Assembly (NCBI GenBank): GCA_020058085.1 | Contig: JAGVER010000007.1 | Span: forward strand, 71,969 to 135,968 | Origin: Candidatus Omnitrophota bacterium | GTDB lineage: Bacteria > Omnitrophota > Gorgyraeia > Gygaellales > Profunditerraquicolaceae | DNA: 64,000 nucleotides | Reading direction: 5' to 3' | In this document: one piece after another, positions 1 through 64,000 of the stretch | Layout: every line of letters starts with the position of its first letter | How positions within the stretch are numbered: position 1 is the stretch's first letter | Made by a program: the position numbers and the translations under genes | The notes under the pieces: model-generated | What the model saw: the letters and a program-made list of their open reading frames with translations, nothing else | Told to the model about the DNA's origin: nothing | Database searches by the model: none

Positions 1-711
1 TTACTTAGAAAGAAAAATTCCTATCTCTATTCTAGTCCAAAGGATACTAAGGGTCAGAAAGTCTTTATAAATAGTAGTTTTAGCCGTGCGAAGGCGCACC
101 TTTTGCCTCAGGGCAGCACGGGTATCTCTGTCGAGAGGAGTATTTTTGTCCGTAGTAATAATGGATTTTGTTGGTGTATTAATGATATAATTTATGATTT
201 CTTGCAGGTACTTCTTATAAATTATTTTGCCCAAAGGAACGAGGGTATTTTTACACATTCTGTAGGCATCAAAGATATTGATGGCAGTGGTCTTATTTTT
301 TGTGGTAAGTCAGGTGCGGGTAAAAGCACTACTGCTAGGATCTGGCATAGTCATTCCAGAGCTACGGTTTTAAACGATGATCGCATGATTATACGCAAAA
401 ATAAAGAAAAATTTATCATACATGGATCTCCGTGGCACGGTGATTTTAGTGATTATCTTGTTTCACGTATAGAGCCAGCCCGACTCAAGAGATTATTTTT
501 TATCCAGCACTCATTAAGGAATAGGGTAGAGAGAGTATCCGGGCTTGAAGCATTTAGTTTGTTGTACCCAACGCTTTTTCCAGCCTTTTGGGATAAGAAA
601 TTGTTGACGAATATTTGTTCTTTTGCGCATGATATAGTCAAAAATATACCCTGTTACAAGATGGGTTTTGTAGATGATAAAAATTTAATTAAGTTTACAA
701 GAAGCGTATAA
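1..711 (+). CDS. HPr-kinase-related P-loop protein (5' end lies outside the window)
   Basis: Frame 1 has no stop from nt 1 to the TTG at 103, so the ORF is cut by the window edge. FTHSVGIKDIDGSGLIFCGKSGAGKSTTA matches the active-site/Walker-A layout of HprK C-terminal-domain relatives. Confidence 0.55.
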   Translation, partial: LLRKKNSYLYSSPKDTKGQKVFINSSFSRAKAHLLPQGSTGISVERSIFVRSNNGFCWCINDIIYDFLQVLLINYFAQRNEGIFTHSVGIKDIDGSGLIFCGKSGAGKSTTARIWHSHSRATVLNDDRMIIRKNKEKFIIHGSPWHGDFSDYLVSRIEPARLKRLFFIQHSLRNRVERVSGLEAFSLLYPTLFPAFWDKKLLTNICSFAHDIVKNIPCYKMGFVDDKNLIKFTRSV

Positions 712-716
712 ATCAT

Positions 717-745
717 TTGTTCAATAGATAATTATGTGATAGAAT
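717..745 (+). promoter_or_regulatory. candidate sigma70-type promoter for the 66-aa ORF
   Basis: TTGTTC (717-722), a 17-nt spacer ending TGa (extended -10), then TAGAAT (740-745). It lies about 15 nt upstream of the AGGGAGGA Shine-Dalgarno at 761-768. Confidence 0.3.
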
Positions 746-774
746 TAAGGCATTAAATAAAGGGAGGATAAAAT

Positions 775-975
775 ATGGCAAAAAAGCAAAAGTTTAAACC
801 AAGAATTTCAAAAGTGAAACTTCAGCCGGAACAAGCAGTTTTAGCTTGTACTTGCTATGATACGGGTTTCACACCTGGAAGTACGCCTTTTGGTGCGATG
901 CAGGGTTGCTATAGAAATACAAAAACCATTGTAACAACTATATACAATTATGCTTCTAACGCATCCTCTAGTTAG
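775..975 (+). CDS. 66-aa candidate precursor peptide / small basic protein, family not recognised
   Basis: AGGGAGGA SD lies 6 nt before the ATG. Residues 1-16 carry 7 Lys/Arg. The C-terminal 42 residues carry 3 Cys, 4 Tyr and 8 Thr and end in ASNASSS. The stop codon sits in a small hairpin (971-976/989-994). Confidence 0.5.
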   Translation: MAKKQKFKPRISKVKLQPEQAVLACTCYDTGFTPGSTPFGAMQGCYRNTKTIVTTIYNYASNASSS

Positions 976-1245
976 ATGTAAACTTCGGTCTAACTGCAAT
1001 CGGGCTAAATATTGTGAATATATGGTATAAATTTTCTCTATTTACGTTTAGTTCGGGTTTGTTAGGAATCGACTACTTATTTTAATCACTACTTCCGGGA
1101 ATAGTTTTGTTATTCTGGCTTATAATTTAAAATCCTCATTAAATCATTTTCTTAGTTTGGCAGTAGACTTCTTAAACGCCTGCTCAAGGTCCATAATAGC
1201 TAACAAATCTTTTTACCCCAAAGCCTTAAACCGTAGATTTTTATT

Positions 1246-2298
1246 ATGCTGAAGATTAGCGTTCCATTCAGAGAAGAAGAAGAAGTTAATGCATTAATTG
1301 ATGCCGGAGCTGATGAGCTGTATTGTGGTTATTTACCCCCTAGTTGGGAAAGGATATACACAGATCTGGAATTTGAGCGTAAAGGCGGAAGAAAAAGTAA
1401 CTTTACTGAATTAGGAGTCTTAAAAAAGGCAGTCCATACGGCGCATAATCGGAATGTTCCTGTTTATCTCACCTTAAATGGTCTTTATGTTAATTCTCAA
1501 TACCCGCTTCTTAATAAAATAATTGATCAGCTTGAAGGAATTGCTTTTGATTCTTTTATTGTCGCCGACCTAGGCTTATTACTGCTTTTAAGAAAAAGAA
1601 GATTAAAAAGTAAAATACATATTTCTACCGGTGGAACGGTTTTTAACTCGAGGTCTGTAGATTTCTACAAAGGATTGGGAGCCTCTAGGATAGTTTTGGA
1701 TCGTCAAGTTAGTATTGATTCAATGAAGAATATTACTAGCGCGCATCCCGAGATAGAGTTTGAAGCATTTATAATTAATACGCTATGTGTGTACATAGAT
1801 GGTTTTTGTACGTTTACTCATATGTATAATTTATATACTGATGAAAAGCAGAAACGTATTCCTAAGGATACTAAAGAGAAAAAGATGTTACTTTCCATCG
1901 CTTCCAGTTATGATATTGATAGCCGTGCGGATGCCTGCTGCCTTAAATATGATGTTAAGACTATAGATTTAGATAAATCAGATATAATAGTGGACAAAAA
2001 GATAAAACCTGTTTTTTTTAAACAATTAACCGATGGCCGAGAATGCGGTGCCTGCGCGATATACGATATTGCGCTTACTGGGGTAAAATCCCTTAAAATT
2101 GTAGGAAGACAGTTGGCTCCTGAGTTAAGGTTGTCTGATACGCGTTTTATACGCGCCTGTCTTGATATTTTAAAAGATAACAAAAAGATTAAAAAGGATA
2201 AATTTATCCAACTGGCGCAAGATAATTACAAGGATTATTGTGGATATAAAGATAAATGTAGAGGAAATAACTGTTATCATCCTGGAGTGATATTATAA
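1246..2298 (+). CDS. peptidase-U32-family Fe-S protein, UbiU-like large subunit (copy 1)
   Basis: GADELYCGY, VPVYLTLNGL, FIVADLGLL, HISTGGTVFN, RIVLDRQVS, TLCVYIDGFCTF and SLKIVGRQ line up with the conserved blocks of E. coli UbiU/YhbU as I recall them. Confidence 0.75.
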   Translation: MLKISVPFREEEEVNALIDAGADELYCGYLPPSWERIYTDLEFERKGGRKSNFTELGVLKKAVHTAHNRNVPVYLTLNGLYVNSQYPLLNKIIDQLEGIAFDSFIVADLGLLLLLRKRRLKSKIHISTGGTVFNSRSVDFYKGLGASRIVLDRQVSIDSMKNITSAHPEIEFEAFIINTLCVYIDGFCTFTHMYNLYTDEKQKRIPKDTKEKKMLLSIASSYDIDSRADACCLKYDVKTIDLDKSDIIVDKKIKPVFFKQLTDGRECGACAIYDIALTGVKSLKIVGRQLAPELRLSDTRFIRACLDILKDNKKIKKDKFIQLAQDNYKDYCGYKDKCRGNNCYHPGVIL

Positions 2299-2314
2299 GG
2301 AATAATATTAATAT

Positions 2315-3184
2315 ATGGAAAAGGCGATTTTTATTTCAAGAATTAAGCAACTGAAATTTATTAAACCAGACTATGCCAGAATTTATTATGGAAACGAATT
2401 TTGTGAAAGGTTAATATCTTCTCCGAGCCTCTTAAAAGAGGTTTTGTTTTACGCGCAAAAAAATAATTTGAACTTTACCTTCGTCACTCCCTATGTCACT
2501 GATCTTGGTTTAAAAAAAATAAATTCACTATTTGAATTATTATACCGGTTTCAAAATAGTTGTGAAGTTGTTTTTAATGATTGGGGGGTATTTGATCTAG
2601 CTAGGAGTGAATATCCAGCTTTTACTTTAGCTTTGGGCAGGTTGCTGGTTAAACAGAAAAGAGGGCCCAGGTTGATAGAGTTATTAAAACGAAAGATCAA
2701 AGCCCGCTTTATCAAGGATAAAAATGGCGGCAAAGTTAAACAAATTCTTATTCAAAAAAAACTTCCGCTATCTTTGGATGATTATTATAAAGGCGCAAAT
2801 ATATCAAGCAGTACTATTATTCATGATTTCTTAATTAGCCATGGGGTAAAAAGAATCGAGATGGATAACGTCGCGCAGGGTTTGTATTTAGGATTACCGC
2901 AAAATAAAATATCAGTTTCTCTCTACCTACCGTATGTATATATTACTACAACTTTTTTTTGCCCCACAGCCGGCTGTGCCGCAAACAAAAATAATCCGTT
3001 AAAAATAAAGAAGTGCGGGCGAGAGTGCCAAAGGTACGTTTTTAAATTAACACATAAAAGTATGCCTAAAACCATATACTTAAAAGGAAACACACAGTTT
3101 TATATTAATAAAAAATTGTCCATTAGCAGTTTAGCGAAATCTCCGGTTAACAGGATTGTTTATTTTCCGGAATTGGTTGTTTAA
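2315..3184 (+). CDS. U32-related small subunit, UbiV-like (copy 1)
   Basis: RIYYGNEFCERL near the N-terminus plus a C-terminal Cys cluster FFCPTAGCAANKNNPLKIKKCGRECQRY. This is the UbiV/YhbV pattern of one N-terminal Cys plus a C-terminal Cys cluster. It starts 16 nt after the large subunit. Confidence 0.65.
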   Translation: MEKAIFISRIKQLKFIKPDYARIYYGNEFCERLISSPSLLKEVLFYAQKNNLNFTFVTPYVTDLGLKKINSLFELLYRFQNSCEVVFNDWGVFDLARSEYPAFTLALGRLLVKQKRGPRLIELLKRKIKARFIKDKNGGKVKQILIQKKLPLSLDDYYKGANISSSTIIHDFLISHGVKRIEMDNVAQGLYLGLPQNKISVSLYLPYVYITTTFFCPTAGCAANKNNPLKIKKCGRECQRYVFKLTHKSMPKTIYLKGNTQFYINKKLSISSLAKSPVNRIVYFPELVV

Positions 3185-3204
3185 AATATTTTTTAACGAA
3201 ACCT

Positions 3205-4110
3205 ATGCAAATATTAAGAATCCAAGAGATTTACTCTAATAGATTCAAAAGGCAACAAAGGATAAAAGAATTGCAATATCATGCTGGCGGGAACTGTGTG
3301 CATGTAGGAAAGATATCTCCGGGGTGTAAACCTTGTTTTACGTCTACTAAGCATATTAATCTAACTGTCGGAATCAAATGCAATTTAAAGTGTGACTATT
3401 GTACTTCCGATGATAATATCTGTGATTTTAAGAATCCTCTAGATAAGGCTATGAGGGCTAATATAACATTAAAAGTTTTGTCAGGAAAATCCCTAATTAG
3501 TGCAGTTTCTTTCACCGGTGGAGGAGAGCCGTTGTTATATCTGAAAACTATAGTTAAAAACATGAAGTTTTTTCATTCATTAGAGCAATGGATGAAGAAA
3601 AAACCATGGTATTATCTCTATACAAATGGATTACTTATAAATGATGTTTTGTTAGCGAGATTAAAGGATTTAGGTTTTGATGAAATTAGGGTCCATTTAG
3701 GCGCATCCAATTTTTCTAGTGCAGTTTATAAGAATGTAGAGAAGGCCGCAGCTTATTTTAAAGCGGTATCAATAGAGACTCCTGCTTGGCCTTTGCATAG
3801 AGGAAAGCTTTTCGAGATGTTGCCAGTTATTGATTCAATTGGTATCAAACATCTTAATATAGGAGAAATAGAAATAAACCGTTTTAATATTAAGAGGATT
3901 TTAAAAGTAATGCCTGATGCCAAAGTGCACCAGTGTTTCGGTTTGCATCTATACGATGGCGGGCTCGTCTATGATCTTATAGAAGAAATAGTAAAAAGGA
4001 AATACTCTTATTCAGTTATTGATTGTAGTTGTTTTGTGAAAACTATTCAACGCGCTGGGGCTAAGGACGTTTATTGTGAAAAGGGAGAAGATTTATGCAA
4101 GCAATACTAG
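3205..4110 (+). CDS. radical SAM enzyme
   Basis: GIKCNLKCDYCTS is the CxxxCxxC motif and FTGGGEPLL is the glycine-rich SAM motif. Extra Cys at the N-terminus (CVHVGKISPGCKPC) and C-terminus (DCSCF..YCEKGEDLC) could ligate an auxiliary cluster. I recognise no SPASM pattern. Confidence 0.75.
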   Translation: MQILRIQEIYSNRFKRQQRIKELQYHAGGNCVHVGKISPGCKPCFTSTKHINLTVGIKCNLKCDYCTSDDNICDFKNPLDKAMRANITLKVLSGKSLISAVSFTGGGEPLLYLKTIVKNMKFFHSLEQWMKKKPWYYLYTNGLLINDVLLARLKDLGFDEIRVHLGASNFSSAVYKNVEKAAAYFKAVSIETPAWPLHRGKLFEMLPVIDSIGIKHLNIGEIEINRFNIKRILKVMPDAKVHQCFGLHLYDGGLVYDLIEEIVKRKYSYSVIDCSCFVKTIQRAGAKDVYCEKGEDLCKQY

Positions 4111-4115
4111 TTTAG

Positions 4116-4985
4116 ATGAAAATCAGAACCGCGATAAAAAAAATCCTTGAAGTAACTGAGGATAACACATCAGCCGATGTCCTGCTCTGCAAGTCTATCT
4201 TGTTAAAAATAATAAATAACTTTGGCGATCAAAATGTGGAAGAAGTATCTATGTCAAGAATCGCTCATTTTGTAAGTAAAGAGCTAGGATTGGGGGATAG
4301 TTATATACATAAAATACTAGCTAAAGAAAAGAGATATCACTGGGAAAGAGCTTATCATAACCGTTATATTGAGCAAAGGCCTATTCGTCTACCATGGGAG
4401 ATCAGTAAGCCTACTTATTTTTTAGCAGAGTTATTTGAAAATAAGGATTTTGTTCCTCGCCGTGTGTTGGAATTAGGTAGTGGAATCGGAAGAGACGCCA
4501 TCTTTATGGCTAAGAAAGGTAGCGAGGTTTATGCTGTGGATATTTCTTACATTGCTACTAAGATTGCAATAGATTCGGCTAAGAAAGCCAAAGTCAAATG
4601 TAAATTTTTTAATAGAGATATATTTAAATTGAATTTCAAGAGTGGGTATTTCGATCTTATTTTTGATCGAGGGTGTTTTCATCACATACCATTCTTTTTG
4701 CACGATGAATATATTAAATTAGTCAATAGGTTTCTAAGCTCAAAGGGGCGTTTTTATCTCTTATGCCATAGGCAGCAAAACTTATATGAGAATGGTCTTT
4801 ACCCGTTTTTAGGTAGATTGACGTGGTTATTGAATTATCTTTTAAAAAATCAGTTCGAGATATATTTTACCAAGAATGACATTAAGTTAACTTTCCGAGA
4901 TAAATTTAAGATAATAAAGATGGATAGTTTTCAGGAAAAAACAGGTGATAATTTGTACTCTTGTTTTATGCAAAAACGTTCTTAA
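4116..4985 (+). CDS. class I SAM-dependent methyltransferase with N-terminal extension
   Basis: VLELGSGIGRDAIFMAKKG (motif I), VYAVDIS (acidic motif II) and DLIFDRGCFHH. About 95 residues precede the Rossmann core. Confidence 0.7.
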   Translation: MKIRTAIKKILEVTEDNTSADVLLCKSILLKIINNFGDQNVEEVSMSRIAHFVSKELGLGDSYIHKILAKEKRYHWERAYHNRYIEQRPIRLPWEISKPTYFLAELFENKDFVPRRVLELGSGIGRDAIFMAKKGSEVYAVDISYIATKIAIDSAKKAKVKCKFFNRDIFKLNFKSGYFDLIFDRGCFHHIPFFLHDEYIKLVNRFLSSKGRFYLLCHRQQNLYENGLYPFLGRLTWLLNYLLKNQFEIYFTKNDIKLTFRDKFKIIKMDSFQEKTGDNLYSCFMQKRS

Positions 4986-4986
4986 T

Positions 4987-6060
4987 ATGAAAAAAGGTTG
5001 CTTTAACATTTTAGCGCCATTTTCAGCAATTCATGATGTACAAGTATTAAAGGACGCTGGGGTAGATGAACTTTATTGCGGCTATATTACGGAAGATCTG
5101 AAAAACAAATGGCCCTTAGCATTTAATATTCTAAATAGACGCGGGGAAGGGAGTAGTTTTGATAATTATGCTGTATTCAAAGAAGCGATATCGCAAGCGT
5201 ATAAATATAATCTCCCTGTCTATCTGACTCTAAATGGATTGTATACTTCTCAGCAGTATCCCTTATTGCTAAGTCTAGTAAATAATATACAATCATTACC
5301 TGGGATAAAAGGGATTATCGTTGCAGATATTGGGCTGTTGTTATACTTGAAGAAAAGTAAATTCAAGAAAGAAATTCATATCAGCACTATAGCGGGTTGT
5401 TTTAATTCACTAACGGCTGATTTTTATAAAGAACTAGGCGCTAATAGAGTAATTTTAGATAGGCAGCTAACAGTTGAAGAGATAAAAGATATAATCTCAA
5501 GAATTAAATCTGACATTGATATTGAGATCCTCATTATAAGAGAAAATTGTGGAGGTTTTATAGATAGCTTATGTACTTTCTTGCATTGTTCAGAACAACT
5601 TGAATTAAATACCGAAACAATAAAAAAGAACGTTTCTTTAATAAAGGCTTACGATACCGAGATCTGTGATTTGGGATGCGAATTTTATTTCAAAAAATTA
5701 GCAAATGGTAATTTTGAGACATTTGATTCTCTAACCGAGTTAAGCAAGCCGATGAATCTTAAGTATGATCGGGACAAACATCATGGGTTTGGTTGTAGGA
5801 TATGTGATTTATATGATCTAAAAGAATATCCGATAAAGAGCCTAAAGATAGTAGGAAGAGGGAAAAGTTCCCAGGAGATTTCTAAATTTGTTAAACTTTT
5901 ATTACGGGTTTTAAACAATTTAAAACAGGCTGATATTTCGAAATCAGAATTTCAGTCTAAATGTAAAGCTTTATTCTCAAAGGTAGCTTTTAATGGAAAA
6001 AAAATGTGTTCTAACTTTGATTGTTATTTTTCCAACTCCCTCGTAAAAAATGAAAAATAG
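4987..6060 (+). CDS. peptidase-U32-family Fe-S protein, UbiU-like large subunit (copy 2)
   Basis: The ATG at 4987 lies 1 nt after the upstream stop; the ORF-track start at 4945 would overlap the methyltransferase. Motifs: GVDELYCGY, LPVYLTLNGL, IIVADIGLL, HISTIAGCFN, RVILDRQLT, CGGFIDSLCTFLHC, SLKIVGRG. Confidence 0.75.
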   Translation: MKKGCFNILAPFSAIHDVQVLKDAGVDELYCGYITEDLKNKWPLAFNILNRRGEGSSFDNYAVFKEAISQAYKYNLPVYLTLNGLYTSQQYPLLLSLVNNIQSLPGIKGIIVADIGLLLYLKKSKFKKEIHISTIAGCFNSLTADFYKELGANRVILDRQLTVEEIKDIISRIKSDIDIEILIIRENCGGFIDSLCTFLHCSEQLELNTETIKKNVSLIKAYDTEICDLGCEFYFKKLANGNFETFDSLTELSKPMNLKYDRDKHHGFGCRICDLYDLKEYPIKSLKIVGRGKSSQEISKFVKLLLRVLNNLKQADISKSEFQSKCKALFSKVAFNGKKMCSNFDCYFSNSLVKNEK

Positions 6061-6886
6061 CATAGAGAAGGCAATCTTTACAAATCACTTTAAAGACGTT
6101 GGCGATATTTACCAGAGAATATATTTTGGCAATGAATTTTGTGAAAATTTGATTCCTACGTTAGGGCTGATGAAATCATGGGTTAGCTTTGCAAAGTTAA
6201 AAAACAAGGAGCTAACGTTTGTTACTCCGTTTGTAACTAATCTGGGTATTGAAAAGCTTAAATATCTATTAGCGTTTCTAAATAAACAAAAAAGCTGTGA
6301 AGTCGTCTTTAACGATTGGGGAGTATTTAAGTTGATAAGAGATAACTTTATAAATATAACTCCAGTTTTGGGTAGGCTTCTATCTAGACAACGGCGAGAT
6401 CCCCGTTTAATAGATATAATTAATGGAAGACAGAAGATAAGAGAAGTTTATTCTCCTAAAGAACAAGAAAAGTTCGTGATTTTACCTAAGAAAATACCTA
6501 GTAGCTTAGCAAACTATTATAGAACTTGTGTCCTAGGTGTTTCGGCATTCCAGCAGTTTATATTATCTTGCGGGATAAACAGAGTTGAAATCGATAATTT
6601 AGTCTGGAAAATGCGATTAAAATTAAATAAAAGATTAAAGGTCTCTATTTACGTTCCCTTTGGCTATGTTTCTACAACAAGGTCCTGTGGTAAACTAACC
6701 TTGACATATAAACCGTGTCAAAAAGAGTGTAAAGATTATTTTATTCGGCTAGGAAGCGAATCGTTGTTATCTAACGTTTACGCCATCGGTAACACAGTAT
6801 TTTATAAAAATGCTGAACCCTCGGTAGGTTATTTAAAAGATTTAGGTATCGATAGGGTTATTTATCAACCAAGGTTGCCATTTTAG
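6050..6886 (+). CDS. U32-related small subunit, UbiV-like (copy 2)
   Basis: RIYFGNEFCENL plus TRSCGKLTLTYKPCQKECKDY. The start overlaps the upstream stop by 11 nt (ATGAAAAATAG), which suggests translational coupling. Confidence 0.65.
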   Translation: MKNSIEKAIFTNHFKDVGDIYQRIYFGNEFCENLIPTLGLMKSWVSFAKLKNKELTFVTPFVTNLGIEKLKYLLAFLNKQKSCEVVFNDWGVFKLIRDNFINITPVLGRLLSRQRRDPRLIDIINGRQKIREVYSPKEQEKFVILPKKIPSSLANYYRTCVLGVSAFQQFILSCGINRVEIDNLVWKMRLKLNKRLKVSIYVPFGYVSTTRSCGKLTLTYKPCQKECKDYFIRLGSESLLSNVYAIGNTVFYKNAEPSVGYLKDLGIDRVIYQPRLPF

Positions 6887-6985
6887 CAGTAACATTAGAT
6901 CAGAGAGAATTATAGGGCTCTAGGAAGTCAAAACGTCAGGGGAGTATACTACGGAATGTTTTAAATGCCTAGGTGGGAATATAAA

Positions 6986-8653
6986 ATGAAGATATTTGGT
7001 ACGCTTGACCAAGACATATTTCATGTTGCTTCATATATTACTCCGGGTAAAAGAATGATATATGGTGCTTGGGTAGGGGAAGAAAGTTTTTACAACGGGT
7101 TGCTTACTTGGGGTAGTTTTGACGAGTACCACTTTTTTGTTAATTCAACAAAAGCAGGGAATATTTTTAAAAAGAAACTATTGCTTTTAAATATTAATAC
7201 GGATAAAGTAAGGATAATTGATATTAAAGAATTAGCCGTATATCTAAAAAAGATAGAATATACGATTTTCTTTACGCATAGAGCTGATATCTCAAATTTG
7301 GTTTATCTTCGCGCTAAGTATGCGAGAAAATGTTTTCCTGTATGTGGTTTGGTTCTTGATGCCATAAGTTATCCTGAAGCATTTAGGCAAACCTTTTTAA
7401 ACAATATCATAGCTGACGTACGACCTTTTGATTCAATTATTTGTCCTAGCCGCGCAGTTCTAAAAGTTATCAGGAAACATAATAAATTATTAAGTTTATC
7501 TTTTAAAGAAAATTTACTTTCAGGTAACCGTTATAACGGGAGACTAGACGTTTTGCCATTCGGTATAGATATTAACGATTACGGCGCATTAAACAAATTA
7601 AAGGCTAGAAGAGAACTCGGCTTAGATAAGGATAAGGTTATAGTTCTTTATTTTGGTCGTTTTTCTCTTTACGATAAAGCAGATCTATACCCTCTTTTGC
7701 TTGCTTTCAAGGAGGTTTTGAAAGAAAAAAGAAATGCTATGTTATTATTGGCTGGAATTGATCTCCAGCATGAATATGGCGAAAAGCTTAAACGCGTAGC
7801 CAAAGAAATGGGGATATTGCCCCATACAAAATTTATACTTCACAATTTTTTAGATAAGAAAAATCTATTGTTCACTGCGGCTGATATATTTGTTTCTCCC
7901 AGTGATAACATTCAGGAAACATTTGGTTTAACAGTTCTTGAAGCTATGGCCACAAGTTTGCCGGTAGTTGTTTCGGACTGGGATGGTTATAAGGATACGG
8001 TAATTCATAATAAAACTGGTTTCCGAATTCCTACTTACTGCTCCGATTATAATATCGAAGCTGTCTATCCCGGGTATTCAGCTTTTAAATCTTGGCAGCT
8101 GGAACATCTTTATTTTGCGCAGTCAGTTTGCGTTGATGTTAAAAGGTTTGTTGAATATTTATCAATTCTAGTGAAAGATAAAACATTGCGTTTAACCTTT
8201 GGTCATAACGCCAGAAATAATGTTTTGCAGAAATACGATTGGAGAGTCCTGATACCTGAATATGAAAAGCTATGGGAAAGATTATCTCGTTTATCCGACA
8301 ACGCCAAAATAAACAGAAAGATAAGCCAATATTTTTCACTAAAATATTTCGATTCTTTCAGTCATTACCCCACCCGTATTCTAAATAAGAAAACTAGGGT
8401 AAGTATTAGCGAGAATGGTACTTTATTTTTGAAATTTAGAAAACTATCTTTTAAAATCGAGAAAGAATTGCTCGATATTCTTTCGTTTAGGGTAATTTTT
8501 ATAATACTCTCTTTACTTTCAAGGGAAAACGCCGTTTCCATAGGAAAGATCGAAAAATATCTAAAGAGTAATTTTAACGTGCAAGTGTCACTTGTTAGAT
8601 ACCATATAATGTGGTTATTGAAGAAAGATTTAATTAGGAGGTTAAGTGGTTAA
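6986..8653 (+). CDS. GT-B (GT4-like) glycosyltransferase with extra C-terminal winged-helix-like region
   Basis: VIVLYFGRFSLYDKADL, LLLAG and the E-x7-E motif ETFGLTVLEAMATSLPVVVSDWDG. The start at 6986 (AGGTGGG 8 nt upstream) is preferred over 6965. About 110 C-terminal residues lie beyond the GT fold. Confidence 0.75.
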   Translation: MKIFGTLDQDIFHVASYITPGKRMIYGAWVGEESFYNGLLTWGSFDEYHFFVNSTKAGNIFKKKLLLLNINTDKVRIIDIKELAVYLKKIEYTIFFTHRADISNLVYLRAKYARKCFPVCGLVLDAISYPEAFRQTFLNNIIADVRPFDSIICPSRAVLKVIRKHNKLLSLSFKENLLSGNRYNGRLDVLPFGIDINDYGALNKLKARRELGLDKDKVIVLYFGRFSLYDKADLYPLLLAFKEVLKEKRNAMLLLAGIDLQHEYGEKLKRVAKEMGILPHTKFILHNFLDKKNLLFTAADIFVSPSDNIQETFGLTVLEAMATSLPVVVSDWDGYKDTVIHNKTGFRIPTYCSDYNIEAVYPGYSAFKSWQLEHLYFAQSVCVDVKRFVEYLSILVKDKTLRLTFGHNARNNVLQKYDWRVLIPEYEKLWERLSRLSDNAKINRKISQYFSLKYFDSFSHYPTRILNKKTRVSISENGTLFLKFRKLSFKIEKELLDILSFRVIFIILSLLSRENAVSIGKIEKYLKSNFNVQVSLVRYHIMWLLKKDLIRRLSG

Positions 8654-10394
8654 GATTTTAGAAAAAGAGCGCGCATTATTTGTGAGGTTTATTAAGTACG
8701 CCCTTACCTATCGTAAGAGCTGGTTAACGGTAATTATGCTTGAGGCTTTGATTTCATTGCTAGGATTGATTAATCCCTATTTGACTAAATTGGTAGTTGA
8801 TAATGCGATAGGTAACAAGAATCTGAAGGTTTTTATCATTCTCGCTTTGATTGGTGGCAGTATTTTTATCTTAAGCGGATTGCTTAGCTCTTGGTCGAGT
8901 TTCCTAGAGCGCTACATCAAACTAAAAGTTAATTTTGATCTTAATCGGGATATTTTTCGGCGCATCCAGAGTTTCTCCTTAAACTGGTTCCAGGACAAAT
9001 CTACCGGAGAGCATATGTATAAGATAAGTTACGATGTGGACCGCGTAACCGAATTCATCACGTTTATCCCCACACGGGCCGTAGCCATCTTTCCGAAATT
9101 ACTGGTTACCCTTGTAATTATCTTTTATTTCAACTGGAAGATCTCTGTTTTATCGCTATCTCTGGCGCCAATTCTTTATCTCCCGCCGTATTATTTTAGC
9201 CGTAAGATGCGTTTGGTCTGGCACGCCCTAGCCGAAAATTCGCAAGAAATATTTAAGAATCTAAACGAAGTGTTTTCTCATATTCAGCTAATCAAGTCTT
9301 TTGGCAGGGAGGCCCACGCTATACATGTCTACTTAAAGAAATTAATTGTCAATATAAAAATAAGCACAAAAAACCAGAGATTAGAGATCGTCGGAGGTTT
9401 CGCTGCTTCTTTATCTAGTAAGCTAGTTACCGGTTTGATAGTTTTTTACGGCGGTTATCAAGTGATAAAAGGGCAGATGACTCTAGGTACTCTTACGGCG
9501 ATAATGGTTTACCTGAGCCAGTTAATATCCTTACAAGGCCAGATAGCTATGTTTTTCCAGGATAGTGTTTCCGGGTTTGTTTCCTGTGAAAGAATAGCCA
9601 AGATATTGAATGAGGAGGATAGGATAAGAGAGTTACCCGGAGCTAGGAAAGCGGATTTCAAAAGCTATAGTATATCTTTTGACCAGGTTAGCTTCGGCTA
9701 CCGTAAGGATAAATATATTATAAAAGATTTAAGCTTCCAAATTGAAAGCGGAAAACATATTGCATTGGTAGGTCCTTCCGGATGTGGTAAGACGACATTG
9801 TTGAACTTAATATTACGGCTTTACGATCCCTGGCATGGGCAAATATCTATAGATGGTGTTGATCTAAAGGGGTTAGAGATTAACTCATTAAAGCAACGGA
9901 TCGGGGTTGTGCTGCAGGAACCATTTTTGTGGAATGATTCTATAAAAAATAATATCTGTTATGGTATAGAAAGTGTTTCGGGAGCGCAAGTAGATGAGGC
10001 CGCGCGCATTACAGGCGTTGATGAACTTGTGCGTAACCTGCCTTTAGGGTATGATACGGTTATCGGCGAAAATGCCTGTAAGATTTCCGAAGGCCAGAAA
10101 CAGCGTATTGCTATCGCCCGGGCTCTTATTAAGAGTCCGCGGATTCTAATCTTTGATGAGGCGTTTTCTTCACTTGATTCAGCCAGCGAAAATAAAATAT
10201 TGGCAACGATCAAAGATGTTTACAAGGATATAACCATAATTATTGTTTCACATCGGCTTTCTTCGCTCTCTAAGGCAGAAATCATATATTATCTTAAACA
10301 CCCAGAGACAATAATCATAGATAGTTTTAAAAATTTACTGCTTAATGATAATGAATTCCCTAAAGTTTTTGTCGGGCAAAACGAGGAATTTTAG
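8646..10394 (+). CDS. ABC exporter, fused transmembrane and ATPase domains (MsbA/ABCB-like)
   Basis: Hydrophobic N-terminal half, then Walker A GPSGCGKTT, signature ISEGQKQR and Walker B ILIFDEA. GTG start with AGGAGG 6 nt upstream; it overlaps the GT stop by 8 nt. No N-terminal C39 peptidase domain. Confidence 0.85.
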   Translation: MVKILEKERALFVRFIKYALTYRKSWLTVIMLEALISLLGLINPYLTKLVVDNAIGNKNLKVFIILALIGGSIFILSGLLSSWSSFLERYIKLKVNFDLNRDIFRRIQSFSLNWFQDKSTGEHMYKISYDVDRVTEFITFIPTRAVAIFPKLLVTLVIIFYFNWKISVLSLSLAPILYLPPYYFSRKMRLVWHALAENSQEIFKNLNEVFSHIQLIKSFGREAHAIHVYLKKLIVNIKISTKNQRLEIVGGFAASLSSKLVTGLIVFYGGYQVIKGQMTLGTLTAIMVYLSQLISLQGQIAMFFQDSVSGFVSCERIAKILNEEDRIRELPGARKADFKSYSISFDQVSFGYRKDKYIIKDLSFQIESGKHIALVGPSGCGKTTLLNLILRLYDPWHGQISIDGVDLKGLEINSLKQRIGVVLQEPFLWNDSIKNNICYGIESVSGAQVDEAARITGVDELVRNLPLGYDTVIGENACKISEGQKQRIAIARALIKSPRILIFDEAFSSLDSASENKILATIKDVYKDITIIIVSHRLSSLSKAEIIYYLKHPETIIIDSFKNLLLNDNEFPKVFVGQNEEF

Positions 10395-10442
10395 GTATTA
10401 TTAGACTTCGTTGGGTTAAGCATATAAAGAAGAGAGGATAAT

Positions 10443-11451
10443 TTGGCGATAAGAGAATCTAAAAGTAGACTATTGTTTATCGGTATTCTTATTGTTTTAT
10501 TGCTTTTCTTAGCGGAAGCAGTTATCTCTGTTTTTAAACCTGCGCCCATATTTCGTAAAATAAGTTTTGTAGATTCCGATTACACGTATATGTTGTCCCC
10601 AAATAGACGGTTAGTTTATGAGCCCAAGCCAAACGCAGGCAAGTTCAATAAATATGGATATAGGGGAGAAGCGCATGAACTCAAAAAAGGGACTAAAAAG
10701 CGAGTGGTTTTTTTTAGGCGATTCGGTGGTGGAAGGATTATTCTTTGAGCCCAATGAACGCTTTACCGAATTACTGGGTGAAAGATTATCGAATAAGAAC
10801 TTTGAAATTATCAATCTCGCTGTCGAGGGTTATTCATTTATACAGGAATTCGAATATTTAAAAGAAAAGGCACTCGGTTTCTCTCCAGATTATGTCATCT
10901 GGTGTTTAACCTACAATGATTTACAAGAGCCATCATCAGAAATGAGGGAAGTCAAAAAAATGTTGGATAGAATTGATAGAAATTCTTTTTATAAGGAATA
11001 CTATAAATATAAAGATGCCACCGAAGGTTTTTTATATAAGTCTCAATTGTATCGATATATAAAACTGTTCACTATGTATCTGGTCTCTAATAAAAGTAAT
11101 GTGAAGTTTGAAGATCCTTTTGTTCACTATTTGAATATTGATGAGGCGGAGCGTATCTTAAAACAACTTCCGGAGATTGCAAATAAGCAGAAATTAAAAT
11201 TCTTGTTTGTTTTGCTCCCTGTAAATATAAGTGACCAAGATAATGATTTACTAAAATTCGAGAAGTTGTTTATAAAAAATAATATTACTTACGTTGACCT
11301 TAATAAATATATTGCAGTTCGAGATGAGGAAAAGAAGTCTCTTTTTATTGATCATGACTTATGCCACTTTAGTAAAAAAGGGCACGAAGTCGTCGCTAAT
11401 GCATTCTTCCAGCTTATAGAGAATGATCAAGAAACTGTTTTTATGAAATAA
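10443..11451 (+). pseudogene. membrane-anchored SGNH/GDSL hydrolase interrupted by a +1 frameshift in a T8 tract (10708-10715)
   Basis: ORF 10443-10748 encodes a TM anchor plus NKYGYRGEAHELKKGTKKRVVFF. ORF 10618-11451 continues in the +1 frame with FLGDSVVEG (SGNH block I) and DHDLCHFSKKGH (block V). Removing one T gives the contiguous RVVFLGDSVVEG. Alternative: an independent start at ATG 10675 with GGGGAG 6 nt upstream. Confidence 0.55.
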
Positions 11452-11617
11452 TTAAAATATCTTTTATATTAATTGTGATTGTTGGTTAGTAAGATAAAAA
11501 GCCGAAAACTCATCGGCAAATCCTATGGATTATCATCCTAATGAAATAACTCATAGAAGAACCGGTGAAGAATCATATAATTTTTTTAGTGAGGAGTAAG
11601 CTATTATCGATATAAAG

Positions 11618-12805
11618 ATGTTAGATAGAAGAAGGCTAAATGTTGGTAAAGAATTGCAACCATGCTTCTATATCGCCACCTTCGGTTGCCAGATGAATAT
11701 GCGGGATTCGGAGGTGCTCTCTGGGCTTTTGAATCGAGCAGGCTTTACTTTAACCAACAAACCGGAAAAAGCGGATATTATTATTTTTAATACTTGTTCT
11801 GTGCGGCAGCATGCCGAGGATAGGGTTTTTTCGTTGATAGGTGAATATAAAAAAAGGCAAAAAAAGAAGATGCCGGGGACGGTTCCTATTATCGGTCTGA
11901 TTGGCTGTATGGCTAAGAATTATCAGGATAAGATATTTAATAAGGCGCCTGATGTTGATTTTGTAGTTGGCCCAAGTGATATTGCCAAAATTCCGGAGAT
12001 TATCGAAAGATTATTAGCTTCTAAGAAAAAGGAGCCCTCTCTTTTTCAATTAAAAATTTGGGAGACGGACGGTGAGGCGCGGCCGGAAGAAATTTATCAT
12101 ACTGGTTTTTATGAAGATAAAAAACATGCATATCTGGTTATATCTGAAGGTTGTTCTAATTTTTGTTCTTATTGCGTCGTTCCCTATGTGCGTGGTCCCT
12201 TACGCCATCGTCATTATAAGGATATTTTAGCAGAGATAGAAGAGGCTATTGATAAAGGCGTAAGCGAAATTACGCTTTTAGGCCAGAATGTGAATGCATA
12301 TCAATATGAAGGCGTTAATTTTGTCGGGCTTGTTGAGCTCGTTAATTCTGTTAAGGGGTTAAAGGAGTTTGGTTTCATGACCTCGCATCCTAAAGATGCA
12401 TCTTCTGATTTATTTAAAGCGATCTCCGGCCTCGATAAACTTAAGAAATCGCTGCATCTTCCTATCCAATCAGGTTCGGATAGGATACTTAAGCTAATGA
12501 ACCGCGGCTATTCCAAAAGATTCTATTTGGATTTAGTCGATAATTATCGTAAGATTGTAGGGGGCGGTACTCTTACTACTGATATAATTATAGGTTTCCC
12601 CAGTGAAAGTGAAGCTGATTTTAAGGAGACTTACAATTTAGTGAAAGACGTTGGTTTTAATTCCGCCTACATATTTAAGTATTCCTTAAGGCCGCATACT
12701 GAAGCTGTTAAGATGCCGGATGATGTTACGAAGAAAGAAAAAGAGGGAAGGCACGCATTAATACTTGAATTGCAGAGGAGTATATCAGAAAGGAAAAGAT
12801 GCTAA
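11618..12805 (+). CDS. miaB: tRNA methylthiotransferase MiaB-like, lacking a C-terminal TRAM domain
   Basis: CFYIATFGCQMNMRDSE (N-terminal MTTase domain) and SEGCSNFCSYCVVP (radical SAM motif). At 395 aa the protein ends just after the radical SAM core. Confidence 0.8.
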   Translation: MLDRRRLNVGKELQPCFYIATFGCQMNMRDSEVLSGLLNRAGFTLTNKPEKADIIIFNTCSVRQHAEDRVFSLIGEYKKRQKKKMPGTVPIIGLIGCMAKNYQDKIFNKAPDVDFVVGPSDIAKIPEIIERLLASKKKEPSLFQLKIWETDGEARPEEIYHTGFYEDKKHAYLVISEGCSNFCSYCVVPYVRGPLRHRHYKDILAEIEEAIDKGVSEITLLGQNVNAYQYEGVNFVGLVELVNSVKGLKEFGFMTSHPKDASSDLFKAISGLDKLKKSLHLPIQSGSDRILKLMNRGYSKRFYLDLVDNYRKIVGGGTLTTDIIIGFPSESEADFKETYNLVKDVGFNSAYIFKYSLRPHTEAVKMPDDVTKKEKEGRHALILELQRSISERKRC

Positions 12806-13491
12806 TCCCCAAGCCTAAGGTGTTTGGTTATTGTTTATTGGTCATTACTTTATCTCTAGTCTTTGGAGTTTTTAACGGTCTTTATGCGCTAAATATTGAA
12901 AAAGTTAAAGTTTATTTTCTAAGCGGAGATTATAGGGCAGCTATAAGCGAAGGCGAAAGACTTATTGCTAAAGATGAATATTCGTCAGAACTTCACTATT
13001 TTTTAGGGTTAAGTTATTTAAAAGAAAAGGATTATCAGAGATCCGCGGATCACTTTAAGATTGTTGTTAATAATTTTAAAGATGGCAAATTTAAAGAAGG
13101 AGCTAGGATTGGCTTAGCAGATACTTATTTATTAAGGGAAGATTTTAGTAACGCTCAGAGGCTTTATATAGAGATAATTGAAGAAAATCCTAAGACAAAA
13201 TTTAAAGAGCAAATTAATTCTCGTTTGGCAGAGATAGGGTCCAAAAAAGACAATGACCTGCAATGTGATCTGGCAGTTTCTTATTATTCTGTCCAGGTAG
13301 GTTCTTTTTCCAGTGTCAATAATGCCAAGAATTTTACCCGAAAACTTATAAATAATGGTTATCCCGCTTATATGGATGGGGATCAGTCGGCCTACCGGGT
13401 GAAAGTGGGTAAATTAAAGACGCGTAGTCAAGCAGAGGAATTAAGTAAAAAGCTCTCTAGCCAAGGTTATCCCACTAAGATCTGTCCCTAA
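12799..13491 (+). CDS. TPR-repeat / SPOR-domain envelope protein
   Basis: N-terminal hydrophobic anchor, TPR-like YFLGLSYLKEKDYQRSADHF, and C-terminal SPOR-like YYSVQVGSFSSVNNAKNF...YRVKVGKLKTRSQAEEL. Confidence 0.65.
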   Translation: MLIPKPKVFGYCLLVITLSLVFGVFNGLYALNIEKVKVYFLSGDYRAAISEGERLIAKDEYSSELHYFLGLSYLKEKDYQRSADHFKIVVNNFKDGKFKEGARIGLADTYLLREDFSNAQRLYIEIIEENPKTKFKEQINSRLAEIGSKKDNDLQCDLAVSYYSVQVGSFSSVNNAKNFTRKLINNGYPAYMDGDQSAYRVKVGKLKTRSQAEELSKKLSSQGYPTKICP

Positions 13492-14414
13492 TGTTAGAAA
13501 AAATAATATTTATAGTTGGGCCTACTGCAATAGGCAAATCTGAAACAGCTGTTTATCTCGCCAAAAGAATTGGCGCCGAGATTATCTCTTCTGATTCTAT
13601 GCAAGTCTATAGGGGCATGGATATAATCACCTCTAAGCCTAAGCCTGCTTTGAGAAAAAAGATAAAGCATTATTTAATCAGCACAGTCCCTTTAAGCAAA
13701 GATTATGACGTTTCCACTTATCGTAAAAACGCGCTTAAGAAGGTAAAAGAAATTATCTCGCGGGGTAAAATCCCTATTTTCGTGGGAGGGACCGGGTTAT
13801 ATATCACTATTTTAGTTGATGGGATATTCGATGAAGATGTTAAGGATAAACTTATACGAAATAAGCTTTATGAGTTAGCTAAGAATAGAGGTAATCTTTA
13901 TTTACATAATCAGTTAAAGAGGGTTGATCCTGAAGCAGCGGTTAAGATCCATCCTAATGATACTAAGAGAATCATTCGTGCCTTGGAAGTTTTTAGAGTT
14001 ACAGGGAAACCAATCTCAATCCTGCAGAAAAAGAGGCGCGGCTTAAGAGATGAATATGATGTTAAAATTTTTTGCCTAAATCTGGCTAGGGATAAGCTTT
14101 ATAAAAAAATAGATCAGCGTGTTGAGATGATGTTTAAAGAGGGATTAATAAAAGAAGTGAAAGGGCTTCTTAAGAAAGAGTTGAGCAGGACAGCGTCTTT
14201 TGCTATCGGGATAAGAGAGGCTAGGGGTTATTTAGGGGGCGATTATGGATTAGAAGAAGCAAAGAATATGATTAAGTTAAATACCCGTCGTTACGCTAAG
14301 AGGCAGTTGACTTGGTTTAGAAAAGACAAGAAGATAAAATGGGTTAATCTTGAAGATAATGAAGCGTCAAGGGAAGTTGCGAAACGTATCTATAAATCTT
14401 TAGTTAAAAAATAA
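13491..14414 (+). CDS. miaA: tRNA dimethylallyltransferase
   Basis: IVGPTAIGKSETA P-loop, DSMQVYRGMDI and VGGTGLY. Confidence 0.9.
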   Translation: MLEKIIFIVGPTAIGKSETAVYLAKRIGAEIISSDSMQVYRGMDIITSKPKPALRKKIKHYLISTVPLSKDYDVSTYRKNALKKVKEIISRGKIPIFVGGTGLYITILVDGIFDEDVKDKLIRNKLYELAKNRGNLYLHNQLKRVDPEAAVKIHPNDTKRIIRALEVFRVTGKPISILQKKRRGLRDEYDVKIFCLNLARDKLYKKIDQRVEMMFKEGLIKEVKGLLKKELSRTASFAIGIREARGYLGGDYGLEEAKNMIKLNTRRYAKRQLTWFRKDKKIKWVNLEDNEASREVAKRIYKSLVKK

Positions 14415-14420
14415 AACATT

Positions 14421-14537
14421 TCCCGCTTCAAATGCTATGCCAAAATTCTCTACGATAATTTTGGCATATTCGGCGGGATAAATTCGCGCATCAACTTACT
14501 CACACTATCTGTTCGTAAGTTAAGCGCTCATTTAATG
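14421..14537 (+). promoter_or_regulatory. structured 5' leader, copy 1 of a repeat shared with infA
   Basis: About 115 nt are alignable to 62563-62677 and end at the start codon (GCTCATTTAATG). Three helices are conserved, with compensatory differences between the two copies. Confidence 0.45.
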
Positions 14538-15794
14538 GAAAGAGCTCTCTTAGTTACTATAGAATTAAAACAGGATAAGGAAGAATTAAATATTGAAGAT
14601 AACGAGTCTGAATTAAGAGAGTTAGTCCTTGCCTGCGGAGTAGAGGCAGTGGATAATGTCAATTGTTTTTGCGATAAGCCAACTCCTAATTTCCTGATTG
14701 GTAAAGGCAAGGTTGAGGAATTAGGAGCGTTGGCGCAAGAATTGGGAGTTGATACAATAATCTTTAGCCAAAATTTATCCGGGACGCAACAGAGAAACCT
14801 TGAAGAAGAGTGGGGCAAAAAAACTGTTGACCGCACCCAGCTTATACTTGATATATTTGCCCGCCGCGCCAAAAGCCCAGAGGGGAAAATGCAGGTAGAG
14901 TTAGCGCAGCTCGAATATCTTATGCCTCGATTAGTCGGCAAGGGGATAATTCTTTCACGCCAAGGTGGAGGGGTTGGCACAAGCGGCCCGGGTGAAAAGA
15001 AACTTGAGATTGACCGCAGAAGAATTAAGGAGAGAATAGGAAAGCTTAAGAATGATTTAAAGGGCGTAGTTGCTCACCGTTCTTTAATGCGCAAGAAGAG
15101 AAAAGATAGGGCTATTCCATTGATTGCTCTTGTGGGGTATACTAGTGCCGGTAAATCTACTCTTTTAAACGCGCTTACTCAAGCCGGGCAGGTAGTTTCC
15201 GAGAATCTTTTTACTACATTAGATCCTTTAGTTAGAAATTTTAAGCTTCCAAACGGAGAAGAGATCGTTCTTTCTGATACTGTAGGTTTTCTGCGTAATC
15301 TGCCGCATAATCTGATAGAAGCATTTAAAGCTACATTGGAAGAAGTAACAAATGCGGATTTGTTGATTCATGTATTAGATGCTGCTTCTGCTAAGGTATA
15401 TGACCGGCATAAGGCTGTAATGGATGTGCTTAAGGAATTGGATGCGGATAATAAGCCGATGATTACCGCGTTAAATAAAATTGATCTTTTACATGACGGA
15501 GTCTGGCTAGAAGCAATATCTAAGGATTTTGTCAATCCTGTCAAAATTTCTGCTAAGTTAAGTAGTAATTTAGATATTTTACTGAACGAAATACAGGCAA
15601 ATTTTCCTGATAGGATGGTAGATTTAGATACGCTTATTCCGCATAAGCGTATGGATTTAGTAGATTTGTTCTATAAGAATGGTAAGGTAGCGAAAATAAA
15701 ATATCTCCAGAAGGGAATAAAGGTCAAAGTTAGTATAGATAAGATATTGTATCAGAAATTATTACACGATAAAGACCTGCCGGAAAGCTGTTAG
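14535..15794 (+). CDS. hflX: GTPase HflX
   Basis: HflX N-domain [25 protein letters not shown]1 [13 protein letters not shown]3 DTVGF, G4 NKID. Confidence 0.9.
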
Positions 15795-15817
15795 CACTCT
15801 TAAGGCTAAAGTGCTAA
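15791..15817 (+). promoter_or_regulatory. CIRCE operator (HrcA binding site)
   Basis: TTAGCACTC-TTAAGGCTA-AAGTGCTAA versus the consensus TTAGCACTC-N9-GAGTGCTAA (one mismatch). It overlaps the hflX stop codon and lies upstream of hrcA. Confidence 0.8.
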
Positions 15818-15897
15818 AATAAATCTTTACAAGAAAATAAAATATGTTAAAATTAGACTTTAGAATTTAAGATGGTAGGTACTAGGAAGGTTAAGTC

Positions 15898-16641
15898 ATG
15901 GTAAAGAATGTTGATTATGAATCTAGGAGAAGGGCAGTTTTAAGCGCTACTATTAATAAACATATAAGTAAGGCAGGCCCTGTTGCTTCAGAAGACATCG
16001 CGAATAATTTTGATTTAAGCCCGGCTACTATCCGTAATATTTTTTCTGAATTGGAAGATTCAGGGTATTTAACCCATCCTTATACTTCTGGCGGCAGGAT
16101 TCCTACAGATAAGGGCTATCGTTACTATGTAGATTTTCTTAATGCCCAGATAGAACTATTAGATGGAGAGAAGAAAAAGATCCTTCGAGAATATAAAAAA
16201 GGTATACGTAAGCTTGAGGATGCGCTTGAGGAGACTTCCGAATTAATATCTCAGACTACGCATTATGCAGGGATAGTTTCTTTTCTGGAGTGGCAGGACA
16301 AGTTATTCTATAAGGGTTTAGGCCGGATATTGGAGCATCCGGAATTTAAGGATTCCCAAAAGATAAGGATTCTGGTACACGCCCTCGAAGAGAAAGGGCA
16401 TCTTCTGGAAGTTATTAACCGCGATTTTAATGATAAGGTTAAAGTTTACATAGGCCATGAATTAGGGCATCCGGAGATGGAGAATTGTTCTCTGGTTGTT
16501 TCCAGCTATCGCAGGAAAAATAAGCCCCAAGGAAAACTCGCGGTTTTAGGGCCGGTACGCATGGAATACGAGCATATCATTCCAGCGCTGGCATATATAT
16601 CAGATGTTTTAAGTGATTTTATGGAGAGTATCGAAGAATGA
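15898..16641 (+). CDS. hrcA: heat-inducible transcription repressor HrcA (short, 247 aa)
   Basis: N-terminal winged helix VASEDIANNFDLSPATIRNIFSELEDSGYLTHPYTSGGRIPTDKGYRYYVD. It heads the grpE-dnaK-dnaJ set. Confidence 0.85.
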   Translation: MVKNVDYESRRRAVLSATINKHISKAGPVASEDIANNFDLSPATIRNIFSELEDSGYLTHPYTSGGRIPTDKGYRYYVDFLNAQIELLDGEKKKILREYKKGIRKLEDALEETSELISQTTHYAGIVSFLEWQDKLFYKGLGRILEHPEFKDSQKIRILVHALEEKGHLLEVINRDFNDKVKVYIGHELGHPEMENCSLVVSSYRRKNKPQGKLAVLGPVRMEYEHIIPALAYISDVLSDFMESIEE

Positions 16642-17174
16642 GCCAGGATAAAGAAAACGGTAAAAATGAAGAAAAGGAAGTGGTTCTGAAAGAATCCGAA
16701 TATTTAAAACTTAAGGAAGATGCTGATAAAGCAGCCGAGTTTGCGGATAAGATATTGCGGCTTCAGGCGGATTTTGAGAATACACGTAAACGCATAGAGC
16801 GGGAAAAGCAGGATTTTGTAAAGTTTGCTAATGAGGGAATAATTTTAGAATTATTAAATATTTTAGATGATTTAGAACGCACGGTAAATTTAGCCGAAAC
16901 GCACAAAGAGAACCCGGAAGTTTTCTTAAAAGGCGTCGAGATGATCTTAGCGCATCTTTACGAGATGCTTAAAGAATATGGTGTAAAGCCTATTGAGGCA
17001 ACGGGAAAGATATTTGACCCGCATTGTCATGAGGCGTTAATGCAGATAGCAAATAAAGATCTGCCGGAACACACGATAGTGGAGGAATTACAAAAAGGAT
17101 ATAAATTGAATGATCGCGTTATTCGTACCGCGAAAGTAAAAGTTTCTAAAAAAGTGGAGGAGAAAAATGGCTAA
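16638..17174 (+). CDS. grpE: nucleotide exchange factor GrpE
   Basis: [16 protein letters not shown] and the C-terminal [17 protein letters not shown]. Confidence 0.9.
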
Positions 17175-19071
17175 AGTTATCGGTATTGATTTGGGGACAT
17201 CGAATTCAGCAGCAGCAGTTATGGAAGGCGGAAGGCCAGTAATTATTCCGTCTGCGGAAGGCGCAGGTATTGCTTCGGGTAAAGCTTTTCCTTCCTACGT
17301 TGCCTTCACTAAAGACGGGCAGCGTTTGGTAGGTGAGCCTGCAAGGCGACAGGCAGCAATAAACGCCGAAGGCACAATTCAGGCAGCTAAACGAAAAATG
17401 GGGACAGATTTTAAATTTAAGGTCTTAGGTAAGGAATATACCCCGCAGCAGATCTCTGCTTTTATTTTGCAGAAGATTAAGCAGGACGCCGAAGCGTATC
17501 TCGGTGATAAAGTTGAGGAAGTGGTGATTACCTGCCCTGCTTATTTTAACGATAATCAGCGCCAGGCGACCAAAGATGCCGGTGAGATTGCCGGTTTAAA
17601 GGTCTTGCGTATAGTTAACGAGCCAACCGCAGCTTGTCTTGCTTATGGTTTAGAGAAAGCAGGTAAAGAGCAAAAAATAATGGTTTTTGATTTAGGTGGT
17701 GGAACTCTCGATGTTACGATTATGGAGATGGCACAGGGCGTATTTGAAGTAAAGTCTACTTCTGGCGATACGCAATTGGGTGGTACGGATATGGACCGTG
17801 TTTTGCTCGAGCACATTGTTGGACAGTTTAAGCGTGAAACCGGAATTGAGATCATGAATGACAAGATGGCGGTGCAGAGGGTGCGCGAGGCAGCGGAGAA
17901 GGCTAAAATTGAATTATCTTCAACAGTAAGCACAGATATTAACCTTCCCTTTATTACTGCTGATTCCACGGGCCCAAAGCATTTAACTATGACGATTTCT
18001 CGCGCCAAGCTTGAAGATTTGGTTTCTACGATTATTGAAAGATGTAAGCATCCTATTGAGCAAGCTATTAATGACGCTAAATTTACTGCCAAGGATGTTG
18101 ATCGTGTTATCATGGTTGGTGGCCCTACACGTATGCCTATAGTCCAGAAATTTGTTGAGGATTATGTGGGTAAGAAGATTGAGCGCGGGGTAGATCCTAT
18201 GGAATGTGTTGCTTTAGGAGCTGCAGTGCAGGCGGCAATTATCACAGGCGATATGAAGGACGTGCTTCTGCTTGATGTTACTCCTCTATCATTGGGTATT
18301 GAAACATTGGGCGGAGTAAGCACTAAGTTGATTGAAAGAAATACTACTGTTCCGACTAGGAAGAGCCAGATTTTCTCAACTGCGGCAGATAATCAAACCG
18401 CGGTCACTATATGCGTCTTGCAGGGTGAACGGCCATTAGCTAATGATAATGTGGAATTAGGGAGATTTGATTTAGTGGGAATCCCCTCTGCTCCACGTGG
18501 CGTGCCTCAAATAGAGGTTGCTTTTGACATTGACGCTAATGGTATTGTGCATGTTTCGGCAAAAGACCTAGGTACGGGTAAAGAACAATCCGTGCGTATA
18601 TCCGCGCCCAAGAAGCTCTCTAAGGAAGAGATTGATAAGATGGTTAAAGACGCGGAGCAATTTGCCGCGGATGATGCTAAGAAAAAAGAAGAGATAGAGA
18701 CTATCAATCAGGCTGATAATTTGGTCTATGCTACCGAGAAATCCTTAAAAGATTACGGCGAAAAGGTTAGTTCTGCTGAACGCGCTGATATAGAGGCAAA
18801 GGCCAATGATTTAAAGGTTGCGATTAAGGACAAGAATGTAGATAGGATTAAAAAAGGTATGGATGAACTCACTCGCGCAGCACACAAATTGGCAGAAGAG
18901 ATCTATAAGCAGGCTTCTAGTAAACAGCAGACGCAGCAGGCAGGGCCTGGTGCAGGAGCAGAGCCAAACCAGGAGGCTGGTCCTCAATCTGAAGGCCCAA
19001 AAGAAAATAAGGGTAAAGAAGAAGATATCATAGATGCGGAATACAAAGAAGAGGATGGAGATAAGAAGTAA
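17167..19071 (+). CDS. dnaK: chaperone DnaK (Hsp70)
   Basis: [26 protein letters not shown]; 634 aa. Confidence 0.98.
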
Positions 19072-20228
19072 TGCCCGGTACTAAACGAGATTACTACGAA
19101 ATATTAGGAGTCCAGAAAAGCGCGAGCCTTGATATGGTAAAAAAAGCTTACCGAGAGCTTGCGCTTAAATTTCATCCTGACCGTGTTCCTCATGAGCAAA
19201 AAAAAGAGGCTGAAGAAAAGTTTAAGGATATCTCTGAAGCTTATGCTATTCTTTCTGATGCTAATAAGCGTGCTTTGTATGATCAGCACGGCCATGCTGG
19301 AATTGACCAGAGATACGCTCAAGAAGATATATTTAAAGGAGCTGATTTTAGCAGCGTATTTCAGGATTTAGGTAATTTTGGTTTTGGCGGCGGGTTGTTT
19401 GAGGAGATATTCAGTGATTTAGGATATGATTTCTTTGGTTCAGGCTCCAGACGTACACAAGGCTCAAGACGCAGGGGCAGGGATCTGCAGATTTCTGTAG
19501 ATATAACCTTGGAAGAGGCTGCGCAGGGCACAGAAAAGACTATAACCGTACCGCGTTATGAAACTTGCACTACTTGTTCAGGTACGGGTGCAAGGCCGGG
19601 AACAAAGAGGGCTACATGTTCTCAATGTAAAGGTTCAGGGCGCTCGGTAGTTGGACAGCGTGGTTTTTACATACAACAAACTTGCCCGCGTTGCGGCGGT
19701 GAAGGTTCAATTATGCAATCGCCTTGTGCACATTGTAATGGTGAAGGCAGGGTAAAGGTTACCCGTAAGATTAAGGTAAAAATACCCGCAGGAGTAGATA
19801 ATGGTTCTAATCTTAGGGTCAGGGGTGAGGGAGAGGCAGGCCAAACATCACATGGTGATCTATATGTTATTATAGAGGTAATGCCACATTCTCTCTTTCA
19901 AAGGCACGGCAACGATATAGTGATCGAAGCTAATGTTAGCTTAACTAAGGCGATACTAGGAGGGGAGATAATTGTTTCAACTTTAAGCGGTAAGGTGGAT
20001 ATGAAGATACCAGCAGGTACTCAATGCGGAAGTATCTTTAGGTTGAAGGGTAAAGGTATAATAGATCTGCATTCTAAGAATTTTGGTGATCAGTTGGTCA
20101 AGGTTAATATAGAAATACCGCAAAAACTTAATCCACAGCAACGCAGCACAATTGAGGAATTCGCGCGCCTTTCAGGTGAGGAGATAAAGGTAAGTTTTAC
20201 TGATAAAATAAAAAAGTCTTTCAGGTAA
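19071..20228 (+). CDS. dnaJ: co-chaperone DnaJ
   Basis: J domain DYYEILGV...HPDR, a G/F-rich linker and four CxxCxGxG zinc motifs. Confidence 0.95.
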
Positions 20229-20246
20229 ATAAGGAGAATTAAGTAA

Positions 20247-20492
20247 ATGCCTACATATGAATATGAGTGTGTTAATTGTAATAAAATTTTTGAAGTCTTT
20301 CAGAAGATAACCGATGAACCGCTTAAGAAGTGTCCTAAGTGCAGCAAAAAGATAAATAGGCTGATCGGTGGTGGCTCGGGAGTAATATTTAAGGGATCGG
20401 GTTTCTACGCTACAGATTACCGCAAGGCCGGCGCCGCCGGCTCCTGCTCTTCGGATAAGAAAGGTTGTTCTAGCTGTCCCCATGCTAAATAA
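20247..20492 (+). CDS. FmdB-type zinc-ribbon protein
   Basis: MPTYEYECVNCNKIFEV...CPKCSKK is a CxxC...CxxC ribbon typical of the FmdB family. Confidence 0.7.
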   Translation: MPTYEYECVNCNKIFEVFQKITDEPLKKCPKCSKKINRLIGGGSGVIFKGSGFYATDYRKAGAAGSCSSDKKGCSSCPHAK

Positions 20493-20853
20493 AGAAGGGC
20501 TCGGGATCTTTAAGTACTGGCCGCCGGTCATTATTTGTGCAGGTTGCATATTTTATTCTTCATCATTACCCGGAACCAGCATTCCTAGATTATTCTCATT
20601 TCAGGACATTTTGTTTCACTTTTTTATATTTCTCATTCTAGGTTTATTTTTCAGCCGCGCATTAAAAAATACCTTTTTTGGTATTTCTGGGATAAAGATT
20701 GTAATTTTTACATTTATTTTTACGTTTTTTTATGGTATAAGTGATGAATTCCATCAATACTTTGTTCCTTATCGTAATGCATCGGTTCTCGATCTTTTTG
20801 TTGATGGGTTTGGGGGATTATCCGGAGGTTTATTCTATAGATGGCGGAAATAA
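20482..20853 (+). CDS. VanZ-like membrane protein
   Basis: Four hydrophobic segments and ISDEFHQYFVPYRNASVLD. Confidence 0.55.
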   Translation: MLNKEGLGIFKYWPPVIICAGCIFYSSSLPGTSIPRLFSFQDILFHFFIFLILGLFFSRALKNTFFGISGIKIVIFTFIFTFFYGISDEFHQYFVPYRNASVLDLFVDGFGGLSGGLFYRWRK

Positions 20854-22127
20854 AACCTTTTAAAGCAATTTTCTATAATCAGGAAAAATTCAAGGATTAT
20901 GCAGTTCTTACTTGCCCTCCTTATGATGTAGTATCTTCTGAAGAGCAGGATTATTACTATAATCTAAGCCCATATAATTTCTTGAATATACTTTTGAGAA
21001 AAGATATTCCTGGAGAAAACAAATATCAGCGTTCCGGAGCTATTTTTAAAGAATGGCTTAAAGAAGAGATACTTATTCAAAACAATAATCCTGCGGTTTA
21101 TTTTTATAGCCAGCAATATATTATCAGGGGAGAGAGAAAGACCCGCTTGGGATTTATTGCTCTTTTAAGATTAGGCGATAAGAGTTCATCGGTATTCGGA
21201 CATGAAAATACGCGTTTAAAGGCAAAAGAAGACCGGCTGAAGATTTTAAAGAAAACCAATGCTAATCTAAGCCCGATATTCGTTGTCTTAAAAGACGAGA
21301 AACGGGTTATTCAAAGAGTTTTTGACCAACATATCTTTGGCAGGCCTCCTTTTATCGAGGTTACAGATAAAGAGAAAACTGTTCATAAACTTTGGAGTGT
21401 AGAGGATAAAGAGGTCTTAGGGCTTATTCAATCCGGGATGAAGAAGGAAGACGCGTTTATTGCTGACGGCCATCATCGTTATGAGGTCTCTTGCGCTTAT
21501 AGGGATGAGATTCGTCAGAAGCTCGGGGGTAAGTTGCCCGAAGACGCAAGTTTTAATTACACTTTAAGTTATTTTACCAGCGCTGATCAGCGTGGTCTCT
21601 CGATATTACCCATACATCGGTTGTTAAGATTAGATAAAGAAATAGACCTAAGCATTTTTTTAAAGAGCCTAAAAGAATATTTTGATGTTGAAGAAGTTAA
21701 GGGAAAGGATCGTTTTTTCTTTTTGATGGAGAAAAGCGGGTGCAGTGAGCACGTATTGGGTATGTACAAAAATAAAAGATACTGGCTCTTGCGCTTAAAG
21801 AATGTAAAGATCTTGGATAAGATGATGAATGATAAACCTAAAGAGTATAGGTCTTTGGATGTTTCTATCCTAAACCAGTTGATTTTTAAAGGTATATTAA
21901 AGTATAATTTAGAAGATAAGGATAATCTTAGGTATAGCCCACATCCGGCTGAGTTTATCGAAGCGGTGGATAATGATTCTTTTACCATAGCTTTTTTCTT
22001 AAATCCAGTCAAGATGTCACAGATTGTAGCTGTCGCTTTGGGTGGGAATAAAATGCCGCCTAAATCCACTTATTTTTATCCTAAGGTACTTTCGGGGATG
22101 GTGATTAATAAACACGAGGATATATAA
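20841..22127 (+). CDS. DUF1015-family protein
   Basis: N-terminal IKPFKAIFYN...CPPYDVV and ADGHHRY, as I recall for DUF1015. Confidence 0.65.
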   Translation: MAEIKPFKAIFYNQEKFKDYAVLTCPPYDVVSSEEQDYYYNLSPYNFLNILLRKDIPGENKYQRSGAIFKEWLKEEILIQNNNPAVYFYSQQYIIRGERKTRLGFIALLRLGDKSSSVFGHENTRLKAKEDRLKILKKTNANLSPIFVVLKDEKRVIQRVFDQHIFGRPPFIEVTDKEKTVHKLWSVEDKEVLGLIQSGMKKEDAFIADGHHRYEVSCAYRDEIRQKLGGKLPEDASFNYTLSYFTSADQRGLSILPIHRLLRLDKEIDLSIFLKSLKEYFDVEEVKGKDRFFFLMEKSGCSEHVLGMYKNKRYWLLRLKNVKILDKMMNDKPKEYRSLDVSILNQLIFKGILKYNLEDKDNLRYSPHPAEFIEAVDNDSFTIAFFLNPVKMSQIVAVALGGNKMPPKSTYFYPKVLSGMVINKHEDI

Positions 22128-22130
22128 ACT

Positions 22131-22970
22131 ATGGCACTTTTTGGAAGGCCAAAATATACTATTGTAAGGTTAAAGAAGAAAGAGATGCCTAACGGCCTAT
22201 GGACGAAATGTGAGGCATGCTCTGAGACTTTATATAATAAGACTATTGAGGAGAATCTTAAGGTTTGTCCTAAGTGCGGCTATCATTTTTCGCTAGGAGC
22301 TTATGAAAGAATTAATATGCTTATAGATAAGGATATGTTTCAGGAATACGATAAAGATATGCTTTCGGCTGACCCGTTGGATTTTAAAGGGCCAAAGACT
22401 TATAAAGATAAATTAGCCGCGGATCAAGCGAGCACTGGTTTAAAAGATGCGGTTATTTCAGGAGAAGGGTTTTTAGATAATAAAAAAATTATTATAGCGG
22501 TTACAGATTCACGTTTTATCATGGGCTCTATGGGTTCGGTGGTTGGGGAGAAGATAACCCATGCTATTGAGTCTGCAACAGAAAAAAAGATTCCTGTAGT
22601 TATTGTATCGGGGTCAGGAGGTGGGGCGAGAATGTATGAAGGCATGCTTAGCCTGATGCAGATGTCTAAGACTTGCGCCGCGTTAAGCTACCATCGTAAA
22701 GCGAAATTGCCGTATATTTCAGTTCTTACTAATCCTACTATGGGAGGGGTTATGGCTTCCTTTGCGGGTGTTGGGGATATCATTATGGCTGAACCTAAGG
22801 CCTTGATTGGTTTTGCTGGCCCTAGGGTGATTGAACAGACTATAAGGCAAAAACTTCCTTCGGGTTTTCAACGTTCTGAATTTTTGCTTGAGCATGGCCT
22901 TATAGATATGATTGTAGTGCGCAAGAATATGAAAGAAGAAATAAGTAAATTGCTTGATTATTTAGGTTGA
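22131..22970 (+). CDS. accD: acetyl-CoA carboxylase carboxyltransferase beta subunit
   Basis: N-terminal zinc ribbon CEAC...CPKCGYH and VSGSGGGARMYEG. Confidence 0.9.
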   Translation: MALFGRPKYTIVRLKKKEMPNGLWTKCEACSETLYNKTIEENLKVCPKCGYHFSLGAYERINMLIDKDMFQEYDKDMLSADPLDFKGPKTYKDKLAADQASTGLKDAVISGEGFLDNKKIIIAVTDSRFIMGSMGSVVGEKITHAIESATEKKIPVVIVSGSGGGARMYEGMLSLMQMSKTCAALSYHRKAKLPYISVLTNPTMGGVMASFAGVGDIIMAEPKALIGFAGPRVIEQTIRQKLPSGFQRSEFLLEHGLIDMIVVRKNMKEEISKLLDYLG

Positions 22971-22982
22971 GTTGGTATAATT

Positions 22983-23141
22983 AAGCACCTTAAGTTTTGG
23001 TCTAGGGCACCTTGCCAAATAGGATTGGCAAGTGCGCACTTTCTGTGCGAAATTTGAACACCATAAGTTTTGTCTAGTGAAATCCTTGTTGCCGTAGGCA
23101 ACAAGGAACTGACCGAACAAAAGTGAGGTCAAGTATAAGAG
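22983..23141 (-). repeat. box-plus-palindrome intergenic repeat array (family A), inverted orientation
   Basis: The reverse complement aligns with 46640-46830, e.g. ATTTCACTAGACAAAACTTATGGTGTTC versus ATTTCGTTAGACAAAAACTTATGGTGCTC. The same TTGTTGCC-N-GGCAACAA and CTTGCCA..TGGCAAG palindromes are present. Confidence 0.6.
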
Positions 23142-23174
23142 CCCAAGAAGATTTTATCTAAGGAGTCAACTAAA

Positions 23175-24278
23175 ATGGCACAGGTAAGTTTAAACAAAAT
23201 ATCCAAGATCTATCCTGGGAATGTAAAAGCGGTAGATAGTATTAACTTAGGAATAGAAAATAAGGAGTTTATGGTTTTAGTCGGGCCTTCCGGATGCGGA
23301 AAGTCAACTACTCTTAGGATGGTTGCAGGTTTGGAAGAGTCGAGTTCAGGGGACATCTATATAGGCGACAAAAGAGTAAATGATGTTCCGGCAAAAGACC
23401 GGGATATCGCTATGGTCTTCCAAAATTATGCTTTATATCCCCACATGACTGTTTTTGAGAATATGTCTTTTGGGCTAAGGTTAAGGCATATACCTAAATC
23501 AGAGATTCTTCAGCGTGTAAATGAAGCAGCGGATATATTAGGGATTAAACGTCTTTTGAATCGTAAACCGCGTGAGCTTTCCGGAGGAGAGAGGCAGCGT
23601 GTGGCGGTAGGCAGGGCTATTGTAAGGAAGCCGATGGTATTTTTGTTTGACGAACCACTAAGTAACTTGGATGCCAAGATGCGTGTTCAAATGCGCACTG
23701 AAATACATAAATTGCATATCAAGCTACAGACAACGATAATCTATGTAACTCATGATCAGATAGAAGCTATGACCATGGGAGATAGGATTGCAGTAATGAA
23801 AGATGGCCTCCTGCAGCAGGTCGCTGATCCTATAACCGTATATGATCATCCTAAGAATAAATTCGTTGCTGGTTTTATAGGTTCTCCTCCTATGAATTTT
23901 ATGCGTGGTAAGATTGTTAAAAAAGAGAGCCGCCTTTATTTTGACGAAGGGAAGGTCTATGTAAAATTAGTTGATGACATGCGCCAGAAATTGTCCGCTT
24001 ACGTAGACAAAGAGATAATCTTCGGTATACGTTCCGAAGATATTTACGATAAGCTCTTTGTTTCTGAAGCTCCTCCTGAGAATGTAGTAAAGGTTAATTG
24101 CGAAGTCTATGAGCCTATGGGGTCAGAAGTTTACCTCTACTTAAATACCGGTAAGCATACTTTTATTGCTCGTGTAGGCGCGCATAATCGTCCCAAGGTT
24201 AACCAAGAGATGGACCTGGTTTTTGATATGAGTAAGGTACACTTTTTTGATAAGGATAGCGAAGAGACTATCATATAG
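23175..24278 (+). CDS. ABC transporter ATP-binding protein, MalK/UgpC/MsmX-like
   Basis: GPSGCGKSTTLR, LSGGERQR, FLFDEPLSNLD and a C-terminal regulatory/TOBE-like extension. No adjacent permease genes. Confidence 0.85.
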   Translation: MAQVSLNKISKIYPGNVKAVDSINLGIENKEFMVLVGPSGCGKSTTLRMVAGLEESSSGDIYIGDKRVNDVPAKDRDIAMVFQNYALYPHMTVFENMSFGLRLRHIPKSEILQRVNEAADILGIKRLLNRKPRELSGGERQRVAVGRAIVRKPMVFLFDEPLSNLDAKMRVQMRTEIHKLHIKLQTTIIYVTHDQIEAMTMGDRIAVMKDGLLQQVADPITVYDHPKNKFVAGFIGSPPMNFMRGKIVKKESRLYFDEGKVYVKLVDDMRQKLSAYVDKEIIFGIRSEDIYDKLFVSEAPPENVVKVNCEVYEPMGSEVYLYLNTGKHTFIARVGAHNRPKVNQEMDLVFDMSKVHFFDKDSEETII

Positions 24279-24295
24279 TTTTAAAAGAAGTATCC

Positions 24296-24586
24296 TACTG
24301 AGTCATCAGCAAATAATGGTCACATTGGCTGAGCTGATTTTGGAGCGAGACAAGGAACGAAGACGCAGGCGTAATCTTGCATTACGCCAAGGACGAGTGA
24401 CGCAGTCAGAGCCCAAAATCAGCCAGCCCATAGATAATATAGAATTAGGGGGGAGCCCGCCTTTCGGCCGTCTGCGGCGTTGCTCCTCCTTGGCGTAGTA
24501 CTAAAGACTACGCCTGCGTCGTCGCGCCTTGCATACGGCCTAAATGCGGGCTCCCAATATGCCCATTATTTGCTGATGACTCAGTA
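24296..24586. repeat. 291-bp GC-rich element closed by perfect 24-bp inverted repeats; candidate structured ncRNA or MITE
   Basis: TACTGAGTCATCAGCAAATAATGG (24296-24319) is the exact reverse complement of 24563-24586. Inside are nested helices 24327-24343/24413-24428, 24368-24375/24381-24388, 24451-24460/24546-24555, 24466-24471/24535-24540 and 24492-24499/24507-24514. Confidence 0.5.
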
Positions 24587-25885
24587 ATGCCTACCTTTTT
24601 GGGAAAGTCACCCTTCCTGAGGGTAATTTTTGCTCTTATTCTTATTCTACTGGTATACTTTATTCTCCCCGTATATTTAGCTAAAATCTTAAGTCTTAAG
24701 CCATTCAAGCCGCTGTTTCTGTTTTATCTTATTAATATCTTTATTCTTCTCTACTTTTCCAGAAAAAGCTTTCTAAGAAGCTATGATCTTCAATTGCGCA
24801 TACAAGGGTTTCAGGAAAAGATAAACATTCTTAATGCGGAATATTCGCAAGAGATAAAGAAGAGCATCGCACTTCTAGAGAAAAGTATGCGTTATAATAG
24901 TCTTGGGAATATCCTTAAAGAGATTAACTCAAGTCTTGAACTAGATTCTGTAGCCGAGATTCTGACTTCAGAGGTATTTTCACTGATAGGTAAGAATAAA
25001 GGAGTCTGCGTTTTGTATCTGATTGATAACCAGACACAGAAGCTAGTTCTTTTTAAAACAAAAAAAGGGGACAAAGGTTTGGTTATCAAAACTAAAGAAG
25101 GCAATACCCTTGACTTCTGGGTCTTAAGGCATGCAAGTCCGCTCTTAGTCGAGGATATTAAAAACGATTTTCGTTTTGACCTAGATAAGTTGTTGGCTTT
25201 AGATGCAAGGCCGGTAGCGTCATTAATTAGTTCGCCTTTCTTAAGCGAAAATAAACAGTTAGGTATTTTAAGGCTGGATAGCGAGATACCTGGAGCTTAT
25301 TCGCAGGATGACTTGAGATTTCTAGCTTCTATTTCAGATTTAGGAGCAGTAGCTATTGAAAATAGCGAACTTTTTAAGAGGGCTCAAGATCTAGCGATAC
25401 ATGATGTTTTAACCGGGCTCTATACAAAAGTTTATTTTATGGAACGCTTTAAGGAGGAATGTAAAAGAGCCCTTTCTCAAAAGACTCCGCTTTCTTTATT
25501 GATGCTGGATATAGATTTCTTTAAGAATTATAATGATCAATTCGGGCATACTGCCGGCGATATCGTACTAAAAAAATTAAGCCAAATTATAACTAAAACG
25601 CTGGCGAGCCTGCATCCTCTTATAAGCCGTTTTGGCGGAGAGGAATTTTGTATTGCTATAACCGGTAAAGATAAAAAAGAGGCATATAAAATCGGGGATT
25701 ATTTGCGTAGAGAGATAGAGAATGAAAAAGTAATTTTGCGTCGAAGCGAGACGCATATAACTACTTCAGTGGGTTTAGCTAGCTTGCCTGTTGACGCCTT
25801 AGATGATGAGGATCTTATTCGTAAAGCAGATAAGGCGATGTATGAAGCAAAACAGAAGGGAAGAAATCAAGTATGTTCTTTTTGA
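24587..25885 (+). CDS. membrane-anchored GAF-GGDEF diguanylate cyclase
   Basis: N-terminal TM segments, a GAF-like middle region and a GGDEF domain with RFGGEEFCIA. Confidence 0.8.
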   Translation: MPTFLGKSPFLRVIFALILILLVYFILPVYLAKILSLKPFKPLFLFYLINIFILLYFSRKSFLRSYDLQLRIQGFQEKINILNAEYSQEIKKSIALLEKSMRYNSLGNILKEINSSLELDSVAEILTSEVFSLIGKNKGVCVLYLIDNQTQKLVLFKTKKGDKGLVIKTKEGNTLDFWVLRHASPLLVEDIKNDFRFDLDKLLALDARPVASLISSPFLSENKQLGILRLDSEIPGAYSQDDLRFLASISDLGAVAIENSELFKRAQDLAIHDVLTGLYTKVYFMERFKEECKRALSQKTPLSLLMLDIDFFKNYNDQFGHTAGDIVLKKLSQIITKTLASLHPLISRFGGEEFCIAITGKDKKEAYKIGDYLRREIENEKVILRRSETHITTSVGLASLPVDALDDEDLIRKADKAMYEAKQKGRNQVCSF

Positions 25886-26868
25886 GTACGTTAATCCTCT
25901 TGACCTTAGTTTCGTATTTCTTGGTTAAAGTAGCCATGGCTAAGATCGGCCCTAAAAAAGAAGAGGATCTTGGGAACTTAAAATCCGAATACGACAATCT
26001 TTATCTTAAGAACCAGAGCTTAAAAGAAGAAAATTCTCTATTAGACGGAAAGGTTACTCAAACATTAGGGCTCTATAATATATCTAAAGATATGTCTAAA
26101 GAGCTTGACGAAAATAAAATCTTTCATATTTTTAAGGAGCGCATAAATGATTATGTTAAGATAGGATGTTGCAATTTTCTGGTGAAGGGAGCTGATCTTA
26201 AGCGATATGAAGGCTATATTAATTTTCCTCTAGTTATAAATAATGAAATAGCAGGGCATCTTATTGCTAGGGATATCGCGGAAAATGATAAGTACCGGTT
26301 CCAAATTTTAGCCCAGCAATTTCTGATTATGGTTAAAAGGGCTTTTCTTTATAAGAATATACAGGAATTAGCGATTATGGATGGATTGACTCAAGTTTTT
26401 AGCCGCAGACATTTCTTAGAGAGGTTTAAGGAAGAGCTTAGGCGCTCCCGGAAGTTTAAGCATAATTTCTCCTTCCTGATGCTTGATATAGATAAGTTTA
26501 AGAATTTTAACGATAAATATGGGCATTTAGTAGGAGATGCTGTATTGAGAGAGGCATCTAAGACAGTAAAGGAGAATGTAAGGCAGATAGATTTTGTGGG
26601 CAGGTATGGCGGAGAGGAGCTTTCTATAATTCTGCCTGAAACAGATAAAGAACAAGCACTTCTTGCCGCCGAGCGTATACGTCAGGCGATTGAAAAAAGG
26701 GAGATCAAGGTTTATGATGAAGAGCTCAAAGTAACTGTGAGCGTAGGTATATCTACTTTTCCTGATGATGCCGATGACTCAAGTCTTCTTATTGAAGCAG
26801 CGGATAAGGCTCTTTACTTGGCTAAAAATGAAGGTAGAAACAGGGTTTGTGCTTACCGCCGTAAATAA
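25873..26868 (+). CDS. GGDEF-domain protein (GGEEL variant)
   Basis: DIDKFKNFNDKYGHLVGD and RYGGEELSIILP. It overlaps the upstream gene by 13 nt. Confidence 0.8.
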   Translation: MFFLSTLILLTLVSYFLVKVAMAKIGPKKEEDLGNLKSEYDNLYLKNQSLKEENSLLDGKVTQTLGLYNISKDMSKELDENKIFHIFKERINDYVKIGCCNFLVKGADLKRYEGYINFPLVINNEIAGHLIARDIAENDKYRFQILAQQFLIMVKRAFLYKNIQELAIMDGLTQVFSRRHFLERFKEELRRSRKFKHNFSFLMLDIDKFKNFNDKYGHLVGDAVLREASKTVKENVRQIDFVGRYGGEELSIILPETDKEQALLAAERIRQAIEKREIKVYDEELKVTVSVGISTFPDDADDSSLLIEAADKALYLAKNEGRNRVCAYRRK

Positions 26869-26940
26869 TATCTTCTTGTGCCGGTGTATATTTTGTGGTA
26901 ATCTAATTAAATATTTTGAGGAGAGCAGGTAATTTTAATA

Positions 26941-26994
26941 ATCCCGTTAGAAATTAAGCGTTAATGGGATTAAGGAAAGGATTTCTAACGGGAT
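26941..26994 (+). promoter_or_regulatory. perfect 14-bp inverted repeat enclosing the SD and pairing the start codon of the ROK kinase gene
   Basis: ATCCCGTTAGAAAT (26941-26954) is the exact reverse complement of ATTTCTAACGGGAT (26981-26994). The 26-nt loop contains AAGGAAAGGA, and ATG 26993 lies in the 3' arm. Confidence 0.35.
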
Positions 26995-27919
26995 GAACAG
27001 GAAATATATTATTGCTATTGATTTAGGTGGCACGAATTTAAAAGTAGCTCTTCTGGATTTACAATACAAAATAAAAGATAAAGAAATTATGGGTACCCGG
27101 AGCTTTTTGGAAAAAGATGAGCTTATATCTGGTATTATCCACGCTATAAACAGGGTGATCAAATATAACAATTTGGATAAAACCGATATCCTCGGGATCG
27201 GGTTAGGCCTTCCCGGGCCGGTAGATGCTAAATCCGGTATTGTGCATTTCTTTCCTAATATACCCGGGTGGAGAGAAGTCCCTTTGAGGGATATACTTAA
27301 AAATAGGATTGGTCTGCCTGTTTTTCTAGATAATGATGCTAAGATTATGGCTTTAGCTGAACATAGGTTAGGTTCAGCTAAAGGCCTTAACAATGTTCTA
27401 TGTATGACCTTAGGAACGGGAATCGGAGGCGGGATTATAATAGGCGGCAAACTTTACCGTGGTTTTAATAATGCTGCGGGAGAAGTTGGGCATTTACCTA
27501 TTAATGAACACGGGTCAAGTTGTAATTGTGGAAGGACAGGTTGCCTGGAGGCATATATAGGTAATAATAAAATTATAAAGGATGCGCGGAAAGAATTCAA
27601 ACGTAATATTTCCTTGGAAGAATTAAGTATGTTAGCTGCCAGGGGTAATAAGCGCGCGATAAAGATCTGGCGTAAGGTTGGAAGGCGGTTAGGTTTTGCT
27701 TTAGCCGGCGTAGTGAATCTCTTGAATTTAGATGCTATAGTTATGGGTGGCGGAGTTGCTAATGCCGGGAGAACATTATTTGATAGTACTAAGGAATCAC
27801 TAAAGAAACAAGCAATGAACGTTCATGGTTCTCATGTAAAGATTTTTAAGGCCAAGCTTGGTAATAATGCGGGTCTAATTGGAGCGGCAATCGTAGTCAA
27901 AGAAGGGTTGATTTCATAA
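26993..27919 (+). CDS. ROK-family sugar kinase (glucokinase-like)
   Basis: DLGGTNLKVALLD, GLGLPGPVD and the ROK zinc motif CNCGRTGCLEAY. No N-terminal HTH. Confidence 0.8.
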   Translation: MNRKYIIAIDLGGTNLKVALLDLQYKIKDKEIMGTRSFLEKDELISGIIHAINRVIKYNNLDKTDILGIGLGLPGPVDAKSGIVHFFPNIPGWREVPLRDILKNRIGLPVFLDNDAKIMALAEHRLGSAKGLNNVLCMTLGTGIGGGIIIGGKLYRGFNNAAGEVGHLPINEHGSSCNCGRTGCLEAYIGNNKIIKDARKEFKRNISLEELSMLAARGNKRAIKIWRKVGRRLGFALAGVVNLLNLDAIVMGGGVANAGRTLFDSTKESLKKQAMNVHGSHVKIFKAKLGNNAGLIGAAIVVKEGLIS

Positions 27920-27922
27920 ATA

Positions 27923-30124
27923 ATGACACAGTTTAAGTATAAATTTATTGTATTTTGTATTTCTTATCTTATTTTCTCTCCCATTTGTATTTATGCTGAA
28001 GATAGCAGTCTCAAAGGTATAGGTTCGCAGTCCATTGTTGTCAATGGAGATAATGTAGAGTATTTCACTGAAAATCAAGAAGTAACTGCTATGGGTAATG
28101 TAGAGATTATCTATGGCGGCTCCAGGCTTACCTGTAAAAAACTGGTTGTCAATACTAAGACCAAACAAGGGGTTGCTGAAGGCAATGCGCGGCTTGAGGA
28201 TGAGAATGGGGTTATTGAGGGTGAGAAGATAACTTATGATTTTCAGGCTAAAACCGGGACTATCATCGATGCGGGCTTTAGGGCCAACCCTTATTTTGGC
28301 AAGGCGAGAAAAGTCGAACGTTTAGGCGAATCAGAATTTATTGCTCGCTATGGCTATCTTACGACTTGCAACTTTAATAAACCGCATTATCGTATTGCCT
28401 CAAAGCAGATGAGTATCTTACCCGGAGATAAGATAGAGACGAAAAATGATACTTTATATTTAGGTGGTTTTCCATTATTTTACCTGCCCAGATTTAATCA
28501 TACCTTAGAAGATCCGATGATGCATGTAAGGTTAATGCCCGGTAATAGCAAAGACTGGGGGGTTTATATGTTAAGCGCTTGGAGGTATAGCCTTGCTGAT
28601 AATGTTAACGGCAGGGCATATCTTGATTACCGTAATAAGTTAGGTTGGGCTGAAGGATTTGGATTGAATTATTCAACAACCTATGTAGGTAAAGGAGACC
28701 TCAAGTTTTATTATACTGATGAAAAACCAACTGACCTTCCCAAGACTGCTACACGCACTAATTTTCAAAGATATCTTATGCGTTGGCGGCATAAATGGGC
28801 CGTAGATGATCAGACAAATTTTATTTCAGAGTTCTATAAAATCGGTGACCAGAAAAGAAAGTATTTTGATCTTGACAGTAATATACTGAAAGATTATTTC
28901 TTCCGTGAATACGAGAAGGAATTAGAGCCTTTGACCTATGCTCTATTCCATCATAGTTTTGGTTATTCCAGCATAGATGTATTAATGCAAAAACGCGTTA
29001 ATAACTGGTATAACCAGATGGATAAACTTCCGGAGATAAAATATACCTTGCCTAGCACTAGGTTAGGCGAGTCTCCGTTATATTTTGAGAATAATTCTGT
29101 CTTTACCAGCTTTAATATAAGTAATTCTGTTACTCCGGCTACCTTGACTGATGTATCGGTTACAAGGCTAGATATTATAAATAAAATTTCTATCCCGAGG
29201 AAAATAGCCTTTTTTGAATTTACTCCATTTGTCAAGAATCGTGAAATTATTTACAATAAGGATACCGACGATAAAGAGTTTCCGGTTAATACTGTTTTCT
29301 ACGCCGGAGCGGATTTAAGCACTAAATTCTATAGAGTTTTTAATGTTAAGACTAATCTTCTAGGCTTGGGCTTAAATGGTTTTAGGCATATAATTACACC
29401 TACTATAGGTTATTCTTATAATCATGCGCCTACAATTAAGAGTGTTCATTTAAGACAGATTGATACTACAGATGCAATCACAAGCAGTAATGCCGCAGCT
29501 TTAGCGATATCTAATAAGATTCAGGCTAAGCGTAATGGCGTAAGCGTTGATTTAGTGGATTTTAGGGTTACTAATACCTATAATTTTAAGCCTCAGGTTG
29601 ATACTAGCGGCAATAAGAGAGGTGGTAGCTTGTCGGATTTCTTGTTTAATCTTAAATTACTACCTTATTCATGGATGAGGGTGGAAGCAGATGCAACTTA
29701 TAAGCTTTCAGGTACATCTTCCGATGAGAATTATGACCGCTTCTCCATAGTTAACTACGATATAGATTTTGATTTTACGCCGACGCTCTCATTTGGATTA
29801 GGGCAGCGCTATGAAAGAAAAGGCAATAGCCAGATAACCGCAAGTTTAAATTGGCGGTTAAGCCCTAAGTGGAGATTCTCAATATATAATAGGTATAATA
29901 TTAAGCCCTATACAGACACAAACGGGGCATTCATCAAAAAAGGCTCATTAGAGCAGGAATACACAATTTCCAGGGATCTGCATTGTTGGGAAGTGGACTT
30001 AACTTTAAATACCAAGAGGACTAATGGTTCAGGAATATTTATTGTTTTTAGGCTTAAGGCTTTCCCTGAGTTGGAACTTAGTATGAATCAGTCTTATAAT
30101 GAGCCTAAATCCGGGGTACAGTAA
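27923..30124 (+). CDS. lptD: LPS-assembly outer membrane protein LptD
   Basis: Signal peptide, OstA-like N-domain (GDNVEYFTENQEVTAMGNVEI, GNARLEDENGVIEGEKITYD), YLTTCNFNKPHYRI and a long beta-rich C-terminal region. Confidence 0.8.
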   Translation: MTQFKYKFIVFCISYLIFSPICIYAEDSSLKGIGSQSIVVNGDNVEYFTENQEVTAMGNVEIIYGGSRLTCKKLVVNTKTKQGVAEGNARLEDENGVIEGEKITYDFQAKTGTIIDAGFRANPYFGKARKVERLGESEFIARYGYLTTCNFNKPHYRIASKQMSILPGDKIETKNDTLYLGGFPLFYLPRFNHTLEDPMMHVRLMPGNSKDWGVYMLSAWRYSLADNVNGRAYLDYRNKLGWAEGFGLNYSTTYVGKGDLKFYYTDEKPTDLPKTATRTNFQRYLMRWRHKWAVDDQTNFISEFYKIGDQKRKYFDLDSNILKDYFFREYEKELEPLTYALFHHSFGYSSIDVLMQKRVNNWYNQMDKLPEIKYTLPSTRLGESPLYFENNSVFTSFNISNSVTPATLTDVSVTRLDIINKISIPRKIAFFEFTPFVKNREIIYNKDTDDKEFPVNTVFYAGADLSTKFYRVFNVKTNLLGLGLNGFRHIITPTIGYSYNHAPTIKSVHLRQIDTTDAITSSNAAALAISNKIQAKRNGVSVDLVDFRVTNTYNFKPQVDTSGNKRGGSLSDFLFNLKLLPYSWMRVEADATYKLSGTSSDENYDRFSIVNYDIDFDFTPTLSFGLGQRYERKGNSQITASLNWRLSPKWRFSIYNRYNIKPYTDTNGAFIKKGSLEQEYTISRDLHCWEVDLTLNTKRTNGSGIFIVFRLKAFPELELSMNQSYNEPKSGVQ

Positions 30125-30128
30125 AATT

Positions 30129-31427
30129 ATGAAAGTCGCTATAGTAGGTTCAGGTTATGTGGGTTTAGTTACCGGTGCTTGTCTTGCTAAGCTGGGTAAT
30201 AAGGTTATTTGCGTTGATAATGACCTTAAGAAAATATCTGAATTAAGAAAAGGGGAAGTCCCCATATATGAGCCGGGATTACAGGAATTGATCAGAGATA
30301 ATGTGAAGGAGAAAAGGCTATCTTTTTCTACGAGTATTAAAGATGCGGTTAGGGCATCGGAGATAATTTTTATTGCCGTAGGAACTCCGGATTCAGGGAG
30401 TGGTGAGGCGGATCTTACGGGCATAGAACATGTAGCGGCTGACATAGCTGTCAATTTGAAGGAATACCGGCTTATCGTTGAGAAATCTACAGTTCCGGTT
30501 GAAACCGGAGAATGGGTTAAACGGACCGTAGCTACCTATATTAAGAACAAGGTTGCTTTTGATGTTGCTTCTAATCCGGAATTCTTAAGAGAAGGGTCAG
30601 CGATCAATGACTTCATGCATCCGGATAGGATTGTAATAGGGGTAGAATCTAAAAGAGCCAAAGAGTTATTGCTCCAGTTGTATAAGCCTTTAGATGTGCC
30701 CAAAGTAGTAACCAATATAAGGTCCGCTGAATTAATTAAGCATGCTTCCAACGCGTTTTTAGCGACTAAGATTTCTTTTATTAATGCTGTTTCTCGTGTA
30801 TGCGATATAGTGGGTGCGGATGTTTGTGAGGTTGCTCGCGGGATGGGTTTGGACAAGAGAATAGGCAGGGCTTTCCTAGATGCGGGTTTAGGCTATGGCG
30901 GGTCATGTTTTCCCAAAGATCTAGAAGCCTTTATTAGTATTGCTGATAGAAGAGGTTATGATTTTAGGCTGCTTAAAGAAGTAAAAAAGATAAATGATGG
31001 GCAGAAGAATTATATTATTCATAAGATTAAGAGTTCGCTTTGGATTATAAAAGGTAAAACTATAGGCGTATTGGGCCTAGCTTTCAAGCCGAATACTGAT
31101 GATATACGTAGCGCTCCGGCAATAGATTTAATCAGGGCTCTTCAAGGCGAAGGGGCAAAGATTAAGGCCTACGATCCTAAGGCAATGAAAAAGGCAAAGG
31201 CTGTGCTTAGTAAAGTTGAATATTGCCGCGATCCTTATGCGGTTTGTAAAGGGTCTGATTGTTTATTTATCGCTACAGAATGGGATGAATTTAAGAAATT
31301 AGATCTTCTGAAGATAAAAAAGATGCTTAAGAGGCCGCTTATTATTGACAGCCGTAATATTTATACATCTGAAGAGATGCGCAAGTTGGGTTTTAACTAT
31401 GTTAGCGTTGGCAGGAGAAGCGAATGA
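30129..31427 (+). CDS. ugd: UDP-glucose 6-dehydrogenase
   Basis: MKVAIVGSGYVGLVTGACLA and the catalytic GYGGSCFPKD. The start is moved to ATG 30129, 4 nt after the lptD stop. Confidence 0.85.
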   Translation: MKVAIVGSGYVGLVTGACLAKLGNKVICVDNDLKKISELRKGEVPIYEPGLQELIRDNVKEKRLSFSTSIKDAVRASEIIFIAVGTPDSGSGEADLTGIEHVAADIAVNLKEYRLIVEKSTVPVETGEWVKRTVATYIKNKVAFDVASNPEFLREGSAINDFMHPDRIVIGVESKRAKELLLQLYKPLDVPKVVTNIRSAELIKHASNAFLATKISFINAVSRVCDIVGADVCEVARGMGLDKRIGRAFLDAGLGYGGSCFPKDLEAFISIADRRGYDFRLLKEVKKINDGQKNYIIHKIKSSLWIIKGKTIGVLGLAFKPNTDDIRSAPAIDLIRALQGEGAKIKAYDPKAMKKAKAVLSKVEYCRDPYAVCKGSDCLFIATEWDEFKKLDLLKIKKMLKRPLIIDSRNIYTSEEMRKLGFNYVSVGRRSE

Positions 31428-34168
31428 TCATTGATTATTTAGATAAATTTGAGAGTAGGTTAAGAAAAAAGGAAATTAAGATTGCGGTGGTAGGTTTAGG
31501 CTATGTTGGTTTGCCTCTAGCCTTGGAGTTCTCGCGGAAAGGTTTTCTTGTCTTTGGTATAGAGATTGACAAGGATAGGCTGGCCCATCTTAAGAGGAAA
31601 GAAACATATATAACTGATATCAGTTCGCAAGAGTTAAAAGGCGCTTTAAAATCCGGAAAGTTTATTCCTTGCGGAGATTTTAAAGTATTGAGAGAGACGG
31701 ATGTAGTTATAGTCTGTGTTCCCACGCCTTTAAAAAGAAAAATCCATCCGGATATATCTTTTATCAAAGAAGCAATTAAATCTATTTCGAAGAATTTAAA
31801 GATAGGAAGCTTGGTTGTTTTGGAGAGTACTACTTATCCGGGGACTACTGATGAGGTTATCCTGCCTCTTTTGGAATCAGGGGGATTAAAGCACGGAAGA
31901 GATTTTTATCTCTGTTTTTCGCCGGAAAGAATCGACCCGGGGAATGCTAAATACCCTGTCTCTAAGATTCCTAAGATTATCGGTGGGGTAAATAGGGAGG
32001 CTGGTTTACTAGGCAAGGCAGTATATGAGATTATTGTGAATAAGGTGGTTATGGTTTCTTCTACCCGGGTCGCGGAGATAACTAAACTCCTGGAGAATAC
32101 ATTTCGTATTGTTAATATTGGTCTGATAGACGAGTTGGCAATGATGGCACATAAGATGAAGATAGATATCTGGGAGGTTGTTGATGCGGCAGCTACCAAG
32201 CCATTTGGTTTTATGCCTTTTTATCCCGGGCCAGGTGTGGGCGGACACTGTTTAGATAAAAAAGAAGTGGTTTTTGTAAAAGCCGCGGGTGTTTTAAAAT
32301 CAATGGAGATGCCAGATTTTATAGAATATATCCAAAATCAAAAAGATAGCGATGTTAAAGTGCTGGCATTCGATCCTCTTAGGAAAAGAAGTATTTTTAA
32401 TAAAGTTACCGCGGCTTCAGTCAGGCCCTATAACGGAGAGATGGTAGATATTATTACCGAAGATGGGCGGCATCTTAAGGTGACAGATTTACATCCAATG
32501 TTTATATATAACGGCCAATCCTGGAGTTTAAAATACGCCAGAGATTTAAGAAAGGGTGATTCACTTCCTGTTTGTTTAGAGTTGCCTAAACTTAGCAATC
32601 GGAAACATTCATTTGTTGAAATTAACATTGTTGAACAGGTAAGGCTTAAAGGAAAAGGCTTGGTAGATAAAATACGGGTTAAGCCGGTAGATTTTTCCTG
32701 GAAGGATTATGCTAAAGAAATAAAATCGGTTTTACGTAAAGTAAATAAAGGCAAGATACCGGATTCTTGTTGGGACTATTTATCTGAAAATGTTCTGCCG
32801 TTAAAGTATTTCTATGATTTAGAGAAAATGGTTAAAATCAACTATGGCAGGATTAAGCTTGTAAGCGGACGGGGGCCAAGCTACAGTGAAATGCCCGCAA
32901 AAATTGTGCTTAATAATGATTTTTGCCGGTTCATTGGTTATTATTTAAGCGAAGGCTGCTTTACAAAAGATAAGAGTGCTAGGATTAGGCTTACTTTTAA
33001 CCGCGGTGAAAGAGAGTATATTAATGATGTTATTAACATACTGAAAAAAATAGGTATAAAAAGTTCGATTTATGAATCAAAAATTTGTTATTCATCTTGT
33101 ATAAAGGTTTCATCCAATCTTTTCGGGTTTTTAATCCGTGATGTTTTATGCTGTGGCGTTGACTGTTACGATATGAATATACCGGAGCAGTTTTTCGTTT
33201 TAGATAAAGAAAAAAAGAAATCTCTTATGTCGGGAATTTTCCGCGGAGACGCTTGCGTTGAGCATTTCTTCGGTAAATGGCGTTATCGTAAGAACGAAGA
33301 TGAATATTTCCATAATGTAAACACCGCCAACATTGCTTATTTTACCTCAAGCAGAAAATTATTTCAGCAATTAATTCTTATGTTGCACGATTTCAGTATT
33401 GTTCCCACGTTTCATAAACGCGAATATATGCTTCGTATTTTTGGTTACGACCAGCTTTTGTTTTTTAAGGATTTACTTGGCGGAAAAAAAGGAATGATAA
33501 TTAAAAAGTATTTAGCTCTTAATAAAAATAGGTCTAAAAATAAAACTTTTCAGAGATTTGGAAAATTTGCTACTGTAAAAGTGAAATCTGTATTACCAAC
33601 AAAAGGGGACTGGGTTTATTCCATTGAAACAGAAAAACCGCACTCTTTTATTACTTCTTATGGTATTGTTGTTCATAATTGCATACCGAAAGACCCGCTA
33701 TATTTATATTGGAAGGCTAAGAAATTTGGATTCAAATCGCGATTTATTAAGCTTGCTTCGGAAGTGATATCATATATGCCTGAATATGTTGTCAGGCGTT
33801 TGGAAGAGGCGCTTAGATCCAAAGGGTTAGAATTAAGCGGCGCCAATATATTGCTTATAGGGCTTACTTATAAGAAAGATGTAAAAGATTTGAGAAAATC
33901 ACCATCCTTAGATATATTTGAGATTTTGAAAAAGGAGCGCGCGCGTGTATGCTACCATGATCCATTAATACCTTATCTTAAGTTTGCCGGGTTAAACTTT
34001 AAGTCTTTGCCCCTTACTCAAGTAAACCTAAATAAATTTGATTGTGTAGTTATCGCAACAGATCATTCCAAGCTGGATTATAAATTAATCTTAGAAAACG
34101 CAAAGATCATATTTGATACGCGCAATATATATAAAGGTAAGGTTGACAAAAAAGTTATAAGACTATGA
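31424..34168 (+). CDS. UDP-sugar 6-dehydrogenase (UDP-ManNAc/GlcNAc dehydrogenase-like) interrupted in frame by an intein
   Basis: The N-extein KIAVVGLGYVGLPLALEF... ends at FYPGPGVGGH and the C-extein resumes at CIPKDPLYL. The joined exteins give 437 aa with the GGHC-IPKDP catalytic motif. Confidence 0.85.
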   Translation: MIIDYLDKFESRLRKKEIKIAVVGLGYVGLPLALEFSRKGFLVFGIEIDKDRLAHLKRKETYITDISSQELKGALKSGKFIPCGDFKVLRETDVVIVCVPTPLKRKIHPDISFIKEAIKSISKNLKIGSLVVLESTTYPGTTDEVILPLLESGGLKHGRDFYLCFSPERIDPGNAKYPVSKIPKIIGGVNREAGLLGKAVYEIIVNKVVMVSSTRVAEITKLLENTFRIVNIGLIDELAMMAHKMKIDIWEVVDAAATKPFGFMPFYPGPGVGGHCLDKKEVVFVKAAGVLKSMEMPDFIEYIQNQKDSDVKVLAFDPLRKRSIFNKVTAASVRPYNGEMVDIITEDGRHLKVTDLHPMFIYNGQSWSLKYARDLRKGDSLPVCLELPKLSNRKHSFVEINIVEQVRLKGKGLVDKIRVKPVDFSWKDYAKEIKSVLRKVNKGKIPDSCWDYLSENVLPLKYFYDLEKMVKINYGRIKLVSGRGPSYSEMPAKIVLNNDFCRFIGYYLSEGCFTKDKSARIRLTFNRGEREYINDVINILKKIGIKSSIYESKICYSSCIKVSSNLFGFLIRDVLCCGVDCYDMNIPEQFFVLDKEKKKSLMSGIFRGDACVEHFFGKWRYRKNEDEYFHNVNTANIAYFTSSRKLFQQLILMLHDFSIVPTFHKREYMLRIFGYDQLLFFKDLLGGKKGMIIKKYLALNKNRSKNKTFQRFGKFATVKVKSVLPTKGDWVYSIETEKPHSFITSYGIVVHNCIPKDPLYLYWKAKKFGFKSRFIKLASEVISYMPEYVVRRLEEALRSKGLELSGANILLIGLTYKKDVKDLRKSPSLDIFEILKKERARVCYHDPLIPYLKFAGLNFKSLPLTQVNLNKFDCVVIATDHSKLDYKLILENAKIIFDTRNIYKGKVDKKVIRL
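32249..33679 (+). mobile_element. 477-aa intein with LAGLIDADG homing-endonuclease domain
   Basis: It starts with Cys (CLDKKEVVFV). Block B is LKVTDLHPMF. The LAGLIDADG motifs are FIGYYLSEGCF and LMSGIFRGDACV. It ends VVHN, followed by the +1 Cys of the extein. Confidence 0.85.
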
Positions 34169-35100
34169 GAAATAAAAAAATAGTAGTTATAACCGGAGGA
34201 GCAGGGTTTATCGGCGCGAATCTTTGCCAAAGATTGGTTAATGAAGATTATCATGTAATTTGTGTCGATAATTTTATGACCAGTAGCTTAAACAACGTAA
34301 AGGGTCTGATTAAGGATAAAAGATTCAAACTGATTGAGCACAATGTTTCAGAACATATTACCATTCGAGGAGAAGTTAATTATGTTTTACATTGCGCATC
34401 GTTGGCCTCTCCGGCAGATTATCTGAATTTTCCTATTCAAACACTTAAAGTCGGCTCGTTGGGCACGCATAATGCTCTCGGGCTGGCCAAGGATAAAAAA
34501 GCGGTCTTTTTGCTTTTTTCCACATCAGAGGTTTATGGTGATCCTATGGTTCATCCTCAAAAAGAGAGCTATTGGGGTAACGTGAATCCGGTAGGCGTAC
34601 GCGGTTGTTATGATGAGTCTAAACGCTTTGCGGAAGCTATTACTATGGCTTATCATCGAATGCATAAAATTGATACAAAGATTGTGCGTATTTTTAATAC
34701 CTATGGTCCGATGATGAGGGCGAATGACGGTAGAGTAGTCTCTAATTTTATAAATCAGGCTATAGCTAATAAGCCGTTAACTGTCTATGGATCAGGTAAT
34801 CAGACGAGAAGTTTTTGCTATATCGATGATTTAATAGAAGGTTTATACAGGTTGATGCGTTCATCAATAAATGATCCGGTTAATTTAGGTAACCCGGGAG
34901 AATTTACTGTTATGCAATTGGCTAAATTAGTATTGAAGTTGGCTAATTCAAAGAGCAGGATTGTGTTCAAGGCTTTACCGCAAGATGACCCCCGCCAGCG
35001 TAGGCCCGATATTTCCCATGCTAAAAAACTACTTAAGTGGAGCCCGAATATAGAATTAGAGGATGGGCTTAGCAGAACAATAGCTTGGTTTAAAAAATGA
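34165..35100 (+). CDS. UDP-glucuronate decarboxylase (UDP-xylose synthase)-like SDR
   Basis: TGGAGFIGANLCQRL, catalytic YDESKR and NTYGPMMRANDGRVVSNFI. It follows two UDP-sugar dehydrogenases. Confidence 0.8.
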   Translation: MRNKKIVVITGGAGFIGANLCQRLVNEDYHVICVDNFMTSSLNNVKGLIKDKRFKLIEHNVSEHITIRGEVNYVLHCASLASPADYLNFPIQTLKVGSLGTHNALGLAKDKKAVFLLFSTSEVYGDPMVHPQKESYWGNVNPVGVRGCYDESKRFAEAITMAYHRMHKIDTKIVRIFNTYGPMMRANDGRVVSNFINQAIANKPLTVYGSGNQTRSFCYIDDLIEGLYRLMRSSINDPVNLGNPGEFTVMQLAKLVLKLANSKSRIVFKALPQDDPRQRRPDISHAKKLLKWSPNIELEDGLSRTIAWFKK

Positions 35101-35165
35101 GCCCCCTTAAGCTTTGATTTAGCCCTAAAAGCTGGATCCTTGACCGAACGTTAGTGAGGTCAAGG
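35099..35165 (-). repeat. family A repeat unit, inverted orientation
   Basis: The reverse complement of 35099-35124 (GGCTAAATCAAAGCTTAAGGGGGCTC) resembles the CGCTAAACCAAAACAGAAGGTGCTC box. An adjacent CCTTGACC..GGTCAAGG palindrome lies at 35138-35165. Confidence 0.4.
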
Positions 35166-35178
35166 AGTAAAAAAATAC

Positions 35179-35207
35179 TTGACAAGCTAGCCAAACTAGT
35201 ATATATT
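35179..35207 (+). promoter_or_regulatory. near-consensus sigma70 promoter upstream of tRNA-Thr/rpmG
   Basis: TTGACA (35179-35184), a 17-nt spacer and TATATT (35202-35207). Confidence 0.45.
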
Positions 35208-35356
35208 CTATTGCTTACGTAAATCTCTGGAAATACAATACATTAATCGTAAGAAAAATTTATAATTGCTAAAAATTGCTTAATTATTCTTAGGCAATTC
35301 TTAGGGGAGATTTTTTTATTTTTGGAACTGTTCGCCGACGAGGCTTAAGTAAAAAT

Positions 35357-35429
35357 GCTGGAGTAGCTCAGTTGGCAGAGCACGTCCTTGGTAAGGACGG
35401 GGTCACGAGTTCAATTCTCGTCTCCAGCT
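35357..35429 (+). tRNA. tRNA-Thr (anticodon GGU)
   Basis: Acceptor GCTGGAG/CTCCAGC, D-arm AGCTCAGTTGGCAGAGC, anticodon loop CTTGGTAAG and T-arm GGTTCAATTC-like GAGTTCAATTCTC. Confidence 0.9.
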
Positions 35430-35449
35430 TAAGTTTGAGATAATAATAT

Positions 35450-35599
35450 ATGCGTGAAACAATTACATTAGAATGTACGGTTTGCAAAAATAGAAATTAC
35501 ACGACAAGCAAGAATAAAAAATTGCATCAAGATAGGCTTGAGTTAAGTAAGTTTTGCAGGTTCTGTCATAAGCATACCCCGCACAAGGAAATTAAGTGA
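35450..35599 (+). CDS. rpmG: 50S ribosomal protein L33
   Basis: Not in the ORF track (49 aa): [49 protein letters not shown], with CxxC...CxxC. Confidence 0.85.
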
Positions 35600-35726
35600 G
35601 GGCATAAGTTATGGAGTCTGCTTGCAGACGACATAACTTATATGCCCGAACTTATCCCGACGAATGTGTAAAAATTTTATTTTAAAATTTTTACACGTTT
35701 ATGAGCCGGGAAAAAATAGAATCATT

Positions 35727-35797
35727 AGGGGCGTCGGTTAATGGCAAACCAACGGTCTCCAAAACCGTGACTGCAGGTTCAAGTCCTGCCGCTCCTG
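35727..35797 (+). tRNA. tRNA-Trp (anticodon CCA)
   Basis: Acceptor AGGGGCG/CGCTCCT (one G-T pair), anticodon stem-loop ACGGTCTCCAAAACCGT and T-arm CAGGTTCAAGTCCTG. It occupies the usual position before secE. Confidence 0.85.
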
Positions 35798-35845
35798 TAG
35801 TCTTGGGAAAGCGTTAGCGGGAGCAAGAAGAGGATTTTTAACGGA

Positions 35846-36037
35846 ATGAACATAATTGCCAAGCCTCTAAACTTTCTAAGGGAAGTAAAGGCAGAATTAG
35901 GAAAAGTTGCCTGGAGTACGCGTCAGGAATTATTGGCTTCTACTATAGTCGTAATTGTTGTTACGGTAATCTTGGGATTTTTTATAGGGATAATTGACCT
36001 CATACTTTCTAAATTACTAACCTTATTATTTAAATAA
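35846..36037 (+). CDS. secE: preprotein translocase subunit SecE
   Basis: 63 aa with a single C-terminal TM helix, located between tRNA-Trp and nusG. Confidence 0.8.
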   Translation: MNIIAKPLNFLREVKAELGKVAWSTRQELLASTIVVIVVTVILGFFIGIIDLILSKLLTLLFK

Positions 36038-36564
36038 TGAAAAATTGGTACGTTGTTCATACTCAAACTGGTTTAGAGGATAAAGTTAAAAAGGCCTTAG
36101 AGAATAAGGTCTCTGTTAGCGGTATGCAAGAGCTTATCTCAAGCGTCGTTATTCCAACTGAACAGGTCTCAGAGGTTCGTTCAGGTAAAAAGAAAATCTC
36201 TCAGAGAAAATTCTTCCCGGGTTACCTATTAGTTGAAATGGAGCTGAATGAATCTACCTATATTTTTGTAAAAACTGCTCCTGGGGTTACCGGATTCATC
36301 GGTTTGGGCAAGAAACCTATGCCTCTCCCGCAGGAAGAAGTAGATAATATTTTGAGAAAGACTAAAGATACTCAAGTTAAGCCTAGCCCTAAGATTGTAT
36401 TTGAGAAAGGTGAGCAGGTCAGGGTTACAGACGGGCCATTCCAGAATTTTAACGGTACGATTGACGAGATACACCCTGAAAAGGGGAAAATTAAGGTTAG
36501 CGTTTCTATATTCGGACGGGCTACTCCCGTAGAATTAGAGTATTGGCAGGTGGAGAAGATATAA
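36037..36564 (+). CDS. nusG: transcription termination/antitermination factor NusG
   Basis: NGN domain [17 protein letters not shown] and KOW motif [18 protein letters not shown]. Confidence 0.95.
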
Positions 36565-36995
36565 TGGCGGTAAAAAAGGCAATTAAAGCGCAAATTAAAT
36601 TACATGTTCCGGGTGCACAGGCTAATCCTGCACCTCCAGTCGGACCTGCATTAGGCCAACACGGCGTAAATATTATGCAGTTTTGCAAACAATTCAATGA
36701 TCAGACAAAAGGCAATGAGGGATTAATACTGCCGGTAGTTATCAGTGTTTATGAGGATAGGACATTTACCTTTATTATTAAGAGCCCTCCTTCTTCGGTA
36801 TTGTTAAAGCGCGCGGCAAATTTGGCTAAGGCTTCCGGTATAAGCGGTAAAGAGATAATTGGGAAGGTTACCAAAAAACAGGTTGAAGAGATTGCCAAAA
36901 TAAAAATGTCAGATTTAAATACTTCAGATATGGATCAAGCGGTTAAGGTCATTACAGGTACTGCCCGTAGTATGGGTATTGTTGTAGAGGGTTAG
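36564..36995 (+). CDS. rplK: 50S ribosomal protein L11
   Basis: [24 protein letters not shown]. The start is moved to ATG 36564, overlapping the nusG stop (TAATG). Confidence 0.95.
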
Positions 36996-37010
36996 AGACG
37001 GAGATAAGAG

Positions 37011-37691
37011 ATGAAGCTACGTAGCAAAAGATATAAGGAGTCGATTAAGCAAGTAGAGGCAGATAAAGCTTATCAGCTTAAAGATGCTGTGCTCGTTTTA
37101 AAGAAGATGTCTCCTACGAAGTTTGATAGTTCTGTTGATTTACATTTTAGTTTAGGCGTTGATACCAAGAAATCCGATCAGATGGTTCGCGGGACAGTAA
37201 TCTTGCCACATGGTACAGGTAAGAAGGTTCGCGTGGCTGTTTTCTGTAAGGGGGAGCATGATAAAATAGCTCGTAGTGCAAATGCGGATTTTGTTGGAGG
37301 ATCTGAACTTATTGATAAAGTAGCCGCTGGTTTTTTAGATTTCGATTGTGCTATTGCTACGCCTGAGATGATGAAGGATTTAAGTAAGCTAGGTAAGGTT
37401 TTAGGGCCGCGTGGACTTATGCCAAGCCCTAAAACAGGGACAGTTACTAATGATATATTGAAAGCAATTGAAGATGTAAAAAAGGGTAAGGTAGAGTTTC
37501 GCGTGGATAAGCAGGGAGGAGTACATCTTGCAGTAGGTAAGTTATCTTTTAGTGAAGATAAGATTTGCGATAATGCGTCTAGGGTGATAGAGGCATTAAA
37601 TGAGGCTAAGCCTGCGTCAGTTAAGGGTAAGTTCGTGGAGAGTATTTTTATAACATCATCGATGAGCCCGGGGTTAAGGTTAGCAATATGA
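37011..37691 (+). CDS. rplA: 50S ribosomal protein L1
   Basis: GTVILPHGTGK and GPRGLMPSPKTGTV. Confidence 0.95.
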   Translation: MKLRSKRYKESIKQVEADKAYQLKDAVLVLKKMSPTKFDSSVDLHFSLGVDTKKSDQMVRGTVILPHGTGKKVRVAVFCKGEHDKIARSANADFVGGSELIDKVAAGFLDFDCAIATPEMMKDLSKLGKVLGPRGLMPSPKTGTVTNDILKAIEDVKKGKVEFRVDKQGGVHLAVGKLSFSEDKICDNASRVIEALNEAKPASVKGKFVESIFITSSMSPGLRLAI

Positions 37692-37695
37692 AGCT

Positions 37696-37724
37696 CCACG
37701 GTTTAAGAAAGAGCCGTGGTTTTT
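37696..37724 (+). terminator. weak intrinsic terminator/attenuator between rplA and rplJ
   Basis: CCACGG (37696-37701) and CCGTGG (37714-37719) form the stem with a 12-nt loop, followed by TTTTT. Confidence 0.4.
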
Positions 37725-37753
37725 GACTATTAGGATTTCTTGTGTAGCGGAAT

Positions 37754-37787
37754 CCCGTCCGTCCGCCGACGGCGGACGAGGTACGGG
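37754..37787 (+). promoter_or_regulatory. GC-rich hairpin in the rplJ leader (candidate L10 autoregulatory leader)
   Basis: CCCGT..ACGGG encloses CGTCCGCC-GAC-GGCGGACG, 9 nt upstream of the rplJ ATG. Confidence 0.35.
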
Positions 37788-37795
37788 ATAAAATA

Positions 37796-38320
37796 ATGAA
37801 AAAGCTAGGATTAGTTTTTAAAGAAGTATCGGAAAATCGCATCAAGGATACTTTAAAGAAATCAGATGCTGTTTTTATTGTCAGGTATTCAGGCGTATCT
37901 AGTCCTGATCTATGTTCTTTGAGGCAGACGCTTAAGGGCTCTAAGTCTTCTTTATTCGTGGTTAAGAATAGCGTTGCCCGGCGGGCACTGGTAGATTCAG
38001 GGCTTGAGATTTTGGTGAAAAACATTGAAGGGCCCTGCGGGTTAGTTTTTGTTAAAGATGAGCCTGTTAGGGTATCGCAGGTATTGTGCAATTTTGTAAA
38101 GGAACATGAACAGTTAAAGCTTGAAGGTGGTTCATTAAAGAACAAGGTTTTAGAGAAAAAAGATATTGAGGCTATGTCAAAACTTCCTTCTAAAGAAGTT
38201 TTGAGGGCGCAAGTAGTAGTAACATTAAATTCGCCGATATCAGGTTTAGTTATCACGTTAAACCAGATATTGGCGAAATTTGTTTATTGTATAGATCAGA
38301 TAAGACAGAATAAACATTAA
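37796..38320 (+). CDS. rplJ: 50S ribosomal protein L10
   Basis: 174 aa, between rplA and rplL, with an L10-like N-terminal region. Confidence 0.9.
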   Translation: MKKLGLVFKEVSENRIKDTLKKSDAVFIVRYSGVSSPDLCSLRQTLKGSKSSLFVVKNSVARRALVDSGLEILVKNIEGPCGLVFVKDEPVRVSQVLCNFVKEHEQLKLEGGSLKNKVLEKKDIEAMSKLPSKEVLRAQVVVTLNSPISGLVITLNQILAKFVYCIDQIRQNKH

Positions 38321-38394
38321 GTAGTGATTCAGAAAAATCCTTGCGAACAGGTGTGAGCATGGAGAAGAGTAATTAAAAAAAGAGGAGGATGCAA

Positions 38395-38781
38395 ATGGCA
38401 AACGTAAAATTAGACGATATGATTAAATCCATAGAAGAGATGACAGTTTTAGAGCTAGCGGATTTAGTCAAGGCTTTAGAGGAGAAATTCGGGGTTAAGG
38501 CAAATATGCCGATGGCGGCTGCTCCGGCAGCGGGTGCTCAAGCAGGTGCTGCTCCTGCAGCAGAGGAGAAGTCAGTATTTTCAGTAGTTTTAGTCAGTGC
38601 TGGCGCTAGCAAGATCGCAGTTATTAAAGAAGTGCGCACAATAACTAACCTTGGTTTAAAAGAGGCTAAAGATTTAGTTGATGCTGCCCCTAAGTCTATA
38701 AAAGAAGGCGCGACTAAAGAAGAAGCTGAAGAGATTAAAAAGAAACTTGAAGCCGCAGGCGCTACCGTTGAATTAAAATAA
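38395..38781 (+). CDS. rplL: 50S ribosomal protein L7/L12
   Basis: Ala-rich hinge and C-terminal [24 protein letters not shown]...GATVELK. The second ATG is chosen (GAGGAGG 6 nt upstream). Confidence 0.92.
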
Positions 38782-38794
38782 GAGAGAAAGATAT

Positions 38795-41700
38795 ATGATA
38801 AAACGTAAAAGTTTTGGCAAGCTAAAAGAAGTATATAATATACCTGACCTTTTAGATGTACAGCGTGAAGCCTTTGGTGAATTTCTCCAGTTAGATACTC
38901 CTTTGAGCGAAAGAAAACATCAGGGCTTGCAGGAAGTATTCTCTGAGATATTCCCTATTGAGAGCCCTAATCGTGTGGTAAAACTTGAGTTTATAAGCTA
39001 CTCTTTAGGTAAGCCAAAATATAATATTGCCGAATCCAAGAATCGCAGCCTTACCTATGCCCTTCCTCTCAAAGTAAAATTCCGTTTAACTACTCCTAAA
39101 GAGACTAAAGAACAGGATGCCTACTTTGGCGAAATACCTTTAATGACCGATACCGGGACTTTTATTATTAATGGCGATGAACGCGTAGTAGTTAGCCAGT
39201 TACAGAGGTCACCCGGTGTTTCTTTTGAAGAAGAGGATCATCCTACTGGAAAGAAGATATTTTACGGTAGAATTATACCTTATCGTGGAGCATGGCTCGA
39301 ATTTAAATATGATCTTACTGAAACAATATTGGCTTATGTCGACCGTCGTAGAAATTTTCCTGCCACGCAAATCTTAAGGATCCTGGGATTCTCTGAAGAC
39401 AAAGATATAATCGCTGCATTTGGGAAAGAACATCCCGAGATTATTAATACCCTAAAAAAAGACTATACCAAGAATAAAGAAGAAGCGTATATGGATTTTT
39501 ACCGTAAGATGCGGCCTACGGAACCGGTTACTAAAGAAGCGGCAGAGGCCTTATTCTATAGGCTTTTCTTTGATCCGGCTCGCTATGACCTGGAACGCGC
39601 CGGTAGGTTCATTTTAAATAGGAAATTAGGTATGGATGTCTCGCTGGAGAAGCGCATTCTTGATTCAGATACCGTAATTAAGGTAATAGAGTATTTAATA
39701 AATCTTCAGTCAGGCATTGGAAAAATTGATGATATAGATCATTTAGGAAACCGTCGCATTAAAACGGTAGGTGAGCTTGTTCAGAATCAGGTGCGTATTG
39801 GCTTAAGCCGTGTAGAGAGGTCTATCCGTGAGAGATTAAGTTTATTAGGAGAATTTGATAATCTTAATGTGCATTATTTGATTAATTCTAAATTGCTCTC
39901 TAATCAGATCCGTGACTTTTTCACCCGTTCCCAGTTATCCCAGTTTATGGATCAGATAAATCCTTTAGCGGAGATGACTCACAAGAGAAGGTTAAGCGCC
40001 TTAGGCCCGGGAGGTTTGTCCCGTGAACGCGCAGGTTTCGAAGTAAGAGATATTCACCCCTCTCATTATGGCCGAGTTTGCCCTATTGAAACTCCTGAAG
40101 GCCCAAATATCGGATTAATAGCTTCGCTTAGCACATTTGCTCGCATTAATACCTTGGGCCTCTTAGAGACTCCCTATCGTAAAGTTGAAGATGGACGGGC
40201 AACTAAGAAGATTGAATATCTTACAGCTGATATTGAAGAAGATAAAATTATAGCTCAAGCTAATGCTGCTTTAGATGAAGATGGTTACTTTGTAGAAAAA
40301 GAGATATCCTGCCGTTACAAGAATGATTTTCCTAAAATACCCGCTAAGCAGGTTGAGTATATGGATGTTTCTCCTAAGCAGTTGGTCTCTGTGGCTGCTT
40401 CTTTGATCCCATTCTTAGAGCATGATGATGCTAACCGTGCACTCATGGGTTCAAATATGCAACGACAGGGAGTCCCACTTATGATTACCGAAGCACCAAT
40501 TGTAGGTACCCAGATGGAGGAGAAAGTAGCACGTGATTCTGGAACTGTAGTTGTTGCTGAAGATAGTGGAAAGGTAACTAGCGTCGATGCTTCTTCTATT
40601 ACTGTCGGCAAGAAGATTTACCATCTTAAGAAATTTTTGCGTACCAATAACGATACTTGTTTAAATCAAAGGCCGATTGTGAAACTTGGAGACAAGATCG
40701 AAAAGGGCGGCATAATTGCAGACGGGATAGGGACTAAAGACGGCGAGTTGGCTTTAGGAAAGAATGTCTTAGTAGCTTTTATGCCTTGGAGAGGATATAA
40801 TTTTGAAGATGCAATTCTTATCAGCGAGAGGCTGGTTAAAGAAGATACATTTACCTCTATACATATAGAGGAGTTTGAAATAGAAGCTACAGAGACACGT
40901 TTAGGTAATGAAGAGATAACCCGCGATATTCCAAATATTAGCGAGGAGGCTCTGGGTAATCTTGATGAGAACGGGATTATTCGTATCGGCGCAGAGGTTG
41001 CTTCGGGAGATATATTAGTAGGTAAGATTACGCCTAAAACTGATTCTGAACCCTCTCCGGAAGAAAGGCTGCTAAGAGCTATTTTTGGTGAAAAGGCCGG
41101 GGATGTCCGGGACACTTCTTTAATTGCGCCTCCGGGAGTGGAAGGTGTAATTATAGATGTCCATATTTTTGCGCGTAAGGATCGCGGCAGGAAAACAAAA
41201 GAAGAGAAGACAAAAGAATTGGCCAAGATTCGCGAATTAAAGGCTTATTATAAGCAGGAGATAGAATTTGTGCAGACCGAGAAAGCACTTAGGTTATCCC
41301 AGCTGCTCGGTATCGATAAAAAGAAATTAGAAAAGTATGATTTTAGCGATAATGAAGAGGCAAAGATATTATCTGCTTCATTCGATGAACAGGTTCAGGA
41401 ATTGATTTCTGAAGAGGAGCAGGAGATTGAAAAGGTAAGGCGTGGAGATGAGCTCCCTGCTGGAGTATTAAAGAGAGTAGTAGTTTATATTGCTACTAAG
41501 CGCAGGATTGCTGAAGGCGATAAACTTGCCGGCCGCCATGGAAATAAGGGTGTAGTCGCAAAGATTTTGCCAGAGGAGGATATGCCTTTCATGTCGGATG
41601 GTACTCCCGTAGGAGTTGTGCTCAATCCACTGGGCGTTCCTTCGCGTATGAATGTAGGCCAGATTCTGGAATGCCATTTAGGTTGGGCAGCAAAGATGCT

Positions 41701-42199
41701 CGGTATTTATGTTGGAACTCCTGTTTTCGACGGCGCGAGTGAGCAAGAGATCAAAGATATGTTTAAGAAAGCAGGTTTGCCTGCGGATGGTAAAACCACG
41801 CTTTATGATGGTTATAGCGGTGATGCCTTTGAGCATAAAGTTACTGTGGGTTATATGTATGTAATGAAACTTATTCATTTGGTTGACGAAAAGATACACG
41901 CTCGCTCCATTGGCCCGTATTCATTAGTTACTCAACAGCCATTAGGTGGCAAGGCGCAATTTGGCGGACAGAGGTTAGGAGAGATGGAGGTTTGGGCGCT
42001 GGAGGCTTATGGCGCAGCATTTAGTTTACAAGAGATGTTAACGGTTAAGAGTGACGATGTATCCGGTAGGACGCGTATCTATGAGGCTATTGTAAAAGGC
42101 GAGCAACGCTTGACCCATGGGACTCCGGAGTCGTTTAATGTTTTGATTAAAGAATTACAGGGTCTGGGTCTAGATATCCGGACAGAAAAGGCAAAATAA
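38795..42199 (+). CDS. rpoB: DNA-directed RNA polymerase beta subunit
   Basis: 1134 aa with [16 protein letters not shown] and [13 protein letters not shown]. Confidence 0.98.
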
Positions 42200-45100
42200 T
42201 GGACGAGATAGTATCATTTGATAGTATTTCCATAAAAATTGCATCTCCTCAGATAATTAAATCATGGTCTAAGGGGGAAGTTAGAAAGGCTGAGACGATT
42301 AATTATAGGACGTTAAAGCCGGAAAAAGACGGACTTTTCTGCGAAAAGATCTTTGGGCCGGTTCGCGATTGGGAATGTAACTGCGGTAAATATAAAGGAA
42401 TTAAATTTAAAGGTATTACCTGTGATCGTTGCGGGGTTACTGTTGATCGTTCTAGTGTCCGGCGCGAGCGCATGGGGCATATTGATCTGGCGACTGCAGT
42501 TACGCATATCTGGTTCTTTAAGGCAGTGCCATCGCGCATGTCCGCATTGCTAGATATCGGATTGCGTGATCTGGAGAAGATTATTTATTATGAAGAGTAT
42601 GTTGTCGTTGATCCCGGAACCAGCCCTTTGAAAAAGAAAGACTTGCTTTCAGAAGAAAAATATCAGGAGGCAGTGAATAAATACGGCTCTAACTTTAAGG
42701 CTAAAATAGGAGCGGAAGCAATCCGCGATCTTTTGAAAGAATTGGATTTGGATGCTCAATGCAGGAAGTTACGTAAAGATATTGAGAAATCCAAAGACGC
42801 GTTAGGAAACCGTAAAGGATTAAAGAGCTTAAAGGTTGTGGAAGATTTTAAGAAGTCCGGAAATCATCCGGAATGGATGATTATGGAAATACTGCCGGTT
42901 ATCCCTCCGGATCTAAGGCCGTTAGTTCCTCTAGATGGTGGCAGGTTTGCTACTTCAGACCTCAATGATTTATACCGCCGGGTAATTAATCGTAATAATC
43001 GTTTAAAAAAATTAATGGATCTAAATGCGCCAGAGATTATTATCCGTAATGAAAAACGTATGCTACAGGAGGCGGTGGATGCCTTATTAGATAACGGCAG
43101 GCATGGCAAAGCGGTAATGGGTGCGAATAACCGGCCATTAAAGTCACTCTCGGATATGTTAAAGGGTAAACAAGGCCGGTTTAGACAGAATCTTTTAGGT
43201 AAGCGCGTGGATTATTCCGGACGCTCAGTTATAGTAGTAGGTCCGGAATTAAAGCTCCATGAATGCGGGCTTCCCAAGCAGATGGCTTTGGAATTATTCG
43301 AACCTTTTATTATCAAGAAACTAAGAGAAAAGGGTTTTGTGCATACAATAAAAGGCGCACGTAGAATGGTTGAGCGAGGTAAGATCGAAGTTTGGGATAT
43401 TTTAGATGAAGTCATAAAAGATCATCCGGTGCTTTTAAACCGTGCTCCGACTTTGCACCGTTTAGGTATCCAGGCTTTTCAGCCGCTTTTAGTTGAAGGT
43501 AAATCTATCAAAATACATCCTCTGGTCTGCACTGCTTTTAACGCTGATTTTGATGGCGATCAGATGGCTGTCCATGTCCCACTTTCTTTGGAGTCGCAGT
43601 TAGAGGCAAAAATATTAATGCTTTCATCAAATAATGTCTTTTCTCCTTCTGACGGCCGGCCAGTAGTTGCCCCTACTCAAGATATAATTCTTGGGGTCTA
43701 TTATTTGACTAAAGAGAGATTAGGCGCTAAAGGAGAAGGCAAGGCATTCTCTAATAGTGATGAGGTAATCATTGCTTACAATGACGGAGCAGTGGAGCTG
43801 AATGCAAGTATAAGCCTGAGGGTCCAGAATCTGTTTGATATGGATGACAAGAAACTCACTATTCTTAAGCAGAATATTACTACAACCGTAGGCAGGGCAT
43901 TATTTAACCAAGTGCTTCCGGATGAATTCGGTTTTGTTAATAGAGAATTAAATAAAGGCAAGGTTTCAGATATAGTGGTTGAGTGTTATAAGAGATTCGG
44001 CCACGGCGCGACTATTAAGTTATTAGATGATATTAAAAGATTGGGTTTTGAAATGGGTACATTAGGCGGGATATCTATAGGTATAGATGATCTCTGTGTC
44101 CCGGAAGCAAAGAGCGAAGTTTTGAAAGATTCAAAAGAGAAGGTTGCTAAGGTCGAAGATCAATATCGTAAGGGAGTTATTACTGACAGCGAGCGCAAGG
44201 CTAAAATAATCGATATCTGGACTCATGCTACTGATGAGGTCTCGGATCTTCTATTTAAAGGTATGGATCGTTTCAATCCTATATTTATGATGGCAGATTC
44301 CGGGGCGCGTGGTTCGCGTCTTCAGATAAGGCAGCTAGCCGGTATGCGTGGGCTTATGGCTAAACCTTCGGGAGAAATTATAGAAAACCCCATTACCGCA
44401 AACTTCAGGGAAGGATTGAATGTGTTGGAGTATTTTATTTCAACTCACGGTGCGCGTAAGGGGCTTGCAGATACTGCTTTAAAAACCGCAGATGCAGGTT
44501 ATTTAACTCGCAGACTTGTAGACGTTGCTCAAGAGGTTATTATCGCCGAGATTGATTGTGGGACATTAAATGGTATTACCGTAGCTGCTATTATCGAAGG
44601 AGACGAAGAGGTTGTTTCTCTAAAGGAACGTATCGTAGGCAGGGTTGTGCTAGATAATGTTGTCGATATTATTACCGATGAAGTTATAGTTGAGGCAGGC
44701 CATGAAATAACCGAAGAAAAAGCGGAAATGATTGAGAGGTTGGGTATTGAGAAAATACGCATCCGTAGCGCTTTGACCTGTGAAAATGGCCGGGGAGTCT
44801 GCACTAAGTGTTATGGCAGGAATTTAGCTTCAGGTAGGATCGTGGAATTAGGTGAAGCAGTCGGTGTCATCGCTGCCCAGAGTATAGGTGAGCCAGGAAC
44901 ACAGCTAACCATGAGAACATTCCATATCGGTGGTACTGCTTCCAGAAAAGTAGAACAATCTTTCATAAAATCAAAAAATAAGGGTGTTATTAAATATCAT
45001 AACTTGAGAGTTACGCCTAAGAATAAAGAATTTGTTGTTCTGAACCGTAATGGTTTTGTCAGTATTAATGATAAGCAGGGGAGGGAATTAGAGCGTTTCC

Positions 45101-46212
45101 TTCTGCTACAGGGCGCTTTTATCAATATTGCCGATGGCGGCGAGATAGCTAAGGATGTTCCTTTTGTTTATTGGGATCCGTATACTATTCCTGTATTAAC
45201 GGAAGTACCGGGAATCGTAAAATTCGAAGATTTAAAAGAGAATGTTACAGTTAAAGAAGAGCTTAATACTGTTACTAAATTAACAGAGCGTGTAGTTGTG
45301 GAGCATAAGCAGGAATTTCATCCACAGATAATTATTCTTGACGCAGCTGGTGAGGTCGCGGGAATTTATCCTATTCCAATTGGGGCCCATATTTTGGTTA
45401 AGGATGGCCAGCATATTGGCGGCGGTGAGCTCTTAGCTAAAATACCGCGTATGGTAGTTAAGACCAGGGATATTACCGGAGGGCTTCCGCGCGTTGCAGA
45501 ATTATTTGAGGCTAGAAGGCCTAAAGATCCGGCGGTAATTAGCGAAATTGACGGATTTATAGAGTTTGGTGAGTCTAAAAAGGGGCAGCGGGTAATCGTT
45601 GTGAAATCTACGACCGGAATGCAGAGAGAATATGTGATTCCTCATGGTAAGCATCCTAATGTTTATAAGGGGGACAAAGTTGATGCAGGCCAGCAGTTGA
45701 CAGACGGCCCGGTAGTTTTGCAGGATATTTTACGTGTTTGCGGGGATAAAGTCCTACAGGAGTATTTGGTCAATGAGGTTCAGGAAGTTTATCGGCTTCA
45801 GGGAGTGCGTATTAATGATAAGCACATTGAAGTTATTATCCGTCAAATGCTCAAAAAGATCAGAGTCGAGGATCCCGGTGACACAGAATTTTTAGCAACA
45901 CAACAAGTAGATAAATGGATTTTCCAGAAAGAGAACTCCCGGATTATCAAAAAAGGCGGTAAGCCTGCCATAGCTACTCCGTTATTGTTGGGGATAACCA
46001 AAGCTTCTTTAACCACTGAGAGTTTTATCTCTGCGGCTAGTTTCCAAGAAACTACAAAGGTATTAACTGAAGCAGCAACTTCAGGTAAGCGCGATGAGCT
46101 TTTTGGTTTAAAAGAGAATGTTATAGTTGGACATCTGATCCCTGCGGGGACGGGTTTTCCTGACCATCGCGATATAGAGGTGGTAAAGATGCAAGAAGAT
46201 AAGAAGGAATAA
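42199..46212 (+). CDS. rpoC: DNA-directed RNA polymerase beta' subunit
   Basis: 1337 aa with the zinc motif [14 protein letters not shown] and catalytic [12 protein letters not shown]. Confidence 0.98.
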
Positions 46213-46214
46213 AA

Positions 46215-46604
46215 ATGCCTACAATTTCACAGTTAATTAGGATCGCAAGAAAATCTAAAAATAAGAAGACTAAGTCTCCGGCTTTAAAGGGTTGTCCACA
46301 AAGACGCGGGGTTTGTCTTCAGGTGCGTACGATGACTCCTAAAAAGCCTAATTCAGCTCTGCGTAAGATTGCTAGGGTAAGGCTTACGACCGGTATAGAA
46401 GTTACTGCTTATATTCCGGGAGAGGGGCATAATTTACAGGAACATTCTATAGTTTTAGTTAGAGGCGGGCGTGTTAAGGATTTACCCGGCGTAAGGTATC
46501 ATATTATAAGAGGCACATTGGATGCTTCAGGAGTTAACGCAAGAAGAAGGGGACGTTCAAAATACGGAGCAAAAAGGCCTAAGCCCGGCGCTCCAGCTAA
46601 ATAA
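46215..46604 (+). CDS. rpsL: 30S ribosomal protein S12
   Basis: [22 protein letters not shown] and [10 protein letters not shown]. Confidence 0.97.
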
Positions 46605-46639
46605 TGATAAAGGCGCTCATCCTGTTTAGTAAAACTAAT

Positions 46640-46905
46640 GTTCGGGTCATTGTTGCCTACGGCAACAATGATTTCGTTAGACAAAAACTTATGGTGCTCA
46701 AATTTCGCTAAACAAAAACTAAAGGTGCTCTCCTGCTTAGTAACCCGCAGGATTCGCACAGTAAGTGCGTACTTGCCATTCTTGTATGGCAAGGTATCCT
46801 GAACAAAAACTAAAGGTGCTCTCCTGCTTAGTAACCGCTAAAAAATTATCAAAGATAATTTTTTAGCACACGCAGGATTTCGCTGAACAAAAACATAAGG
46901 TGCTC
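46640..46905 (+). repeat. family A box-plus-palindrome repeat array filling the rpsL-rpsG spacer
   Basis: There are four ~27-nt boxes (46672-46699, 46702-46730, 46798-46821, 46877-46905; consensus ATTTCGCTAAACAAAAAC-N-TAAGGTGCTC). They alternate with unrelated palindromes, and one palindrome is nested in another. Confidence 0.65.
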
Positions 46906-46909
46906 AAAA

Positions 46910-47380
46910 ATGAGAAGAAGAAAAGCTCAAGAAAAAGAAATATTAGCAGACCCGAAGTTTAACAGTAAAATCGTGGCTAAGTTTGTGAACATGGTTATGC
47001 TTGAAGGCAAGAAATCAGTCGCCGAAAGGATAGTTTATGAGGCTTTTGAGATCGCTAAGAAGAATCTTAACGAGCAGGATATCTTAAAAGTATTCTATAA
47101 GGCATTGGATAATGTTCGTCCGCGCTTAGAGGTTAAACCTCGCCGCGTAGGTGGGGCAACTTATCAGGTTCCGATTGAAGTTCGTCAGGAACGTGGCACA
47201 TCCATTGCGCTTCGCTGGCTACGTGATTTTGCGCAGAGCAAGAAAGGCAGACCAATGGAGCAGAAGCTTGCTGAAGAGATTATTTCAGCTTACAAAGGTG
47301 AAGGCGTGGCAATAAAGAAGAGAGATGATACGCATAAGATGGCTGAGAGCAATAAAGCTTTTGCGCATTTTAGGTGGTAA
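46910..47380 (+). CDS. rpsG: 30S ribosomal protein S7
   Basis: DPKFNSKIVAKFVNMVMLEGKKSVAERIVY. Confidence 0.97.
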   Translation: MRRRKAQEKEILADPKFNSKIVAKFVNMVMLEGKKSVAERIVYEAFEIAKKNLNEQDILKVFYKALDNVRPRLEVKPRRVGGATYQVPIEVRQERGTSIALRWLRDFAQSKKGRPMEQKLAEEIISAYKGEGVAIKKRDDTHKMAESNKAFAHFRW

Positions 47381-47395
47381 ATATAAAAGGAATAT

Positions 47396-49498
47396 ATGGA
47401 GCATAAAATAGGATTAGATAAAATAAGAAATATCGGGATTATCGCGCATATTGACGCCGGTAAAACTACGACTAGTGAACGTATATTATTTTATACGGGT
47501 AAGAACTATAAGCTGGGAGAAGTTCATGATGGCGCTGCTACTATGGATTGGATGGTGCAGGAGCAGGAGAGGGGAATTACTATTACCTCGGCTGCGACTA
47601 CCTGTAGTTGGAAAGATATCCGTATCAATCTTATTGATACTCCCGGTCACGTAGATTTTACCATTGAAGTAGAGAGGTCTTTGAAGGTACTAGATGGCGC
47701 AGTGGTAGTCTTTTGCGGAGTTGGCGGAGTTGAACCCCAATCAGAGACAGTCTGGCGTCAGGCTGATCGATATGGAGTTCCCAGGGTTGCTTTTGTGAAT
47801 AAGATGGATAGGGTAGGATCTAATTTCTTAGATGTAATTGACCAGATGCATAAAAGATTAGGTACAAATGCAGCGGCGATTCAGGTTCCCTTTGGAAAAG
47901 AAGCCGATTTTAAAGGCGTTATCGATTTAGTTGAAAAAAAATTAGTTTATTATAAAGATGATCTAGGGAAAGATATGGAGATTAAAGAGATACCTCCTGA
48001 AATGATCTCTGAAGTGCAGAAACAATATACTATTATGATTGAGCGATTGGCAGAGGTTGACGATAAGATTATGGAAGATTATCTGCATAATAAGGTGATC
48101 TCTGCCGCGGATTTGAAGTCAGCGATTAGAAAGGGCGTAATCGCGAATAAGTTTACGCCGGTTCTCTGCGGCTCATCATTTAAAAATAAAGGAGTGCAAC
48201 TAGTCTTAGATGCTATAAAGGATTATCTGCCTTCTCCTTTGGATGTGCCTTCTATCAAAGGGACTAACCCGGAGACGGGAGAGTTTGAGGAGATTAAAGT
48301 TTCGGAGAAGGCTCCTTTCTGCGCATTATGTTTTAAGGTGGCTACGGATCCTTATGTAGGGAAGATTAACTATATTCGTGTTTATTCCGGAACATTAACT
48401 GCAGGTACCTATATATATAATGCGTCTAAAAGGGAAAGAGAAAGAGTTACTAAGATAGTAAAGATGCATGCCAATCATCAGGAAGTTACAGATAGTATCT
48501 CTTGCGGTGAGATTGCTGCTGCTGTAGGGTTAAAACATACTAAGACTGGTGAGACCCTCTGTACCGAAAGCAATCCAATAGTTATTGAAGCAATGCGTTT
48601 TCCAGAGCCGGTTATTCAGCAGGCTATTGAACCTAAGTCTAAGGATGCGCAGGAGAAGTTAGGTTTGGCCTTACATAAATTAGAAGAAGAAGATCCTTCT
48701 TTTCGTGTCAGTTATAATCAGGAGACCGGGCAGACCCTTATCGCTGGTATGGGACAGTTACATTTAGAGATAATTATCGACAGAATTTTGCGTGAGTTTA
48801 ATGTTGAAGCACAGGTAGGCCAGCCTCAGGTAGCTTACCGGGAGACATTGACTAAGAAGGTAAGGTCAGTGGGGAAGTTTATATCCCAAAGCGGCGGCCG
48901 TGGACAATATGGCCATTGTGTTTTGGAGATGGAACCGCAAGAGACACCCGGCGCAGGAATCACATTTGAAGATAAGATCAAGAGCGGCGCAATTCCTCGT
49001 GAATTTATACCGGCAGTAAAGCAGGGAGTTATGGGTTCTGCAAAAAGCGGAGTATTGGCCGGTTATCCCGTTAATGATGTAAAAGTAGTTTTAGTCGATG
49101 GTTCTTTTCATGAAGTTGATTCTTCCGAATTAGCATTTCAAATGGCCGGGTCATTAGCATTTAGCGATGGGTTAAAAAAAGCCGGTCCGATTTTATTAGA
49201 GCCGATTATGGATATAGAAGTAATTGTTCCGGAAGAATTTATGGGCCAAGTTATCGGAGATCTAAGTTCTCGTCGGGCAAAGATAGTTTCGCTTGCGCAA
49301 CGCCTTAATCTTCGGACTATTCGCGCTAATATTCCCTTAGCAGAAGTCTTTAATTACGCTACTATATTAAGATCCTTGACACAAGGCCGTGCATCGTATA
49401 CAATGGAACCTTCTTTTTACACGGAAGTTCCTTCACATATATCAGAAAAAATTGTTTCAGGTTTTGCTGCTACGGGTTCTACTAGAAAGAGCCTTTAA
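47396..49498 (+). CDS. fusA: elongation factor G
   Basis: [27 protein letters not shown]; 700 aa. Confidence 0.97.
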
Positions 49499-49502
49499 AA
49501 TA

Positions 49503-49598
49503 ACACCCGGCCTCATTGGAAGGGCCGGTGGGCACTTAATGTGCAACACCCCGCGCTTATAAGGAATTGCGCGGGTGTGCCCTTTCTGGGCAAGGAGG
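49503..49598 (+). repeat. family B intercistronic element (GC hairpin with conserved loop plus SD-adjacent hairpin), expanded copy
   Basis: ACACCCGGCC-TCATTGGAAG-GGCCGGTG, GCACTTAATGTGC, an extra hairpin at 49547-49577, then TGCCCTTTCTGGGCA abutting AAGGAGGA. Confidence 0.5.
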
Positions 49599-49605
49599 AA
49601 GAGAA

Positions 49606-50811
49606 ATGGCTAAAGAAAAATTTGTTAGGAGTAAGCCACACGTAAATATAGGAACAATCGGTCACATCGATCACGGCAAGACTACATTGACTGCTGCTAT
49701 TGTTAATGTTTCAGCAAAATTAGGTAAGGCAACGGCGCGCGATTATGCTGATATCGCTAAGGGCGGTACAGTTAGAGACGAAACTAAAGTTGTTACAATT
49801 CAGGTAGCCCATGTTGAGTATGAGTCAGACTCACGTCATTATGCGCATATTGATTGCCCTGGCCACGCTGATTATATTAAGAATATGATTACCGGCGCAG
49901 CCCAGATGGATGGCGCGATATTAGTAGTATCCGCGGTTGACGGTCCTATGCCTCAAACTAGAGAGCATATTCTTTTGGCGAGACAGGTTAATGTTCCGCA
50001 TATAGTTGTATTCTTAAACAAAGTAGACTTGGTTACTGATAATGAACTCTTGGATTTAGTTGAGATGGAAGTCAGGGAGTTGCTTACCAAATATGGATAC
50101 CCGGGAGACAAGACCCCGATTATCCGCGGTAGTGCATCCAAGGCTATGGCTGCTGCCAATGATCCTGCTAGCCCCGATTGTAAGCCTATTATTGATTTAA
50201 TTAAGGCCTGCGATGAATTTATACCTTTACCGGTAAGAGATTTGGATAAACCTTTACTTATGGCAGTTGAAGATGTGTTTAGTATTGAAGGTAGAGGTAC
50301 GGTTGGAACTGGTAGAATTGAACGCGGTAAAGTTAAAGTGAATGAAGAAGTTGAGTTAGTGGGTTTAAGGCCGGAAGTAAAGAAAACTGTAGTTACCGGA
50401 ATTGAAATGTTTCGCAAGCTTCTTGATGAGGGGCATGCCGGAGATAATGTCGGGCTTCTCTTAAGAGGTGTTGAAAGAAAAGATATTGAGCGCGGTATGG
50501 TTATTGCTGCACCTAAATCAATTACACCGCATACTAAATTTCAAGCTCAAATTTACATTTTGACTAAAGAAGAAGGCGGAAGACATACTCCGTTTTTTAA
50601 GGGCTATAGGCCGCAATTTTATTTCCGCACTACTGATGTTACCGGAAACGTTGAAATGCCCGTGGGCGTGGAGATGGTTATGCCCGGAGATAACGTGAGT
50701 TTAAGTGTTGAGTTAATTATACCTATCGCCATGGAAAAAGAATCGCGCTTTGCTATCCGCGAAGGCGGGCATACAGTAGGCGCTGGTGTTGTTACCGAGG
50801 TTATTGCTTAA
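49606..50811 (+). CDS. tuf: elongation factor Tu
   Basis: [21 protein letters not shown] and NKVD. The start is moved from TTG 49567 to ATG 49606. Confidence 0.97.
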
Positions 50812-50815
50812 GAAT

Positions 50816-51124
50816 ATGCCAAACGAGCAGAAGATACGCATAAAGTTAAAGGCCTATGATCATCGTTTACTGGATCAGGCCGTGCTAGAGATTGTTGAGA
50901 CGGTTAAACGGACTGGTGCAAAAATAGCCGGTCCGGTACCTCTGCCTAAGAAGCGCGAGATATATACTGTTTTACGCTCTCCGGTTATTGACAAGAAATC
51001 ACGCGAGCAGTTTGAGTTGTCTACGCATAAAAGGCTTATTGATATATTTGAGCCTACGGCGAAGACGATCGATTCGTTAAGAAAACTGAATCTGCCTGCA
51101 GGTGTGGATGTGGAAATTAAATAA
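50816..51124 (+). CDS. rpsJ: 30S ribosomal protein S10
   Basis: [17 protein letters not shown]. The start is moved to ATG 50816. Confidence 0.95.
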
Positions 51125-51125
51125 T

Positions 51126-51767
51126 ATGATTGGAATATTAGGCAAAAAAATTGGAATGACCCAGTTTTTCACTGAAGACGGCTCTTTGGTTAGCGTTACA
51201 GCTGTTGAGGCAGGCCCTTGTCCGGTATTAGCAATAAAGGAGAAGAGCATACAGCTTGGTTTTGATCAGATTAATGAGAAACGGCTTAAGAAGCCGATTG
51301 CGGGTTATTTTAAGAAGATAAACGTGCCAAGCCGTAAGTTTATCAGGGAAGTCTCCAAGGATCCTCTTAAAGAATATAAGGTTGGTGAAGAACTTAAGGT
51401 GGATATTTTTGCTCCCGGAGATTTTGTCGATGTAACCGGAATATCTATAGGTAAAGGTTTCCAGGGAGGTATGAAACGTTGGCATTGGAAAGGTGGGCCA
51501 CGGACCCATGGTTCGACTTCTCATCGCCGCGTAGGTTCGATTGGTTCAACTACAACGCCGGGAAGAGTTTTTAGAGGGCATCACATGCCCGGGCATATGG
51601 GAGCAGAGAGAGTAACTACTCAAAACTTAAAAATTATTAAAACCGATCTCGAAAATAACATTCTTCTTATCAAAGGTTCAATTCCCGGTTGTAAAAACGG
51701 ATATGTTATTATAAAAAAGGCTAAGAAAAAAATAGCTAAAGTCGCGAAAGCGAAGGCTAAGAAATAA
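51126..51767 (+). CDS. rplC: 50S ribosomal protein L3
   Basis: [15 protein letters not shown] and FQGGMKRW. The start is moved to ATG 51126. Confidence 0.95.
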
Positions 51768-51770
51768 CCC

Positions 51771-52424
51771 ATGGAAGCGATCACCTTACCTGTATATAAT
51801 GCTGAAGGCAAAGAAGTAGATAATATTAAGTTAAACCTTTCTGTTTTTGACGGGGTAGTCAATGAAGCTGCTATCTATCAGGCAGTTAATGCCTATCGCG
51901 CTAATCAAAGAAAAGGTCTAGCTTCGACTAAGACTAGGGGAGAGGTTTCCGGAGGAGGTAAAAAACCATGGAAGCAAAAGGGTACGGGACGCGCGCGTGT
52001 TGGTTCGACCCGGTCACCTTTATGGCGGCATGGTGGTGTTGTCTTCGGCCCGCATCCAAGGGATTTTTCTTACGTTATTCCTTCTAAGATAAGATCGCTA
52101 GCTTTAAAATCAAGCCTCAATGCCAAGATCAAGGATAATAATTTAATTATTTTAGATGTTTTAAAAATAGAGAAGCCCAAGGTTAAGGATGCGCTTAAGG
52201 TTTTCTCTAATTTAAAATTAAATAATCACAAGTCTGATAAAAAACTTAGGGTGCTTTTATTATTGGATAAGATAAGCGATTCTTTAAGGCTTGCTTTAAG
52301 AAATATTGATTTCCTAGATTTTAACATTGCCCAAGACACCAATGTTTATGAAGTGATGGCGAATAGGAAGTTAGTGATTACTAAAGATGGTTTAACCCAA
52401 CTTACTAATAGATTAAAAAAATGA
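51771..52424 (+). CDS. rplD: 50S ribosomal protein L4
   Basis: KPWKQKGTGRARVGSTRSPLWRHGGVVFGP. Confidence 0.95.
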   Translation: MEAITLPVYNAEGKEVDNIKLNLSVFDGVVNEAAIYQAVNAYRANQRKGLASTKTRGEVSGGGKKPWKQKGTGRARVGSTRSPLWRHGGVVFGPHPRDFSYVIPSKIRSLALKSSLNAKIKDNNLIILDVLKIEKPKVKDALKVFSNLKLNNHKSDKKLRVLLLLDKISDSLRLALRNIDFLDFNIAQDTNVYEVMANRKLVITKDGLTQLTNRLKK

Positions 52425-52699
52425 ACTACGCGCAAGATATAATTAAGGCTCTTATTCGCACGGAAAAATCAACCCAGTACGAACCAAAAGGTAAATATCT
52501 TTTCTTGGTCAATCCTGAAGCGAATAAAATTCAGATTAAGCGTGCGGTTGAGGCTGTTTATAAGGTAAAAGTTAACGATGTAAATACTTTTATTTCAGCA
52601 GGAAAATTAAAAAGGGTACGTTATCATTTAGGGAGGACATCGGAACTCAAAAAGGCAATCGTAACTTTAAAAGAAGGCCAGAAGATTGAGGTAGCTTAA
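52421..52699 (+). CDS. rplW: 50S ribosomal protein L23
   Basis: IRTEKST...[17 protein letters not shown], in the S10-operon position. Confidence 0.93.
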
Positions 52700-52704
52700 A
52701 TACT

Positions 52705-53541
52705 ATGGGCTTAAAATATTTTAAACCTACAACACCATCGCGTCGGCATATGACCGGTCCGGATTTCAAGGAAATAACCAAGCATACACCGGAAAGATCC
52801 CTTCTCTTGCCTTTAAAGAAGAGCGGAGGCAGAAATTCTTACGGTAGGATTACTTCTAGGCATCGTGGCGGTGGGCATAAAAGAATGTTAAGGGTTATTG
52901 ATTTTAAGCGCGATCTCTTTGAATCTTTGGGTAAGGTTATTGCTATTGAATATGACCCTAATCGTTCTTCAAGGATAGCTCTAATTGAGTATCCTAATAA
53001 AGAAAGAAGATATATACTAGCACCTGTAGGTTTAGCTGTTGGACAGACGGTTCTTTCTTCTAATCAGAGAGATGTAGAGATTACCACGGGTAATTGCCTT
53101 CTTCTAAAGTACATTCCTTCAGGAACTATGATACATAATATAGAGTTGAGCAGGGGGCATGGCGGGCAAATTGTGCGTTCTGCAGGTTCAAGTGCTCAGC
53201 TTATGGCTAAGGAGGGAGAGTTTGCGCATATTAAACTTCCTTCCGGAGAGGTAAGATTAGTTAGTGTTGAATGCCATGCTACTATTGGGCAGGTAGGGAA
53301 TGTAGATCACGGAGCACTTTATTTAGGTAAGGCAGGCAGGAATAGATGGCTTGGCGTAAAGCCACAGTCAAGAGGCGTGGTAATGAATCCGGTTGATCAT
53401 CCTCACGGTGGTGGTGAAGGTAAATCTCCGCAGGGAAATCCTCATCCGGTAACTCCATGGGGAAAACCGACTAAAGGTTACAGAACTAGAAAACCGAATA
53501 GATACTCTAATCAGTTTATTCTTAAAAGAAGGAAGCCATAA
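52705..53541 (+). CDS. rplB: 50S ribosomal protein L2
   Basis: [19 protein letters not shown] and [13 protein letters not shown]. Confidence 0.97.
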
Positions 53542-53828
53542 TGCCAAGATCATTAAAAAAAGGTCCTTATGTTGAAGAGAGGCTGACAAGAAAGGTGGAC
53601 CAACAGCGTAAATCCGGCACACGTCAAGCGATTAAGACTTGGTCAAGAAGTTCGACCATCATACCTGAATTTGTAGGGCTTACTTTTGCCGTTTACGACG
53701 GTAAAAGGCATATTCCGGTATTTGTTACCGAGAATATGGTTGGCCATAAGTTAGGTGAATTTTCTCCTACTCGGATATTTAGGAAACACGGCGGTATAAA
53801 AGCAAAGAAGGCATTAGAGAAAACTTAA
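53541..53828 (+). CDS. rpsS: 30S ribosomal protein S19
   Basis: [11 protein letters not shown] and [24 protein letters not shown]. Confidence 0.97.
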
Positions 53829-53831
53829 AAA

Positions 53832-54176
53832 ATGATTGCTAAAGCAGAAGGAAAATTTCTAAGGATTTCACCGACTAAAGTTAGACAGGTTATGGATTTA
53901 ATCCGTAATAAAGATGCTAAAGAATCTGTAAGTATACTTTTTCATCTTAATAAGCGCCCCAAGGAATATTTGATCAAGATACTTAAGTCAGCGATTGCCA
54001 ATGCTAAGGTAAAAGGTTTTAATGTTGAGCAATTATATATATCTAAGATTGTTTGTAATGTGGGCCCAAGCTGGAAAAGATTCAAGGCCGCTGCCTTTGG
54101 CCGGGCGCAACCGATATTGAAGAGAACTGCTCATATCAAAATAGAGTTGGACCTAAAAGATCAGGAGAGTAAATAA
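53832..54176 (+). CDS. rplV: 50S ribosomal protein L22
   Basis: RISPTKVRQVMDLIR and AHIKIEL. Confidence 0.95.
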   Translation: MIAKAEGKFLRISPTKVRQVMDLIRNKDAKESVSILFHLNKRPKEYLIKILKSAIANAKVKGFNVEQLYISKIVCNVGPSWKRFKAAAFGRAQPILKRTAHIKIELDLKDQESK

Positions 54177-54868
54177 TGGGTCAAAAGTGTAGCCCTTTAG
54201 TTCTAAGGTTAGGTTTTATTCGTAATTGGAATAGCCGTTGGTTTGCTTCTCCCGTAGACTATCCTAAATTTATTTATCAGGATTACAATATTCGTAAATT
54301 TATAAAAAAGAGGTTTAAACAAGCAGCTGTCTCTAAAATTGTTATCGAGAGATTAGCAACTAAAATTAAAATCAGAATATTTTCTGCTCGTCCGGGGATT
54401 ATTATCGGCCGCCATGGTTCTGATATTGAGCGTTTGAGAGAAGATTTAAATGTCATGGTTAAGCAAGAAGTGGCTATTGATATCGAAGAGATCAAGAATC
54501 CCTCTTGGGATGCCCAGCTGGTCGCAGAGAATATCGCTTTCCAACAGGAGAAGAGAGTAGCTTTTCGCCGGGCAGTCAAGCGCGCGATGGAGCAATCTAT
54601 GAACTCGGGAGTGAAAGGGATAAGAGTTTCATGCTCTGGCCGGCTCAATGGAGCGGAGATGTCGCGTACTGAACTATACAAAGAGGGTAAGGTTCCGCTC
54701 CAGACATTACGCGCGGACATAGATTATGGTTTTGCGGAAGCTCTGACTATGTATGGCCTTATCGGGGTTAAAGTTTGGATCTATAAAGGTGATATATTGG
54801 GCAAGATAGGCGCAAGAAGAGATGCTCTTGAAAAAGATAAAGTTGATGTTGCGAAGGAGATAAAATAA
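54176..54868 (+). CDS. rpsC: 30S ribosomal protein S3
   Basis: MGQKCSPLVLRLG, a KH domain and GRLNGAEMSRTE. Confidence 0.97.
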   Translation: MGQKCSPLVLRLGFIRNWNSRWFASPVDYPKFIYQDYNIRKFIKKRFKQAAVSKIVIERLATKIKIRIFSARPGIIIGRHGSDIERLREDLNVMVKQEVAIDIEEIKNPSWDAQLVAENIAFQQEKRVAFRRAVKRAMEQSMNSGVKGIRVSCSGRLNGAEMSRTELYKEGKVPLQTLRADIDYGFAEALTMYGLIGVKVWIYKGDILGKIGARRDALEKDKVDVAKEIK

Positions 54869-54869
54869 T

Positions 54870-55286
54870 ATGCCTTTAATGCCCAAGAGGGTTAAATACC
54901 GTAAATTACAAAAAGGCCAACGTAGGGGAGTTGCTACATCCGGAGCGGATTTAGCTTTTGGTGAATTTGGATTAAAGAGCTTGGGAAATGGCTGGCTTAA
55001 GAATAACCAGATTGAGGCGGTACGGGTAATTATTGCTCGTCAGTTGCATAAAGGCGGAAAACTCTGGATTAGGGCTTTTCCGGATAAATCTATAACTAAA
55101 AAACCGGCAGAAGTACGTATGGGTAAAGGTAAAGGAGATCTTGATCATTGGGTAGCAGTGATTAAAAGAGGGAAGATATTATTTGAGTTAGGTGGCGTTC
55201 CTGAAGAGTATGCTCGTCAGTGTTTTCGCCTCGTAGCCTACAAGCTTCCACTTAGGACTAGATTTGTAACTCGAACACAAAGATAA
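54870..55286 (+). CDS. rplP: 50S ribosomal protein L16
   Basis: [12 protein letters not shown] and RMGKGKG. Confidence 0.97.
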
Positions 55287-55287
55287 A

Positions 55288-55494
55288 ATGATGAAAAAAG
55301 AGAAAGTAAAAGATTTACTTAATTTATCAAGAGCCGAACTTTTAGAGAAAGAGAAGGCCTTGAAAGTGGAACTTTTTAAATTAAACCTCGGGCGTTATTC
55401 AGGAAGAGTTGAGAAGCCGCATATGTTCCCTTTGGTTAAAAGAACAATAGCGCGAATCGAGACTATCCTTCACCTAAAGGAAAGAAAAATATAA
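55288..55494 (+). CDS. rpmC: 50S ribosomal protein L29
   Basis: 68 aa, LLEKEKALKVELFKLNL, between rplP and rpsQ. Confidence 0.9.
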   Translation: MMKKEKVKDLLNLSRAELLEKEKALKVELFKLNLGRYSGRVEKPHMFPLVKRTIARIETILHLKERKI

Positions 55495-55781
55495 TGGGTA
55501 AGAGAAAAGAATTTATAGGATTAGTGGTTAGCGACAAAATGCAAAAGACTGTGGTCGTGAAGGTTTTAAGGATAAGTAAGCATCCTAAGTATTCGCGTAT
55601 TATGAAAAGCTATAATAAATTTAAAGCTCATGATGAAAAAGGTATTGCTAAATTAGGGGATACTGTGCGTATCGAAGAGACCCGGCCTCTCTCTAAAGAT
55701 AAACGTTTCCGGGTATTAGGGGTAGTTAAGAAGGCGGAAGCCCCAGATATTGCGATTGACGAAGTGAAGGAGATTAAATAA
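55494..55781 (+). CDS. rpsQ: 30S ribosomal protein S17
   Basis: [16 protein letters not shown] and [14 protein letters not shown]. Confidence 0.95.
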
Positions 55782-56149
55782 TGATTCAGTTGCGTAGCAT
55801 ATTAGATGTAGCTGATAATACCGGGGCTAAGCGTGCGGCTATGATCGGAGTCTTAGGCAAGAAAAACTGCGCAATTGCTGTGGTGGGAGATATTATTAAT
55901 GTTAATATCAAGGAATCTTCTCCCGGCGCAACGGTAAAAAAGGGTGAAGTTGGCAGGGCGGTAATAGTCAGGACCAGGCAACCGTTAAGGCGTTCGGATG
56001 GGTCTGTTTTAAGATTTGACCGTAATGCCATAGTTTTTATAGATGAGAAATCTAATCCCAGGGGCACGCGAGTATTTGGACCGGTAGCACGCGAACTAAG
56101 GGATAAGAATTTTACTAAAATTATATCTTTAGCGCCTGAGGTAATATAA
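55781..56149 (+). CDS. rplN: 50S ribosomal protein L14
   Basis: [17 protein letters not shown]. Confidence 0.97.
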
Positions 56150-56461
56150 ATGCAAAAAATCAGAAAAGGCGATACAGTCCAAGCGGTTAAGGGTAAGGAT
56201 AAGGGTAAGAAGGGAAAGGTTTTAAATGTATCTTTAGAAACCGGCCGTGCTCTTGTTGAAGGGGTAAATTTAGCTAAGAAACATAAACGCCAGAGCAGCC
56301 AAGATCAGAAGGGCGGCATCATTTCTATTGAGATGCCTATGAGTATCTCTAATATTGCTTTGGTTTGTAAGAGCTGTAATCGCGCGACTAAGGTAGGTTT
56401 CACAATTTTAAAAGACGGAACAAAATCCAGAATTTGCAAGTCTTGTAAAGAGGCCATATAA
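56150..56461 (+). CDS. rplX: 50S ribosomal protein L24
   Basis: KIRKGDTVQAVKGKDKGKKGKVL (KOW). Confidence 0.95.
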   Translation: MQKIRKGDTVQAVKGKDKGKKGKVLNVSLETGRALVEGVNLAKKHKRQSSQDQKGGIISIEMPMSISNIALVCKSCNRATKVGFTILKDGTKSRICKSCKEAI

Positions 56462-56463
56462 AG

Positions 56464-57018
56464 ATGAACCCAAGATTATTAGAAAAATACAGAAAAGAAA
56501 TAGTTCCTAAGATGATGCAGGATTTTGGCATCAAAAATAAAATGGCTGTCCCCCGTGTAGATAAGATTGTGGTAAATATGGGCGTTGGTGAGGGTGCGCA
56601 GGATATTAAGATCTTAGAAAAATCCATAGAAGAGCTAGCAATAATAACAGGGCAGAAACCTATTATGCGTAGGGCTAAGAAAGCTATCGCAAACTTTAAG
56701 ATTAGAGAGGGATCTCCTATCGGCTGTAAGGTTACGTTGCGTAGGGCTATGATGTATGAATTTATGGATAGGTTAATTAATATTGCTCTTCCGCGTATCC
56801 GTGATTTTCGCGGGGTTCCTTTAAATGCATTTGATAAAGCGGGAAATTATACTTTAGGTTTAAGTGAACAAGGGATATTCCCTGAGATTGAATATGACCG
56901 GCTTACTCGAACACAGGGGATGGATATTACTTTTGTAATCAAAAATGTTAAAACAAATGATCATGCGCGCGCATTGTTAAAATTATTCGGCATGCCTTTT
57001 AAAACTATAAAGGACTAA
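56464..57018 (+). CDS. rplE: 50S ribosomal protein L5
   Basis: NKMAVPRVDKIVVNMGVGE and RDFRGV. Confidence 0.96.
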   Translation: MNPRLLEKYRKEIVPKMMQDFGIKNKMAVPRVDKIVVNMGVGEGAQDIKILEKSIEELAIITGQKPIMRRAKKAIANFKIREGSPIGCKVTLRRAMMYEFMDRLINIALPRIRDFRGVPLNAFDKAGNYTLGLSEQGIFPEIEYDRLTRTQGMDITFVIKNVKTNDHARALLKLFGMPFKTIKD

Positions 57019-57031
57019 GTTGTCTGGGCAG

Positions 57032-57180
57032 TTCGCTAGACAAAAACATAAGGTGCTCTTATACTTGACCTCGCAAAAGCTCGGCCAAGTATTTCGCTAA
57101 ACCAAAACAGAAGGTGCTCTTATACTTGACCTCGCAAAAGCTCGGCCAAGTATTTCGCTAAACCAAAACAGAAGGTGCTC
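57032..57180 (+). repeat. family A repeat: one box plus a perfect tandem duplication of a 61-nt unit
   Basis: The box is at 57032-57058. The unit TTATACTTGACCTCGCAAAAGCTCGGCCAAGTATTTCGCTAAACCAAAACAGAAGGTGCTC occurs at 57059-57119 and is identical at 57120-57180. Confidence 0.75.
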
Positions 57181-57185
57181 AAAAT

Positions 57186-57371
57186 ATGGCTAAGAATTCA
57201 CAGATAGCTCGATGGAAAAGGAAAGCTAAATTTCCCTCACGCCAACATAACCGTTGCGCGATATGCGGTCGGTCAGGCGGGTATCTTCGTAGGTTTCAGC
57301 TATGCCGTTTATGTTTCCGGGAATTAGTCTGGCAGGGGATGATACCGGGCGTAAAAAAAGCGAGCTGGTGA
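57186..57371 (+). CDS. rpsN: 30S ribosomal protein S14, short zinc-ribbon (type Z) form
   Basis: 61 aa with [23 protein letters not shown]. Confidence 0.95.
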
Positions 57372-57372
57372 T

Positions 57373-57420
57373 ACACCCGGCCTAATTGGATAGGCCAGTA
57401 TGTGCTTCTGCACAAGGAGA
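57373..57420 (+). repeat. family B intercistronic element, compact/degenerate copy
   Basis: ACACCCGGCC-TAATTGGATA-GGCCAG, then TGTGCTTCTGCACA abutting AGGAGA, 4 nt before the rpsH ATG. Confidence 0.45.
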
Positions 57421-57424
57421 ACAA

Positions 57425-57820
57425 ATGTCAAGATCTGATTTAATAGCTGATGTCTTCACAATCATACGCAATGCGATTATGATTAAAAGAGAGATTGTGG
57501 ATGTGCCAGCGTCAAACACAATAAAAGCAATCTTGGGTATCCTTAAGGATGAGGGGTATATTGAGAATTTTAAGCTCATTGAAGATAAAAAGCAGGGATT
57601 AGTCCGGGTTTATTTGAAATATATTGCCACAAAGTCAGCGATAAGGAATATTAAACGTATATCCCGTCCGGGTTTACGTCTTTATGTGAAACATAAGAAA
57701 GTACCGTCAGTTTTGAGGGGCAAAGGTATTGCGATAATCTCAACCCCCAAGGGAATTATGACTGATAAATCCGCTCGTCAAGAGGGGCTAGGCGGAGAAG
57801 TCATCGGGTATATTTGGTAA
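57425..57820 (+). CDS. rpsH: 30S ribosomal protein S8
   Basis: MSRSDLIADVFTIIRNA and GGEVIGYIW. The start is moved to ATG 57425. Confidence 0.96.
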   Translation: MSRSDLIADVFTIIRNAIMIKREIVDVPASNTIKAILGILKDEGYIENFKLIEDKKQGLVRVYLKYIATKSAIRNIKRISRPGLRLYVKHKKVPSVLRGKGIAIISTPKGIMTDKSARQEGLGGEVIGYIW

Positions 57821-57905
57821 AACATAAAACAAAAACTGAAGGTGGTCAATACTTGACCTCGCTCAGCTCGGCAAGTATTTCGCTAGATCAAATCATAAGG
57901 AGCTC
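57821..57905 (+). repeat. family A repeat (two boxes flanking one palindrome) in the rpsH-rplF spacer
   Basis: AAACATAAAACAAAAACTGAAGGTGGTC (57821-57848), an ATACTTGACC..GGCAAGTAT palindrome, then TTTCGCTAGATCAAATCATAAGGAGCTC (57878-57905), which supplies the SD for rplF. Confidence 0.55.
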
Positions 57906-57906
57906 A

Positions 57907-58461
57907 ATGTCTAGGATAGGCAAGAAAATTATAGTAATTCCAAAAGAAGCAAAGGTTGAAGTAAAGGATAACATTATCTTTGTTGAAGGGCCTAAGGGGA
58001 AGTTAAATATGGCATTATCCCCACGTATAACTTTGGAGATAAAGGATAGTCAGATTTTAGTTAAAAGACTAACCGATATTAAGACGGACAAGTCTTTGCA
58101 TGGATTATTTCGCGCGCTTATTGTCAATATGATTAAGGGTGTTACCGAAGGCTACAAAAAGGAGCTTGAGATAATCGGCGTAGGTTTTAAGGCAGCGGTT
58201 CAAGGGGCTAATTTAAATATGAGTTTGGGTTTTTCTCATCAGGTAAATTTTTCAATACCCGAAGGTATTAAGATAGAGGCACCTAAGCCGACCCAGTTAG
58301 TTATAACCGGAATAGATAAAGCGTTGGTTGGTAAGGTTTCAACCGAGATACGTTCTATATACCCACCTGAGCCGTACAAGGGCAAAGGTATTCGTTTCTT
58401 AGGTGAGCATGTAAAGAAGAAAATAGGTAAGGCTCAAGCAACTGGTAGTGGCGGCAAATAG
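57907..58461 (+). CDS. rplF: 50S ribosomal protein L6
   Basis: MSRIGKKIIVIPKE and PYKGKGIR. The start is moved to ATG 57907. Confidence 0.96.
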   Translation: MSRIGKKIIVIPKEAKVEVKDNIIFVEGPKGKLNMALSPRITLEIKDSQILVKRLTDIKTDKSLHGLFRALIVNMIKGVTEGYKKELEIIGVGFKAAVQGANLNMSLGFSHQVNFSIPEGIKIEAPKPTQLVITGIDKALVGKVSTEIRSIYPPEPYKGKGIRFLGEHVKKKIGKAQATGSGGK

Positions 58462-58504
58462 GTAGGGCTGCCTGCCGGCAGGTAGGCGTGAAAGGATTAG
58501 TGGA

Positions 58505-58864
58505 GTGAATAAAAAAGAACTTTCCAGATTAAAAAGGCATCGTCGGATAAAAATGAGGATGCATGGAACAAATGAAAAGCCGCGCTTGGTAATTAAACGC
58601 AGCCTGAATAATTTTTCTGCGGTGGTAATTGATGATGCAGAGAATAAAGTAGTTTTTTCTTTTTCTACGGCTAATAAAGAATTTAAGCAGAAGATCAAGA
58701 ATTCTGGTAATGTTAAAGCTGCGGAAATATTTGGAGAGTTGTTTTCCGCAAAGGCTAAGGAAAAGGGGATAACTAAGATTATATTTGATCGTGCGGGATA
58801 TTTATACCATGGTAGGGTAAAGACTTTTGCTGAATCTTTAAGAAAAGGCGGAATGGAGTTTTAA
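58505..58864 (+). CDS. rplR: 50S ribosomal protein L18
   Basis: [26 protein letters not shown] and [20 protein letters not shown] start. Confidence 0.95.
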
Positions 58865-58867
58865 TCT

Positions 58868-59320
58868 ATGCGTGAATTAAGTATTGAACAGCAACCGGAA
58901 TTAATTGAGAAGGTAATTTCTATCAATCGTGTAACCAAAGTTACTAAGGGCGGAAAGAAACTACATTTCAGCGCACTTGTTGTCGTAGGGGATACCAAGG
59001 GTAGAGTTGGTTTTGCGTTGGACAAGGCGAATGAAGTAGCAAGCGCAATACGTAAATCATTAACTAAGGCTAAGAAGAGTATTTTTAAAGTTACGCTTGA
59101 AGGCTCGACTATACCTCATGAAATTATAGGCCATTATGGGGCTGCTAAAGTTATGCTTAAGCCTGCCTCGGAAGGTACGGGTGTAATTGCTGCAGGTCCT
59201 GTGCGTGCCATATGCGAAGCAGCAGGAATTAAGGATATATTAACTAAATGTTTAAAATCTAACAATCCGATTAATGTTATTAAGGCGACTGTTGACGGCC
59301 TAAAAAACCTTAAGAGTTAA
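58868..59320 (+). CDS. rpsE: 30S ribosomal protein S5
   Basis: [27 protein letters not shown]. Confidence 0.96.
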
Positions 59321-59321
59321 T

Positions 59322-59825
59322 ATGAAAAAAAAAGAAGCTAAATTAAAAAAAGAGATAGTCACTCCTGAGAAAGGGTTATTTAATCTAGGTAGGCCTAAGG
59401 GCGCTCATAAGCGCAGGAAGTATTTGGGGAGGGGTTCTAGCTCCGGGCATGGAAAGACTTCTACCCGTGGAAGTAAGGGTCAGACTTCAAGAGCGGGAAG
59501 GCATTTTTATCTGGGTTTTGAGGGAGGGCAGTCACCTTTAATTCGTAAAATGCCTAAGCGCGGATTCGTTAATATTTTTAGAAAAGAATTTCAAATAGTC
59601 TCTTTAGCTAGTATTGCCAAGATAAAAGAGAGCTTGATTAATCCGGAATTACTCAAGGCTAAAGGTTTGATTAAGGACAAAGAAAAACCGGTTAAGGTTT
59701 TGGGTGATACAGATCTAAAGGTAGCAGCTACTATACATGCGCATGCTTTTTCTAAACAGGCGGCCGATAAGATTAAAAAAGCAGGCGGTAGGCCGGAAAT
59801 AATAACTATTAATGCCATTAGTTGA
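59322..59825 (+). CDS. rplO: 50S ribosomal protein L15 (about 18-aa N-terminal extension)
   Basis: GRGSSSGHGKTSTRGSKGQ. It directly follows rpsE, with no L30 gene between them. Confidence 0.93.
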   Translation: MKKKEAKLKKEIVTPEKGLFNLGRPKGAHKRRKYLGRGSSSGHGKTSTRGSKGQTSRAGRHFYLGFEGGQSPLIRKMPKRGFVNIFRKEFQIVSLASIAKIKESLINPELLKAKGLIKDKEKPVKVLGDTDLKVAATIHAHAFSKQAADKIKKAGGRPEIITINAIS

Positions 59826-61170
59826 TTTTAGCCCTTTAGTTAATTCTTTTAAGATACCGGATCTAAAGAAGCGCCTGATTATTACCGGCGCGTTGATTGC
59901 TATATACCGAGCAGGTTGTTATATACCTACTCCGGGGATTGACGGAGCGGCTTTAGCAGAGTTTTTTAGTCGCGTTGCCCGCACTCAAGGCGGGACGATC
60001 TTTGGCATAATAAATATGTTTTCTGGTGGCGCTATGGAGAAACTGACCATATTTGCACTGGGAATCATGCCGTATATATCTTCTTCGATCATTATGCAAT
60101 TGCTAACTGCGGTAATCCCGGCCTTAGAGAAGATGGCTAAAGAAGGGAAGGCAGGGCATGAGAAGATAAATCAGTTTACGCGTTATGGAACCGTAGCTTT
60201 AGCTATAGTGCAGTCTTTTTTTATAGCTTTGTGGCTCGAGAATCCAGCGCGTTTTGAAGGTTTGAAGATAGTAATGAGCCCGGGTTTGGGATTTAGGATA
60301 ATAACCGTACTGACTCTTACTACTGGCACGATATTCATCATGTGGTTAGGTGAACAGATCCAAGAGAGGGGTATTGGAAATGGAATATCCCTGATTATTA
60401 CCGCAGGCATAATTTCCAGGATTCCCGCAGCTATGCATCAGTTATATGTTTTAGTTTCACCTTTTGCTGCTGCTCGTCGACAAATCCAGCCTTTTACCTT
60501 GGTGATTATGGCCGTATTTTTAGTAGTAGTTGTTTTTTCCGTAATCATGATTACTCAAGGACAAAGGAAGATACCTGTGCAATACGCACGCAGGATTGTA
60601 GGCAGAAAGATTTACGGTGGGCAGTCTACTTATATACCTTTAAAAGTTGATACGGCAGGAGTTATCTCTATTATTTTTGCGCAATCAATTATACTCTTTC
60701 CGGCAACACTAGCATCATTTATCCCTAATCCGGGATTTCAGAGATTAGCGCAAGGATTAATCCGCGGCCAGGTGCTTTATACTTTAATTTACGCTCTTTT
60801 AATAATTTTCTTTTGTTATTTTTATACAGCCATAGTATTTAATCCGCAGGATTTATCCGAGAATATGAAAAAATATGGCGGTTTTATACCGGGAATACGC
60901 CCGGGCGCGCCTACGGCAGAGTTTTTAGATTATGTTATGACGCGGATTACTTTAGCCGGAGCGATGTTTATTGCAGTTATTGCCATATTTCCGGATTTCG
61001 TTATGGCTTGGCTTAAAGTCCCTTACTTGGTTGCTTCTTTTTTCGGGGGGACAGGTATATTAATTATTGTAGGCGTTATGCTGGATACGTTGAAACAAAT
61101 TGAATCGCATCTTTTGACACATCATTACGAAGGTTTTATTAAAGGCGCCCACATGAAGGGGAGAAGATAG
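59812..61170 (+). CDS. secY: preprotein translocase subunit SecY
   Basis: 452-aa polytopic protein with GIMPYISSSIIMQLL and GEQIQERGIGNGISLII. Confidence 0.96.
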   Translation: MPLVDFSPLVNSFKIPDLKKRLIITGALIAIYRAGCYIPTPGIDGAALAEFFSRVARTQGGTIFGIINMFSGGAMEKLTIFALGIMPYISSSIIMQLLTAVIPALEKMAKEGKAGHEKINQFTRYGTVALAIVQSFFIALWLENPARFEGLKIVMSPGLGFRIITVLTLTTGTIFIMWLGEQIQERGIGNGISLIITAGIISRIPAAMHQLYVLVSPFAAARRQIQPFTLVIMAVFLVVVVFSVIMITQGQRKIPVQYARRIVGRKIYGGQSTYIPLKVDTAGVISIIFAQSIILFPATLASFIPNPGFQRLAQGLIRGQVLYTLIYALLIIFFCYFYTAIVFNPQDLSENMKKYGGFIPGIRPGAPTAEFLDYVMTRITLAGAMFIAVIAIFPDFVMAWLKVPYLVASFFGGTGILIIVGVMLDTLKQIESHLLTHHYEGFIKGAHMKGRR

Positions 61171-61814
61171 TGCGTATTATTTTATTAGGGCCTCCGGGTG
61201 CAGGAAAAGGTACACAGGCTAAAGTCTTAGCGCAAGAGTTAGGCGTTGCGCATATATCTACCGGGGATATATTAAGGCAAAATGTTAAAGAGGCTACTCA
61301 ATTAGGCAAGGAGGCAAAGGATTTTATGGATCGCGGCCTGCTTGTTCCGGATGGGCTAATGAGTAAGATGCTTCAAGATCGGTTTGCGAAGAGCGATGTA
61401 AAGCAGGGTTTTATTCTTGATGGTTATCCCCGGAACATTGCTCAAGCTAAGACGTTGGAAGAGATATTTAGGCTTAAGGGTTTAGATGTAGATTTGGTGG
61501 TCTATTTGGATTCAAGCGACAGCGTAATTATTCAAAGATTATCCGGAAGATTGGTTTGTTCTAAATGTTCAGCCAACTATCATATAACAAATATGCCTCC
61601 TCTAAGGCAAGGTTTTTGTGATAAGTGTGGTGGTTCGCTCTATCAGAGAACCGATGATAAGGTTGAGACAATAAAAAAGCGTTTAGAGGTTTATAAAAAT
61701 GAAGTTTCTGATTTAATAAAATATTATTCTGAAGAGAATAAATTACACCGTTTGAGCGCAGATGGGCAGGCTGAAGAAGTACTTAAAGAGATAGTCGTTC
61801 TTACTAAGCAATAA
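61170..61814 (+). CDS. adk: adenylate kinase
   Basis: GPPGAGKGTQA and a zinc lid CSKC...CDKCGG. The GTG start overlaps the secY stop. Confidence 0.95.
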   Translation: MRIILLGPPGAGKGTQAKVLAQELGVAHISTGDILRQNVKEATQLGKEAKDFMDRGLLVPDGLMSKMLQDRFAKSDVKQGFILDGYPRNIAQAKTLEEIFRLKGLDVDLVVYLDSSDSVIIQRLSGRLVCSKCSANYHITNMPPLRQGFCDKCGGSLYQRTDDKVETIKKRLEVYKNEVSDLIKYYSEENKLHRLSADGQAEEVLKEIVVLTKQ

Positions 61815-61815
61815 G

Positions 61816-62559
61816 ATGATTCCTTTAAAATCTGAAGAAGACCTTAAGAATCTTCAGGTATCAGGTGAGATTTTAGGCAGGACAATGAGAGGTTTAAAGA
61901 AGTTTGTTCTCTCCGGGATTTCGACTGCCGAGATTGATCGTATTGCCGAGGAACTTATAATTAAGGAAGGCGCTAAGCCAGCATTTAAAGGCTATAGAGG
62001 ATTTCCCGCGGCTTTATGCGTTTCTATAAATGAAGAGATTGTACATGGTATACCGGGAAAGAGGGTACTTCGCGAAGGTGATATTGTAGGTCTTGATTTA
62101 GGCGTGAATTATCTTGGTTATTTTTCTGATGCGGCAGTAACTTTGGCCATTGGGGAAATAAGCCCTAAGGTTAATAAGTTAGTTGAAGTTACTCGTCAGG
62201 CTTTGGTTGAAGGTATAAAATTAGCGATTGTAGGGAATAACCTATCGGATATATCGCATCGGATCCAAAGTTTTGTTGAGGGTAAGGGTTTTTCTGTAGT
62301 TAGGCAATTTGTAGGGCATGGTATAGGATTAAGCCTGCATGAAGAACCCGAAATACCTAATTTCGGTAGTCCGCATCAAGGTCCGATATTGAAAAGCGGT
62401 ATGGTTTTAGCTATTGAGCCAATGGTAAATATGGGGAGTTGGGAATCGGAGATATTACCTAATGGCTGGACAGCAGTAACCAAAGATAGGCTTCCTTCAG
62501 CGCATTTTGAGCATACGGTTGCGATAACTGAAGAAGGGCCGAGAATATTGACAAGTTGA
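61816..62559 (+). CDS. map: methionine aminopeptidase type I
   Basis: VHGIPG, DLGVNYLGYFSD, FVGHGIG, EPMV and HFEHTV. Confidence 0.95.
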   Translation: MIPLKSEEDLKNLQVSGEILGRTMRGLKKFVLSGISTAEIDRIAEELIIKEGAKPAFKGYRGFPAALCVSINEEIVHGIPGKRVLREGDIVGLDLGVNYLGYFSDAAVTLAIGEISPKVNKLVEVTRQALVEGIKLAIVGNNLSDISHRIQSFVEGKGFSVVRQFVGHGIGLSLHEEPEIPNFGSPHQGPILKSGMVLAIEPMVNMGSWESEILPNGWTAVTKDRLPSAHFEHTVAITEEGPRILTS

Positions 62560-62562
62560 TTG

Positions 62563-62677
62563 TCCCGTCTCATAATCATGCCAAGATTATACGATAATCT
62601 TGGCATATTCGACGGGATAAATTCGCACAATAACTTACTCACACTGTTGTGTTCGTAAGTTATGTGCTCATTTAATG
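62563..62677 (+). promoter_or_regulatory. structured 5' leader, copy 2 of the repeat shared with hflX
   Basis: It aligns with 14421-14537 over its full length and ends at the infA start codon (GCTCATTTAATG). Three helices are retained through compensatory substitutions. Confidence 0.45.
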
Positions 62678-62893
62678 CCTAAAGAAGAACTCATAGAGAC
62701 GGAAGGAAAGATACTTGAAGCTCTTCCTAATGCTATGTTTAAAGTAGAACTTGAAAACGGGCATATAGTACTTGCGCATGTATCGGGTAAAATGCGTATG
62801 AACTTTATAAGGATTTTACCCGGAGATAAAGTAAAGCTAGAGCTTTCTCCTTATGATTTAAGCAGGGGAAGGATAACTTTTAGGGTAAAATGA
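62675..62893 (+). CDS. infA: translation initiation factor IF-1
   Basis: 72 aa with [24 protein letters not shown] and GRITFR. Confidence 0.96.
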
Positions 62894-62975
62894 AGCGAGC
62901 CTGAACTTCTATAATGAAATACTTGAGCGGCCATATTCTAGGCCGCGAAAGTATAAAAAACTAGGAAGGTGTTAA

Positions 62976-63089
62976 GTGAAAGTAAAAGCATCGGTAAAAA
63001 GAATTTGTGATAAATGCAAGATTGTTAAGAGGCAGGGGGTAATTAGGGTAATTTGTTCTAATGCCAAGCATAAGCAGAGACAAGGATAA
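62976..63089 (+). CDS. rpmJ: 50S ribosomal protein L36
   Basis: Not in the ORF track. GTG start; (M)[36 protein letters not shown], 37 aa. GGAAGG lies upstream. Confidence 0.88.
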
Positions 63090-63100
63090 TTTACTGTAAG

Positions 63101-63192
63101 GCACCCGGACTTATTTGAGAGGCCGGTACCTCGACATAAATGAATGCCGAGTATCCCGCTTCTGCGGGATGTGCACTTACTGTGCAAGGAGG
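63101..63192 (+). repeat. family B intercistronic element, expanded copy
   Basis: GCACCCGGAC-TTATTTGAGA-GGCCGG, an extra hairpin ATCCCGCTTCTGCGGGAT (63153-63170), then TGCACTTACTGTGCA abutting AAGGAGG. Confidence 0.5.
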
Positions 63193-63196
63193 ATTA

Positions 63197-63613
63197 ATGC
63201 CAAGAATTTTGGGCGTGGATATACCTAAGGAAAAGAAAATTGAAATATCTCTTACCTACTTATATGGTATCGGTAGGGTATCGTCTAATAAGCTCCTTAA
63301 GGAGATTAACATTGATCCAAATAAGCGCGCAAAAGATCTAAGTGAGGAAGAGGTAGCGCGTATAACCAATGCTCTGCAAAAGGGCGGGTTAAAGATTGAA
63401 GGTGATTTACGCCGGGATATCGCGCAGAATATCAAGAGGCTTATGGATATTGGTTCTTATAGGGGATCGAGGCATAAGAAAGGGCTTCCTGTAAGAGGCC
63501 AGCGCACAAGGACAAATGCCAGAACTAGAAAAGGGCCAAGTAGAGGTAAAGGCAATTCATCAGTAGTTAAAAAGATAGAATCGGGAAAGCCAGCTGCAAA
63601 ACCGGCTAAATAA
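63197..63613 (+). CDS. rpsM: 30S ribosomal protein S13
   Basis: [26 protein letters not shown]. The start is moved to ATG 63197. Confidence 0.96.
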
Positions 63614-63623
63614 AATGTATATA

Positions 63624-63673
63624 ACACCCGGCCTTAATTGAGAGGCCGGTGCGCACTTACTGTGCAGGGAGAG
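63624..63673 (+). repeat. family B intercistronic element, compact copy
   Basis: ACACCCGGCC-TTAATTGAGA-GGCCGGTG, then GCACTTACTGTGC abutting AGGGAGAG, 3 nt before the rpsK ATG. Confidence 0.5.
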
Positions 63674-63676
63674 ATA

Positions 63677-64000
63677 ATGGCGACAAAAGAAAAAACGAAA
63701 AAGAAGAAGATAGCTAAGGGAGTAACTTCTGGTATTGCCCATATTCAGGCAAGTTTTAATAATACCATCATTACTATAACTGATAAGCAAGGGAGTGTTT
63801 TAGTTTGGTCTGCTCCCGGTATCGTCGGTTATAGTGGTTCTAAGAAATCTACTCCTTTTGCCGCCCAGGTAGCTGCGTCTGATGCTGCCAGAAAAGCGAA
63901 AGAGATAGGTCTTAAGGAAGTCGAAGTGCGGGTTAAGGGTCCGGGTTTCGGAAGGGAATCCGCTATTAGGGCGCTTCAGGCCGGGGGACTTATTATAACT
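63677..64000 (+). CDS. rpsK: 30S ribosomal protein S11 (3' end outside the window)
   Basis: [18 protein letters not shown] and STPFAAQ. The ORF is open to the window end. Confidence 0.93.

Follow-up and report, generated by a model that had tools for sequence, protein, structure and literature searches.

The PqqD-dependent radical-SAM/SPASM RiPPs (sactipeptides, ranthipeptides such as SCIFF and freyrasin, and streptide-type peptides) are made from short precursors in which a conserved leader precedes a core that contains Cys. The system described here resembles them in these traits and, at the cluster level, in a discrete PqqD-like protein, SPASM-type radical-SAM motifs and an ABC exporter accompanied by a peptidase. 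PqqD domains are dedicated peptide-recognition modules. A second relative is the SynChlorMet (SCM) cassette, with which our system shares a ScmC-type HprK-like protein, a PqqD homologue (ScmD) and several SPASM radical-SAM enzymes (ScmE, ScmF).

Two further systems resemble individual parts of the locus. UbiU-UbiV, TrhP and RlhA are U32 Fe-S proteins required for O2-independent (prephenate-dependent) hydroxylation, acting on a quinone precursor and on RNA bases; two gene pairs at our locus each combine a PF01136 U32 protein with a partner that may be U32-like in fold and UbiV-like in its Cys pattern. According to the U32 literature, the activity of these proteins has so far been neither assayed in vitro nor shown directly (PMC10990095). 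The phosphorylated lasso peptides (paeninodin with PadeK; pseudomycoidin with PsmK and PsmN) are alike in having an HprK-family kinase next to a Ser-ending precursor and a PqqD-type RRE, and kinases of this type phosphorylate the C-terminal Ser of both peptides (PMC6993621). Some of our related loci (L003-L005 and L085) also encode an uncharacterised nucleotidyltransferase (NTP_transf_5), which parallels PsmN of the psm cluster (PMC6993621).

Here we analyse a 66-codon ORF in a 64-kb stretch of Candidatus Omnitrophota DNA, the whole of which we call the window. We conclude, with a probability of about 85%, that the ORF encodes a RiPP precursor belonging to a so far undescribed pathway that occurs widely in Candidatus Omnitrophota, the modification and the removal of the leader being inferred. 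Little is known of the chemistry of Omnitrophota, a group that has not been cultivated and that abounds in anoxic sediments and groundwater. The literature that we searched gave no match for SynChlorMet, for HPr kinase, radical SAM and PqqD combined, or for Omnitrophota precursor peptides, and the ORF appears to mark a natural-product system that nobody has described.

A short gene under purifying selection

The ORF lies at positions 775 to 975 of the forward strand, starts with ATG and comprises 66 codons and a stop; its assignment as a precursor gene draws on the ORF listing, on homologues and on synteny. The 66-aa translation, MAKKQKFKPRISKVKLQPEQAVLACTCYDTGFTPGSTPFGAMQGCYRNTKTIVTTIYNYASNASSS, has seven basic residues (K or R) among its first 16, and from C25 onwards it contains three Cys (25, 27 and 45), four Tyr and eight Thr and ends in SSS. 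We re-checked the coordinates, the residue counts and the SSS end given in the original prediction and all of them hold.

Spurious ORFs of about this size (40-90 aa) are numerous in the window, which has 39% GC, and a length of 66 aa is by itself not above chance at that composition. A chance ORF in AT-rich intergenic DNA was for this reason one reading of the data. The evidence that the ORF is a real gene comes instead from homology and purifying selection. Its nearest homologue, in locus L001, shares 76% of the amino acids and 71% of the nucleotides, with 14, 9 and 35 differences at the first, second and third codon positions. These correspond to pS = 0.72 and pN = 0.16, an omega of about 0.08 with saturated synonymous sites. 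The constraint is uneven along the peptide: pN against L001 is 0.04 for residues 1-24 and 0.08 for residues 1-51, and omega is about 0.05 for residues 25-51 and about 0.8 for residues 52-66. Such constraint, together with hundreds of homologues of the same architecture and a conserved Shine-Dalgarno (SD) sequence, has already refuted the chance reading. Judged by these comparisons, the ORF is a real, selected gene. The original prediction was to be given up if the ORF were absent from related loci or not under purifying selection there; it is present, and under strong purifying selection (omega of about 0.08). A six-frame motif search of the 64 kb found no further copy of the peptide. No transcript, peptide or mass-spectrometry support for it exists, and the case rests on sequence.

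The gene is preceded by the SD sequence AGGGAGGA (761 to 768, forward strand), 6 nt ahead of the ATG. The ABC gene is the only other gene of the cluster with an SD of similar quality, and in the family a strong SD recurs, with AGGAGG or GGAGG ahead of 47 of 83 peptide genes. Further upstream, a promoter-like site spans positions 717 to 745 of the same strand (-35 TTGTTC at 717-722, a 17-nt spacer, TG at 737-738, -10 TAGAAT at 740-745). Its -35 hexamer matches at 3 of 6 positions and the site falls under the threshold of a consensus scan. Across the window, such sites have a density of 0.27 per kb per strand, which gives a chance expectation of about 0.017 for the 63-nt intergenic gap; without transcript evidence, this putative promoter remains suggestive and not proven.

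The stop codon is enclosed by a hairpin at 969 to 996 of the forward strand, with a 9-bp stem (969-977/988-996) and a 10-nt loop, a folding energy of -8.2 kcal/mol and z = -2.2 (7 of 200 shuffles fold equally well). The hairpin is not a canonical terminator, since no T-run follows it on the 3' side; weaker hairpins stand at the stop codon in L001 and L047. An untranslated spacer of 270 nt (976 to 1245, forward strand) separates the precursor gene from the first U32 gene. It does not fold significantly (z = +1.0), lacks any meaningful ORF and matches nothing in Rfam, and Rfam and folding reveal no riboswitch, attenuator or terminator in it. These results bear out what had been proposed about the strong SD and its 6-nt spacing and about the untranslated gap. 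The TTGTTC-17-TAGAAT element with its TG extension was likewise found where it had been placed, though as a promoter it is no more than suggestive, and the hairpin exists but has a slightly longer stem than had been reported.

A family with a conserved N-terminus and a hypervariable remainder

The peptide belongs to a family of at least 707 representatives (clusters at 50% identity, E <= 1e-3), all 63-99 aa long, or 856 clusters at 90% identity, and a metagenome scan with PEQAVLxCxC returned 227 relatives. All members with an organism name are Candidatus Omnitrophota, and the family is annotated only as hypothetical; neither the single query nor 58 members matched a Pfam or NCBIfam model. A scan of genome contigs yielded one match, in a Tepidisphaeraceae MAG, which we rejected as a spurious antisense translation of a high-GC gene.

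The family signature consists of KFKPxITRVKLNPEQAVL (with the consensus variant KFKPxI[ST][KR]VKL[NQ]PEQAVL), followed by CxC[Y/F/W], a hypervariable stretch that contains a third invariant Cys, and a C-terminal Ser or Thr. Residues F7, P9, L16, Q20, A21, L23, C25, C27 and C45 are invariant, and 97% of members have an aromatic residue at position 28 (Y28 here). There is an enrichment of K or R 4-6 residues past the third Cys, where our peptide has K50 at +5 from C45. Of 211 members, 197 (93%) end in Ser and 12 (6%) in Thr.

Conservation divides the peptide into two parts. Residues 1-24, MAKKQKFKPRISKVKLQPEQAVLA (775 to 846, forward strand), form the proposed leader and PqqD binding site: counted from CxC, conservation at positions -24 to -2 is 67-100% across 260 members, all of which have V at -3, while 81% have A, S or T at -1. 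The leader function is inferred, and so is cleavage after A24, with V at -3 and a small residue at -1, for which conservation is the only basis; the leader contains no established cleavage motif, double-Gly included. The core would then comprise residues 25-66 (847 to 972, forward strand), with C25-T-C27-Y28 at 847-858, C45 at 907-909, K50, and S66 at 970-972. What is expected of a RiPP precursor, a conserved segment joined to a variable core, is met, residues 1-28 being 67-100% conserved and the rest hypervariable (n = 260). The bipartite leader and core of the original prediction are thus supported, but the conserved block does not end at residue 24 and runs on through CxC[Y] to residue 28.

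A small basic structural or regulatory protein, binding nucleic acid or serving as a scaffold and not a substrate at all, would also account for the very basic N-terminus (7 of 16 residues K or R) and for the gene having a strong SD of its own. Regulators do not, however, combine a hypervariable C-terminal two-thirds, divergent copies within one locus and an invariant terminal Ser, and the peptide matches no protein family. We consider this very unlikely and retain the RiPP precursor reading.

Neighbouring genes and the proposed pathway

We examined gene context in the 18 related loci of at least 10 kb. A SPASM radical-SAM gene is present in 15 of them, a PqqD-type protein and an HprK-like kinase in 13 each, an ABC exporter in 12 and a U32/partner pair in 5. 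The peptide gene typically lies between PqqD and the first radical-SAM gene: L001 reads S24 peptidase, PqqD, peptide, radical SAM, and L003-L005 read PqqD, peptide, two radical-SAM genes, a ScmC-family protein, a third radical-SAM gene, ABC and NTP_transf_5. The order kinase then peptide, as in the window, recurs in four loci (L047, L027, L020 and L043). Some loci carry up to four paralogous precursor copies and orphan copies are found among housekeeping genes, as is typical where a single set of enzymes acts on a whole family of substrates. Genes for polysaccharides (Wzy, Wzz, Poly_export, glycosyltransferases) stand next to several of the loci.

The three radical-SAM proteins of L005 contain SPASM-type motifs (Gx4C...CxxCx5CxxC), and none of them matches the Pfam SPASM model; the best NCBIfam matches of the radical-SAM proteins are scattered over many families, all far below cut-off. 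As its conserved partners the peptide family has PqqD, a trio of SPASM radical-SAM enzymes, the HprK-like kinase, a peptidase of S24/S26 type and the ABC exporter. The U32 pairs count as accessory, and so do the methyltransferase, the glycosyltransferase and the small radical-SAM enzyme that lacks SPASM. The adjacency of PqqD and modifying enzymes that marks RiPP loci is met in the relatives; the window itself has only the kinase, accessory enzymes and the ABC gene, and tblastn found no PqqD or SPASM gene in its 64 kb. Extrapolating from the relatives, we presume that the window covers only the downstream half of the cluster and that PqqD, the SPASM enzymes and the peptidase are encoded just upstream of position 1. 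The PqqD and radical-SAM/SPASM neighbours of the relatives, together with the near-invariant N-terminus and hypervariable C-terminal part of the peptide, support the leader-plus-core precursor that had been postulated.

The cluster genes in the window are all on the forward strand. The first (1 to 711) is the 3' part of a gene for an HprK-like (ScmC-like) P-loop kinase, which is cut by the window edge, lacks about 88 N-terminal residues and ends 63 nt upstream of the peptide gene. It is 33% identical to the ScmC-family protein of L005, aligning to residues 89-305, and has homologues of 46-57% identity in 25 peptide-encoding loci. It retains the P-loop and DDR motifs: its GKSGAGKS corresponds to the P-loop of L. 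casei HprK/P in an alignment, and its NDDR to the DD motif. The likeness to HprK is weak (E of about 0.1 against the PDB), and all NCBIfam and Pfam matches, HprK models included, are below cut-off.

Downstream of the spacer lies the first U32-family (UbiU-like) gene (1246 to 2298; PF01136, 2e-31), a candidate for accessory tailoring whose homologues occur inside seven other peptide loci. Its partner (2315 to 3184), possibly U32-like in fold and UbiV-like in its four-Cys pattern, has no Pfam or NCBIfam match; the AF2 model has a pLDDT of 87, and its sole significant PDB match is the U32 peptidase Mk0906 (5d88, E = 3.8e-4, TM 0.49-0.56). A small radical-SAM gene without a SPASM motif (3205 to 4110; PF04055, 2.6e-7) is accessory: a 55%-identical homologue adjoins the kinase in L086, and most family loci lack it. 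The class I SAM-dependent methyltransferase that follows (4116 to 4985; Methyltransf_25, _31 and _11) is also accessory and has no homologue in the other 80 peptide loci.

The second U32 gene (4987 to 6060; PF01136, 8.9e-27) is 36% identical to the first, its ATG at 4987 being a likelier start than the GTG at 4945 of the mechanically called ORF. The second partner (6050 to 6886) is of the same family as the first partner and 38-39% identical to it. A GT4 glycosyltransferase that is extended by about 200 aa at its C-terminus (6965 to 8653; Glycos_transf_1, 2.3e-27) has a homologue of 43% identity between the kinase and a SPASM radical-SAM gene in one related locus. The last gene (8646 to 10394) encodes an ABC exporter with fused membrane and ATPase domains, which has homologues of 36-54% identity in 16-18 peptide loci and no peptidase domain (no C39). 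The ABC proteins of L003-L005 consist of ABC_membrane plus ABC_tran.

The exporter and the S24/S26 signal-peptidase-like gene of the cluster could also belong to a bacteriocin or signal that is exported essentially unmodified, its N-terminus being an export leader and the enzymes acting elsewhere, for example on the polysaccharide whose genes stand beside several loci. However, the peptide gene is interleaved with PqqD and SPASM genes, the three invariant Cys and the terminal Ser/Thr point to residue-specific chemistry, and neither a C39 peptidase domain in the ABC protein nor a double-Gly in the leader is present. We regard such a product as very unlikely. Marginally less credible still, and on a par with a structural or regulatory protein, is the precursor of a redox cofactor such as PqqA (PQQ) or MftA (mycofactocin), from which a few residues are excised and crosslinked and whose product stays intracellular. 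A PqqD homologue and PqqE/MftC-like SPASM enzymes are indeed the conserved partners here, mycofactocin and PqqE models are among the partial radical-SAM matches, and the invariance of the CxC[Y] block might mean that it is a reactive site that cannot vary. Yet cofactor precursors are highly conserved and single-copy, whereas our core is mostly hypervariable (tail omega of about 0.8) and some loci hold up to four different paralogues; moreover, the core genes include an ABC exporter, present in 12 of the 18 long loci, and the cofactor-family matches are all far below cut-off.

For the RiPP precursor that we favour, the following pathway can be proposed. The strong SD would ensure efficient translation of the peptide, and the PqqD protein would bind the leader and present the core to the SPASM enzymes. 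These would make crosslinks, most likely thioethers from C25, C27 and C45, with C-C links involving Y28 or K50 as the alternative. The HprK-like kinase encoded just upstream would phosphorylate the Ser66 side chain, as PadeK and PsmK do on lasso-peptide precursors, and the GT4 enzyme may then add a sugar. The two UbiU/UbiV-like U32 pairs, the small radical-SAM and the methyltransferase would provide lineage-specific decorations in the source genome, the simplest guess being that aromatic side chains are hydroxylated without O2 and then O-methylated. The signal-peptidase-like S24/S26 enzyme would remove the leader, probably by cutting after V-L-A24, and the ABC transporter would export the product.

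The steps of this pathway are not equally well founded. Phosphorylation of the C-terminal Ser and crosslinking of the Cys are well-motivated inferences. The original prediction had named the terminal Ser as kinase target and the Cys as radical-SAM targets, and both gain indirect support, the former from Ser ending 93% of members and the HprK-like kinase being a core cluster gene, the latter from the invariance of the three Cys across the family. Its other suggestions, that Tyr/Phe of the peptide are hydroxylated and O-methylated and that its Ser/Thr are glycosylated, remain guesses. That the peptide is a substrate of the window's U32 pairs is not established, because such pairs occur in only 5 of the 18 long loci and, in divergent form, in locus L084, which does not look like a peptide locus. 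A more specific hypothesis is a new RiPP class confined to Omnitrophota, which are largely anaerobic, in which three SPASM enzymes each crosslink one invariant Cys, the kinase phosphorylates the C-terminal Ser, and UbiU/UbiV-like U32 Fe-S heterodimers in some clusters, ours among them, hydroxylate aromatics without O2, with O-methylation here. We put it forward tentatively, as possible but doubtful in this full form.

If the RiPP reading is right, the family of at least 700 sequence clusters, its leader fixed and its core hypervariable, amounts to a ready-made combinatorial peptide library, and its enzymes can be expressed heterologously.

Comparison with described systems

The U32 pairs meet the first expectation for UbiU-UbiV-type systems, PF01136 in the first protein (2e-31 and 8.9e-27), and fall short of the UbiU and TrhP equivalogs (89.4 against 440 and 74.5 against 534 bits). 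UbiV has the motif CXnCX12CX3C (PMC6747719); the invariant Cys of the window partner (C30, C216, C234 and C238) follow a possibly related arrangement, one distant Cys and then C-x17-C-x3-C. Unlike in the described systems, the partner has no detectable U32 sequence signal: profile-profile comparison of the U32 proteins and their partners gave no link (probability 8.8%) and PDB sequence searches were also empty, which leaves the fold search as the only tie to U32. In the literature searched, nothing ties U32 to RiPPs and a peptide as U32 substrate is unprecedented. Hydroxylation of our peptide, if true, would give the U32 hydroxylase family its first peptide substrate, and the peptide offers a tractable, soluble candidate for asking whether U32 proteins directly hydroxylate without O2.

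A Ser end next to an HprK-family kinase, as in paeninodin-type peptides, is met by S66 and by the Ser/Thr ends of 99% of the family. Membership among the lasso peptides is nevertheless excluded because no cyclase is present: neither an asparagine-synthetase-like C protein nor a B-type leader protease was found in L003, L004, L005, L085, L086 or the window. The Omnitrophota system differs further in that its maturases are SPASM radical-SAM enzymes and its kinase is only distantly HprK-like. The inferred phosphorylation would extend C-terminal Ser phosphorylation beyond lasso peptides.

As to the SCM cassette, the best NCBIfam match of the window kinase is ScmC, and its homologues carry the precomputed Pfam assignment PF27840 (ScmC). 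The cut-offs are nonetheless not met, neither for the ScmC equivalog TIGR04249 (24.7 bits for the window kinase and 24.4 for the L005 homologue, against 125) nor for ScmE (57.7-66.2) and ScmF (43.7-67.5), both against 400, or ScmD (20.5 against 100). With scores so far below cut-off we rejected SCM membership and regard the system as a relative. It is set apart by three radical-SAM enzymes, an identifiable precursor family and its distribution in Omnitrophota, and the family gives an SCM-like set of PqqD, SPASM and HprK-like enzymes an identifiable substrate.

Among the PqqD-dependent radical-SAM/SPASM RiPPs, the SPASM/twitch maturase that defines sactipeptides and ranthipeptides is present by motif, in the L005 radical-SAM proteins. 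The peptide belongs to none of the named precursor families (SCIFF, StsA and others; 3 of 58 members touch StsA at E >= 0.035), and all radical-SAM scores are at least fourfold below the cut-offs of the named maturase families (CcpM, PapB, AlbA, StsB and others). The Omnitrophota system differs from these RiPPs in having three separate SPASM enzymes in each cluster, a kinase of HprK-like type among its core genes, and an invariant C-terminal Ser.

Selection on the proposed precursor gene and its expression signals

The putative precursor ORF (775–975, + strand) starts with ATG and has 66 codons, giving the product MAKKQKFKPRISKVKLQPEQAVLACTCYDTGFTPGSTPFGAMQGCYRNTKTIVTTIYNYASNASSS, whose residues had been counted correctly in the original prediction. 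Since ORFs of this size are not unusual in 39% GC DNA, the case for a real gene rests on comparative evidence. A word-indexed search with the 66-aa peptide returned an identical database entry (NCBI/JGI), annotated "hypothetical protein", and a single homologue of 76% identity on the related 1.4-kb contig L001. The two ORFs share just 71% DNA identity, and their differences fall 14/9/35 on the three codon positions. At pS = 0.72 the synonymous sites are saturated; pN comes to 0.16 for the whole ORF and to 0.08 for residues 1–51, and omega is ~0.08 overall and ~0.8 in the last 15 residues. Judged by this sequence comparison, the ORF is a real gene under selection, with the N-terminal three-quarters of the peptide strongly constrained and the tail free to evolve.

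The Shine-Dalgarno sequence AGGGAGGA (761–768, + strand) lies 6 nt 5' of the ATG. It is strong, as are those 5' of most family copies; that of the ABC gene, alone among the cluster genes, is comparable. The promoter-like site proposed on the + strand has all its elements (TTGTTC 717–722, 17 nt, TAGAAT 740–745, TG 737–738), but its -35 hexamer is too weak for a consensus scan; relaxed-class sites number 0.27 per kb on each strand, corresponding to ~0.017 expected in the 63-nt intergenic gap.

The stop codon does sit inside a small hairpin (969–977 pairing with 988–996, + strand; -8.2 kcal/mol, z = -2.2), slightly longer than first described (9 bp) and with no T-run 3' of it. Small hairpins at or abutting the precursor stop codon are seen in three loci (L001 1152–1170, related contig L047 10193–10227, window 969–996), of which the window's alone is clearly better than shuffled sequence. 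The hairpin could act in processing or stability, or could have arisen by chance. The 270-nt untranslated gap before the first U32 gene (976–1245) likewise holds up, without a meaningful ORF, significant fold or Rfam match. The sole Rfam matches in the 64-kb window are two tRNA genes (35357–35429 and 35727–35797).

The peptide family and its genomic neighbourhoods

An exhaustive HMMER search with a two-sequence profile yielded 707 cluster representatives (E <= 1e-3), all of 63–99 aa; a profile built from 58 members gave 856 clusters at 90% identity, and a pattern scan of metagenome contigs added 227 further coding sites. All members with a source name are hypothetical proteins of Candidatus Omnitrophota/Omnitrophica, and the family is without a Pfam or NCBIfam model. 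The logo of 260 sequences begins M-[PSA]-[KR]-K-[P]-K-F-[KR]-P-x-I-T-R-[VI]-K-L-N-P-E-Q-A-V-L-[AST] and continues C-x-C-[YFW]-[DNS]-x-G. Beyond this lies a hypervariable stretch, rich in Gly, Ser and Thr, that contains a third invariant Cys, with K/R enriched 4–6 residues after it. In 86% of members CxC comes after 24 residues, and the C-terminus is rich in small residues, the final one being Ser in 197/211 and Thr in 12/211. The window peptide matches every feature (C25, C27, Y28, C45, K50, S66), with slight leader deviations (Q17 for N, S12 for T, K13 for R).

On L001 an S24-like peptidase gene is followed by PqqD, then the peptide, then the beginning of a radical-SAM (rSAM) gene. The long contigs L003–L005 read PqqD, (rSAM), peptide, rSAM, rSAM, ScmC-family protein, rSAM, ABC exporter, NTP_transf_5. 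We placed window and reference proteins on 80 loci by tblastn and counted in the 18 loci of at least 10 kb: SPASM-type rSAMs are present in 15/18, PqqD in 13/18, an HprK-like kinase in 13/18, an ABC exporter in 12/18, an S24/S26-like peptidase in 6/18 and a U32/partner pair in 5/18. All three conserved rSAMs have SPASM-type motifs, Gx4C...CxxCx5CxxC. The leader-plus-core reading of the original prediction is supported; its list of conserved partner enzymes needed correcting.

The window kinase (1–711, + strand) retains GKSGAGKS and NDDR, which in an alignment with L. casei HprK/P match the P-loop and DD motif, and the kinase-then-peptide order recurs in L047, L027, L020 and L043. The 64-kb window contains no PqqD, SPASM rSAM or second peptide copy; since the window opens with only the 3' two-thirds of the kinase gene, the cluster core is inferred, by extrapolation from the related loci, to lie 5' of position 1.

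Several loci hold three or four divergent precursor paralogues interleaved with rSAM genes, with the same leader and unrelated cores (L004/L042 9619–11890, L030 1983–10216, L014 9612–10565, L015 6856–10640). Three long loci carry orphan precursor genes (L052 9366–10240, L053 10001–10200, L012 3273–3470) far from maturases and surrounded by housekeeping genes (citrate synthase, PAPS reductase, ThyX, succinate dehydrogenase, a dockerin/HEAT protein), suggesting substrates supplied in trans.

Several peptide clusters directly border genes for polysaccharide synthesis (Wzy_C, Wzz/GNVR, Poly_export, Bac_transf, several glycosyltransferases) at L003 1–5742, L004 1–4734 and 13802–15852, and L005 1–9664; 3' of the window cluster, by contrast, lie the housekeeping genes miaB, miaA, hflX, hrcA, grpE, dnaK and dnaJ. 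On L085, a 62-aa ORF (4250–4438) directly 3' of an ScmC-family kinase has an analogous but different leader, KPKLLELVRGKPEELVLSSC, ends GSS and looks like a sister precursor family; its cluster has YcaO and TfuA-YcaO genes beside PqqD, rSAMs, two U32/partner pairs and an ABC exporter.

Accessory genes of the window

The first protein of each U32 pair (1246–2298, 4987–6060) is a genuine PF01136 member. The partner (2315–3184, 6050–6886) has no sequence-family match; among PDB folds, its AlphaFold model (pLDDT 87) significantly matches only one, that of the U32 peptidase Mk0906 (5d88). Its four invariant Cys (C30...C216-x17-C234-x3-C238) recall the UbiV Fe-S motif, CXnCX12CX3C (PMC6747719). The partner family has 508 members, the named ones all Omnitrophota, and no Pfam or NCBIfam model. 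We consider U32 and partner to be candidates for UbiU/UbiV-like Fe-S heterodimers encoded within peptide clusters; pairs lie between core genes in L014, L019, L030, L041, L057, L085 and L086. The sole reaction in which published work implicates U32 proteins is O2-independent, prephenate-dependent hydroxylation, with a quinone precursor and RNA bases as the targets (PMC6747719, PMC10990095), and a peptide substrate for the pairs is conjecture. A divergent pair on L084 (8996–10804) lies among UbiA prenyltransferase, AMP-binding and several B12-radical-SAM genes; no recognisable precursor peptide or peptide genes were found there, so the pair is not restricted to peptide clusters. For the second U32 gene, the mechanical ORF from GTG 4945 overlaps the methyltransferase by 41 nt; a start at ATG 4987, 2 nt past the methyltransferase stop, is likelier.

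GT4 (6965–8653) has ~200 extra C-terminal residues without a domain match. It may belong to the pathway, since in L023 a homologue of 43% identity lies between the kinase and an rSAM gene. The small non-SPASM rSAM (3205–4110) has a 55%-identical homologue beside the kinase in L086; neither the methyltransferase (4116–4985) nor the SGNH protein has a counterpart elsewhere among the loci. The locus most closely related to the accessory set is L086 11156–13249, from an Omnitrophica MAG (identities: kinase 54%, small rSAM 55%, U32 57%, partner 53%), where the next small ORF encodes a Cys-rich peptide of 79 aa that belongs to a different family and ends GI rather than Ser.

Proposed pathway and comparison with known systems

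Our results establish that this small gene is under selection and is a member of a leader/core-type family whose gene clusters also encode a protein for peptide recognition, SPASM enzymes, a kinase, a peptidase and an exporter. We put the probability that the 66-aa peptide is a RiPP precursor at roughly 85%, and have much lower confidence in any particular modification chemistry. In the inferred pathway, PqqD would bind the conserved leader and three SPASM enzymes would introduce crosslinks into the core, for which the three invariant Cys are the most plausible sites. Phosphorylation of the invariant C-terminal Ser would fall to the HprK-like kinase, the S24/S26-like peptidase would cut the leader off after V(-3)-L-[A/S/T](-1), and the ABC transporter would export the product; U32 pairs, small rSAM, methyltransferase and GT4 may add accessory decorations in this genome.

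In the literature we could search, no paper describes this family of peptides, any U32 enzyme encoded in a RiPP cluster or the HprK + PqqD + rSAM combination; on that basis, the probable RiPP precursor family and its cluster architecture are undescribed. The system has a parts list in common with the SynChlorMet cassette, in which membership was rejected, all scores being far under the cassette's curated cut-offs. It shares the logic of a kinase and a C-terminal Ser with phosphorylated lasso peptides, where PadeK and PsmK phosphorylate the C-terminal Ser of the precursors and a nucleotidyltransferase then adds hexose (PMC6993621), but unlike these it lacks a lasso cyclase. In its workings it resembles the RRE-dependent radical-SAM RiPP pathways of the sactipeptide/ranthipeptide type.

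Follow-up and report, generated by a model that had tools for sequence, protein, structure and literature searches.

The hflX gene of this Candidatus Omnitrophota bacterium is preceded, in the 64,000-nucleotide stretch of DNA analysed here (the window), by a leader of about 115 nt that recurs in front of infA, which raises the question of whether the two leaders form a regulatory device for these two genes or belong to something more general. A preliminary description had presented them as alike along their full length, ending at the start codon without a Shine-Dalgarno (SD) sequence and folding into three helices with compensatory changes, and had read them as a cis-regulatory RNA, or a structured SD-less initiation element, co-controlling hflX and infA, with a structured mobile repeat as the alternative. 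As a description of the two leaders, coordinates included, this was accurate. The copies, which begin with TCCCGC at 14421 (copy 1) and TCCCGTC at 62563 (copy 2), align end to end with a mean column identity of 86%, and both finish in GCTCATTTA followed immediately by ATG, with no GGAG-like motif between. Degenerate 26-27-nt patterns made from the copies matched the window twice, as compared to 0.00 matches expected from 100 shuffles; the similarity of the two copies is beyond chance.

The predicted RNA folds contain the same helices in both copies and are considerably more stable than dinucleotide shuffles (-37.9 kcal/mol and z = -5.4 for copy 1; -50.8 kcal/mol and z = -8.5 for copy 2). Differences between the copies are paired in all three helices, with C-G replaced by U-A in helix 1, A-U by G-C in helix 2 and G-C by A-U in helix 3. 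The three-helix account was correct for the helices that it named; it had missed a fourth helix, UAAAU/AUUUA, which closes the 3′ domain in the predicted folds and whose last base touches the ATG, as well as the UC/UC internal loops and an antisense copy at 35593-35711 (Table 1).

Table 1. Coordinates of the repeat copies, their parts and neighbouring features in the 64-kb window (CM, covariance model).
Feature	Position	Strand	Description	Evidence
miaA stop codon	14412-14414		upstream of repeat copy 1	
Repeat copy 1	14421-14534	+ (sense)	fills the miaA-hflX spacer	CM, 70.9 bits for 14475-14534
Domain A of copy 1	14421-14478	+		predicted fold; both helices covary in 25 type-I copies
Helix 1, copy 1	14421-14427 with 14472-14478		TCCCGCT with GGCGGGA; encloses helix 2	
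Domain A UC/UC loop, copy 1	14428-14429 with 14470-14471			
Helix 2, copy 1	14437-14447 with 14457-14467		ATGCCAAAATT with AATTTTGGCAT	
Domain B of copy 1	14479-14534	+		predicted fold and family alignment
Domain B base helix, copy 1	14479-14483 with 14530-14534		TAAAT with ATTTA	
Domain B basal UC/UC loop, copy 1	14484-14485 with 14528-14529			
Domain B above basal loop, copy 1	14500-14501 with 14513-14514 (second UC/UC loop)		GCGC/GCGC, AACTTAC/GTAAGTT, second UC/UC loop, tip hairpin	
hflX	14535-15794	+	ATG 14535-14537 adjoins last base of copy 1; without SD	
tRNA gene	35357-35429			Rfam scan
rpmG	35450-35599		TGA stop 35597-35599, overlapped by copy 3	
Repeat copy 3	35593-35711	-	CCTCACTTA subfamily; antisense to local genes	nhmmer and CM, 65.5 bits
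tRNA gene	35727-35797			Rfam scan
Sigma-70-like site TTGACA-17-CATAAT	62548-62576	+	spans map end and helix 1 5′ arm of copy 2; probably a chance match	11/12 match
map stop codon	62557-62559		upstream of repeat copy 2	
Repeat copy 2	62563-62674	+ (sense)	fills the map-infA spacer	CM, 73.9 bits
infA	62675-62893	+	ATG 62675-62677 adjoins copy 2; without SD	

Across the family to which these copies belong, the unit is polar, about 100-130 nt long and made of two hairpins, domains A and B. The domain A hairpin ranges from 26 to 70 nt and is closed by (A)UCCC(G)/(C)GGGA(U); the window copies have the form that contains an inner hairpin (helix 2). In domain B, a long hairpin, the closing pairing is UAAAU/AUUUA or, in a sister subfamily, UAAGU/ACUUA. 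Among 94 aligned copies, 95.3% of the domain B cells are standard pairs and double changes occur in 12 of the 18 pairs, giving a covariation score of 0.313 as compared to 0.111 in shuffled alignments (0 of 500 reached 0.313) and 0.03-0.06 with slid partners. The basal helix covaries between the subfamilies (A-U in 88 copies, G-C in six), helices 1 and 2 of domain A covary among 25 type-I copies, and the 3′-terminal pentamer pairs and covaries with a pentamer at the foot of the hairpin. The core is conserved while the hairpins vary freely, including in a relative with 58% GC. The covariation of both domains across the family upholds the earlier proposal of selection on structure.

Each unit carries up to three 2×2 UC/UC internal loops, each beside a G-C pair, with sites in domain A and at two levels of domain B, basal and central. 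The basal loop occurs without exception among the 94 aligned copies. The opposite strand reads these loops as GA/GA. The antisense strand was computed to be the more stable one in 113 of 121 copies because the UC/UC loops become GA/GA, the stems not being the source; a strand call from fold energies was rejected, and a call from wobble pairs (14 G-U vs. 9 A-C in about 1600 stem cells) was uninformative. The stems are almost purely Watson-Crick, with less than 1% wobble. A palindrome, GACGAGGGATCCCTCG, was observed upstream of domain A at four loci (L031, L032, L056, and L114); its GAGGGA could pair with the UCCCUC 5′ arm, a possible alternative to helix 1.

A CM built from the 94 copies and run over the 64-kb window with filters off found exactly three copies (73.9, 70.9, and 65.5 bits); apart from the reverse strands of these three, the next matches scored 12.7 bits or less. 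The final codons of rpmG and its TGA stop come from the third, minus-strand copy, being the reverse complement of that copy's 3′ end (TTAAGTGAGG); the 5′ end of the copy is separated from a tRNA gene by 15 nt. Gene runs in the window include miaB-miaA-hflX-hrcA-grpE and a ribosomal cluster, secY-adk-map-infA-rpmJ-rpsM, and homologues of HflX assign the organism to Omnitrophota.

Outside the window, a 25-nt pattern matched in three Omnitrophota MAGs, the downstream genes being L27, enolase and a small ORF rich in lysine; an SD follows each of these copies, and a good promoter is present upstream of two of them (L002 and L003). A looser pattern covering the linker and the 3′ tail matched at least 120 metagenome loci, and nhmmer with a 3′-module profile added 67 non-pattern copies within the metagenome loci listed; nhmmer gave 174 matches at E < 0.01 in the 870 kb of loci listed, with densities of up to seven copies per 9.7 kb. 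The nhmmer search also revealed the sister subfamily (...GATAAGTTCGG.C...G.CCTCACTTA). Short arrays are suggested by one locus (L089, approximately positions 1-260 of the reverse strand), where near-identical spacers of about 40 nt flank the unit on both sides (AATGGAA.CCGG..AATGAACCGGA.TATTTCA.ATGAG), a layout that would correspond to unit plus spacer. The main pattern had no match in viral contigs. An IMG/VR contig with 58% GC (L140) carries distant relatives of the motif at 11832-11890 (-) and 13758-13816 (+), scoring about 30 bits (GGGGATAAGTTCGACC...GGGTCTCACTTAA), in which the hairpin is completely different and the core and UC/UC loops are kept; downstream of the first of these (11832-11890) come an SD and a GTG start. 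A scan of the whole window against Rfam 15 at the gathering threshold returned only two tRNAs, the best Rfam 15 match to 14380-14580 at E ≤ 10 reached 17 bits against a threshold of 90, and the literature searched for Omnitrophota repeats or RNA motifs contained nothing relevant. The family thus appears to be undescribed for Omnitrophota in Rfam 15 and in the literature searched.

The genes downstream of the copies are unrelated to one another (L27, ACP, GAPDH, PPDK, GroEL, GroES, L11, S11, and enolase, among others) and cover glycolytic, chaperone, lipid-synthesis, and ribosomal functions; among 74 other downstream genes in the loci listed, none is hflX or infA. Co-control of hflX and infA, as put forward in the preliminary description, did not hold up against this result or against the relatives considered below, none of which has a unit at either gene; both outcomes that the description itself had named as refuting it were observed. 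Two structured, covarying copies directly before two translation-related genes are what a dedicated leader, either a riboswitch or a protein-binding RNA, would look like; the breadth of downstream genes, the antisense copy at the rpmG stop codon and the lack of conservation at hflX and infA nonetheless make such a leader extremely improbable. We are confident instead that the segment is a member of a dispersed repeat family rather than a regulator of hflX and infA, and the two genes share it because both junctions received a copy, nothing more. As a description of the segment, a structured mobile repeat is the better of the two original proposals, given many copies in both orientations (three in the window and at least 120 metagenome loci); placement and orientation are, however, far from random.

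Comparison with relatives locates the arrival of the window copies. The map-infA junction contains no unit in six contigs whose InfA is 100% identical to that of the window: map and infA overlap or lie 1-3 nt apart in four of them (L124, L126, L128, and L129), and in the other two (L125 and L127) the spacer measures 52 nt and holds no more than a small CCCCTCG...CGGGG hairpin. With its resemblance to domain A and the beginning of the linker, domain B being absent, this hairpin (CCCCTCGACTTCGCTCGGGG-TAAAAC) may be what is left of a unit, or a minimal version of one. Three relatives with HflX proteins 89%, 88%, and 85% identical (L130, L134, and L138) have no unit upstream of hflX; in these, the miaA/hflX overlap is 19 nt long, and the hflX ATG is preceded at 5 nt by an AGGAG SD located within miaA. 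Throughout L130-L138, no unit precedes hflX. The CM found no copies in L124, L126, L130, L134, and L138. In L125, it found one copy at the rpsD-rpoA junction, which is empty in L124; copy density differs sharply among close relatives. The empty junctions mark both window sense copies as recent, lineage-specific insertions, and the comparison shows that they entered a 0-3-nt or overlapping map-infA junction and the miaA/hflX overlap, with hflX losing its SD in the course of insertion.

Two further observations concern the surroundings of hflX. A MerR-family gene lies between hflX and hrcA in L130-L133, with none among the listed window ORFs of at least 50 aa. The flank encoding the MiaA C-terminus (14389-14419) resembles the first 38 nt or so of hflX (14535-14572), with TCTTTAGTTA..AAAATAAAACA matching TCTCTTAGTTACTATAGAATTAAAACA; a 30-38-nt duplication of the hflX 5′ end would agree with a unit entering the miaA/hflX overlap and producing a long duplication, and at p = 0.13 taken alone it was not significant.

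Units were also found at the same gene start in 11 gene pairs from different genomes, with variable parts that are mostly no more alike than those of random family members, which points either to long retention with fast hairpin turnover or to repeated insertion at like sites.

The 3′ end of the unit is nearly always flush with an ORF boundary, which for sense units is the SD or AUG and for antisense units is a stop codon, often supplied by the unit itself (TAA/TGA from TAAATGA, as the end of the unit reads on the opposite strand). In the 119 pattern copies of the loci listed that could be used, the start codon adjoins the 3′ end (CATTTATG or CATTTAATG) without an SD in 27, and an SD directly follows CATTTA, with the ATG 10-14 nt further on, in about 42; about 22 pattern copies in the loci listed are antisense to a gene whose stop is the TAA/TGA in TAAATGA. 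The two subfamilies are placed differently: among the copies detected in the loci listed, the ATTTA subfamily is start-flush in 82, opposite-stop-flush in 23 and otherwise placed in 26, while the corresponding numbers for the ACTTA subfamily are three, nine, and two (Fisher p = 4e-4). Between co-directional genes in the loci listed, sense copies outnumber antisense copies by 45 to 16 (p = 3e-4). Start-flush placement is not a mere effect of tiny spacers, since it is found in 18 of 33 copies with at least 100 nt of non-coding DNA upstream in the loci listed. Other abutments include a -35 box and a tRNA 5′ end (L110), and two copies start right after the 3′ end of a tRNA on the opposite strand (L022 and L096). 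Neighbouring units in the loci listed form 14 inverted pairs with 3′ ends outward, one with 3′ ends inward and 11 tandem pairs; in the outward layout, an antisense unit follows the stop of the first gene and a sense unit precedes the start of the second, and some genes are bracketed by a sense unit at the start and an antisense unit at the stop.

Strong promoter-like sites occur 18-50 nt upstream of 10% of copies, as compared to 2.4% of control windows; some units thus lie in 5′ UTRs, and the two sense copies in the window are intercistronic. The sigma-70-like site at the infA copy is more likely a chance match (one such site found vs. 1.4 expected in shuffles), and a transcript starting from it, if it were used, would be without helix 1. 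A promoter reading of the repeat was rejected, since a promoter would not maintain covarying hairpins; hflX has no equivalent of the site. An encoded peptide was rejected as well, the helix 2 ATG opening different frames in copies 1 and 2. An SD upstream of the unit, bridged to the AUG by the fold, was seen in three of about 15 AUG-flush copies checked and is not general. An intrinsic terminator was also rejected, with no terminator-like sites in the two regions and no run of T residues after the hairpins, whichever strand is read.

The family is dispersed, polar, structurally constrained, dynamic among close relatives and flush with ORF boundaries. The reading that we favour, at a probability of roughly 0.6, is that it is a dispersed, polar, two-hairpin Omnitrophota repeat of the REP/REPIN, ERIC or Correia kind, non-autonomous, dynamic and co-transcribed with its neighbours, with RNA-level selection acting on the persistence of its copies. 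Self-folding would let the unit enter coupled or overlapping junctions without destroying expression, and because each unit folds on itself it would be tolerated, and perhaps exploited as an mRNA-boundary hairpin that insulates the ribosome-binding site, protects or defines mRNA ends, or serves as a nuclease processing site. Selection at the RNA level would then set the orientation and exact position in which copies persist: the selected feature of sense copies may be the A/U-rich single-stranded exit to the SD or AUG, and that of antisense copies the stop codons in two frames, with hairpins that protect or define mRNA ends. The UC/UC (or GA/GA) loops are likely recognition points for a protein that moves or processes the unit.

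Several observations sit uneasily with a repeat and resemble a selected RNA motif, i.e., the start-flush placement even in long spacers, the subfamily-specific orientation, the retention at the same genes across genomes (11 gene pairs), and the conserved core with freely varying hairpins, also in the 58%-GC relative. They lead to a reading that overlaps with the favoured one and that we regard as possible rather than likely, in which the unit is a host-functional RNA module and not mainly mobile. Its sense form would be a general 5′-UTR or intercistronic element acting in SD-less ribosome recruitment or positioning, or in cleavage at its 3′ end such that mRNAs begin at the SD or AUG, as in tRNA punctuation or at phage T7 RNase III sites; its antisense form would be a matching 3′-end hairpin right after the stop, and the UC/UC loops would bind a processing or regulatory protein. 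The counts of starts adjoining the 3′ end without an SD and of SDs right after CATTTA agree with such a module, as do the abutted tRNA ends, the promoter-like sites upstream and the many highly expressed housekeeping genes downstream; in addition, hflX is without the AGGAG of its relatives, and the essential infA sits behind a unit. The same facts bear on the SD-less initiation element of the preliminary description, of which the placement part stands, the unit occupying the place of the SD at both genes, and for which a role in initiation is possible. Against a host module, the closest relatives have no unit at either window junction, so the unit cannot be needed for hflX or infA; copy density differs sharply between close relatives, the wobble pairs give no strand signal, and 113 of 121 copies have the more stable fold on the antisense strand.

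A still more specific proposal, which we consider decidedly unlikely, is that Omnitrophota mark gene boundaries with a structured RNA module dedicated to this task, the sense form replacing the SD and the antisense form capping the mRNA after the stop. Under that proposal, the sense form would act by SD-independent initiation at the abutting AUG or by cleavage directly after CAUUUA to give leaderless or short-leader mRNAs, and a protein reading the UC/UC (or GA/GA) loops would do the processing.

Several findings that concern mobility count against the repeat that we favour. Among 4078 ORF fragments in 870 kb, we identified neither a Y1 motif nor a homologue of E. coli RayT (phmmer); this is a weak test, low in sensitivity with about 10 kb sampled per genome. 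A flank-sharing test on 74 copies gave no general signal of target-site duplication (z = 2.1), and the unit ends, (A)TCCC... and ...GCTCATTTA, lack inverted-repeat symmetry. No 4-5-nt target is conserved in the 5′ flank, which varies between copies, and only 11 of 76 copies have GGTA or GTAG at a distance of 2-5 nt before domain A. One copy, in L007 (approximately 2560-2700), has a flanking 12-nt direct repeat (TTATTTTATACA) that overlaps the 3′ end of the unit; this is the only clear long flanking duplication among the 74 copies tested. The terminal inverted repeats and the fixed-length target duplication of a DDE-type MITE (Correia, ERIC and similar) were not found, and an integron attC site was rejected; the RYYYAAC...GTTRRRY core is absent from the alignments, and the flanks are housekeeping genes (infA, rpmG, groEL, and rplK).

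Some of these properties, together with others, would fit an element selfish purely at the DNA level, of the IS200/IS605 (PATE) or REPIN-RAYT type or a relic of an HUH transposon. Its single-stranded DNA hairpins would be transposase binding sites, UAAAU/AUUUA would be a guide/cleavage-site pairing as in IS608, and the orientation bias would be a by-product of replication-strand preference. Subterminal hairpins without terminal inverted repeats or regular target duplication, near-pure Watson-Crick stems with less than 1% wobble, GA/GA tandem mismatches that stabilise the other strand, and covariation of the 3′-terminal pentamer with the hairpin-foot pentamer all agree with this reading, and the inverted doublets resemble REPINs (PMC3337134, PMC3116915). 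The + strand carries 56 of the 58 long ORFs in the window, so that gene orientation and replication strand are inseparable there. A transposase would, however, not be expected to make the ends coincide with starts and stops, nor to distribute the subfamilies according to orientation, and with neither a Y1 transposase in the sampled loci nor a conserved 4-5-nt target at the 5′ flank we judge a purely DNA-level element to be unlikely.

Omnitrophota are an uncultured, widespread phylum with compact genomes, and the family is notable for its abundance, strong covariation, recurrent UC/UC loops and unusually exact placement, which extends to replacing the SD at genes as important as infA and to supplying stops on the other strand. 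If this placement reflects function, it would point to an unrecognised form of translation initiation or of punctuation of polycistronic mRNAs; if the family is selfish, it would be a clean example of a self-folding element that invades overlapping or coupled junctions of a streamlined genome while the genes survive. Gene callers will misplace starts and stops near units, which the CM can mask. The orientation-specific subfamilies, the UC/UC loops and the SD replacement at essential genes are features that deserve follow-up.

Among known systems, the nearest comparison is with the REP/BIME/REPIN elements and their RAYT transposases, described in Enterobacteria and Pseudomonas (PMC2817692, PMC3116915, PMC3337134). 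Like these, the Omnitrophota unit is a high-copy extragenic hairpin element, polar, located in probably transcribed intergenic spacers and found at positions that differ between relatives; it often forms inverted doublets of two sub-types (14 outward vs. one inward in the loci listed). Unlike REPs, which are 20-40 nt long, it measures about 100-130 nt with two hairpins and has no regular GTAG/CGTC tag, and RAYT was not found in the sampled loci; about two-thirds of the units immediately precede an SD or start codon, a location that is rare for REPs.

ERIC elements are known from enterobacteria. Correia repeat-enclosed elements have been described in Neisseria (PMC2649163). With both of these, the unit shares a length of 100-150 nt, probable co-transcription, long predicted mRNA hairpins and the capacity to lie near start codons; Correia and ERIC elements can alter expression through RNase III or mRNA stability. 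They differ in that each consists of one long palindrome, bounded by terminal inverted repeats and a TA target duplication, whereas the ends of the Omnitrophota unit are unrelated and without a regular duplication, and neither recurrent UC/UC loops nor a stop- or start-flush placement has been described for them.

PATEs derived from IS200/IS605 carry subterminal hairpins at both ends and have neither terminal inverted repeats (TIR) nor target-site duplications (TSD), and in IS608 a terminal pentamer pairs with a hairpin-foot pentamer in a guide/cleavage-site mechanism. The Omnitrophota unit likewise has subterminal hairpins without TIR or TSD, and its covarying pairing of the terminal pentamer with the foot may be analogous; it differs in having no conserved target 5′ of its left end, and TnpA/TnpB were not found nearby. 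Structured elements located exactly between cistrons are also known as the intercistronic RNase III sites of phage T7 and as mitochondrial tRNA punctuation. The Omnitrophota unit differs from these in occurring in antisense orientation as well, and the likeness would be one of working only, i.e., hairpins with internal loops from which downstream mRNAs would start near the ribosome-binding site or AUG.

What the first reader, a model, noticed from the sequence alone, without database searches (positions are those of the whole stretch)
24296..24586. 291-bp GC-rich element with a perfect 24-bp closing stem and two internally nested arms, abutting a GGDEF gene start
Seen: the terminal arms TACTGAGTCATCAGCAAATAATGG / CCATTATTTGCTGATGACTCAGTA are exact reverse complements. 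Arm 1 is GGCTGAGCTGATTTTGG (24327-24343) paired to CCAAAATCAGCCAGCC (24413-24428) with one bulged A, capped by GGCGTAAT-CTTGC-ATTACGCC. Arm 2 is GGGAGCCCGC (24451-24460) paired to GCGGGCTCCC (24546-24555). It encloses GGCCGT/ACGGCC, a GCGGCG/CGTCGC helix with one G-T pair, and GGCGTAGT-ACTAAAG-ACTACGCC. The segment is visibly far more GC-rich than its surroundings. The ATG of the downstream diguanylate cyclase (24587) follows the 3' arm with no room for a free SD. Inference: it is either a structured ncRNA/5' leader controlling the GGDEF gene, or a MITE (a possible TA duplication flanks a CTGAGTC... terminus) whose insertion created the present gene start.
Basis: partly seen in the sequence, partly recalled or inferred. 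Interest (0 to 1): 0.6.

Follow-up and report, generated by a model that had tools for sequence, protein, structure and literature searches.

The report
Mobile hairpin element before start codons
The 291-bp GC-rich segment is one copy of an undescribed family of small mobile palindromic elements of Candidatus Omnitrophota that sit just before start codons inside operons and seem built to pass ribosomes on to the next gene. It is not a regulator specific to the GGDEF gene.

Summary

It is not a GGDEF-specific leader. A metagenome scan found 110 loci (80 fetched, 68 non-redundant full copies of 286-331 bp, 78-99% identical to each other). All lie in the sense orientation between co-directional genes of unrelated function, including rplR, rplQ, atpD, secA, dnaG and cmk. 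Close relatives with the same gene order lack it: MalK stop and GGDEF ATG are 20 nt apart. So it is an insertion, and the GGDEF N-terminus is native.

Copies cluster by genome rather than by locus, at least 9 loci in one subfamily, and no transposase is linked. Covariation supports a three-way junction, not the long hairpin of the energy minimum.

In 50 of 64 loci the host start codon lies -3 to +6 nt from the element's 3' end. Upstream genes often end at stop codons in its 5' arm.

A conserved ATG at element position 21 opens an 88-89-codon frame. In 41 of 68 copies it ends at the terminal TA+N stop next to the host ATG. The variable linker avoids stops in that frame only (8 vs 76 and 75), yet the peptide is not conserved.

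Best reading: a MITE-like element with a translational-coupling relay, as proposed for mycobacterial MIRUs. The window copy is out of phase and predicted to bury the GGDEF ribosome-binding region. How it moves is unknown.

The parts
24296..24586 (+). Whole element (291 bp). It is one copy of a 286-331 bp family, and homology to other copies starts and stops exactly here.
24296..24326 (+). P1 5' arm (the first 24 nt pair perfectly in this copy). It carries stop codons TGA 24299-24301, TAA 24314-24316 and, just inside P2, TGA 24330-24332. It also carries the conserved ATG at element position 21-23 (24316-24318).
24556..24586 (+). P1 3' arm. In other copies it often holds GGAG(G) 7 nt from the element end; here it reads GATGA. 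It ends in TA, directly followed by the GGDEF ATG (TAATG).
24327..24428 (+). Arm 1. P2 is 24327-24343 with 24413-24428 (bulged A at 24332). The purine-rich, nearly invariant strands 24344-24367 and 24389-24412 can form a helix with tandem G.A pairs. The P3 cap is 24368-75 with 24381-88, loop CTTGC.
24429..24450 (+). AT-rich linker at the junction. It is the most variable part of the family and avoids stop codons only in the frame set by the ATG at position 21.
24451..24555 (+). Arm 2. P4 is 24451-60 with 24546-55, and P5 is 24466-71 with 24535-40. The pyrimidine-rich, nearly invariant strands are 24472-91 (contains CTCCTCC) and 24515-34. The P6 cap is 24492-99 with 24507-14.
24316..24498 (+). 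Relay ORF of this copy: ATG to TAG, 60 codons. It is truncated because this copy is 291 nt (5 nt more than the 286-nt base form), so it does not reach the 3' arm.
23175..24278 (+). Upstream host gene, an ABC-transporter ATPase (MalK-like). Its stop lies 17 nt before the element.
24587..25885 (+). Downstream host gene, a GAF-GGDEF diguanylate cyclase (432 aa) with a native N-terminus. The 20 nt before its ATG are predicted to be fully paired.

Best explanation
The segment is a copy of a non-autonomous, MITE-like palindromic insertion element specific to Candidatus Omnitrophota. In this lineage it was inserted 0-1 nt before the native start codon of the GGDEF gene.

Shown:
- The family is dispersed, shows insertion polymorphism and forms genome-specific subfamilies.
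- Copies are always co-oriented with the flanking genes and sit at gene junctions just 5' of start codons.
- The single strand folds as a three-way junction: a closing stem of about 31 bp and two arms.
- A reading frame starts at a conserved ATG in the 5' arm. It is kept open and in phase up to a stop made by the terminal TA plus the next base, next to the host ATG. The peptide itself is not conserved.

Inferred:
- The element is transcribed as part of the host operon mRNA.
- Ribosomes finishing the upstream gene, often at stop codons supplied by the 5' arm, open the closing stem and re-initiate at the element's AUG.
- They then translate through and unfold the element, terminate at UAA(UG) and re-initiate on the host gene. 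In about 40% of copies a GGAG in the 3' arm would help this step.
- Such a relay would cancel the polar effect of a 290-nt structured insertion. It would explain why only sense copies next to start codons survive, even in essential operons.

The window copy is 291 nt and out of phase: its frame stops at 24496-98. Here the closing stem is predicted to occlude the GGDEF ribosome-binding region. The enzyme and mechanism that move the element are unknown.
For: Family and mobility
- The scan found 110 loci; 80 were fetched, each with one copy, 81-92% identical to the window copy.
- Empty sites exist at the window's own junction (L082, L083) and at tyrA-cmk (L088, L089).
- A solo 5' arm is fused to the lepA ATG in L066.
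- Paralogous copies within a genome or sample are 94-98% identical, against 83-90% for the same locus in different genomes.
- No recurrent flanking gene was found.

Position
- The host start lies -3 to +6 nt from the 3' end in 50 of 64 loci.
- The adjacent downstream long ORF is on the + strand in every locus examined.
- Upstream ORFs end at element positions 6, 17 or 37, which are three different frames. TyrA in L027 ends with 4-5 element-encoded residues (...RERL-LRLR*).
- The native SD is stranded to the left of the element in 18 of 68 loci, against 12% of control windows.
- Downstream genes are diverse and include housekeeping genes.

Structure
- The three-way junction gives 94.3% paired cells, 31 pairs changed on both sides, and a covariation score of 0.133 against 0.066 for shuffles and at most 0.051 for slid controls.
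- Variation in P2 is not compensated in the long hairpin.
- The two apical pairs of each cap are paired in 65 of 67 copies, with 3-4 Watson-Crick types each.

ORF
- ATG at position 21-23 in 64 of 68 copies; length = 1 mod 3 in 54 of 68; the frame ends exactly at the terminal stop in 41 of 68; it reaches the 3' arm or beyond in 57 of 68.
- 13 of 22 indel patterns keep the phase, 11 of them through compensating indels in different regions.
- Linker stops: 8 in the ATG frame against 76 and 75 in the other two, P = 4e-18.
- Variable sites by codon position are 30/26/28.
- Gene callers produced about 100 clusters of this ORF, most of them 88-90 aa.

Window copy and precedent
- P(unpaired) for positions -20 to -1 is 0.006, against 0.40 in the empty orthologue.
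- Precedent: MIRUs insert at start codons with a coupled ORF (PMC12548453).
Against: - There are no expression, ribosome-profiling or end-mapping data, so translation and coupling are inferred from sequence alone.
- The loci were retrieved with a translated query and ranked by tblastn. This favours copies that keep that frame, and 30 of the 110 hits were not seen.
- Arm 1 strands are T-poor and arm 2 strands are A-poor, so stop codons are rare there in any frame. One antisense frame is also often open.
- Copies are related, so the counts are not independent events.
- The G.U versus A.C count does not favour the + strand (97 vs 133). The selected structure could therefore be single-stranded DNA rather than RNA.
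- The near-invariance of four 20-25-nt arm strands is not explained by a relay ORF.
- No autonomous partner, transposase or clean target-site duplication was found.
- The window copy itself lacks the intact relay.
Confidence: 0.6

Rival explanations
1. An ordinary DNA transposon derivative (for example an IS630/Tc1-like MITE with TA duplication) with no RNA- or translation-level adaptation. On this reading the conserved arms are transposase-binding sites, the stems reflect hairpin DNA intermediates or arm-to-arm repair, and position and orientation are merely what purifying selection leaves in a gene-dense genome.
For: - Terminal inverted repeats of 24-33 bp, with TA at both ends in 47 of 68 copies.
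- Four copies of a roughly 20-bp motif, two direct and two inverted, are the most conserved parts, as with subterminal binding sites.
- Genome-specific subfamilies.
- The strand test does not favour RNA.
- Bacterial MITEs often have TA ends and open frames (PMC2229807).
Against: - Both orientations would offer the same terminal arms, yet every locus examined is sense.
- Avoidance of linker stops in one frame only, and compensating indels, are hard to obtain without translation.
- The terminal T..A covaries as a pair rather than as a direct repeat.
- No transposase was found in 523 kb of flanks.
Confidence: 0.2
2. A functional structured RNA with a job of its own, either acting in trans or as a general cis module (for example an RNase III processing or stability element released from operon transcripts). 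On this reading the RNA has been spread or domesticated, and the ORF is secondary.
For: - Strong covariation in four helices alongside nearly invariant 'loop' strands, a pattern typical of functional RNAs.
- Tandem G.A motifs, one flanking pair of which covaries (G-C to A-U in 8 copies).
- A closing duplex of about 31 bp, long enough to be an RNase III substrate (own knowledge).
- At shared loci, element identity (83-90%) exceeds that of the flanking coding DNA (68-81%).
Against: - No Rfam family matches.
- Presence or absence varies between close relatives.
- Copies resemble their genomic paralogues more than their positional orthologues, so the conservation is better explained by recent spread or conversion.
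- No own promoter or terminator signal stands out.
- Copy number varies.
Confidence: 0.15
3. A dedicated riboswitch or leader regulating the GGDEF gene.
For: It lies directly upstream of the GGDEF ATG and buries the ribosome-binding region.
Against: - Orthologous GGDEF loci lack it.
- Only this 1 of the 68 copies precedes a GGDEF gene, and the downstream genes examined are functionally unrelated.
Confidence: 0.01
4. A real small protein gene of 88-89 aa.
For: Gene callers predict it in about 100 clusters, and the frame is preserved.
Against: - Segments of the peptide are frame-shifted between subfamilies while the nucleotides stay the same.
- There is no third-position excess (30/26/28).
- There is no Pfam domain.
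- The nucleotide-level palindrome and covariation dominate.
Confidence: 0.03

Closest known systems
Mycobacterial interspersed repetitive units (MIRUs; Supply et al. 1997, as summarised in PMC12548453)
   Same: [quoted passage not shown] Both carry an internal ORF whose end overlaps the host start, so the insertion has minimal effect on expression.
   Different: MIRUs are 46-101 bp units in tandem arrays (sizes from own knowledge) and are coupled at -4 nt. This element is a single 286-331 bp palindrome with long terminal inverted repeats and a three-way-junction fold, coupled at about -1 to +5 nt, in a different phylum. No sequence comparison with MIRUs was made.
Correia / CREE / NEMIS elements of Neisseria
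   Same: Both are small non-autonomous elements with terminal inverted repeats of about 24-26 bp and TA at the ends. Both are co-transcribed with neighbouring genes as long hairpins, and no autonomous partner is known (PMC2229807 and PMC2649163).
   Different: Correia elements are 100-155 bp, number in the hundreds per genome, occur in both orientations, and carry IHF sites and outward promoters. They have no relay ORF in phase with the host start. The Omnitrophota element is twice as long, low in copy number and strictly sense.
ERIC/IRU, YPAL and Rickettsia palindromic elements (RPE)
   Same: All are palindromic repeats that are transcribed, sometimes translated, and tolerated inside transcription units. 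Their open frames can fuse to host ORFs.
   Different: RPEs insert in frame inside genes and become part of the protein. ERIC and YPAL affect mRNA stability in an orientation-dependent way. None is reported to sit systematically at the SD-ATG spacer with its own start and an overlapping stop.
Synthetic bicistronic designs (short leader ORF that delivers ribosomes past structure)
   Same: The logic is the same: a throw-away ORF ending at the start codon removes the effect of repressive secondary structure (PMC12548453).
   Different: The synthetic designs are engineered, are not mobile and are not palindromes.

Membership tests
Bacterial MITE | Small size (below about 500 bp) with no transposase of its own | tested here: met
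   Copies are 286-331 bp. The only ORF is the non-conserved 88-89-codon frame.
Bacterial MITE | Terminal inverted repeats | tested here: met
   24 bp perfect in the window and about 31 bp in the family.
Bacterial MITE | Several dispersed copies per genome and insertion polymorphism | tested here: met
   Two copies lie on one 133-kb contig, and at least 9 loci belong to one 94-98% subfamily. Empty sites are L082, L083, L088 and L089.
Bacterial MITE | Target-site duplication | tested here: inconclusive
   TA..TA at the ends in 47 of 68 copies, but the ends covary as a base pair. The three empty/filled comparisons do not reduce to one clean TA.
Bacterial MITE | A related autonomous IS with the same ends | tested here: inconclusive
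   None was seen in the window or in 523 kb of flanks.
MIRU-type coupled intercistronic repeat | Sense orientation between genes of an operon, at the start codon | tested here: met
   50 of 64 loci lie within -3 to +6 nt of the start, and every locus examined is sense.
MIRU-type coupled intercistronic repeat | Internal ORF whose stop overlaps or abuts the host start | tested here: met
   41 of 68 end exactly at the terminal stop and 57 of 68 reach the 3' arm. This is not met by the window copy.
MIRU-type coupled intercistronic repeat | Short (46-101 bp) units in tandem arrays; mycobacterial sequence family | tested here: not met
   Each locus holds a single copy of about 290 bp and no second copy or fragment, tandem or dispersed. 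The host is Omnitrophota. So it works like a MIRU but is not a member.
Riboswitch / gene-specific leader | Conserved association with one gene family or pathway | tested here: not met
   Downstream genes are diverse and orthologous GGDEF loci lack it.
Any Rfam 15 family | Score at or above the gathering threshold | tested here: not met
   Only two tRNAs were found elsewhere in the window. In the region, the only hits are far below their gathering thresholds.
Retron ncRNA / integron attC | Adjacent reverse transcriptase, or cassette arrays with an integrase | tested here: not met
   No gene family recurs in the flanks and each locus holds one copy, so there are no arrays. RT and integrase domains were not searched for specifically.
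Protein-coding gene | Purifying selection on the amino-acid sequence | tested here: not met
   Segments are frame-shifted between subfamilies and variable sites by codon position are 30/26/28.

The most novel reading that the evidence does not exclude
The invariant purine-rich and pyrimidine-rich arm strands, the tandem G.A helix and the strict sense orientation may mean that the RNA itself is the active entity. It could be a host-transcribed, ribosome-unfolded structured RNA that mediates its own spread (an RNA intermediate, or an RNA that guides a recombinase). Alternatively it could have been domesticated as a portable operon connector that also serves as a recombination joint, since synteny breaks coincide with copies. 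Either would be a new class of mobile structured RNA in an uncultivated phylum.
Probability: 0.12. Interest if true: 0.85.

Novelty: new variant of a known kind. Interest (0 to 1): 0.55.

Why it matters
If the relay reading is right, this is a second, independent and structurally very different case, after the MIRUs, of a mobile element that solves the polarity problem by carrying its own throw-away cistron.

- That cistron ends on the host start codon, which would let the element live inside essential operons such as rpoB-rpoC, rpoA-rplQ and atpG-atpD.
- It would give a natural counterpart of synthetic bicistronic designs.
- It offers a marker of recent genome dynamics in Omnitrophota, and a warning for annotation: gene callers emit about 100 clusters of spurious proteins from this ORF, most of them 88-90 aa, and at least one fusion to cmk.
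- For this window specifically, it predicts that the GGDEF gene is translationally handicapped relative to its orthologues.

Tried and rejected
- **Rfam.** Searches at gathering and permissive thresholds found nothing credible.
- **Single long hairpin.** This is the energy minimum, but it is rejected for the interior. Variation in P2 and the caps is compensated only locally.
- **GGDEF-specific regulator.** Rejected by the empty orthologous sites.
- **Element-created gene start.** Rejected by the orthologue lengths.
- **Strand test.** The G.U versus A.C count was inconclusive.
- **TA target-site duplication.** It could not be settled from three empty/filled comparisons.
- **Longer direct repeats at the junctions.** None was seen.
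- **Extra or decayed copies.** An nhmmer profile search over 523 kb found none except one solo 5' arm.
- **Linked mobilising gene.** None was found.
- **Plasmid and phage collections.** No match.
- **Viral contigs.** Only chance 18-mer hits.
- **Literature.** Searches for an Omnitrophota repeat, or for MITEs with translational coupling, found nothing specific.
- **Exact look-up of the GGDEF protein with its stop codon.** It failed; the identical protein was found later as P0001.
- **The one genome-contig scan.** That was too strict a pattern for a census.

Full report
**1. The observation**

- The 24-nt terminal arms are perfect reverse complements. They are the only two matches in the window even with 3 mismatches allowed, against 0 expected.
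- The two internal arms and their caps are present.
- GC is 52% against 39% for the window, and this is the GC-richest 200 bp of the 64 kb.
- The ATG of a 432-aa GAF-GGDEF gene follows the last base.
- Folding energy is far beyond shuffles on both strands (z = -13 and -14).
- The element is also 71% self-reverse-complementary over its full length.
- No Rfam family matches. There is only one copy in the window.

**2. It belongs to a family**

An exact search with the terminal repeat in one-genome-per-species contigs found a second copy in a Candidatus Omnitrophota MAG. It is 88% identical over 291 aligned positions by blastn (91% mean column identity in the MAFFT alignment with short flanks). 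It lies in a different context, and homology starts and stops exactly at the TA..TA ends.

A pseudo-protein built from one reading frame was then used to scan metagenome contigs. This gave 110 loci, of which 80 were fetched.
- Each locus holds one full or contig-truncated copy, 81-92% identical to the window copy.
- The samples are groundwater, lake and sediment metagenomes.
- After removal of duplicates there are 68 full copies, alignment A3.
- Most are 286 or 289 bp long.
- A profile search of all 523 kb of fetched DNA found no further copies or fragments, apart from one solo arm described in section 9.
- Nothing similar occurs in the plasmid, phage or viral collections.

**3. It is an insertion, not a GGDEF leader**

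- The GGDEF protein has more than 100 Omnitrophota orthologues, most of the same 432-aa length, so the N-terminus is native.
- Two syntenic relatives (DUF1015 - AccD - MalK-type ATPase - GGDEF - GGDEF - ROK - LptD) have GGDEF proteins 87% and 84% identical. In them only 20 nt separate the MalK stop from the GGDEF ATG...gtatccTTATATG... In the window the same stretch reads ...gtatcc[291 nt]ATG....
- A second empty site was found at tyrA-cmk. L088 and L089, whose Cmk is 94% identical to that of the filled locus L066, read TAA-A-ATG.
- In the 30 loci scanned against Pfam, the downstream genes are unrelated in function. They include rplR, rplQ, uppS, dnaG, topA, secA, ftsH, atpD, dxr, ispD and an EPSP-synthase-family gene. 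cmk was identified. A GH1 glycosidase is another example.
- The locus with upstream and downstream ORFs of more than 1100 and more than 1300 codons looks like rpoB-rpoC by size only.

This excludes a riboswitch or a gene-specific leader.

**4. Family dynamics**

- Copies cluster by genome or sample, not by locus. Two loci on one 133-kb contig are 96.5% identical, and a third from the same sample series is 97.9% identical.
- One sediment subfamily occupies at least 9 different loci at 94-98% identity.
- The same locus in different genomes is only 83-90% identical.
- Some pairs of loci share one flank only. L066 has an M48-type peptidase gene where its close relative L088 has tyrA. Synteny therefore breaks at copies.
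- No gene family recurs in the flanks, so the element is non-autonomous.

**5. Structure**

RNAalifold on A3 returns a three-way junction. Counting pairs for that model gives:
- 94.3% of cells paired;
- 31 pairs with changes on both sides;
- a covariation score of 0.133, against 0.066 for shuffles (0 of 500 reach it) and at most 0.051 for slid controls.

The closing stem P1 covaries heavily in its middle (for example A-U 35 / U-A 26, and U-A 30 / C-G 26). Even its terminal pair covaries (CA..TG, AG..CT, AA..TT). This argues that the terminal TA..TA is part of the helix rather than a duplicated target.

In the long-hairpin model the interior helices show almost no double changes, and variation in P2 is left unpaired. 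The two apical pairs of each cap are paired in 65 of 67 copies, with 3-4 Watson-Crick types each.

Diversity is highest in the linker (0.44) and the middle of P1 (0.37-0.42). It is lowest (0.03-0.04) in four strands of 20-25 nt: two purine-rich in arm 1 and two pyrimidine-rich in arm 2.

The arm 1 strands can form a helix with tandem G.A/A.G pairs. One Watson-Crick pair between two such tandems changes from G-C to A-U in 8 copies, though these copies may form one clade.

The count of G.U against A.C mismatches (97 vs 133) does not single out the + strand. The selected structure could therefore be RNA or single-stranded DNA.

**6. Position relative to genes**

- In 50 of 64 loci with a scorable downstream ORF, the start codon (mostly ATG) lies -3 to +6 nt from the element's last base. 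Six more lie at 11-25 nt, and where checked (L018, L038) they have their own SD downstream of the element.
- In the remaining loci the next long ORF is also on the + strand.
- No locus shows a gene starting leftwards from the 5' end.
- Long upstream + strand ORFs frequently run into the element and end at element position 6 (TGA), 17 (TAA) or 37 (TGA), which are three different frames. In L027, TyrA ends with 4-5 element-encoded residues (...RERL-LRLR*).
- SD-like motifs are enriched in the 14 nt to the left of the element: 18 of 68 against 12% of control windows, P = 0.001. So the element often separates the native SD from its ATG, even for rplR.
- 27 of 68 copies carry GGAG(G) in the 3' arm, 7 nt from the end.

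**7. A reading frame that is kept although its peptide is not**

- An ATG at element position 21-23 (AAATAATGG) is present in 64 of 68 copies.
- 54 of 68 copies have a length equal to 1 mod 3, which puts the terminal TA+N codon in the same frame.
- In 41 of 68 copies the frame runs from that ATG, for 88 or 89 codons in 37 of them, exactly to the terminal stop. With an ATG at distance 0 the junction reads TAATG.
- In 57 of 68 copies the frame reaches at least the 3' arm.
- Of 22 indel patterns other than the base form, 13 keep the phase (P = 0.012). Eleven of these do so by compensating indels in different regions, for example +1 in a cap loop together with +2, -1, +5, +11 or +20 in the linker.
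- In the AT-rich, fast-evolving linker, 57 distinct sequences carry 8 stops in the ATG frame against 76 and 75 in the other two, P = 4e-18.
- The encoded peptide is not conserved. Whole segments are read in different frames in different subfamilies, and variable sites are spread evenly over codon positions, 30/26/28.
- On the antisense strand, the frame holding the equivalent ATG has 1.8 internal stops per copy.
- Gene callers have produced about 100 clusters of this ORF, most of them 88-90 aa and none with a Pfam domain. One 309-aa product is a fusion with Cmk.

Caveats:
- Retrieval and ranking used tblastn in this frame, and 30 hits were not seen.
- The arms are T-poor or A-poor, so stops are rare there anyway.
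- Copies are not independent.

The linker test and the compensating indels are the parts least affected by these caveats.

**8. Mechanism proposed**

Shown: a mobile, non-autonomous, sense-only element adjacent to start codons, with a covarying three-way junction and a phase-preserved frame.

Inferred: the element is read as part of the operon mRNA, and the following sequence occurs.
1. Ribosomes ending the upstream gene at or near the 5' arm melt P1 and re-initiate at the AUG at position 21.
2. They translate through the element and so unfold it.
3. They terminate at the UAA next to the host AUG and re-initiate there.

This would neutralise both occlusion of the start region and polarity over 290 untranslated nucleotides. 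It would also explain why only sense copies placed at start codons are seen, including in essential operons.

[quoted passage not shown] 1997). It is also the logic of engineered bicistronic designs. TA ends, long stem-loop transcripts and open frames are common in bacterial MITEs (PMC2229807).

What moves the element is unknown. The four invariant arm strands, two direct and two inverted copies of one motif, could be protein-binding sites or RNA functional sites.

**9. The window copy, and other things seen**

The window copy is 291 nt, with +4 in the linker and +1 in cap 2. Its frame stops at 24496-24498, 88 nt before the GGDEF ATG. MalK ends 17 nt upstream of the element. The relay is therefore broken in this copy.

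The 20 nt before the GGDEF ATG are predicted to be paired: P(unpaired) is 0.006, against 0.40 in the empty orthologue. This predicts reduced or conditional translation of this diguanylate cyclase.

Seen in passing:
- In L066, cmk and lepA are joined by a solo 5' arm: CCTTCT[TACTGAGGCATCAACAAATA]ATGGAC, against CCTTCTTGAACATGGAC in L088. This looks like an internal deletion between the element's own TAATGGACA and the 3' junction. It leaves the element's ATG context serving as the lepA start.
- Other relatives (L084-L087) have an unrelated 144-nt GC-rich palindromic spacer at the very same MalK-GGDEF junction.

**10. Verdict**

The GGDEF-leader one is wrong.
- The family is, as far as the searches went, undescribed. 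It shares its logic with MIRUs and its anatomy with Correia-type MITEs, but it is a member of neither.
- It is a new variant of a known kind, of moderate interest.
- Main open questions: the mobilising activity, whether the selected structure is RNA or DNA, and experimental proof of the relay.

Noticed in passing
L084 2357-2500 (also L085-L087): At the same MalK-GGDEF junction, relatives whose GGDEF protein is 74% identical carry a different, unrelated 144-nt GC-rich spacer with two long hairpins, for example GCAGAAGCGCATACAC.TCGCCC / GGGCGAGTGTATGCTTTCTGC. This junction may be a hot spot for several families of palindromic insertions.
   Followed up: partly
L066 4946-4968: A solo 5' arm of the element (TACTGAGGCATCAACAAATAATG) joins cmk, whose stop is the arm's TGA, to the lepA start codon. 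The close relative L088 has TGAAC there instead. It looks like an internal deletion between the element's TAATGGACA and the 3' junction.
   Followed up: yes
L066 vs L088; L039 vs L049/L068; L047 vs L057/L074; L022 vs L047: Pairs of loci share the gene on only one side of the element. For example, an M48-type peptidase gene replaces tyrA upstream of cmk. Synteny breakpoints therefore coincide with copies, which may mean recombination between dispersed copies.
   Followed up: partly
L060 and L076 (42-nt insert in arm 2), L016 (21-nt insert in arm 1), L063/L064 (20 extra nt in the linker): Some copies carry nested GC-rich or AT-rich insertions. The three insertions other than L076's, counted with the other indels of their copies, keep the length at 1 mod 3.
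   Followed up: partly
P0121 (contig of L066); clusters P0241-P0340: Gene callers annotate the element frame as hypothetical proteins, mostly 88-90 aa. In one case they fuse it to Cmk (309 aa). These are probable annotation artefacts in public protein sets.
   Followed up: yes
window 25873-26868: A second GGDEF-domain gene overlaps the end of the first by 13 nt. The arrangement is conserved in the relatives (L082-L087).
   Followed up: no
window 35357-35429 and 35727-35797: Two tRNA genes. They are the only Rfam matches in the window.
   Followed up: no
window 24247-24274: A promoter-like site (TTGATA-16-TATCAT, 10 of 12 matches) lies inside the end of the MalK-type gene, 22 nt before the element. 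The number of such sites in the region is not significantly above shuffles.
   Followed up: no

Follow-up and report, generated by a model that had tools for sequence, protein, structure and literature searches.

The MIRUs of Mycobacterium, as Supply et al. reportedly described in 1997, are intercistronic tandem repeats within operons. REP palindromes are marked at one end by a conserved tetranucleotide, GTAG or CGTC (PMC3733652), and in the mosaics called BIMEs the REPs stand in alternating orientation (PMC2817692). BOX elements lie near genes, are predicted to form stem-loops when transcribed, and can affect downstream expression (PMC3049150).

In this study, we analyse an array of short boxes and hairpins in the str operon of a Candidatus Omnitrophota genome, within a stretch of 64,000 nt that we call the window. 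Omnitrophota are uncultivated, often ultra-small bacteria, and we know of nothing on the control of their gene expression. A literature search retrieved nothing relevant on such repeats in Omnitrophota, and the hairpin-box repeat seems to be undescribed so far, yet it belongs to the intergenic mosaic repeats, a class well known from bacteria.

Organisation of the rpsL-rpsG spacer

The window carries genes in the order rpoB-rpoC-rpsL-rpsG-fusA-tuf, followed by S10/spc ribosomal-protein genes. The spacer between rpsL and rpsG (46605-46909) is 305 nt long, and a first-pass annotation, made from the letters of this DNA, had described it as four copies of a box alternating with palindromes. All of these modules are present where that annotation had placed them (Table 1), and they are far above chance: with up to three mismatches, the box consensus matches nine times in the 64-kb window against 0.03 matches expected, and none of 100 shuffled sequences reaches nine. 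The box itself is non-palindromic, ~27 nt long (TTCGCTARAYAAAA-N-TTAAGGTGCTC), and has a Shine-Dalgarno-type 3′ end.

Some details of that description need correction. The spacer was said to consist wholly of boxes and palindromes, but its first 42 nt (46605-46646) amount to no more than a degenerate remnant. Every box was said to end in AAGGTG, which is right for the last one, 7 nt before the ATG at 46910, and wrong for box 1, which reads ATGGTG. The segment reported to occur twice does so, with identity over 35 nt (AACAAAAAC...TAACC) and 97% identity over 38 nt, the base just before it being A in one copy and G in the other. The third box is truncated at its 5′ end and lacks the ATTTCGCT head.

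A covariance model of the hairpin followed by the box (R1), built from 37 units, matches H1 plus box 1 with 60.5 bits (E = 6e-12) and the two-tier H2 plus box 4 with 49.1 bits (46822-46908). The inner palindrome of the two-tier H2 (46837-46867) is perfect, with 14-nt arms that are 100% complementary. The predicted minimum free energy of the spacer is −93.1 kcal/mol (z = −4.45 against shuffles), and in this fold the internal boxes are single-stranded between stable hairpins and the box 4 stretch is likewise unpaired.

Table 1. Coordinates of the spacer modules, their flanking genes and further copies in the window
Feature	Coordinates	Strand	Basis or remark
rpsL (ribosomal protein S12), upstream gene	46215-46604	+	ORF and translation; orthologues in relatives are Pfam Ribosom_S12_S23
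Degenerate remnant module: box 3′ end AAAGGCGCTC (46609-46618), decayed H2-like half hairpin ATCCTGTTTAGTAAAAC...	46609-46646	+	61% match to box+H2 unit
Hairpin H1: TCATTGTTGCC-TAC-GGCAACAATGA	46647-46671	+	inverted repeat, 11-nt arms, 100% complementary
Box copy 1 (ATTTCGTTAGACAAAAACTTATGGTGCTC)	46671-46699	+	ends ATGGTG
Box copy 2	46702-46730	+	box consensus, R1
Hairpin H2, single-tier: TCCTGC-TTAGTAACCC-GCAGGA	46731-46752	+	sequence; with box 2, forms the 49-nt unit missing at 22971-23174
Hairpin H3, TTCGC-led: CGCAC-AGTAA-GTGCG at 46755-46769	within 46753-46796	+	sequence
Hairpin H4: TACTTGCCA...TGGCAAGGTA, one bulge	46770-46796	+	sequence
Box copy 3, 5′-truncated (TCCTGAACAAAAACTAAAGGTGCTC)	46797-46821	+	box consensus
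Hairpin H2, two-tier: outer stem TCCTGC (46822)/GCAGGA (46872-46877)	46822-46877	+	sequence
Box copy 4, Shine-Dalgarno-like AAGGTG (46897-46902), 7 nt before rpsG ATG	46877-46905	+	sequence
rpsG (ribosomal protein S7), downstream gene	46910-47380	+	homologues carry PF00177
Second array, rplE-rpsN spacer	57019-57185	+	a box followed by two perfect 61-nt units (each hairpin TATACTTGACC...GGCCAAGTAT + box)
Third site, rpsH-rplF spacer	57821-57906	+	degenerate box, hairpin, box (AAGGAG variant); R1 58 bits
Antisense composite: H5-like hairpin, H1, box, H3, H4, box	22971-23174	-	accD / ABC-transporter ATPase gap, both genes +
Decayed antisense copy: hairpin CTCCTTGACC...GGTCAAGGAT, then box-like GCTAAATCAAAGCTTAAGGGGGC	35096-35166	-	R1 E = 0.07 and 1.2 (weak)

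Other copies in the window

At four loci of the 64-kb window, model R1 detects 10 units with E < 0.02; a fifth locus gives a weak match (10-11 units at five loci). Within each array, the units run head-to-tail in one orientation. The rplE-rpsN array has a period of 61, 2.4 copies and 96% matches, and its last box abuts the rpsN ATG at 57186; in the rpsH-rplF spacer, the AAGGAG-variant box abuts the rplF ATG at 57907. Within the window, the AAGGTG Shine-Dalgarno variant would serve rpsG, rpsN and rplF only. We infer that the last box is the ribosome-binding site of rpsG, and likewise of rpsN and rplF. On the minus strand, a second H1 copy lies at 23086-23104 and the H3-H4 pair recurs at ~23010-23051.

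The hairpin-box unit across Omnitrophota

A degenerate box pattern was scanned over one genome per GTDB species. More than 115 stretches were retrieved, in genomes of at least ~57 species of Omnitrophota type, some of them labelled Planctomycetales or Patescibacteria; five further matches among those listed lie inside genes of unrelated taxa and apparently arose by chance. Among the matches listed, other species carry at least 5-8 loci each. This census bears out the proposal of a dispersed, mosaic intergenic repeat family, since the box recurs at other sites of the window as well as in the genomes of dozens of relatives.

The box is ~80-90% identical across many species and stands nearly always directly 3′ of a hairpin, whose stem sequence varies widely with pairing kept. 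Specifically, in 72% of the instances among the matches listed, a stem of 6 bp or more without gaps stops exactly where the box begins, against ~15% at distant offsets. The outer stem is ~8 bp long and near-perfect, mostly starting with (A/G)TCC and ending with GGAT, and often encloses an AT-rich inner hairpin. The hairpins span either 19-36 nt or 49-85 nt, and in the larger kind the AT-rich inner hairpin is flanked by conserved internal-loop strands, TCGTAA-like on one side and ACTC-like on the other. About one in two family members among the matches listed has a two-tier hairpin.

In alignment A2, whose sequences were pre-selected for stems, 97.9% of the cells are paired and seven of the eight pairs are changed on both sides. 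Stem mismatches are G-U rather than A-C by 31:14 overall, and the whole excess sits at the terminal (closing) pair; in A2, this pair is A-U 24 times, G-U 10 times and A-C never. In the interior the two kinds are equally frequent (13:14), and the stems are therefore near-perfect DNA palindromes, without the usual signature of old RNA helices. For a selfish repeat, the box is unusually well conserved, and together with the strong sense-strand bias this hints at a selected function. The closing pair, with G-U but no A-C, likewise hints that selection acts on the transcribed sense form.

At the gathering score, a search of the window against Rfam 15 matched two tRNAs only; the spacer gave nothing better than E = 2, and no family even at E = 10.

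Relation to downstream genes and translation starts

The pattern scan retrieves well-conserved boxes only, and its orientation and start-codon statistics are biased for that reason: among the matches listed, box and downstream gene share a strand in 81 cases and lie on opposite strands in 18 (~80% co-oriented), and ~40 of the 81 co-oriented boxes have the start codon no more than 17 nt away. The start codon comes immediately after the box (GGTGCTCAATG) or is separated from it by an additional AAGGAGG. Pfam confirms ten downstream genes (icd/leuB, glmS, purF, dnaK, gap, pfk, asd, aroC, recA and ppdK), and they are housekeeping genes. The 16S 3′ end of an Omnitrophota is canonical (GGATCACCTCCTTTCT), and the box is therefore an ordinary Shine-Dalgarno of AAGG/GGTG type with one mismatch; for the same reason, the idea that AAGGTGCTC pairs perfectly with a 16S tail of unusual sequence was rejected.

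Several database proteins among the glmS homologues are 12-13 residues longer at the N-terminus (623-624 vs 611 aa), and gene callers may have extended these upstream through the repeat. The boxes hold Shine-Dalgarno-like sequences that serve no gene, a warning to gene callers.

Other functional assignments of the modules were considered and rejected. As a promoter, with the box as −10 element and the TTGnnn of an inner-hairpin arm as −35 element, the unit offers TRRAYA without the final T and often with G at position 2; single-tier units have no −35 element, and a scan of 46000-47400 finds five weak sites against 2.6 expected. As terminators, the hairpins have no U-tract after any of them, and the spacer has no terminator-like site on the plus strand. 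One box copy contains GTTAGAC, reminiscent of an integron attC site, but the consensus is GCTAGAC and the inverted partner is absent.

Turnover of the array between relatives

The first-pass annotation had proposed comparing this spacer between relatives for changes in module copy number, and such changes occur. Compared with the 305 nt of the window, the rpsL-rpsG spacer is 62 nt long in the relatives at loci L001-3 (S7 99% identical), with a single hairpin and a single box; 29 nt in L004-6 and L202 (S7 97%), with the box alone; 111 nt in L203-205 (S7 95%), with a two-tier hairpin, a box and a partial box; and 12 nt in L206-208 (S7 94%), where it reads GGTGCTTAAAAA and the Shine-Dalgarno overlaps the stop codon. 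Several relatives thus retain a box, or only its 3′ end, as the sole sequence before rpsG. On this sequence comparison, the rpsL-rpsG array is a recent, lineage-specific expansion.

The two-tier hairpin had been read as a palindrome inserted within another palindrome, a reading that the comparison does not support. In L203, with S7 95% identical, the outer stem and inner palindrome stand at the same locus as in the window, with the loop TTC instead of AAA; the two-tier hairpin is therefore an older standard form and not a recent insertion. The single-tier H2 copies of the window and L001 have different internal end-points and look like independent deletion derivatives of the two-tier form.

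A conserved small protein or leader in the spacer had been named as a finding that would speak against a repeat family. There is no such peptide or leader, because relatives with S7 94-99% identical lack most of the spacer. A 35-codon ORF (46604-46711), whose ATG overlaps the rpsL stop (TAATG), is almost certainly spurious, judging from the absence of its DNA from relatives.

Turnover is also seen at other sites. The rplE-rpsN spacer of relatives is 13 nt and their rpsH-rplF spacer 27-31 nt long, and in L206 a hairpin and box precede rpsH, a position that in the window is taken by another hairpin family. Across 540 kb of ribosomal-protein loci of relatives, model R1 finds five units, against 10 in the 64-kb window. 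Furthermore, four glmS orthologues in gyrA-tRNA-glmS context, an unbiased sample, comprise one with a variant of the unit, one with a partial unit and two without; the unit is therefore both gained and lost at orthologous sites and is not obligatory. In these four Omnitrophota (L209-L212), the tRNA-glmS spacer ranges from 10 to ~125 nt.

Neighbouring repeat families and other features

A second family occurs in the window at 14415-14534 and 62560-62660, and in relatives at L001 4055-4182, L004 3977-4173 and L203 ~1055-1265. It is built from a two-tier hairpin (..cccgtc..gacggga), TAAATTCGCGCA, a further, long hairpin (AACTTAC..GTAAGTT) and GCGCTCATTTA, which abuts the ATG, with no Shine-Dalgarno before the ATG; it precedes a GTPase gene at 14535 and an infA-like ORF. 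In relatives it occupies the rpoC-rpsL gap, which is 2 nt in the window. At L209, a box of the present family is split by an extra hairpin (TTCGCTAAAT-(GGGCTTGCC..GCCCGG)-GAGTGTGCTCAAA ATG), an arrangement that links the architectures of family 1 and family 2.

A third family consists of paired hairpins, ACACCCGGCC..GGCCGGTG and then GCAC..GTGC, at 49499-49566, 57373-57424, ~63095-63139 and 63614-63670, where it precedes tuf, rpsH and two more ribosomal-protein genes. Elsewhere in the window, an intein (Pfam Intein_splicing and LAGLIDADG_3) interrupts a UDP-glucose/GDP-mannose dehydrogenase gene (31424-34168; 914-aa product).

Growth of the array and rival readings

We favour the view that a dispersed modular repeat, widespread in Candidatus Omnitrophota, has piled up in this spacer in a lineage-specific way, the extra copies being probably passengers. 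The upstream units would be copies that arose by tandem duplication and, at the junctions between hairpin foot and TTCGC, by recombination or insertion. Two arrangements in the window bear on this step. The minus-strand composite at 22971-23174 equals the H1-box-H3-H4-box of the spacer minus exactly one 49-nt box+H2 unit, with an ATTT/CGC junction, and the rplE-rpsN array includes a perfect 61-nt tandem.

A Pfam scan of 40 window ORFs found no transposase. We also considered target-site duplication, in which the inserting piece would be a hairpin with TTCGCTAGACAAAAC and the target a TAAGGTGCTC ribosome-binding site. A AAGGTGCT-like duplicated left flank accompanies 16% of simple units against 1.6% of controls, and this copy, enriched but in the minority, did not lead us to adopt the mechanism. 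With target duplication weakly supported and no transposase in the window, we therefore infer duplication and recombination at the box or TTCGC junctions as a more probable route than transposition. In another Omnitrophota MAG, LacPavin_0920_WC90_MAG_47_10, a ~190-nt composite is present in five copies (L014, L025, L056, L064 and L110) with unique flanks; it has ~22-nt terminal inverted repeats (CTTTTCGTTTGCGTCGGGA ... TCCCGAGCAAACGAAAAG), contains a hairpin-box unit and a family-2-like module, and appears MITE-like.

Once added, the upstream units would be carried in the str-operon mRNA without polarity, since no U-tract follows the hairpins and the start codon always regains a functional ribosome-binding site beside it. 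Lacking a U-tract, the hairpins would not terminate transcription, and the internal units appear dispensable, because relatives manage with 12-62 nt. The extra copies are most likely neutral, or only mildly modulatory, passengers.

A bolder reading, which we hold to be unlikely, is that hairpin and box form a portable translation-initiation cassette, mobile or spread by recombination, that has its own A-rich leader and Shine-Dalgarno and is kept by RNA-level selection clade-wide. Because it would bring its own leader and Shine-Dalgarno, such a cassette could settle between the cistrons of essential operons, and at the 5′ ends of housekeeping genes, with no polar damage. If this is true, the hairpin would be a processing or stability signal and the box a ribosome-loading site, and the unit would represent a new clade-wide class of structured cis-element, not junk.

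It is also unlikely that the unit is a selected cis-acting RNA module, in which the hairpin is a stabiliser or processing signal (5′ or 3′), the single-stranded, A-rich box with its Shine-Dalgarno is a translation enhancer or stand-by site, and the str array tunes rpsG/fusA/tuf output. The conservation of the box across at least ~57 species while the stems covary would suit such a module, but the unit is rare and its position not fixed in the 540 kb of ribosomal-protein loci from relatives, close relatives have the same operon with spacers of 12-62 nt, and only one of the four glmS orthologues has a variant and one a partial unit. Co-orientation with the downstream gene (81:18), with about half of the co-oriented boxes abutting the start codon among the matches listed, and the position before housekeeping genes also argue for it, but antisense copies occur. 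Similarly, the terminal pair, never A-C, is compatible with folding of the sense strand, but interior G-U and A-C mismatches are equal in number. The internal boxes are single-stranded between stable hairpins, but the predicted fold does not sequester the rpsG ribosome-binding site, and a stand-by site is therefore unneeded.

We regard as improbable that the array is a true REP/BIME of REPIN type, moved by a RAYT transposase (Y1/HUH) with the hairpins, in single-stranded DNA, as its recognition targets. HUH enzymes cleave next to a hairpin, and the unit boundary, a hairpin foot followed by a fixed TTCGC, resembles such cleavage. The mosaic arrays of short extragenic palindromes, the near-perfect stems with symmetric mismatch statistics, and the terminal inverted repeats and unique flanks of the ~190-nt composite in the other MAG point the same way, and the hairpins, 15-56 nt long and all intergenic, agree with the 20-40 bp imperfect extragenic palindromes of REP/BIME. 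The hairpin ends do not: among the listed instances, hairpins start with (A/G)TCC... after GGTGCTC and end with ...GGAT before TTCGCT, and neither strand has the GTAG or CGTC tag of REPs at either end (PMC3733652). Nor do the units alternate in orientation, as those of BIMEs do (PMC2817692). Furthermore, one and the same box is combined with six or more unrelated hairpin sequences in a single genome, the opposite of REP families, and no Y1 transposase is encoded among the 40 window ORFs scanned. The first-pass annotation had called the spacer a REP/BIME-like mosaic family; the dispersed mosaic part of this label stands, and the REP/BIME membership is not supported, given the missing tag, the missing alternation, no RAYT found among the window ORFs scanned, and a conserved part that is a non-palindromic box and not the palindrome.

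That the array is an artefact of short-read mis-assembly of repeats is very improbable. The source is a MAG, and repeat copy number is a feature that assemblers tend to get wrong, but the units of 31-91 nt are below typical read length, the order of the distinct hairpins is unique, and independent assemblies of relatives have the same kinds of unit at the same sites. The weakest reading, an S7 autoregulatory leader in the rpsL-rpsG intercistronic RNA or a small-peptide or MIRU-like coupling ORF, appears largely refuted by the comparative data and is exceedingly improbable: the spacer has what we take to be the position of the E. coli S7 operator (S7 binding the rpsL-rpsG intercistronic RNA), and the 35-codon ORF starts on the rpsL stop, but the structure is not kept in relatives with S7 94-99% identical, the same modules precede unrelated genes and lie antisense, Rfam gives no match to the spacer even at E = 10, no ORF in the spacer ends at the rpsG start, and conservation is impossible for DNA that is absent in relatives.

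A repeat family that dozens of species share, that lies directly at the start codons of housekeeping genes and that can quadruple inside the str operon offers a handle on the harmless invasion of essential operons by intergenic repeats. The number of modules differs between genomes that are 95-99% related, and it is therefore a ready strain-typing marker. The hairpin-box unit is also a candidate RNA motif.

Comparison with described repeat families

A CRISPR array, in which identical repeats alternate with unique spacers of constant length beside cas genes or a leader, was set aside: the 'spacers' here are palindromes that themselves recur, measure 2-71 nt and do not differ from each other in the 61-nt tandem, and the sole Rfam CRISPR-DR match has E = 2.2.

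REP/BIME elements of Enterobacteria and Pseudomonas, with their RAYT-mobilised REPINs, resemble the Omnitrophota array as short extragenic palindromes that form mosaics inside operons and between them, are co-transcribed with their neighbours, vary in copy number between relatives and have been proposed to stabilise mRNA. REP/BIME elements number more than 100 per genome; the 64 kb of the window contain 10-11 units. In REP, however, the palindrome itself is conserved, whereas in the Omnitrophota unit the 27-nt Shine-Dalgarno box is conserved, the hairpins are heterogeneous and all run in one direction. Pneumococcal BOX (boxA-boxB(n)-boxC) is likewise modular, with an internal module number that varies between strains. 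BOX has no sequence relationship to the present unit, it has fixed terminal modules, terminal inverted repeats and target duplications, and it is not reported as the source of the downstream gene's ribosome-binding site.

The neisserial NIME comes close in layout, with a short conserved repeat (dRS3) that alternates with heterogeneous RS segments between genes (PMC1797815). It differs in that dRS3 are 20-bp inverted repeats and targets of phage integration, not oriented to genes and without a ribosome-binding site. The MIRUs share with the Omnitrophota array tandem units between cistrons, orientation with transcription, and compatibility with continued translation downstream. In MIRUs, small overlapping ORFs provide translational coupling, whereas the Omnitrophota spacer, without such ORFs, has its Shine-Dalgarno box regenerated at the 3′ end.
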